From NCBI GenBank assembly GCA_964583985.1, contig CAZOYD010000025.1:1-27966 (forward strand): 27,966 nt of DNA. Reading direction: 5' to 3'. Below are positions 1 to 27,966 of the stretch, piece after piece (position 1 is the first letter of the stretch; every line of letters starts with the position of its first letter). This DNA is from an uncultured archaeon (GTDB taxonomy: Archaea; Asgardarchaeota; Lokiarchaeia; Sigyniarchaeales; SOKP01). Under the pieces are notes generated by a model, which was given only the letters and a program-made list of their open reading frames with translations, did not search any database and was not told the origin of the DNA. Position numbers and translations under genes: made by a program.

Positions 1-1179
1 TCCTATTATTACCCAAAGAGGAGTGGATCGATGGGAGGCTATATGGATGCAATCGGTCAAGACTGGACATTAGGACAAAATTTTGATAATATAGAGTTGG
101 CACTTAATGGATTTGAAAAACGGGCTATAAAAACGTATTTTGGCGGGGAATCAATACCTTCATTTTTTCCAAATTATGGTCCAGGAATTGTTGCAGCTGT
201 TTTTGGGGTTATTCCTAAATTCAAGTCGGAGACAATGTGGTTTAGCAGGCCAACTAAAATTGAGGATATAATTCAAGTGCTTGAAAGTACAAAGTTAAAC
301 CATAACAATGAATGGTATGCCCGTTTGCTGAGAATAACGACCCAAGGTTCTGAACGTGCAGCAGAAAATGGATATCAATTTTCAATCACGGATATTGGAG
401 GAGTATTAGACATTTTATCCTCATTTCTTGGACCTACGAATTTAATACTAGCCATGAAACGGCAACCTCAAGTTATCGATATTTGTAGGCAAATACTTTT
501 AGAAAAATTGCTGCAAATCTATGATGATTTGCATGCCATTATTCAAAAGAGTTGTAAAGGAATTAATTCATGGCTAAATGTATGGTGTCCCAAGAGTTGG
601 TATCCCGTACAATGTGATTTCATCGCAATGCTTAATCCTAAATGGTTTAAACGATTTGTATTACCGGATCTAATAACTCAAATTGAACACATGGATTATG
701 CCATACATCACATGGATGGTCCATATCAAATCCCTTTTTTAGATGATTTTTTATCAATTGATCAATTAAATGGCATTCAATGGGTGCCTGGAGCAGGAAA
801 TCAACCATCGGGTTCAAATGAGTGGTTGTCCATCTATAAGAAAATTCAAAAAGCTGGAAAAAATGTGGTGATTGACACCTTACCAGAAAATGTAACTCAT
901 TTATATAAGCAGCTGGATCCAAAAGGACTTTATGTAAGAGTAGGATTTTCTTCAGAAATTGCTGCGAACTTTTATTTACCATCGTTTGTAGGAGGTCAAG
1001 AGGGAGATTTAATTCAGAAAGCGGTAAATTGGGTAAAAGAAAACAATTATTCAGCCATTGATAAAGACAAGCTAACTCATTTTTTAAATCAAGAGCATGT
1101 GGATTTAGACCAAAAAATTGAGAAGCAATTTTTAAAGGAAGTAAACAACTGCATGCGAGAAAAATTATTCTTTACTTGA
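1..1179 (+). CDS. URO-D/MtaA (uroporphyrinogen decarboxylase / methylcobamide methyltransferase) superfamily TIM-barrel protein, 5'-truncated by window edge
   Basis: The frame is open from base 1 (SYYYPKRSGS precedes the ATG at 31), so the true start is probably upstream. Motifs typical of this subfamily: NYGPG, TDIGGVLDILSSFLG, QCDF..ML.PKWF.RFVLP, HHMDG, IQWVPGAG. It has HxDG rather than the HxC zinc motif. Confidence 0.75.
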   Translation, partial: SYYYPKRSGSMGGYMDAIGQDWTLGQNFDNIELALNGFEKRAIKTYFGGESIPSFFPNYGPGIVAAVFGVIPKFKSETMWFSRPTKIEDIIQVLESTKLNHNNEWYARLLRITTQGSERAAENGYQFSITDIGGVLDILSSFLGPTNLILAMKRQPQVIDICRQILLEKLLQIYDDLHAIIQKSCKGINSWLNVWCPKSWYPVQCDFIAMLNPKWFKRFVLPDLITQIEHMDYAIHHMDGPYQIPFLDDFLSIDQLNGIQWVPGAGNQPSGSNEWLSIYKKIQKAGKNVVIDTLPENVTHLYKQLDPKGLYVRVGFSSEIAANFYLPSFVGGQEGDLIQKAVNWVKENNYSAIDKDKLTHFLNQEHVDLDQKIEKQFLKEVNNCMREKLFFT

Positions 1180-1235
1180 ATAATTGTTTAGTGGTAATTT
1201 TAATATTTATAAAGAAGTTCAAGTGATTTAGTATT

Positions 1236-2846
1236 ATGAATATAAAATCTTTGATAATGAGAAATAAATGGTTTAGTGCTATTACATTAGGTTATTGCGC
1301 TTGGTTAATTCTCTTATTGATGCTGCTGTTCACCAATGTGAGGCACGTTATGTTCTATGATGCCCTCGGACAAGTTGATGTTTCTGCTGACTATAATAGC
1401 ATTTTTCCCGTGTTTAGATATCTCTTGGAACCATTTGCAATAGTAGCTTCTATTTTAGGAATGGAATTCACGTGGATCTTTATGTTTTTGATGATTTATC
1501 CGATTATTAGAATTATCTTTGTAGTTGCAAGAAAGATGGGCAAATTTAAATCAAGAAAACTAGGTTTTACTCTACGAATAGTGAGAGATATTATTGAATT
1601 TTCTTTTAAAGTCTTAGTTTCTGCGGTACTAATTATTTTAGTGATAATAATTATAGGATATTCCATCCAAGGTTTTTTCTTCGTGAGTCGCTATTTCATG
1701 ATCCCAGTTCAAATTGCCGTGCATTTCAGTATATTATTGATTGGGATTAAAGCGTGTTATATCCTGATCAAACTAATTCATCCTAATTTGAAGTTATCAT
1801 ATGCGAATTCAAAAGGTAATAGACAAATATCTAAGAGATCAAAAAGGATTAATACTTTTAAAAAAGAAACGGTGTATTTTGTCGGGATTGGAGTATTATT
1901 ACTTGGTTTAAATATTGTATTAATATCTACTCCCTTTTCTCCTCAAAAAATCGTACCTACAACGCCACTTGCAGAAGATGAATTTTTGATTGATTTACAT
2001 GTTCATACTGTTTATTCTGATGGCTGGTTTACTCCAGAAGAAAGAGTGCTCTGGTACATTGATCAAGGAATATCAATTGCTGCTTTTTCCGATCATGACA
2101 ACTTGAGAGGAGCATACGCCGCGCAAGCGTTTGTAGAATCAAATAATTTGGATTTTACAATACTAATTGCAGAAGAATGGACAGACCATGAAAATGATAT
2201 TCACATGAATTATTATGGCATTGATGAAGAAATAGTACCATTAGAATCCTATACTCCGGGAGGTCCCAAGGCCATGAATGCTTCGGATCTCATTAGCTAT
2301 GTAAAATCGAATGATGGATATATTACAGTAAATCATTATAACTATGAATCAAATCCTAATGGGGGAAATGGGGTCCCATACTCTTTAGAACAATTACGGG
2401 ATTGGGGAGTTGACGGTTTTGAAATTGTGAATTCGGGGAATTATCAAGGTAAGTATATTTCCATTCGACAATTCTGTTTAGATAACAATCTTACTTGTAC
2501 AGGCGGTTCAGACATTCATATTAATGAGGACATTCATACGTTTATAAAATTAAGATTAGCAGATCCATCTAATAAATCTATTGACAATATCTTTCAAACT
2601 CTGAGAAATAACACTCACCAAGTTGTAGCAATAGAATATTTTCCAAGCGTGTTTAATCTAAATAATGATCTAAAAGATTTAGGATTTTATGTATTCAGTG
2701 AATTTATCAATTATATGCGGAATATTGATGCATTTCAAGCTATTTCTTGGATCGCTTGGTCCTCTGGCGTTTATATCCTATTTTCCTTGATTTATTGGAG
2801 ATTGAAAAAGCGAGATATAAGTTTAATTAGAAAGAAATTTATCTAA
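1236..2846 (+). CDS. Integral membrane protein with PHP (polymerase/histidinol phosphatase) metallo-phosphoesterase domain
   Basis: About 5-6 hydrophobic N-terminal segments, then PHP motifs DLHVHT-x2-SDG, SDHD, EEW, HMN, NH, GGSDIH, and one C-terminal TM helix. Confidence 0.8.
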   Translation: MNIKSLIMRNKWFSAITLGYCAWLILLLMLLFTNVRHVMFYDALGQVDVSADYNSIFPVFRYLLEPFAIVASILGMEFTWIFMFLMIYPIIRIIFVVARKMGKFKSRKLGFTLRIVRDIIEFSFKVLVSAVLIILVIIIIGYSIQGFFFVSRYFMIPVQIAVHFSILLIGIKACYILIKLIHPNLKLSYANSKGNRQISKRSKRINTFKKETVYFVGIGVLLLGLNIVLISTPFSPQKIVPTTPLAEDEFLIDLHVHTVYSDGWFTPEERVLWYIDQGISIAAFSDHDNLRGAYAAQAFVESNNLDFTILIAEEWTDHENDIHMNYYGIDEEIVPLESYTPGGPKAMNASDLISYVKSNDGYITVNHYNYESNPNGGNGVPYSLEQLRDWGVDGFEIVNSGNYQGKYISIRQFCLDNNLTCTGGSDIHINEDIHTFIKLRLADPSNKSIDNIFQTLRNNTHQVVAIEYFPSVFNLNNDLKDLGFYVFSEFINYMRNIDAFQAISWIAWSSGVYILFSLIYWRLKKRDISLIRKKFI

Positions 2847-2872
2847 CCTAATATCTTTTTTTAAATTAAATC

Positions 2873-3334
2873 TCAAATATAAATTCCAGTTTTATCGTCA
2901 TCGTTGTCTCCGAGATCATCATCTTTTTCGTCATCATCTTCGTCATTATTGAGGAATTTTTTAGAGAGATATCTCATAATTTCTTCCATGTCGGCGTTTG
3001 GATCTAGATCTCCTAAATCACTCATGTTAATTCCAATTATTTTTCCCTTTTTTAAAGGAAAAACATTATGGCGAATTTCTCTTTCTAATTTTTCTTTTTG
3101 CCTAGCATCATCCATTAATTCTCTTTTCAACAGACCTTTGAGCTCATCAGCAATCAACTCATCTAATTCATTGGGTTTTAAAGTTAGAAGCACTTCCGTA
3201 CCATAAAGTTTGGTGATTTTCTTAATTGCCTTCTGCTTCTTTGATTCAGGAATTTGATTTATAGAGTGTAAGCCTAAAAGCTCAATAATGTTTAACCAGT
3301 CAAGTTGGAAAGACCAAATATCTGATTCGGACAT
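2873..3334 (-). CDS. Hypothetical protein with acidic C-terminal tail
   Basis: 153-aa ATG-initiated ORF with charged helical composition. Ends NNDEDDDEKDDDLGDNDDDKTGIYI. Confidence 0.7.
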   Translation of the reverse strand: MSESDIWSFQLDWLNIIELLGLHSINQIPESKKQKAIKKITKLYGTEVLLTLKPNELDELIADELKGLLKRELMDDARQKEKLEREIRHNVFPLKKGKIIGINMSDLGDLDPNADMEEIMRYLSKKFLNNDEDDDEKDDDLGDNDDDKTGIYI

Positions 3335-3448
3335 TGTAAAATATAAGTTTGTTTATCAATAATAATAATTATGAACAACTGTTAAATCTTATCCTAATAT
3401 TTTATCCATCACAAGGATCGGATTTATTTTCGTTATTTATTGGTTTTT

Positions 3449-4297
3449 TTAAATGAAAAAGTCTCTAATGGTTGAAACAACCAGATCAGGTTCATCATGT
3501 AAAATCCAATGCGATGCATTCTCAGCACGAATAATTTTCAATTCTTGTACATATTTAGAGAGATCATCCAAAATCGAAGGTAATAACGCAACATCTTTCA
3601 TACCATGAATCACTATAGTGGGTACTTTGATATATCCTGTCCAGTTATTAAATGTAGTATTAGCCCTATAATAATTAACGCCTCCAATAATTGCACCAGG
3701 TTGAGCCCACGCTTTCAAGTACTCATTTTTATCAAAGTTTGTAAATCCCTTTTGATTTATTATTCCTTCAAAGACAGCCTTTTTAAGCCATTTATAATCG
3801 TTTTCAATCACGAATTTCTCGCCTTGAGGTTTGAGGAACTCAAAAATGTAGAAACTTGCTCTCTGTTGAGCTTTATCACTTTTTAGTCGTTCTTGAAAGA
3901 TTTTAGGGTGAGGTGCATTGAGGATCATCAATTTCTTCACCCTTTCAGGATATTTTTCAGCGAAACACCAAGCAATAACTCCTCCCCAATCGTGTCCAGC
4001 TAAGAAAAAGGTATCGATACCTAAAATATCCGCTAAATCCGTGATATCCTTTATTAAAAATTCCATCCTGTAATTATCTACATTCGTTGGTTTATCAGAT
4101 AGGTTATATCCTCTCAGATCAGGAATTATCAAACGATATTCATTTTTTAAACCCTGAATGATATTTTTCCATCCATACCAAAAATCGGGAAATCCATGCA
4201 GCAAAATTATAGCAGGACCATTACCTATTGTAGCAACATGTAATTTTAACCCATCAAGCGTTATATATTCCGTTTTAATTTCATTTAGGATATTCAT
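3449..4297 (-). CDS. Alpha/beta hydrolase, epoxide hydrolase-like
   Basis: HGFP oxyanion motif, DLRGYN.SDKP, GHDWG (Asp nucleophile), lid Tyr candidates (FYI, NYYR), KD.AL acid and SHW catalytic His. Confidence 0.9.
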   Translation of the reverse strand: MNILNEIKTEYITLDGLKLHVATIGNGPAIILLHGFPDFWYGWKNIIQGLKNEYRLIIPDLRGYNLSDKPTNVDNYRMEFLIKDITDLADILGIDTFFLAGHDWGGVIAWCFAEKYPERVKKLMILNAPHPKIFQERLKSDKAQQRASFYIFEFLKPQGEKFVIENDYKWLKKAVFEGIINQKGFTNFDKNEYLKAWAQPGAIIGGVNYYRANTTFNNWTGYIKVPTIVIHGMKDVALLPSILDDLSKYVQELKIIRAENASHWILHDEPDLVVSTIRDFFI

Positions 4298-4522
4298 ATT
4301 ATTGATCTAATATTAAGAGTTTTTTAAAAAATTATTTCTCATGGAAAATAATTTTTATTTATAAAAAAGGGACTTTTGAAAAAACTTAATGCTATTGAAT
4401 ATTTTTTGTTTCGTTAAACCTAAAATTGAGACATATCAGCTTATAAGAGATAAAAATTGATAAGAATTAAGTTAAAGTAAAAAGATTTTAAAATATGAAG
4501 ATTTGTTAAAAAGAATTATTTA

Positions 4523-4735
4523 TTACTCAAAATAGTTATTGAAGGATTCTTCAAAATCATCTGTAGAGGGATTGTTGATCTCAGCGAATTTATATCGACC
4601 ACGAGGAATTTTTGCAGCTTTCCCGTTGAAATGTCTATTTAAAGACCTCTCATAATCATTAACGCTCATGCTTTTTTCTTCAGCAAATTTAATCTCTCCA
4701 AAATACTTCAAATACTCTGGTAGTGAATCACTCAT
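4523..4735 (-). CDS. 70-aa microprotein made of two internal repeats
   Basis: ATG preceded by AGGTGA Shine-Dalgarno (4749-4744, minus strand). Residues 13-36 and 46-69 align without gaps with 11/24 identities. Confidence 0.7.
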   Translation of the reverse strand: MSDSLPEYLKYFGEIKFAEEKSMSVNDYERSLNRHFNGKAAKIPRGRYKFAEINNPSTDDFEESFNNYFE

Positions 4736-4743
4736 TTAATTTT

Positions 4744-4749
4744 TCACCT
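4744..4749 (-). promoter_or_regulatory. Shine-Dalgarno site for the 70-aa ORF
   Basis: AGGTGA on the minus strand, 8 nt before ATG at 4735. Confidence 0.65.
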
Positions 4750-5050
4750 ATTTTATAGATACAATTTTTAGTTAAATATTTATTTATATAAATAAACAAT
4801 GTAATTATAGAACTTATAAATCTATTCATACTAATGATAATGCAAAAACTATGTAATTGTTATTATATAAAAAGGGATTTTTTTCCCATTATATATATTA
4901 TTGCATAAAAAATGATCGGATTTGATCATTTGGATTTGAGATATTAATCCAGATCAATTCTTTCATCTTGAAATAATAAAAAGAAATAAAACAGAATATG
5001 ATATAATTAGAGTGTTTCAATCGAAAAAATTAATAATGTGGTGAGGAACG

Positions 5051-5989
5051 ATGAGAAAAATTGATGATAGGACTTATCTCTCTTATCTATTACAATCTTT
5101 TAACATCGAGAAATTAAAAAATACATGTAAAGAGTTTGGTATAAAGGGGTATTCTAAATTCAAGAAGAAAGAAATAATAGAATATCTTTTAGATTCCCTC
5201 TCAGAGGAAGAAAATCGTGCTTTAATAAAAGAAAAAGAATTAACCATTATCTCAGAAGGAATTCAATCTGCTATAGAAAAAATTAACGGAACTGATAGAG
5301 AGAGGTTAAATGATATTAAAATAATCAATCCTAATTCCCATGAAGTCCAATTTAAATTTATAGGAATGAATTGGGAAACGATTTCATTTCTCTCTATAAC
5401 AAAAAATAATATTGAAAATCCTGAGCGTGATTGCGATTGCCGCATAGGATCAGAGATGGGTTTCTGTGGTCATTTTTGGGTTGGTTTTATTTTCTCATTA
5501 AAACAAGATTATTTCAAGTTATCTGATTGGAATTTAACTGTATTGCCTGAAAATTTTGATAAGATCATTGAGAACATGAAGATTTCAACCTCCGATAATA
5601 AAACTCCAATAAAACTAATTGATGAATCCTCTGAGGGTTCCACATTTTTGGATCTTGAAGGAAAAAGCATTACTATTTATGAAGGTGAAATCAATAAAAT
5701 AGAGAAAAAAGAACAAGTTTTTCAAGAAAATATCACAATTTATTACTTGATTTCTTTAATCAATGTTAAAATCGGACCGAGAGTACAGAAAAAATCCGAA
5801 TATGATGAAGGAGATATCATTAAAGCTAATGAACTTGTAATTCGGATAAGTGAGAAGTTGCATGAAGAACACAATCTAAAAATTGGAAATATAATAACTG
5901 TTAATGGAAAATTTACAAGAGATAATTTCTTAAGGTTAAACATTGTTAAAAATATTAGGAAGATTGCACTGATTGAACAAATTAAGTAA
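5051..5989 (+). CDS. HeH/Rho-N-like + SWIM zinc finger + OB-fold protein
   Basis: N-terminal LKNTCKEFGIKGYSKFKKKEIIEYL resembles a Rho-N/HeH motif. Central CDC-x8-CGH matches SWIM CxC-xn-CxH. C-terminal beta-rich domain ending LKIGNIITVNGKF is OB-fold-like. GGTGAGG SD at 5040-5046. Confidence 0.7.
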   Translation: MRKIDDRTYLSYLLQSFNIEKLKNTCKEFGIKGYSKFKKKEIIEYLLDSLSEEENRALIKEKELTIISEGIQSAIEKINGTDRERLNDIKIINPNSHEVQFKFIGMNWETISFLSITKNNIENPERDCDCRIGSEMGFCGHFWVGFIFSLKQDYFKLSDWNLTVLPENFDKIIENMKISTSDNKTPIKLIDESSEGSTFLDLEGKSITIYEGEINKIEKKEQVFQENITIYYLISLINVKIGPRVQKKSEYDEGDIIKANELVIRISEKLHEEHNLKIGNIITVNGKFTRDNFLRLNIVKNIRKIALIEQIK

Positions 5990-6050
5990 GATTTAATATG
6001 GCATGAATCGATCTAAATAAATAATTCAACAAACTATTTTACCCCGTAAA

Positions 6051-7439
6051 ATGAAAAATAAATCAATTTCAGAATTATTAAATGATGCAAACATGATTCT
6101 TGCTACGGATTTTTACCAACTTACCATGGGTGCAGCCTATTTTCAATATAATTTGGAAAATAATCGAGATGAAAATGAAGATATCGCAGTTTTTGAATTA
6201 TTCATTAGAAAATATCCCAATAACCGAAATTATCTGATATTCGCTGGTTTAGAACAAGTAATTCACTATTTATTGAATGCTCGATTTTCAGACGACACTA
6301 TTAATTTTCTGAAATCGAAAGATGTATTTAGAAATATAGATCCCAATTTCTTTGAAGAATATTTGCCTAATTTCAAGTTTAACTTAGACGTGTGGTCACT
6401 GAAAGAAGGTACATTTTTCTTTCCAAATGAACCCATCATGAGAATACAGGGACCAATGTTCCATGCACAACTCGCAGAAACATATATTTTGAATGTAATT
6501 AATTATCAGACTGTAGTTGCATCAAAAGCATCACGGATTACTAATATTGCTCCTGATAAAGTATTACTTGAGTTTGGAACTCGTAGATCTCATGGCCCCC
6601 TAGCAGGCATTTATGCTGCACGAGCAAGCTATATAGCAGGATTTAATGGCACTAGCAATGTATTAGCAGATTTGAAATTGGGTATTAATTCAAGTGGAAC
6701 AATGGCTCATAGTTTTATCCAGAAATTTGAAACCGAAGAAGAGGCTTTTGATGCGTATTACAAGATTTATGGGAAAAATTCGATTTTATTGATAGATACT
6801 TACGATACGGAAAAGGCTGCTAAAATAGTTAGCAAATATGGGAATAACATATGGGGTGTTAGAATAGATTCAGGAGATCTCATTAAACATGCAAAATCTG
6901 TTCGAAAAATTTTGGATGAGAATGGGTGTAAGGAAGTAAAAATTGTTGCCAGTTCCGATTTAAATGAGTATAAGATTAAGAAAATGATTGAGAATAACGC
7001 ACCCATTGACGCGTTTGGAGTGGGAACTGAATTAGCGACATCACGAGATGATCCCTCTTTATCTGCAGTATATAAATTAATAGAATATAATGGAAACCCT
7101 AAGATTAAAATTAGCGAAGAAAAAATAACATACCCCGGAAAGAAGCAAATTTACAGGATTTATGACGAACATGGAATATTTAAAGAAGATTTTTTAACAT
7201 TAGATGATAATATTCCACCACAGAATTCAGAGGCCTTATTATTTCCAATAATGGAAAAAGGGCACTTGATCAACGAGCTACCTCAAATAAAGGAAATTCA
7301 GCAATATTTTTTTAAAAGTATAAGAAAATTGCCAGAAAAATATAAATCCTTAGAAGAAAATCATGTTTTTAAATTAATTCTTTCAGATAAGCTGGAGAAA
7401 TTGGAAAATTCATTAAAAGAGAGTTTCACGTCTCAATAA
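6051..7439 (+). CDS. pncB: Nicotinate phosphoribosyltransferase
   Basis: TDFYQLTM, EFGTRR, GTSN, GTMAHS (phospho-His), IDTYD, GVRIDSGD, SSDLNE, FGVGT, VYKL motifs. Confidence 0.95.
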   Translation: MKNKSISELLNDANMILATDFYQLTMGAAYFQYNLENNRDENEDIAVFELFIRKYPNNRNYLIFAGLEQVIHYLLNARFSDDTINFLKSKDVFRNIDPNFFEEYLPNFKFNLDVWSLKEGTFFFPNEPIMRIQGPMFHAQLAETYILNVINYQTVVASKASRITNIAPDKVLLEFGTRRSHGPLAGIYAARASYIAGFNGTSNVLADLKLGINSSGTMAHSFIQKFETEEEAFDAYYKIYGKNSILLIDTYDTEKAAKIVSKYGNNIWGVRIDSGDLIKHAKSVRKILDENGCKEVKIVASSDLNEYKIKKMIENNAPIDAFGVGTELATSRDDPSLSAVYKLIEYNGNPKIKISEEKITYPGKKQIYRIYDEHGIFKEDFLTLDDNIPPQNSEALLFPIMEKGHLINELPQIKEIQQYFFKSIRKLPEKYKSLEENHVFKLILSDKLEKLENSLKESFTSQ

Positions 7440-7497
7440 AAGATTCTCTATAAAACAACATAATCTTTTTAAATTGAAGAATTGAACTATATTAATT

Positions 7498-8157
7498 ATG
7501 AAAGAAGAAGAAGAATTATTAGTAAAATTAAAAAGCGCAATTTTAAAGGGAGAGCCAAATAACGCAATTGAATTGGTTAATAAATCTATTAATATGGGAA
7601 TACCTGTCAAAGAGATATTGAATAAAGCAATTCTTAAAGGCGCTGAAGAAGCTGGGAATTTATATGAAAAGGATGAATATTTTCTTCCTGATTTACTAAT
7701 GACTGGTGATGCCATTAATGTCGCTACTGATCTATTAAAGAATTCATTAAAAGAAAAATCTGAAATTGAGTCTAAAGGTACTATATTAATTGGAACAGTG
7801 GAAGGTGATGTTCACGATTTAGGTAAGAGTTTAGTAGTCTCACTATTACAAGGACAAGGTTTTGAAGTTGTTGATTTAGGATCAGATGTTTCACCAGAAG
7901 AGTTTCTTCGGAATGCAAAAGAAATAAGTCCCATACTGATAGGTTTGAGTGGACTAATGACAATGAGCATCTCTAAAATGGTTGAAACAGTTAATTTACT
8001 TAAGAGTGAAAATATACAGTCTCGAATAATCGTTGGTGGTGGAATTTTATCAAAAGAATCATGTGATATGATAGGAGCAGATGACTTTGCCAAAGATGGC
8101 TGGGAAGGAGTTAAAAAAATAAATAATTTAATACAAATCAAAGAGGTGAAACAATAA
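7498..8157 (+). CDS. Corrinoid (B12-binding) methyltransferase cognate protein, MtaC/MttC-like
   Basis: N-terminal four-helix cap (YFLPDLL), then GTVEGDVHDLG (DxHxxG), DLG.DV, SGLM and VGGG motifs. Confidence 0.93.
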   Translation: MKEEEELLVKLKSAILKGEPNNAIELVNKSINMGIPVKEILNKAILKGAEEAGNLYEKDEYFLPDLLMTGDAINVATDLLKNSLKEKSEIESKGTILIGTVEGDVHDLGKSLVVSLLQGQGFEVVDLGSDVSPEEFLRNAKEISPILIGLSGLMTMSISKMVETVNLLKSENIQSRIIVGGGILSKESCDMIGADDFAKDGWEGVKKINNLIQIKEVKQ

Positions 8158-8158
8158 A

Positions 8159-9238
8159 TTGGTTAAAGATTGGAGTGCTTCTGTTAATAGAATATTTAGG
8201 ACAATAGGAGGATCAAAAAGAGTAGATAAAGTTCCGTTTCTTGCATTTGCTGGGGAACAAATGATTTGTCGAGTAACTGGAAAAACTGTGAAAGAATTAT
8301 ATAGTTCTCCAAAAATTTATGCTAATGCTATTATAAATACTTTTGAGTTTTTAGATACCGATTCTATAAATGTTCCAAGTGCCTACGCAGGACCCAGCGA
8401 AGCATTAGCATTTGCGGAAGCGAACAACAAATTAGATGCGATTAAATGGTTTGATTATAAACCTCTAATGTGTAAACAAGGAGTAATTTGTAAATCTGAA
8501 GAAGATATTGAAAAGTTAGAAATTCCAGATCATGGCAAGAATAATCTCTGGAAAACTACCTTACTCACTGCAAAAATGATTAATGATAAAATAAAATTTC
8601 CCCAAGTAATCAGCTTAAGCATTTGGTCTGTTGTTCAGGAGTTGCGTGGCTTAGAAGCCTATAAGGACATGCGGCGAAATCCAGATTTATTATTAAAACT
8701 GTGTGAAAAAATCTATGAATCTCAAATGGATGTTTATGAAAATTGGCTTGAAATTGTAGGCATGCCTCCTAATGTTTTTATTGCAGGATACTCATTTAAC
8801 CGTCACATGATGAGTTTTCAAGATGCCATGCGCTATGAAGGTCAGTTCATTAAGAGGATGATGAATAAAATAAAAGTTCCGTTCATGCTTCATAATTGTG
8901 GAACTTCGCCATATTTCACAGAAGTTGTTAAGGAAATTGACTTCATTGCAGTGAATGGAAGTCATCCGTTAGATATTGAATATTGGATTGATTTCAAAAA
9001 GAAAAATCCAAAAATTGTAATTATAGGTGCCAATATTGACGTGAGTCGAGAAATGTTCACTGGAACCCCTACTGATGTTGAAGAAAAGGTAAAAGAAAAC
9101 ATCTTAAACTTAGCTCCGGGGGGTAGATATATCTGTTGTCCTGTTTGTAGCTTACCTTGGGGAGTATCCATTCCCAATATCTTAGCAATTCCAAAAGCAA
9201 TTGAAAAATATGGGCATTACCCCATAAAAGTCAATTAA
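8159..9238 (+). CDS. URO-D family methylcobamide:acceptor methyltransferase (MtaA/CmuA-like)
   Basis: TTG start 1 nt after the corrinoid gene stop, with GAGGTGA SD at 8143-8149. URO-D fold motifs. Zinc-ligand pattern LHNCG and a distal Cys (CCPVCSLP). Confidence 0.8.
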   Translation: MVKDWSASVNRIFRTIGGSKRVDKVPFLAFAGEQMICRVTGKTVKELYSSPKIYANAIINTFEFLDTDSINVPSAYAGPSEALAFAEANNKLDAIKWFDYKPLMCKQGVICKSEEDIEKLEIPDHGKNNLWKTTLLTAKMINDKIKFPQVISLSIWSVVQELRGLEAYKDMRRNPDLLLKLCEKIYESQMDVYENWLEIVGMPPNVFIAGYSFNRHMMSFQDAMRYEGQFIKRMMNKIKVPFMLHNCGTSPYFTEVVKEIDFIAVNGSHPLDIEYWIDFKKKNPKIVIIGANIDVSREMFTGTPTDVEEKVKENILNLAPGGRYICCPVCSLPWGVSIPNILAIPKAIEKYGHYPIKVN

Positions 9239-9338
9239 AATTATTATGATGAAATAATAAAAATAGGGATGTTTTCAAACCTAAACTTTCGGAAAAGCTG
9301 AATAATTTGGAAAATTCATTAAAAAAAGCACATTAGAT

Positions 9339-10190
9339 TTATTTTATAAATGTGCCTTGAGAATATTCTCTAAATGCCAATCTCAATTCTGCTTCAGTGT
9401 TCATGACTATTGGACCTTGCCAAGCTACTGGTTCGCCGATTGGTTTACCTGATATTAAGAGGAATCTAACGGGCTTCTCATTAGTCTTTATGACTATTTG
9501 ATCTCCTTCTTGATAAATTACTAGATTTTGAGCAGTAGTTAAAATATCTTTAATCGGATCAAATATGGCTTCTCCCTCAATGACATAAGCAAAAACGTTA
9601 TGAGTTTTATCTATTGAATGTTTAAACTCCGAATTCGGGTCAATGGTGATATCTAAATATTCTGGGTCCGTTATTATATCTTGTACGGGTCCCTTGAACC
9701 CATTAATTTCACCACAAATTATTTTTACCCTTACACCATTTACTACGACGATTTCGGGTATTTGTTCTTTTTTAATGTCTCGATAACGTGGGTCCATCAT
9801 TTTATGAGTGGCAGGAAGATTCGCCCATAATTGAAATCCAGCCAAAACTGGATCATTTACATTTTTTTTCGGCATCTCTTGATGGATTATCCCACTCCCT
9901 GCAGTCATCCACTGGACATCACCAGCCCCAATTACTCCACTATTATCCATGCTATCTTTATGTTCCATTTTTCCATGAAGCATGTAAGTTATCGTTTCTA
10001 TTCCTCGATGTGGGTGCCATGGAAAACCTGCTAAATAATCATTCGGATTGTTTGAATGAAAATCATCCAAAAGTAAAAATGGATCTAATGAAGGATCAGC
10101 ATATCCAAACGCGCGTTTTAAACGAACCCCCGCACCTTCTATAGTGGGTCGACTTCTTAGAGTTAGTCTTACTTCTCGAATTTTTGGCAT
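9339..10190 (-). CDS. Pirin family bicupin protein
   Basis: EGAGV, DPFLLLD, FPWHPHRGIETITY, MTAGSGIIHQE, FQLWANLP, GPIVMNT. Confidence 0.95.
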   Translation of the reverse strand: MPKIREVRLTLRSRPTIEGAGVRLKRAFGYADPSLDPFLLLDDFHSNNPNDYLAGFPWHPHRGIETITYMLHGKMEHKDSMDNSGVIGAGDVQWMTAGSGIIHQEMPKKNVNDPVLAGFQLWANLPATHKMMDPRYRDIKKEQIPEIVVVNGVRVKIICGEINGFKGPVQDIITDPEYLDITIDPNSEFKHSIDKTHNVFAYVIEGEAIFDPIKDILTTAQNLVIYQEGDQIVIKTNEKPVRFLLISGKPIGEPVAWQGPIVMNTEAELRLAFREYSQGTFIK

Positions 10191-10511
10191 TAAAAATCTC
10201 TTTTTATTGTTTTATTATTATGCTAAAACTATCCAAGCTAACCCAAGTAATAAAAAGTATTCATTATAAATCATAATGGAATCTTGCGATTAATCTTGAA
10301 TTTATAAATTTTGAATCTGTTTCAAACCAAATTATGAAATTAAAAAGAATTTTATGAGTAAAGAAGCTAAAATATCTTTTTAAAGTTCTTTCCTACAATT
10401 GATAATATTAATCATAAGATTAAGTAACTGATTTTATTTATAAACAAGAAGTCTTTTAAATGTATAATTAACCATTTAAATTAACTTTTAATAATTTGGT
10501 GTTAAAATTTT

Positions 10512-12254
10512 ATGTATCATTTAGACGGAACAGATATATTAGAAGAACTTTATTACCGAAAAACCTTTAGTGTATGCCCAGAATGTTTGAAAAAAATTCC
10601 AGCGGTCGTGGAAGAAGATGACGGGAAAATATACATGAGAAAAACATGTGAGGAACACGGTGATTTTGAAGATGTCATCAGTTCTAGTGCAAAGTACTAT
10701 AAATGGACGCATTATCAGAAAAAAGATAAAAATGGTAATGTGGTATGGCAATTTGAAAAGAATGGAGAAGCCAATCCTCCGGATTGTATCTCCGATGATC
10801 GCGGGTGCCCTTATAATTGTGGATTATGTAATTTGCATCTATCGACCTGCTCACTTGCTTTAATTGATTTAACGAATAGATGTAATTTCTCCTGCAATTT
10901 TTGTTATGCTAATGTAGAACAAGCAGGATACTGGATCGAACCATCTTTAGAAGAAATTGATAGGATAATGAAACACTTCCGAAATAAACCTATCCCACCA
11001 CCAGCTATAATGTTCACTGGTGGAGAGCCTACCGTGCGAAAAGATTTTCCTGAGATTTGCAAAATGGCAAAAGATAATGGATTTCAAGAAGTCATAGTTG
11101 CAACTAATGGATATGGCTTCCAACGGAAAAAGGGAGGCGCAGAATGGACAAAAAGATGTCGAGATATGGGCTTAGACACGCTCTACTTCCAATTCGATGG
11201 AATTAATGATGCTACTTATGAAAAAACGCGTGGGATTAAAGGGCTCATGAAATATAAAATGCGAGTGATCGATAATTGTCGAAAAGCTGGTTTTGATTCA
11301 ATTGTGCTTGTCGCAACAATCGCAACTGGTGTCACTGACATAGAAATAGGAAATATCATTCAATTTGCAATTAATAATATAGATATAGTGCGTGGGATTA
11401 CCTTTCAACCTGTTTCATTGTGTGGACGTATCTCAGCAGAGGAAATGCAAGATTTAAGAATCACTAATGCAGATGTCATAAAAGAAATTGAAAAGCAAAC
11501 AGGAGGAAAGCTTAGCATGGATAATGCATGGTATCCGCTCTCAACCATTGTAGAATTTGGCCGATTAATAGCTTATTTAGCAGATGTTGAACCCGCGGAG
11601 TTTACCTGCCATCCTGACTGTGGATTTGCCACTTACTTGGCTGTAGATCCCGATACAGGCGAGATGGTCCCACTCATGGAATATTTCGATCCTTTAGAAG
11701 TCATTGATTTCGCAAATAGATTTTGGGAGAAGGTAAAACACAAGGAGAAAAAACCACTTCAATTCTTTGAAAATATTCTCGGAGATTTTGGGAAGACTCT
11801 AGATAAAGGATTAAACTTTTTAGACAAGCAACAATTGAGAGCCCGTTTCTTACTCGGTGTACTCCAATATATGAAGAAACCGGGTAAATTGATGGATATG
11901 TTCAGCCGACTCTTGATGAATGGCGATTGGGAGAGCGTGAGTTCATTTAGTTATGGAACACTTTTAATCTCCAGCATGCATTTCCAAGATGCATATAACA
12001 TGGATATTGAACGTACGAAACGATGTATTGTACATTTTGGTGTAGCAATGCCTGATGGCTCAGTATGGGAAGCTCCGTTCTGCACGATGAACACACTGCA
12101 TCGCCCACGTATCGAAAAACAAGTGGCGAAGAAAATCACACAAAAAGTACGGGACGAGTTTGACACATCGGTTGGTCAAGCACGCGCTGACATTCAGCTT
12201 GAAGTCATGCCAAATGGTGGAACGAAAAAAGAGGAGGAAGAATCAGATGACTGA
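10512..12254 (+). CDS. tes: Radical SAM tetraether lipid synthase (Tes / GDGT-MAS, MJ0619 family)
   Basis: Rubredoxin-like CPEC...CEEHG, auxiliary GCPYNCGLCNLH, radical SAM CNFSCNFC, GGEPT, YFQFDG, FQPVS..GR, CHPDCG, MHFQD.YN.D.ER..RC..H and PFC..N. This is the full MJ0619-family motif order. Confidence 0.9.
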   Translation: MYHLDGTDILEELYYRKTFSVCPECLKKIPAVVEEDDGKIYMRKTCEEHGDFEDVISSSAKYYKWTHYQKKDKNGNVVWQFEKNGEANPPDCISDDRGCPYNCGLCNLHLSTCSLALIDLTNRCNFSCNFCYANVEQAGYWIEPSLEEIDRIMKHFRNKPIPPPAIMFTGGEPTVRKDFPEICKMAKDNGFQEVIVATNGYGFQRKKGGAEWTKRCRDMGLDTLYFQFDGINDATYEKTRGIKGLMKYKMRVIDNCRKAGFDSIVLVATIATGVTDIEIGNIIQFAINNIDIVRGITFQPVSLCGRISAEEMQDLRITNADVIKEIEKQTGGKLSMDNAWYPLSTIVEFGRLIAYLADVEPAEFTCHPDCGFATYLAVDPDTGEMVPLMEYFDPLEVIDFANRFWEKVKHKEKKPLQFFENILGDFGKTLDKGLNFLDKQQLRARFLLGVLQYMKKPGKLMDMFSRLLMNGDWESVSSFSYGTLLISSMHFQDAYNMDIERTKRCIVHFGVAMPDGSVWEAPFCTMNTLHRPRIEKQVAKKITQKVRDEFDTSVGQARADIQLEVMPNGGTKKEEEESDD

Positions 12255-12534
12255 TGAGGTTATAGAGACCAAGGATGGCTTAAAATTAAGAAAGCTTGCG
12301 GAGTTAAAAACAACAACCGCGAAAGAACTTGAAGATGCCATGCTTAAACGTGTCGATTATTTCAAGGAGCAGAATGAAAAGAAGAGTGGATTCAACAGCT
12401 CGATTCAAAATACGTTTTTCAAGGCTTTTTCCTCGATTTTAGATTTAAAAATTGGAATTGACAAGGCACTAGGGCCCGAAAACTTGAAACAAGTCCATAA
12501 AGCGATAGATGAAATACTCTTATTTGGACTTTAA
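12247..12534 (+). CDS. 95-aa helical hypothetical protein translationally coupled to tes
   Basis: ATG at 12247 overlaps the tes stop (ATGACTGA). GAGGAGG SD at 12231-12237. The start is reassigned from the track's 12160. Confidence 0.75.
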   Translation: MTDEVIETKDGLKLRKLAELKTTTAKELEDAMLKRVDYFKEQNEKKSGFNSSIQNTFFKAFSSILDLKIGIDKALGPENLKQVHKAIDEILLFGL

Positions 12535-12539
12535 TCTCC

Positions 12540-12575
12540 TTTTTTTTAAAATTTCTATTTTTTAAATTATTTTTT
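12540..12575 (+). terminator. Oligo-T archaeal terminator region after the tes operon
   Basis: Successive T-runs (T8, T6, T6) directly after the stop at 12534. Confidence 0.5.
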
Positions 12576-12642
12576 AGTATTCTTATATATAAGCGATATA
12601 TTTTTAATCTTTTAAGTAAGTACTTTCATTGGTGGTTCTTGC

Positions 12643-13139
12643 ATGTCGATTAAAGTGAAATTGTATGGCAAGTTAAGAGAGAGGGCAAAGGAAAAAAAAT
12701 TGAAAAGGGACTTCCTGCGACTTTATACATCGAAATAGGAGATTCAAGATCAATAATTGACCTTCTTAAGAGATTAGAAATAGAAGAAAAAGAGATCAGT
12801 CATATTTTTGTGAATGGAGTTTATACAGGTTTAGGAACGCAAATAAAAGATGGTGATAGAATTGGTTTATTTCCAACAAATATGGCGCTAATATTTGCTG
12901 AAATCCCAGATGTTAATTCATTTCGTATAAAAGTTAAATTCTTTCATGATTTAGTCGGGCTTGAAAAATCAGAATTATATGTTAAAATTCTTGAGGGAAG
13001 CACCTTAAATTCTATTATTAAAAAGCTCAATCTTTCGAATCAAATGTCAAATCATAAAATTCTTGTGAATGGGAAGCAATTAGATGATTATAATTCAGTA
13101 ATTATAGCAAATGATAAAATAGAGATCCTTCCAGCATGA
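12643..13139 (+). CDS. Tandem MoaD/ThiS (beta-grasp, ubiquitin-like) protein interrupted by a -1 frameshift at A8 (12692-12699)
   Basis: ATG 12643 with GGTGGT SD gives MSIKVKLYGKLRERAKEKK (MoaD beta1-helix) and stops at TAG 12736-12738. The -1 frame continues IEKGLPATLYIEIGDSRSIIDLLKRLEIEEKEISHIFVNG...IKDGDRIGLFP, followed by a second domain IKVKFF...ILVNG...NDKIEILPA. The joined product is 165 aa. Confidence 0.75.
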
Positions 13140-13226
13140 ATAGTGAAATGCTTGAATATTCCTTCTTTTTTGTATTAAATAATTTTTCAAAAATTATTTT
13201 TTAAATAGTATATTGAAATAAATAAT

Positions 13227-14318
13227 ATGATCATTGATATTTACATTTTATCCGTGGTATTACTCACATTTGCAAACGGGTTTATTCATTTCTATTTTGC
13301 TGTTAAGATAAGGCAGAAATATCCTAATGAATCTAATTTTATAAATTCCGTTGTCATTTCTATTCTATGGATCGTTGCGGGAGTATTATATCCTTTCTTT
13401 TTCCCGATAGACAATCAATTCAGCCGTTTTTATCACATGCTAGGAGCTCAGATTATATGCATTTACTCTTATGCGGTAGTACTATTTTTATTTGTCGTGC
13501 AATACATTTTTAGAGTATGGAGGCATCCAGGTATTAAAGAAGAACGCACGATTGAAAATTTCCTTAAAAAATTTAATGAAAGAAACGAGAAAAAAAAACT
13601 TGATCTAAAGGATAAGTCGCATTCAATCAGCACTGATATTAATAGAAAGTTATTCCACCTAATCCCTCCGGGAGTTATAATCATATTATGGGAATTCGCA
13701 ACACATTTTTGGGGTAATGTTTTCAATCAAGATGTAATTTGGGGAATAACGGACGTGGAATATGGAGTATGGTTGATAATGACCATCGGATTCACGGCCA
13801 TCATGGTATTTGGAGTATTAGATTATATTCGACTTTCGTTCATATTTGAAAAACACAGTGCTTATCATTTAATGCCCAAAAACCTTACAGGCATTTTTTT
13901 GAAGACATTAAAACGAGATGAGATTTACGAACTTTCTGCCACAGCAGCATTAACTCTTTCTTTTGTTCCAATTTTCTTCTTTCCAATAAGCATTTTTGCC
14001 GCCGCAGCATTGATCGCTTCAATAGGAGATGGTGCTGCCTCACTTATTGGAATAAGGTTTGGTAAGCGGCATTTTCCTAAAAATAGCAAAAAAACCATTA
14101 TTGGATATGAAGCGGGGTTTTTGGGTTCATTTGTTACGGCTATAGTGGTCTATTGTATTTTTGAACCAACGATGCCCTTCTTAAAAATTACGATCTTATC
14201 CCTTGGGGGCGCGTTGGTATTTTTAATAGTTGATTTATTAAATTTAAAAATAAATGATAATATCCTTAATCCAATCTTTTGCGGTCTTTTCATGGCTTTA
14301 TTGTATTATGCGATTTAG
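13227..14318 (+). CDS. CTP-dependent polyprenol/diacylglycerol kinase family membrane protein (SEC59/DGK1/VTE5-like)
   Basis: Multi-TM protein with RKLFHL, IGDGAASLIGIRFGK...KKT..G and DNILNP motifs, plus an extra N-terminal 3-TM module. Confidence 0.8.
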   Translation: MIIDIYILSVVLLTFANGFIHFYFAVKIRQKYPNESNFINSVVISILWIVAGVLYPFFFPIDNQFSRFYHMLGAQIICIYSYAVVLFLFVVQYIFRVWRHPGIKEERTIENFLKKFNERNEKKKLDLKDKSHSISTDINRKLFHLIPPGVIIILWEFATHFWGNVFNQDVIWGITDVEYGVWLIMTIGFTAIMVFGVLDYIRLSFIFEKHSAYHLMPKNLTGIFLKTLKRDEIYELSATAALTLSFVPIFFFPISIFAAAALIASIGDGAASLIGIRFGKRHFPKNSKKTIIGYEAGFLGSFVTAIVVYCIFEPTMPFLKITILSLGGALVFLIVDLLNLKINDNILNPIFCGLFMALLYYAI

Positions 14319-14470
14319 GTAAAAAAGATAAACTATGATAAGAAAATTATTAAGTTTTTTTCTTTCGCATTAATCGATGATTTTATTCTCAATTTAATAA
14401 TCTATAATTTTATAGAGGGGTAGTTTTTTAATAAAAGAAAAGGATTTGTAAGTGCTAGTGATCAATAAAA

Positions 14471-16960
14471 TTGAAAGTAATCGAGGAACTTAAAGAATTC
14501 TATGTGTCAATCAAAGAACTGATTTTTGTATCTTTAGAAAGAAAGGCTAATAAATCGGCGTTTCCAATAAGAATTCGAGCATCTAAAGGGGCAGAAATTC
14601 ACCAGCTTTTTCAGAAAAATCGAGAGAAAACTGAACCGACATTCCAACGGGAAGTTTTGGTTAAATTGCATACAGAAGTTCAAGGATGGAAATTTATTAT
14701 ATCGGGACGAGCTGATATCATATATGAAAAGGATGATTTCTTGGTTATTGAAGAAATTAAGTCAATATCTGATCTTGATCACTTTCAAATTGATTCCCAA
14801 ATTGTTGAAAATTATACTACACAGTTATTATTATATGGACACTATTTTCAGCAGTTAGGAGAACAGATTCACTGTCATCTAGTTTTAGTTGATATTTTCA
14901 ATAAAAAAACTAAAATTATTGATATTCCTCCTAAAGATCTTTCTGAATATATTCAAAAACAATGTGAAACAATCCTAAAATCTTGGGAGATAGAAAAAAA
15001 ATTAAAAGCAGAACAAAAAGAGAGAGCAAAAACTATTATCTTTCCCTTTGAGAGATATCGTCCTAATCAAGAAGAAATTATTCAAAGAACATTACAAACC
15101 ATTAAAAATAGAGAACGATTGATGCTTTTAGCTCCTTCAGGTTTAGGAAAAACTGTAGGAACTCTATTTCCTGCGTTAAAATATGCTTTAAAAAAGAATT
15201 TACGTGTGATTGTTGTTTCCTCAAAAACTACCCAGCAACTTATATATCAAGAAACTTTAAAGTTGTTTATTAAAGAGAAAGCGCAATTTCAATCGATTAT
15301 ACTTACTGCTAAAGAAAAAATTTGTATCAATAGTGCTTTTATATGTGAGGAATCATTTTGCCCTTTTCTTAAAAATTATAATAAGGTTTCATTGGATAAG
15401 ATTGTGTCAGAAATACTTACAAAACAGGTTATTGATGCACGATTTATACGAAAAGTTGCACGAAAGCATAATATTTGCCCCTTCGAAATTTCTCTGGATT
15501 GTAGTCTCTATTGTGATGTAATTATTGGTGACTATAATTATGTCTTTCATCCCTACATAAAACTTAGACGATTTTTTGACCAAGCTTTTGATGATATCAT
15601 ACTAATTGTTGATGAAGCTCATAATCTACCATTCCGAGCTATGACTTACTACTCTCCAGAGTTAACTTTAAATGCCATTATTAAAATTCAAAATTATTTA
15701 TCTACACTTAATATTCCTAAATCTATTAAGAAACGAGGTATTACTCTTTTTCAGCAAATAATTGACTATATGTTGGATTTAATCAATCGATCTTCATATT
15801 TGGCTACGGAGAAGCCAATCTTGATGAAATTTGATAAAAAATTCTTCGAAAAAATATTAAATGACTATGAAAGATTTATACTATCATATATTCAAGCTTT
15901 TACTTCTCGAAGAGGATTTCAACCGGGAAAAAAGGAAAATGTGTTAGAATTTGCATTTAATCTTCGTGAATTCACGACTATACTAAAAGAAAGTGATACT
16001 CCTGAATACAGTGAATTATTATATATAAAAGAAAGAAAAATCAAAATATTATGTAAATCAGCAGCACCGAAACTCGAAAAACAAATGAAAGGTTTTCATT
16101 CAGTCATTGTTCAATCAGCAACACTATTTCCATTTGAGTATTTCCAAAAGATGATAGGGTATCCTTCCTCAGCCCAGAATTTACATTATTCCTCTCCTTT
16201 TGCTCAAAAAAATCGTCTTTATCTTCTTATGCCCAATGTTTCTACAAAATATGAAGATCGTCAAGATTCTTATAATAGAATTGCATTAACAATTTGTAAT
16301 ATTGTAAATATTAAAGAAGGTAATTATTTAGCCTTTTTTCCTTCATATGCATATCTAAAAGCAGTTCAAAATGAAATCGAGTCATTAACACTATCAGTCG
16401 AACTCATAGTTCAAGATCGTCGAATGAGTGAGAGTAAGCGAAGAAATTATCTTAAAAAACTCCAAACATCTGATAAAAAATATCTTTTACTAGCAGTGCA
16501 TGGAGGGATATTTGGTGAAGGTGTGGATTTTAATGGAGATATGGCAATAGGAGCATTTATTATTGGTCCAGGATTACCCGCTTTCTCAATGGAACAAGAT
16601 TTAAAAAGAAGTTATTTTGAATTCAAATGGAAAAAAGGATTTGATTACGCTTATAGAAATCCTGGGATGATGAAGGTTATCCAAGCTGCAGGGCGAATTT
16701 TCCGATCTTCAACAGATCGTGGTTTTGTGGTGCTGATTGGTCATAGATTCAGCACCCCTTACTATAAAGATGTATTACCAGCCGATTGGAAAATAGAACA
16801 ACCCCAAGATCTAGTTAAACGTATACAAACATTTTGGGGAACCAAAACTAGCAATTTAGAGGATAAAACACAGGATTTCCAAATAGAAAAACCAAAAATC
16901 GATGAAAAAAAATTGTTTAAAACTGCTGATTTATTAGATTTAATAGATTCTCGATCCTAA
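14471..16960 (+). CDS. PD-(D/E)XK nuclease fused to XPD/DinG/Rad3-family Fe-S SF2 helicase
   Basis: N-terminal G..IH, GRADII, IEEIKS and QLLLY (RecB/Cas4-like). Helicase Q motif YRPNQ, APSGLGKT, Fe-S Cys (CINSAFICEESFCPF...CPF), DYNY, DEAHN, SAT, FFPSY, EGVDF and QAAGR..R. Confidence 0.88.
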   Translation: MKVIEELKEFYVSIKELIFVSLERKANKSAFPIRIRASKGAEIHQLFQKNREKTEPTFQREVLVKLHTEVQGWKFIISGRADIIYEKDDFLVIEEIKSISDLDHFQIDSQIVENYTTQLLLYGHYFQQLGEQIHCHLVLVDIFNKKTKIIDIPPKDLSEYIQKQCETILKSWEIEKKLKAEQKERAKTIIFPFERYRPNQEEIIQRTLQTIKNRERLMLLAPSGLGKTVGTLFPALKYALKKNLRVIVVSSKTTQQLIYQETLKLFIKEKAQFQSIILTAKEKICINSAFICEESFCPFLKNYNKVSLDKIVSEILTKQVIDARFIRKVARKHNICPFEISLDCSLYCDVIIGDYNYVFHPYIKLRRFFDQAFDDIILIVDEAHNLPFRAMTYYSPELTLNAIIKIQNYLSTLNIPKSIKKRGITLFQQIIDYMLDLINRSSYLATEKPILMKFDKKFFEKILNDYERFILSYIQAFTSRRGFQPGKKENVLEFAFNLREFTTILKESDTPEYSELLYIKERKIKILCKSAAPKLEKQMKGFHSVIVQSATLFPFEYFQKMIGYPSSAQNLHYSSPFAQKNRLYLLMPNVSTKYEDRQDSYNRIALTICNIVNIKEGNYLAFFPSYAYLKAVQNEIESLTLSVELIVQDRRMSESKRRNYLKKLQTSDKKYLLLAVHGGIFGEGVDFNGDMAIGAFIIGPGLPAFSMEQDLKRSYFEFKWKKGFDYAYRNPGMMKVIQAAGRIFRSSTDRGFVVLIGHRFSTPYYKDVLPADWKIEQPQDLVKRIQTFWGTKTSNLEDKTQDFQIEKPKIDEKKLFKTADLLDLIDSRS

Positions 16961-16974
16961 GAAGAAAAAAAATT

Positions 16975-18003
16975 CTACCATTTCCATTTTATCGCTTCAG
17001 CATGTCCGAGGAGATTATCTACGTGTACTTTCATACCATCATCTAATATTAAGTCTCCTGTATATAGCCCATATACTAAATTCGACTTGGAGTTGAATAT
17101 AACATAATTCATACTCGAAGGATTATGCATTAGAGGGATAAGCGTCATTTCAAACCGGTGATCCTCACTTGAAAATTTCCAAGGGTCCATTGGATTTTCT
17201 GGTACGTGAAATTTAATAGGTCCTAGTTTGTGTCCTTTCCCATCATATCCAACCATATTCTTGTCGTGAAGTGAAGGATCTTCGTATGAATATCCGTGAC
17301 TAAACCAAATCTCATGATCATCTTGTGTTTTTCCTGCCGCTGCACCCCAATACCAATTTATTTTATATGGCCAAACTCCTCGACCCCAATCTAATCGTGT
17401 ATAGCTATCTTGAGTTGAAAATTCATATTTTTTTTCTCCAAAATGAACTACACCTTCTACTGGCATCCAAACGATTTTATCAGAGTAATAAAAAAGTTTC
17501 TTTTTCTTGTAACGGTTAACCTTTACAATCGAATCTTTTGTTGGATCTTGATATATTGATAGATTTCCATTTAACCCACGATCTGCAAACGTTGGAAAAT
17601 CAAATTCAATTGTACGTTTATTTTCTGTTCTTATAATTTTAAGATCAAATCGTTCTTCATGAAATTCAATATTCCCTTTTTCTGAACTTATTGGTAAATT
17701 CCATGTACCCCTTGTAAAAAATTGTTGAAGTCCATCAGAATAAACCATCTGTTCTTTATAATCAACTATTTCAAAAGTAACGAGTCCTAGGTAACCGACA
17801 TCTGCAATAGTCACGCTAAAGTTATAATCTGAATGATTAACTACGTAATTATCCCATTCTTTCGTTCGAAACCAACTAGCTCGTCTTTTCTCACGATTAT
17901 ATCTCAAAATTGGTTTTTTTATCCATCCATCTTGGATTAGTAACCCCTTATCATCAAATAAATCCGATGGTTCAGTAATTTCATTATTCATTATTGTCAT
18001 CAT
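16975..18003 (-). CDS. DUF2804 family protein
   Basis: R.KEWD.Y, AD.GYLG, LDWGRGVWPY...WYW, DP..PWKF.S, and final GHAE pattern. Confidence 0.75.
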   Translation of the reverse strand: MMTIMNNEITEPSDLFDDKGLLIQDGWIKKPILRYNREKRRASWFRTKEWDNYVVNHSDYNFSVTIADVGYLGLVTFEIVDYKEQMVYSDGLQQFFTRGTWNLPISSEKGNIEFHEERFDLKIIRTENKRTIEFDFPTFADRGLNGNLSIYQDPTKDSIVKVNRYKKKKLFYYSDKIVWMPVEGVVHFGEKKYEFSTQDSYTRLDWGRGVWPYKINWYWGAAAGKTQDDHEIWFSHGYSYEDPSLHDKNMVGYDGKGHKLGPIKFHVPENPMDPWKFSSEDHRFEMTLIPLMHNPSSMNYVIFNSKSNLVYGLYTGDLILDDGMKVHVDNLLGHAEAIKWKW

Positions 18004-18026
18004 TTAACATCCTTAATACCGAGAGA

Positions 18027-20984
18027 TCAGAAAAAATCATCCATTTTCTTAATACCTTTAATTTCTTCAAATGTAATTCCTAAAGCATCTAAAACTTGTT
18101 CTAAAGCAGATTGTAACAAGTCCTTATATTTTTTAATATCAATATCTTGAAGAGTAGCAATTTCTATTGCTTTTGCCCCGCTAGAACCTCTTGTTTTTAT
18201 AAATTTTACACTATCTCCTTTACGATAAGTTTTATTAATTGCTTTAATTGCGTTCTCGTCAAGATCATTTGATTTTGCGTCTCTTAATTTATATTCAATT
18301 AATTCTTTTGCTGCTCGAACGTGTTGTGGAATTACATCATACTTATTTATAGATTTTTTTAACGCAATATTTATGGCATAATCCTCTAAGGTAAAAGTAT
18401 TTGGTTTTCCTATTTTTTTAAGATTGGATCTCACAATTTTAATGATTCTATCACGTGCTTTTAAGAAACTTGCATCATCTGTTATCTCCTTAAGTATTTC
18501 AATCATTTCATTAAATACTTTTTTAATAAAATCGGGAGTATTTTTCTTTTTGGCGACAAGTCCTTTAATATCAACAGTTTTTATGCCTTTATATATCCCT
18601 ATGTAATTCTTTTTCCTTTCTGAAAGTGCTAAAAATTGATACGTTTTTTCTTCTTCTAAATCTAAGTCAAGTTCATTTTTACTCCACTTAGTAATTTCAG
18701 TCATTTGAGGTTTAGAAGGATTGAGAAGAAAAACACTATCCGTATCACCATATAATACTTTCACACCTAATTCTTCTGCCTTCTTTATTGTCTGCTTGAT
18801 TGAGTATTGTCCGATGCCTGTGGTACTTTCTGCTACGGGGAGACAAAAGAGTGGAAAGTTTTGACTTCCAAACACACCATACGATCCGTTTATGAACACT
18901 TTTAATGCTTGTTGTATTGTTGTATAGTAATCTCGTTCTTTTTGAGAGAGTAATTTATCACCAGACATCGGTTTAAAGAATTTTACTCGAATATCACGGA
19001 AAAACCCAACGACATAAGCAAAAATTCCCATTTTATGAGTGCACACGTGGTATGGAATTCCTTTCACAAAATTATCTTCACAATCCTTATGAATACAAGA
19101 TACTGTCTCATAAGATAAATTGTATTCTTTGATAATTGAGGGGTACAAGCTTGAAAAATCCATTACTACAACATCATAATGTATCCCTGGCACAGGAGGG
19201 ATCACGTAAGCACCTTGGAATGATTTACCCTCAATTATAGATTTAGAATAACCTCCTACTCTCATTTCAGAAATCTCTGATCTCCTAGGGATCAAATATT
19301 GTTTTCTTCTGTGTTCAAAATAGAAAATATTTTGAATCCAAGTAGATATCTGGCGCCTTACTGTTTCATGAATAGGCATTTTTGTTATTCGACATAATAG
19401 AATGATCAAATTCCAAACTAATGAATTGTTGAATCTGGTAAGATCTAACGTTAAAATGGAATCTTTTAGATTATACCATGTTAAGACATCATATTCCATT
19501 TCATGAATTTCTTCTTCGTGTTGATACTTTTCTCGACCTAAGAGTGCAGAACTTATAGCATTTAAAGAATTCGATTCATAAGCTCCTCCAAAAGCATATC
19601 CAGATATGCTTCTATTGAAAAAGAAACCAAATAAATCGATATGAATTCCACTTAGTAGATTGCATTCTGACCCGGCCATAATTCCGAATCCTCTCTTAAT
19701 CTGGATAGGATTTAAATCTTTACTAATTCTAAGCTTATTCGCTCTATGGAATAGGTAGGTTAAATCAAAATTATCTCCATTGAAAGTAATGATAATAGGA
19801 TATTCCCAAAATAATCGAAATGTCTCAATTATCAAATCTTTCTCTTTTTTAAAGAAGTATATTTGGGCATCCTCAGGAAAATCTTCGTGTAGTTTGTTAA
19901 AAATAAAACCTTCTCTTTCCAGGACATATACTAATTTCAATCCATCAGTACTCACAAATGAAACGCTAATTACTTCTTGTTTGGCTTCACGAGGATTGGG
20001 TATTCCAAAATCATGCTCACTAATAGAAACTTCAATATCCATGGCTAACCTTTTCACATCAGGGATGGGAGTTAGAAAGATATCTAAAAATTTTTCGGAA
20101 AACTCTTGAAGTTCTTTCTTTTCCTCGCTAAAAATGTTCCGAAGTTGTTCTGCTAATTTTTTTAGATTAGCATCCTCTTCTTGATAATTAATTCTATTTA
20201 ATTTCCCATTTTCAATCGAATAAATTAAGCCAGGAATTAATTGGGTATCAAAAATATAATTAAGATGATAGCGAATATCGGCTTCCCATGCTTTATAATC
20301 TTCTTCTGAAAGAATATTCTTTATATTCGTTCCTGATCCACCAATATCAGAAGGAGTATTACCAATAATCTTAGTCATTTCAATATCTTTATCTGTTAAT
20401 AAATCCATTCTCTTAGTTTCTTCAAAACGCTTAAATCCACTAAAACTTGTTAAATTGGTAACCGATTCCAGAGTTTTTATTGATTCCTTGCTCAAACAAT
20501 ATGGTTCATGACCAGTAGTATCAATCCATAATCGAATTTCATCAGTATCTAAATCATAAAATTTACATACTGCTTTATTTTGACCCCCATCGTATTCCAC
20601 ATCCAATAAAAGCCCTTTTTTCAAATTTTTTACAATTTGATCTGTTTCAATTAAGTAACGAATATATTTTGAACTTGAAGATTCTTTTTGAGAATCAAGA
20701 ACAATATCAATTGCTTTCAAGCCAAAATGATGATCTTTATTTTCAAAATAGGTTTTTTGAACTTTTTTAAGTGATTTTGATTTTTTTGTCGGTTCACGCT
20801 TTATTTCCGATATTACTTCTTCATTATTCACATTTTCTTTTTTTTCCTTTATTGGCTGAGATTTTTCTGATATTTGTTCTTCAGCTTTCTTTTCAGGAGA
20901 TTTCTTATTATCTATAAAGGAAAATAATGATTTTTGATTATCGTCAACTTTAGGAGCATTCTTGGATTTTTTTGAAGTCGGCAT
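18027..20984 (-). CDS. polB1: Family B DNA polymerase, archaeal PolB1 type
   Basis: Exonuclease DIEV, TFNGDNFD and YNLKDS. Polymerase DFSSLYPSII, KVFINGSYGVFG, YGDTDS and KKNY. PolB1-like N-terminal LL.V.YDG...KA..K.YD and WEADIRYH.NY. ATG 20984 is preferred; an in-frame TTG at 20996 is possible. No intein seen. Confidence 0.92.
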   Translation of the reverse strand: MPTSKKSKNAPKVDDNQKSLFSFIDNKKSPEKKAEEQISEKSQPIKEKKENVNNEEVISEIKREPTKKSKSLKKVQKTYFENKDHHFGLKAIDIVLDSQKESSSSKYIRYLIETDQIVKNLKKGLLLDVEYDGGQNKAVCKFYDLDTDEIRLWIDTTGHEPYCLSKESIKTLESVTNLTSFSGFKRFEETKRMDLLTDKDIEMTKIIGNTPSDIGGSGTNIKNILSEEDYKAWEADIRYHLNYIFDTQLIPGLIYSIENGKLNRINYQEEDANLKKLAEQLRNIFSEEKKELQEFSEKFLDIFLTPIPDVKRLAMDIEVSISEHDFGIPNPREAKQEVISVSFVSTDGLKLVYVLEREGFIFNKLHEDFPEDAQIYFFKKEKDLIIETFRLFWEYPIIITFNGDNFDLTYLFHRANKLRISKDLNPIQIKRGFGIMAGSECNLLSGIHIDLFGFFFNRSISGYAFGGAYESNSLNAISSALLGREKYQHEEEIHEMEYDVLTWYNLKDSILTLDLTRFNNSLVWNLIILLCRITKMPIHETVRRQISTWIQNIFYFEHRRKQYLIPRRSEISEMRVGGYSKSIIEGKSFQGAYVIPPVPGIHYDVVVMDFSSLYPSIIKEYNLSYETVSCIHKDCEDNFVKGIPYHVCTHKMGIFAYVVGFFRDIRVKFFKPMSGDKLLSQKERDYYTTIQQALKVFINGSYGVFGSQNFPLFCLPVAESTTGIGQYSIKQTIKKAEELGVKVLYGDTDSVFLLNPSKPQMTEITKWSKNELDLDLEEEKTYQFLALSERKKNYIGIYKGIKTVDIKGLVAKKKNTPDFIKKVFNEMIEILKEITDDASFLKARDRIIKIVRSNLKKIGKPNTFTLEDYAINIALKKSINKYDVIPQHVRAAKELIEYKLRDAKSNDLDENAIKAINKTYRKGDSVKFIKTRGSSGAKAIEIATLQDIDIKKYKDLLQSALEQVLDALGITFEEIKGIKKMDDFF

Positions 20985-21098
20985 AATAATTACCAAATTT
21001 TAATTTTCTCTATTTATAATTAAAACAATATTTATTTTAATTCAAACTATTCACAGTCTAATATCTACAAAATCAAGGGAGAAAAATAATATGTATGT

Positions 21099-22469
21099 TT
21101 ATTTCGTTCCAGTTGTCATTTTCACATCTTCAATTAACATATATGGAGCAAAAACAGGATTGGTTCCGAGCCAAGTAAAAACTTGTTTTAATTCTTTTCC
21201 TAAAGCTATTGTATGTTCAAGCATATGATAATGATCAGAATTGATTCTTAATTCTCTAACGGGTTCAAGTTTTTTTCCTTTATTTGTAATTAAAAACATT
21301 CCGTCCTTTGGAAGTGAAGATAAAGCACCAGGTGGAGCATACGATTGATACCTCGTATACCACGTTGATGTTATGAGTAATGTGGGCTTGTTAGATATTT
21401 CCATTAATTCCTCAAGGGAGTAATCGCCAGTGGAAAAGACCGTATTAGTAGGTTTAGGGACAGTGATACCCGCATTTCCAGTAGATTCTTGACCTTTATT
21501 GGAAAGTGATGTGTTCGTGAAAAATTGATGAATTTTTCCCTTGTTGATCAATAAGGTTTTTTTTGTTGGTACTAGCTCATCATCAAAGGGAGATGTTTGT
21601 ATTCCATAATCCATGATACCATCATCCCAAACCGAAATGAGATCGTTTGCGATTTTATCACCTTCTTTTTTCCCTACTAACCAAGCAAGTCCCATTTTTT
21701 GGGTATATTTATTCATCGCAATTGATGGGGTGGGAGCTTGTAGCTCTGTTGATACTTTTGGATAAATTATAATGTTATAGATTCCTGGTTTCCCTTTTTT
21801 ACCGCCTATTGCTTGCTTGCATATCATTCCTGCTTCTCGTCCAGCATCAATTGCATTAAATCCGTGATCAAGATGAGTAGAACAGGATATTGCTTCTCCT
21901 GTAGCATACATGTCTTCAGCAAACGCTCGTATTCTGAAATTTAAATGAGTTTTATTAAATGATCCTTCTAATCCCAGACTATTTTTTTGAATTACTTGAG
22001 TATCTCCATAAAAAAATGAACCAGCAACCCTATTTGCTCCTTCATTTAAAGCAGTTTCAGTGGCATCATTAACTATATCAACAGCAGTTTCATCCAAATT
22101 AACAACTTTTTGATCAAATATTTTCTGTTGTATTGAAGGATTATATTCAAATGGTCCTGCTGGCATCTTTTTATAATTCAGGTTTAATTTAGCAACTTCA
22201 AGAAGCTTTTCACAATTTTGCAATGCTTTATCTATAGCTATAATACTTAGATCATTAATTGAAATATCTAAAGTTCTTCTCCTTTGAGATAGAAACAATA
22301 TTATCTTTATTTCATTCCAACTTTTATATATATCAATCTGACTCTCAGAAAATCGAATTTGATTTTCATTATTAAGAAGAGCTTTAATCGCCCAATCAGT
22401 ACAAAACTGTTCTAATCGCTCTTCAATAATATCAATTAATTGGTATGATTTTTCTTCCATTTCATTCAT
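21099..22469 (-). CDS. TldD/PmbA family protein, non-catalytic PmbA/TldE-like subunit
   Basis: PFDDELVP...LI..G, STGNAG and P....RI motifs. Lacks HExxGH. Starts 11 nt after the tldD stop, with a GAGGT SD overlapping that stop. Confidence 0.85.
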   Translation of the reverse strand: MNEMEEKSYQLIDIIEERLEQFCTDWAIKALLNNENQIRFSESQIDIYKSWNEIKIILFLSQRRRTLDISINDLSIIAIDKALQNCEKLLEVAKLNLNYKKMPAGPFEYNPSIQQKIFDQKVVNLDETAVDIVNDATETALNEGANRVAGSFFYGDTQVIQKNSLGLEGSFNKTHLNFRIRAFAEDMYATGEAISCSTHLDHGFNAIDAGREAGMICKQAIGGKKGKPGIYNIIIYPKVSTELQAPTPSIAMNKYTQKMGLAWLVGKKEGDKIANDLISVWDDGIMDYGIQTSPFDDELVPTKKTLLINKGKIHQFFTNTSLSNKGQESTGNAGITVPKPTNTVFSTGDYSLEELMEISNKPTLLITSTWYTRYQSYAPPGALSSLPKDGMFLITNKGKKLEPVRELRINSDHYHMLEHTIALGKELKQVFTWLGTNPVFAPYMLIEDVKMTTGTK

Positions 22470-22480
22470 TGTATTTTACC

Positions 22481-23947
22481 TCAGGCTAGCCTCACTTTTC
22501 TCAAGCGTACAAATGGACCTCCTGTCCAAACTGGACATCCTTGACCTGGTTCTGATTTTCCACAAAATGCACCTTGCCATTCCAGAGTTTCTAATTTCCC
22601 TTGAGCATCAATACTACTAAATAATCCTGGTGAAGAAATCTCGAGTGCTGGTTTCAATATCATTGAATTCGTAAGTTCCCCATTTTTTATTAAATATGCT
22701 TCTTGGCCTACATATTTCGATTGCAGTCTCTTATCATCAATGTTCCATTCAGTAAAGGAATTCATAAATATTCCTAATTTAACATCTTCAACCATCTCTT
22801 CAAATGAATAATCCCCTGGAGCAAAATATGTGTTTGCCATTCTTATTAATGGTTCTCGATCATATGCCACTGCTCGAGCAGCAGCATTACTTTGAGTTCG
22901 AAAAATTGAAGCAGACTCTCGATTTTGAAGCATTTCATTAAAAATTCCATCTTTTATCAGCTCTCTTTTTCTCGCTTTGACGCCCTCATCATCAAATAAA
23001 TAAAATCCATATGATCCTTTAATCGTGGGATCATCGAATACATTTACACAATCATTGCCAATTTTATATCCAATAGAATGTTCACGTAAATAAGATTCAC
23101 CAGCTTGAGCACCTTCCCTTCCAAGAATACGATCTGCTTCTGAAGGATGTCCACAGTTTTCATGTGCAATTATTCCAGCCACATCCGGTCCTAATATGAC
23201 ATCAATATCTCCCTCAGGTGGTTTTTTTGCTTTAAGAATGATATCAGACAATTTTACTACCGTATTTCTAACTTTTTCCTCTAAATTCCAGGATATTAAA
23301 TCATCCCATCCTGAAGATGTTGCATAAGTGGCCATTGATTGCTCATTCTGTCCGCCACCCTTAATTCCTATTACTACTGGAATAAAAGCAACGCGAGGAA
23401 TATGACTTCTAATCCTTGAACCTTCACTATTAACGAAATAAGCTTCCCGTTGTTCTGCAAGAAGAACAAAAATATGAATAAATTCTATAGGATATTTCTC
23501 ATTAAAAATATTGACAAAAGATTGCAAAAATTTTATTTTTTCTTCTAATGATACGTCCATGGGATTTATTTTATACTCGCTTTGCCATTCTTCTTTATAA
23601 ACTTTCTCATCGCTCATTCCTATTGGGGTTTTTCTTTGTTTTCCACTCCTTTTTGCATTCCGATACGCACGATCCACACTCTCCATTATCATTTTTTTTG
23701 TAAATTGATTTGTCGATGTCATGCCCATTCCTCCATCGGCAATTATCCGGATATTTATTCCACTTTTTCTTGCAAACGCATCGCTTGTAAGCTCTATTGG
23801 CAAGTTTCCGATATGCAGTTTTCCATTTATAAATGAAACAGTATCCGTGCTATTTATTTCAGATCTTATTTCCACATATTCACAATACTTGCCATTAGAT
23901 TGTGCATATTCTAATGCAAATTCAACGAGAGCGTCATTTACAAACAT
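22481..23947 (-). CDS. tldD: TldD family metalloprotease, catalytic subunit
   Basis: HENCGHPSEAD (HExxGH..EAD), DDPT, FDDEGV, RMANTY and C-terminal CGK...GGP. Confidence 0.92.
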   Translation of the reverse strand: MFVNDALVEFALEYAQSNGKYCEYVEIRSEINSTDTVSFINGKLHIGNLPIELTSDAFARKSGINIRIIADGGMGMTSTNQFTKKMIMESVDRAYRNAKRSGKQRKTPIGMSDEKVYKEEWQSEYKINPMDVSLEEKIKFLQSFVNIFNEKYPIEFIHIFVLLAEQREAYFVNSEGSRIRSHIPRVAFIPVVIGIKGGGQNEQSMATYATSSGWDDLISWNLEEKVRNTVVKLSDIILKAKKPPEGDIDVILGPDVAGIIAHENCGHPSEADRILGREGAQAGESYLREHSIGYKIGNDCVNVFDDPTIKGSYGFYLFDDEGVKARKRELIKDGIFNEMLQNRESASIFRTQSNAAARAVAYDREPLIRMANTYFAPGDYSFEEMVEDVKLGIFMNSFTEWNIDDKRLQSKYVGQEAYLIKNGELTNSMILKPALEISSPGLFSSIDAQGKLETLEWQGAFCGKSEPGQGCPVWTGGPFVRLRKVRLA

Positions 23948-24082
23948 TAATTATCTTTCCATCCTATTAATTTAATTAGAACGCTTTAATGATTCAATCT
24001 ATGGAATGTAGAATTTAAACCTTGCCAATCATAGAAATTATTAAAGCTTAAACCTAATTAAGAGGAGCGATAAATATACTAT

Positions 24083-24427
24083 TTAGTGATTTCTACCTTG
24101 TTCAATTGCTTTCTTGATTTCTCGTAGAAGGAGTGTTTTCTCACTTATAAACCAGTCTAATTGGCTTTTTGGAGGTGCTTCTTTATATATTATTTTGGCA
24201 ACTTCCCGGATTTCTTCTTCCATTGGTCCAATTAATTGTCCATTAACATCATCTCTGATTAAAAGGACTACATTATCCGTTTCAAGGGGCTTGATGTCAT
24301 ATCCATTTCGAACATTTTTATTGATTCGTACACAGAGATCAGCAAGATACCAAACACTTTTCTCATAAGATTCATTGGACTTGTATCGTTGGTAAGCAAG
24401 TATTTCAACGTCTTCTTTGCTAAACAT
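24083..24427 (-). CDS. Hypothetical protein with two DUF2934-like helical repeats
   Basis: EDVEILAYQRYK...VWYLAD aligns without gaps to EEIREVAKIIYK...DWFISE. Confidence 0.65.
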   Translation of the reverse strand: MFSKEDVEILAYQRYKSNESYEKSVWYLADLCVRINKNVRNGYDIKPLETDNVVLLIRDDVNGQLIGPMEEEIREVAKIIYKEAPPKSQLDWFISEKTLLLREIKKAIEQGRNH

Positions 24428-24550
24428 TTTTATAAAAATATTAAAAGAAGTATATTATTTGATTAACAAAAAGATACATTAATTTTTAATTATTACTATT
24501 GGATGAACTCGCTGTAAAAACCGCAAAATTAATAAAAAATTCGTATTTAT

Positions 24551-24558
24551 TTTAAATA
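24551..24558 (+). promoter_or_regulatory. Probable TATA box of the tRNA gene
   Basis: TTTAAATA about 30 nt upstream of the mature tRNA 5' end (24586). Confidence 0.5.
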
Positions 24559-24606
24559 TAATTTCAGTTTCACATGAAATTACATGCCTCCGTGGCTCAG
24601 TGGTAG

Positions 24607-24636
24607 AAAAACATGGATTTCTTCGTTTTTACCAAA
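24607..24636 (+). other. tRNA intron 1 (30 nt, position 22/23, relaxed BHB/BHL motif)
   Basis: Central helix TGGT(24601-04)/ACCA(24631-34), bulges AG^A and AA^A, inner A-run/T-run pairing. Removal restores the D stem. Confidence 0.85.
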
Positions 24637-24673
24637 AGCAGCTGACTTGTAATCAGCCGGTCGTGGGTTCAAG

Positions 24674-24703
24674 AATTTAGAACACGTTGTTCTGAGTTGA
24701 AAC
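24674..24703 (+). other. tRNA intron 2 (30 nt, position 59/60, canonical BHB)
   Basis: Central helix TTCA(24668-71)/TGAA(24698-701), bulges AG^A and AC^T, 10-bp inner stem ATTTAGAACA/TGTTCTGAGT. The outer helix is the T stem. Confidence 0.9.
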
Positions 24704-24716
24704 TCCCACCGGGGGC

Positions 24717-24727
24717 TCTTTTTCTTT
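24717..24727 (+). terminator. Pyrimidine/T-rich terminator after the tRNA
   Basis: TCTTTTTCTTT immediately follows the acceptor stem. Confidence 0.55.
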
Positions 24728-24849
24728 ACTTATAAGCGTAAAATTGCCCACTTCGACCCAAACTTCGCTACACGGTACTTTTATATAGGCAACTTTTCAT
24801 TATTTCTATAATAAGGAAATTAATTATTATTTTTATTAGGGAAAACAAG

Positions 24850-25218
24850 ATGAGACATCCCAAGAGAGAGATTACAATTAAGATCAAGGATCCACGCTTG
24901 CAAAAAATCCGAAACGAGTTTCGCAAGTTGTTCTGGAAAGTCGTGGAAAAAAAGATAATGGAACTTCATGATCTGATTGACACGATATTGGCATCAAATT
25001 CGTTTTGGGATGAATCTGATCCTCTTTATACCTCATTAAGTTATGAACATAGTTTATACCGCAAGGAACAAGAGAAACTCCGCAATGCTAGACGCGATTC
25101 CATTACCTGGTGCTCAGTGTGTTGTAGTTTCGAGAAAGATATGATCTATCGGCCCGCTCATGGCATGTGGTTATGCACGGAGTGCAGCACCAAGATCCCT
25201 GATGTCATTCCAGACTAA
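24850..25218 (+). CDS. Hypothetical protein, helical/coiled N-terminus with C-terminal zinc ribbon
   Basis: CSVC-x17-CTEC. Upstream TTTTATATA (24779-24787) and AGGGA before the ATG. Confidence 0.7.
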   Translation: MRHPKREITIKIKDPRLQKIRNEFRKLFWKVVEKKIMELHDLIDTILASNSFWDESDPLYTSLSYEHSLYRKEQEKLRNARRDSITWCSVCCSFEKDMIYRPAHGMWLCTECSTKIPDVIPD

Positions 25219-25323
25219 CCAATTGGGATTTTATAATTAATGGCAAGCATGTATTTCTATATGATTCTAAAATACTACCTCTTTTAATCTTTTTTAATTA
25301 ATAAAAAGAAGAAAAAATTTTAA

Positions 25324-26658
25324 TTAAATTCTTAGGTTTTGTGCTAACTCATAATCTTCCACGGGAATTTTTCTAAACGCCAAGTAGCTAATGAATAATG
25401 TAAGAGAACAGAAAGCAGAAATTACAAAGAATATCATAAAGAAATTAAAATGAATTGCGGCAAGTATGGATAGAATAGAGGCTCCAATTAAGGTACCTAT
25501 ATTTTGTCCTAAATTGGCTAAGGATACTAATAGTGCAAAATAAGTACTTTTCAGATTAGGATAATACTTCTTTGATAAATCGCCTCTTATCGTTTGATTT
25601 ACGACAGTATAACCATTTTGCAGCCCACCTTGTATTAGTAATAAAATAATTCCCAGAATCATAGCAATCAAGAATCCCAAACTGAATAGGAATGGAATTA
25701 CTAGTATCAATAGAAATGGAATGTAGATAAAAAAGATGAATGTCGTCGTCTTTCTGCGATTTCTGTCTCCATATTTTCCTGCGATGGGTGCTCCAATAAA
25801 GATGCCGACTCCATTAGCAAGATAAAATATTGTAAACCAGATCTGAGCCCCAACGGCTCCAGTTCCGGTCAAGGAAAGGATAGTTTGGTCAACACTTAAT
25901 TCTCCCATAGAAACTAATACTACATACATGAAGAAATCGATGATTACTACTGCTTGTATCCCTGCTAAGGTTGTATAGACATAAACTTTCCAATTTCTCT
26001 TTTTAGTAATTACCGTAAGTAATCCCTTACCCCACTCTTTCGTGGTAATCTCCTCAAGCGGGGGTTCTTTTACATAAAAGGTTAAGAAGGATACAACTAT
26101 ATTTAAAACACCAGTTATCAAAAACAGCAATGGTACGATGTTAAATACTAAAAAGATTAACCCTAATAACATTCCACCAGCACCATATCCTAAAAACATC
26201 ATTGTCCAAGTATATCCTTGAACTCTAGATAGCTTTTCTTTTGGTGTAACATCCAGGATCATTCCATCAAGAGCACTATCAGCAAATGCCATTCCTAATT
26301 GTGTGGTAAAATAATAAATAGCTAGCCAGACATAAATATCTGAGACAGGTAAAAAAAAAGCCATCATTATCCACATTGCTCCTCCAAATGTTCCAAAACT
26401 TACGACCCAAGGAAATCGTCTTCCAAGTTTTTTAGATCCCCACCTGTCATTGAAGACACCGACTATCATCTTGATTGCCCAAGGAATATTTCCAATAGCA
26501 TAGACTATCAGCCATAAAGCTAAGTCAATTGACCCCAGTAAGTCTAAAATATATGTTTTCCAAAAAAGGTAAGGAACTCCTTGACTTAATCCTTCAGCAA
26601 AGTAGAAAAGAATGAAGATTTGGGTGTATCTTTTGTTATATGAGATATCATTTGACAT
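25324..26658 (-). CDS. MFS transporter (AmpG/acetyl-CoA transporter/BT1-like)
   Basis: About 12 TM segments, YFAEG, PWAIK..VG...DRWG...GRR.PW, D.ALDG and second-half G..GDR..R motif. Confidence 0.88.
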   Translation of the reverse strand: MSNDISYNKRYTQIFILFYFAEGLSQGVPYLFWKTYILDLLGSIDLALWLIVYAIGNIPWAIKMIVGVFNDRWGSKKLGRRFPWVVSFGTFGGAMWIMMAFFLPVSDIYVWLAIYYFTTQLGMAFADSALDGMILDVTPKEKLSRVQGYTWTMMFLGYGAGGMLLGLIFLVFNIVPLLFLITGVLNIVVSFLTFYVKEPPLEEITTKEWGKGLLTVITKKRNWKVYVYTTLAGIQAVVIIDFFMYVVLVSMGELSVDQTILSLTGTGAVGAQIWFTIFYLANGVGIFIGAPIAGKYGDRNRRKTTTFIFFIYIPFLLILVIPFLFSLGFLIAMILGIILLLIQGGLQNGYTVVNQTIRGDLSKKYYPNLKSTYFALLVSLANLGQNIGTLIGASILSILAAIHFNFFMIFFVISAFCSLTLFISYLAFRKIPVEDYELAQNLRI

Positions 26659-26779
26659 ATTATGATCTTGATTTAAATCTTAATAAAAGTGATCCTTGAA
26701 TTTTTTGACATCATAGTAAAGATGGAATATAAAAATTCCTTGATAAGACTTATTATCTCTTCATTTTTCTAAATATACA

Positions 26780-27966
26780 ATGAATGGGCTTAGTCATGTC
26801 ATATTTTGTATAATAGATGATGTCCGATCTAGTCATTTTTACGATCTAATTGAAAGAGGATATCTTCCGAATATTAAGAAATTGATGGAAAATGGAATAT
26901 ATTCAAAAAATTGCATTACAGATTTTCCTTCTGTCACTTATCCAACTCAAGCGTCAATGATTACCGGTACCTTCACTGGGAATTTTCGGAAAGAGCCTTG
27001 CCATGGCGTCCCTAGTATGAATTGGCTGGATCGCGCTTTTGCTCCACCCAGATTACGATCTTATATGACCTATGGTACCGATAAGCGAATACAGATTTAT
27101 AAGATCAATGACGATCTTGGAGATAATTGTCAAACATTCTTAGAGATGGTTGGAGATGCCAACACTGCAAGCATAACTCAATTTATCAATCGTGGTGCTA
27201 AGTATTTTTATCCTGAAAGGAAATCCAAATTGGCATTATATTATTTATTGCTAAAGCACACGCGAAGAATTGAATATAACATCTGGAAGGCAAACACCGT
27301 GGTTGTTCATAAATTATTGGAGACGTTCAAACGACCAAAAAAATATTTTGCGACAAAGGAGGCTCCCCTGGCTAGTTTACTATGGTTTATGTCATCTGAT
27401 ATCTTGATGCATCTTTATGGTGTTGATTCTAACATCTATAAAAAGAATTTATATCACATTGACAAGGTGTTGGGATTATTTCTCAAAGAACTTAAGACAA
27501 TGGGATTATTAGATAGTACAGCTATCGCAATCGCTTCAGATCATGGAAATTATGCAGCAGATAAGATTGGAAATCTCAATGATTTCTTTGAGCGGAATGG
27601 ATTAACACATTTTCATCATAGAAAAAATCTCAATGGCAATATTGACGTAGCTGAATTTACTGGGGTGGGATTATTCAATTTTAGATCCCCGAATTTAAAT
27701 AAAAGAAGGTGGAATCACCCCTCAAATAAAGAACTTGAAAATTTTGGTCCAAAAAAAGTGAATTTATTCAATGAAATGTTCAAGATTGACGGAAGTGAAT
27801 TGATGTATTATCGAGGTGAGAATAACACGCTAAATTCGGGCACGATTCAAGTTCGTCAGAAAAGTTCACGAACAGGTGAAATTATTTCCGCATCTATCGA
27901 ATATAATGGGATTGGTAAGGATTACAAAACGAAATATTTACTTGAAAAGCCAGATCAAGATCCATT
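26780..27966 (+). CDS. Alkaline phosphatase superfamily, type I phosphodiesterase/nucleotide pyrophosphatase-like; runs off the window end
   Basis: Not in the ORF track because there is no stop in the window. My translation gives MNGLSHVIFCIIDDVRS...LPNIKKLMENG...TDFPSVTYPTQASMITG (Thr nucleophile), then SDILMHLYG and IASDHG. Confidence 0.85.
   Translation, partial: MNGLSHVIFCIIDDVRSSHFYDLIERGYLPNIKKLMENGIYSKNCITDFPSVTYPTQASMITGTFTGNFRKEPCHGVPSMNWLDRAFAPPRLRSYMTYGTDKRIQIYKINDDLGDNCQTFLEMVGDANTASITQFINRGAKYFYPERKSKLALYYLLLKHTRRIEYNIWKANTVVVHKLLETFKRPKKYFATKEAPLASLLWFMSSDILMHLYGVDSNIYKKNLYHIDKVLGLFLKELKTMGLLDSTAIAIASDHGNYAADKIGNLNDFFERNGLTHFHHRKNLNGNIDVAEFTGVGLFNFRSPNLNKRRWNHPSNKELENFGPKKVNLFNEMFKIDGSELMYYRGENNTLNSGTIQVRQKSSRTGEIISASIEYNGIGKDYKTKYLLEKPDQDP

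Follow-up and report, generated by a model that had tools for sequence, protein, structure and literature searches.

The window, the whole stretch of 27,966 nucleotides analysed here, contains at positions 24586–24717 of the plus strand what is very probably a functional tRNA-Thr(UGU) gene with two introns that would be spliced by EndA. This reading is based on the sequence, on the motifs at the splice sites, on conservation and covariation in relatives and on the presence of the enzyme genes in the genome. The phenomenon as such is already published; the locus adds a lineage and a well-resolved example to it, and no new principle.

Structure of the gene and of the spliced product

Exon 1 (24606 being its last position, 24586–24606, +, 21 nt; defined by the splicing test and the orthologue alignment) comprises the 5' strand of the acceptor stem, the 5' strand of the D stem, the D-loop and G22. 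It is followed by intron 1 (24607–24636, +, 30 nt), which interrupts the D arm between positions 22 and 23. Exon 2 (24637–24673, +, 37 nt) holds the 3' strand of the D stem, the anticodon arm with the anticodon TGT at 24648–24650, the variable loop, the 5' strand of the T stem and residues U54–G59 of the T-loop. Intron 2 (24674–24703, +, 30 nt) lies in the T-loop between positions 59 and 60 and separates exon 2 from exon 3 (24704–24717, +, 14 nt), which is formed by U60, the 3' strands of the T and acceptor stems and the discriminator U73; CCA is not encoded.

When the exons were joined without both inserts, the resulting 72-nt sequence was called by ARAGORN as tRNA-Thr(tgt) with a complete cloverleaf, composed of an acceptor stem of 7 bp (one of them G·U), a D stem of 4 bp, an anticodon stem of 5 bp and a T stem of 5 bp. 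The anticodon loop reads CUUGUAA, the variable loop has 5 nt and the T-loop reads UUCAAGU. No tRNA was called when either insert was excised alone. The anticodon loop (CTTGTAA in the gene) is intact, and an intron at the canonical 37/38 site is absent from this gene. Threonine identity in archaea depends on the UGU anticodon arm, the pairs G1-C72 and C2-G71 and the discriminator U73. The spliced product has G1-C72, C2-G71 and U73, together with a 7-nt UGU anticodon loop placed on a 5-bp stem. An alternative boundary of insert 1, at 24608–24637, gives the same product, and the insert was placed at 24607–24636 because the bulge-helix-bulge (BHB) rule selects this position. In the first-pass annotation the gene was read as a hidden tRNA-Thr(UGU) interrupted at 22/23 and 59/60 but not at 37/38; the coordinates, the cloverleaf obtained by dual removal and the BHB geometry all agree with that proposal.

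The flanks of the gene were inspected for transcription signals. A TATA-box-like sequence, TTTAAATA, is placed about 30 nt 5' of the tRNA (24551–24558, +) and may represent an archaeal promoter, and the T-run directly 3' of the discriminator (24719–24723, +) is a putative archaeal transcription stop.

Two other kinds of interrupted gene were rejected. A split or permuted tRNA gene of the Nanoarchaeum or Caldivirga type was discarded, the three exons being collinear inside 132 nt. Group I and group II introns possess a ribozyme core of hundreds of nucleotides; the inserts measure only 30 nt each and had no match in Rfam.

BHB motifs and folding of the precursor

The BHB scan looked for the archaeal geometry: on either strand, 4 nt of helix precede a bulge of 3 nt, and cleavage takes place between the second and the third base of the bulge. 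Both inserts fit this geometry, with a 4-bp central helix and two 3-nt bulges on opposite strands. At insert 1 (TGGT/ACCA helix) the exon strand UGGU (24601–24604, +), contributed by the D-loop residues U16, G18, G19 and U20, pairs with ACCA at 24631–24634, and the helix is flanked by the 5' bulge AG|A (24605–24607) and the 3' bulge AA|A (24635–24637). At insert 2 (TTCA/TGAA helix) the exon strand UUCA (24668–24671, +), corresponding to T-loop positions 54–57, pairs with UGAA at 24698–24701, with the 5' bulge AG|A at 24672–24674 and the 3' bulge AC|U (AC|T in the DNA) at 24702–24704.

A closer look at the surrounding helices revealed that the two motifs differ in their completeness. Intron 2 adopts a strict hBHBh' arrangement, in which the 5-bp T stem (24663–24667 with 24705–24709) serves as the outer helix and the inner helix extends over 9 bp (24675–24683 with 24689–24697). 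Intron 1 shows h' only, that is, an inner 4-bp helix with its hairpin and without a stacked exon-exon outer helix, and three D-stem pairs can close it across an internal loop. Intron 1 is a relaxed BHB and, since the stacked outer helix is lacking, its removal would depend on a broad-specificity EndA.

The T-arm hBHBh' has a folding energy of −16.1 kcal/mol versus −18.1 kcal/mol for the minimum free energy (MFE) structure, and the full precursor holding both BHBs one of −41.2 versus −47.2 kcal/mol. The MFE fold given by ViennaRNA contains neither BHB, though both come close to it in energy; an uninterrupted helix of 8 bp takes up the D arm, and the T arm contains a 6x6 internal loop. This continuous helix in place of bulges, the missing stacked outer helix at insert 1, and a 2026 preprint that finds canonical motifs in just 33% of missed D-arm insertions (10.64898/2026.10.13.758758) would be in line with only the T-loop insert being a spliced intron, the D-arm insert being kept as an enlarged D arm or excised at other bonds by means other than EndA. 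We consider this improbable. Insert 1 sits inside the D stem (22/23), so that its retention would break the stem, and no tRNA is called when it is left in. Besides, four genomes preserve exactly this UGGU/NCCA helix and AG|A bulge despite variable interior and length, and the genome encodes an EndA of the type known to cleave relaxed motifs. With both inserts taken as EndA-spliced introns, G18-G19 and U54-U55-C56 are tied up in the central helices, and therefore the elbow between D-loop and T-loop, and with it the L-shape, would become possible only once both introns are gone.

Orthologous genes in relatives

The closest homologues of the tldD gene of the window (69–79% identity) belong to MAGs titled Candidatus Hodarchaeota archaeon or Promethearchaeota archaeon, i.e. 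Asgard archaea, which is in keeping with the Asgard host suspected earlier from the window alone; judged by these neighbour-gene homologues, the archaeon would be Hodarchaeota-like. Its genome (G000) amounts to 3.80 Mb in 138 contigs, with 31.7% GC, an estimated completeness of 100% and a contamination of 5.25%. The Thr(UGU) loci of relatives were aligned to the spliced sequence; those numbered L018–L025 were reached via tldD and are syntenic where the flank is present. The window, L019, L021, L023 and L025 all have the Thr(UGU) gene upstream of tldD, at a distance of about 650 nt. In the window, two adjoining genes of the PmbA/TldD metallopeptidase family occupy 21099–23947 (minus strand), and the order tldD–tRNA-Thr is kept in several Hodarchaeota-like MAGs.

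The exons match Thr(UGU) genes of at least 15 other genomes, among them intronless ones (L006, L011, L016 and L024; L013 presents only short alignment gaps of ≤11 nt), and the intronless orthologues are likewise called Thr(tgt). Identity reaches 72/72 in L004/L018, L021 and L022, where a D-arm intron is inserted at the same 22/23 site and the T-loop intron is absent. The D-arm introns of these loci (21, 26 and 29 nt) have unrelated interiors, and all of them end in GCCA plus two bases, keeping the UGGU/GCCA helix and the AG|A bulge. Across the four genomes the central helix UGGU/NCCA is conserved at intron lengths of 21–30 nt, with differing interiors.

An intron of 29–30 nt at 59/60 was seen in G013, G021, G007, G018 and DZ2M.348, and those of G013 and G021 are visibly homologous to intron 2 of the window. 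In agreement, a blastn-short search against the relatives' loci returned matches to orthologues for the T-loop intron alone, in G013 and G021. A further intron of 27–29 nt is placed near positions 29–32 in G013, G021, G004, G008, L015 and L023. By locus, anticodon stem/loop introns of 27–29 nt at about 29–32 were observed in L002/L003, L009/L010, L015 and L023. For the one in L023, a 4-bp central helix was found nowhere within 4 nt of the alignment boundary, and the one in L009/L010 offers only a weak helix, without a stacked outer helix, with 1 inner pair and a 3-nt shift. L025 carries a 31-nt insert near the canonical site. Thus, the comparison of intron presence in relatives, as proposed in the first-pass annotation, brings out several different configurations at the syntenic locus.

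The structure of the 59/60 intron was evaluated on six orthologues, in which 96.3% of the cells are paired. Changes on both sides occur in 8 pairs, of which 7 belong to the inner helix of 9 pairs; this was reached by 0/500 shuffles, and slid controls gave 32–56% paired cells. Selection maintains the intron structures in the relatives, as shown by the T-arm covariation and by the D-arm helix kept amid unrelated interiors.

Detection of the gene and search for a second Thr(UGU) gene

In the unspliced window ARAGORN calls no tRNA, and Rfam reports none at the gathering score. With relaxed thresholds, the unspliced locus scores 17.1 bits against the Rfam tRNA model, whose cut-off is 29, and the alignment bridges a 31-nt insertion. 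The expectation that default scanners would overlook the gene is thus borne out, ARAGORN and the Rfam tRNA model both failing on the unspliced sequence.

A SPLITS-like pipeline, in which BHB candidates were excised and the products submitted to ARAGORN, with the reversed genome as control, recovered about 22 loci by single removal and about 14 by double removal in the real genome, and 1 and 2, respectively, in the reversed one. Triple-intron removal genome-wide yielded mainly over-removal noise and no convincing new loci. ARAGORN coupled to free BHB removal is permissive, and a per-locus solver applied to this very locus gave a spurious Ser(gct) solution a slightly better rank than the true Thr one, as might be expected if two free deletions had built a cloverleaf from unrelated sequence by chance. 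The probability of such an origin is negligible: the reversed genome gave only 2 double-removal loci against the ~14 of the real one, the exons match Thr(UGU) in at least 15 genomes, some of them intronless, and a chance assembly of the cloverleaf is ruled out by the orthologue alignment.

Neither another UGU anticodon arm in a tRNA context nor a paralogue of this gene was found in the assembly. To the question of the first-pass annotation whether this is the only Thr(UGU) gene, the search of the 138-contig, 5.25%-contaminated draft assembly gave no other; 24586–24717 is the only Thr(UGU) gene found, and an unassembled second copy is possible in such an assembly. Among 982 long open frames, ACA accounts for 33% of the Thr codons and occurs 16 times in every 1000 codons. 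A Thr(tgt) call by ARAGORN at G000:C1:112626–112728 (+) was rejected; it is really a Ser(UGA) tRNA of 85 nt whose canonical 37/38 site carries an 18-nt BHB intron. In that case the intron placement of ARAGORN is unreliable.

These results also bear on the locus being a decaying tRNA pseudogene with two insertions, the Thr(UGU) function coming from elsewhere. The silence of the default scanners and the draft state of the assembly, in 138 contigs, could speak for it, but we judge it highly unlikely. The exons are 100% identical to orthologues of other species in the genus, whereas the introns have diverged, and the intron helices are held by compensatory changes. In addition, the TATA-like and T-run signals are intact, and no second Thr(UGU) gene is detectable, with ACA being a major codon. 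A functional two-intron gene remains the preferred reading.

tRNA complement of the genome

The standard tools see few tRNAs in this genome: ARAGORN 22 and Rfam 23 over the cut-off, about 10 of them uninterrupted. A rough census combining ARAGORN with a BHB score yielded 37 loci with uncurated boundaries; one or more introns interrupt about 27 of them, and two or more about 11. Because the boundaries and isotypes delivered by the solver are ambiguous, these figures are stated as lower bounds and the boundaries of the tRNA-Thr locus were set by the orthologue alignment. The high-confidence introns at non-canonical sites measure 27–32 nt and those at the canonical site 16–25 nt. The strict 59/60 geometry occurs 8 times in the genome versus 1 in the reversed genome, and in the T-loop/intron pairing UUCG is matched by CGAA and UUCA by UGAA. 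Searched against the genome with blastn-short, introns 1 and 2 showed no significant second copy and no repeat family.

One of these 8 occurrences is at G000:C9:58510–58555 (+), where a T arm (CACGG/CCGTG) is interrupted by a 29-nt strict 59/60 BHB intron, in a tRNA missed by ARAGORN, Rfam and the removal pipeline. This T arm is further evidence of hidden tRNA genes. A tRNA-SeC(tca) was called by both ARAGORN and Rfam at G000:C27:19492–19584 (+), which suggests selenocysteine use in this archaeon.

G000 and 39 relatives were examined with Rfam. Genomes of the genus with a completeness of 97% or more have mostly 20–28 tRNA hits, and the closed genomes of the sister family 24–33. These low counts in both the genus and the sister family point to an under-calling that is order-wide.

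Splicing enzymes and proposed pathway

A profile search identified two PF01974 genes in the genome. The product of the first (G000:C4, L028:1453–2076, minus strand; 207 aa), EndA alpha, is most similar to the alpha subunits, the catalytic ones, of A. pernix, S. tokodaii and P. aerophilum. In this protein the catalytic Tyr, His and Lys are conserved, and the loop YGAPLGISKPR aligns to the crenarchaeal-specific loop YGQPLDVEKPR. In the second paralogue (G000:C3, L029:1423–2040, minus strand; 205 aa) the Tyr is replaced by Phe, the His is lost and the loop is absent, and it is therefore predicted to be a structural, non-catalytic beta subunit. RtcB is also encoded in the genome. An (alpha-beta)2 EndA of Asgard archaea with an L1 loop, tied to a broad substrate range, was described by Kaneta et al. 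2018 (PMC5829648). The host EndA would be of this (alpha-beta)2 type with an L1 loop, and we infer its substrate range from that study.

In the pathway that we propose, the gene would be transcribed into a precursor of at least 132 nt containing the two 30-nt introns. The 3' parts of the introns would then pair with invariant loop bases, ACCA with UGGU of the D-loop and UGAA with UUCA of the T-loop, each pairing forming a 4-bp helix between two 3-nt bulges. A heterotetramer-type EndA, made up of the alpha subunit with the crenarchaeal-type loop and the non-catalytic beta subunit, would cut after the second bulge base, and RtcB would ligate the three exons, with the introns probably being circularised. 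End trimming and subsequent CCA addition would complete the molecule. That the gene is transcribed, that EndA cuts at precisely these bonds and that the exons are ligated is what we infer.

Possible mini-introns in protein-coding genes

The rnhB gene of the genome (G000:C1:127200–127829, minus strand) has one in-frame TAA. This codon is carried by a 30-nt in-frame insert (C1:127777–127806, minus), whose excision restores GLDEAGRGPVLGP and brings back the invariant DEAGRGP motif. The insert presents a BHB in which the UGGU/GUUG helix lies between the bulges AG|A and AC|A, with 6 bp or more in the inner helix. All four pairs of the central helix (4/4) are G·U wobbles, which makes it weaker than either helix of tRNA-Thr. 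The 5' context TGGTAG|A is common to the rnhB insert and the D-arm intron of tRNA-Thr. A BHB intron in an archaeal mRNA is known from cbf5 of Crenarchaeota. The 30-nt rnhB insert resembles this intron, unlike the tRNA-Thr case, which concerns a tRNA gene. A literature search on BHB introns in the genes of Asgard archaea or Hodarchaeales, or in archaeal mRNAs generally, retrieved nothing on the subject, and the rnhB lead is more novel than the tRNA-Thr finding.

It is tempting, if rather more doubtful than probable, to view the tRNA-Thr introns as part of a genome-wide set of EndA-type mini-introns of about 30 nt, present in protein genes and in most tRNA genes. The lengths of strict BHB-like folds in the real and reversed genomes display no excess at ~30 nt, any signal from a few dozen true introns being swamped by chance A-T helices (32% GC). 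When BHB excisions that join two long open frames into one were counted, no distinct peak emerged, with 17 at 31 nt and 12 at 32 nt over a background of ~8; operon junctions make the background of this count flat, and its thresholds drop N-terminal cases such as rnhB. In a Pfam scan of six ORFs at 7.5–14.3 kb of the window, none looks split by mini-introns. In this region, at 7498–9238 (+), a B12-binding corrinoid protein is followed by a URO-D-family (MtaA/MtbA-like) methyltransferase, and the pair looks like a methyl-transfer module. Were the mini-introns a genome-wide feature, the mRNAs of close relatives of eukaryotes would generally be processed by BHB splicing; introns of one size would be favoured, and they may have been inserted by a shared route.

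Comparison with known systems and implications

The two introns share with the canonical archaeal intron at 37/38 the 4-bp helix, the two 3-nt bulges, cleavage behind the second base of the bulge, and EndA and RtcB as the enzymes. They differ from it in position, and the introns at the canonical site are shorter in this genome (16–25 nt). Sites 22/23 and 59/60 are both, we presume, among the intron sites of Thermoproteales. The multi-intron tRNAs of that order are considered here as summarised in the 2026 preprint, which refers to Sugahara et al. 2008 and Fujishima et al. 2010 (10.64898/2026.10.13.758758). As far as that summary goes, the resemblance comprises non-canonical BHB introns, up to several per gene, and an (alpha-beta)2 EndA with the crenarchaeal-specific loop. 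The phylum is a different one and, whereas related introns recur in different tRNAs of Thermoproteales according to the same summary, suggesting transposition, no second copy is seen here.

The first-pass annotation had taken the locus as a sign of an under-described multi-intron system, a view that is not upheld by the literature. The relevance for the origin of eukaryotic tRNA splicing, suggested in the same place, is speculative. Heavily interrupted Asgard tRNA genes were published in 2024 (PMC11291895) and 2026 (10.64898/2026.10.13.758758), and the machinery, an Asgard (alpha-beta)2 EndA with a broad-specificity loop, has been known since 2018 (PMC5829648). Valentin-Alvarado et al. 2024 found introns in 92–95% of the tRNA genes of Atabeyarchaeia and Freyarchaeia, many of them non-canonical or multiple and some overlooked by tRNAscan-SE (PMC11291895). 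Goswami et al. (bioRxiv, Oct 2026), in a census of 90 Asgard genomes, reported that 30% of insertions are missed, mostly in the D arm, that T-arm insertions are placed at canonical BHBs, that gains are repeated, that two EndA paralogues are usual and that several Heimdallarchaeia lineages have <1 insertion per gene (10.64898/2026.10.13.758758).

The present gene resembles these published tRNAs in the several non-canonical introns per gene, in a D-arm insertion invisible to standard callers next to a T-arm one at a canonical BHB, in an intron content that differs among orthologous loci and fits repeated gain or loss, and in the two EndA paralogues of its host. In contrast to the published work, focused on Atabeyarchaeia, Freyr- and Jordiarchaeaceae, the genome here is Hodarchaeota-like as judged by its homologues, and only 22–23 of its tRNAs are visible. 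Intron length is also different, 27–32 nt at the non-canonical sites versus a reported median of 22–23 nt. Set against the figure of <1 insertion per gene given by Goswami et al. for several Heimdallarchaeia lineages, this Hodarchaeota-like genus may have more introns than they reported, a claim that our census is too rough to carry.

For the organism, the finding means that ACA, one third of its Thr codons, has this gene as its sole detectable decoder. Only about half of the tRNAs expected in a genome estimated to be complete are seen by standard tools, and the tRNA complements of this Asgard order are systematically under-called. Among close relatives the Thr(UGU) gene occurs with the D-arm intron only, with the D-arm and T-loop introns, with anticodon-stem and T-loop introns, with a near-canonical insert or with none, and this syntenic series is a compact natural set for the study of intron gain and loss.
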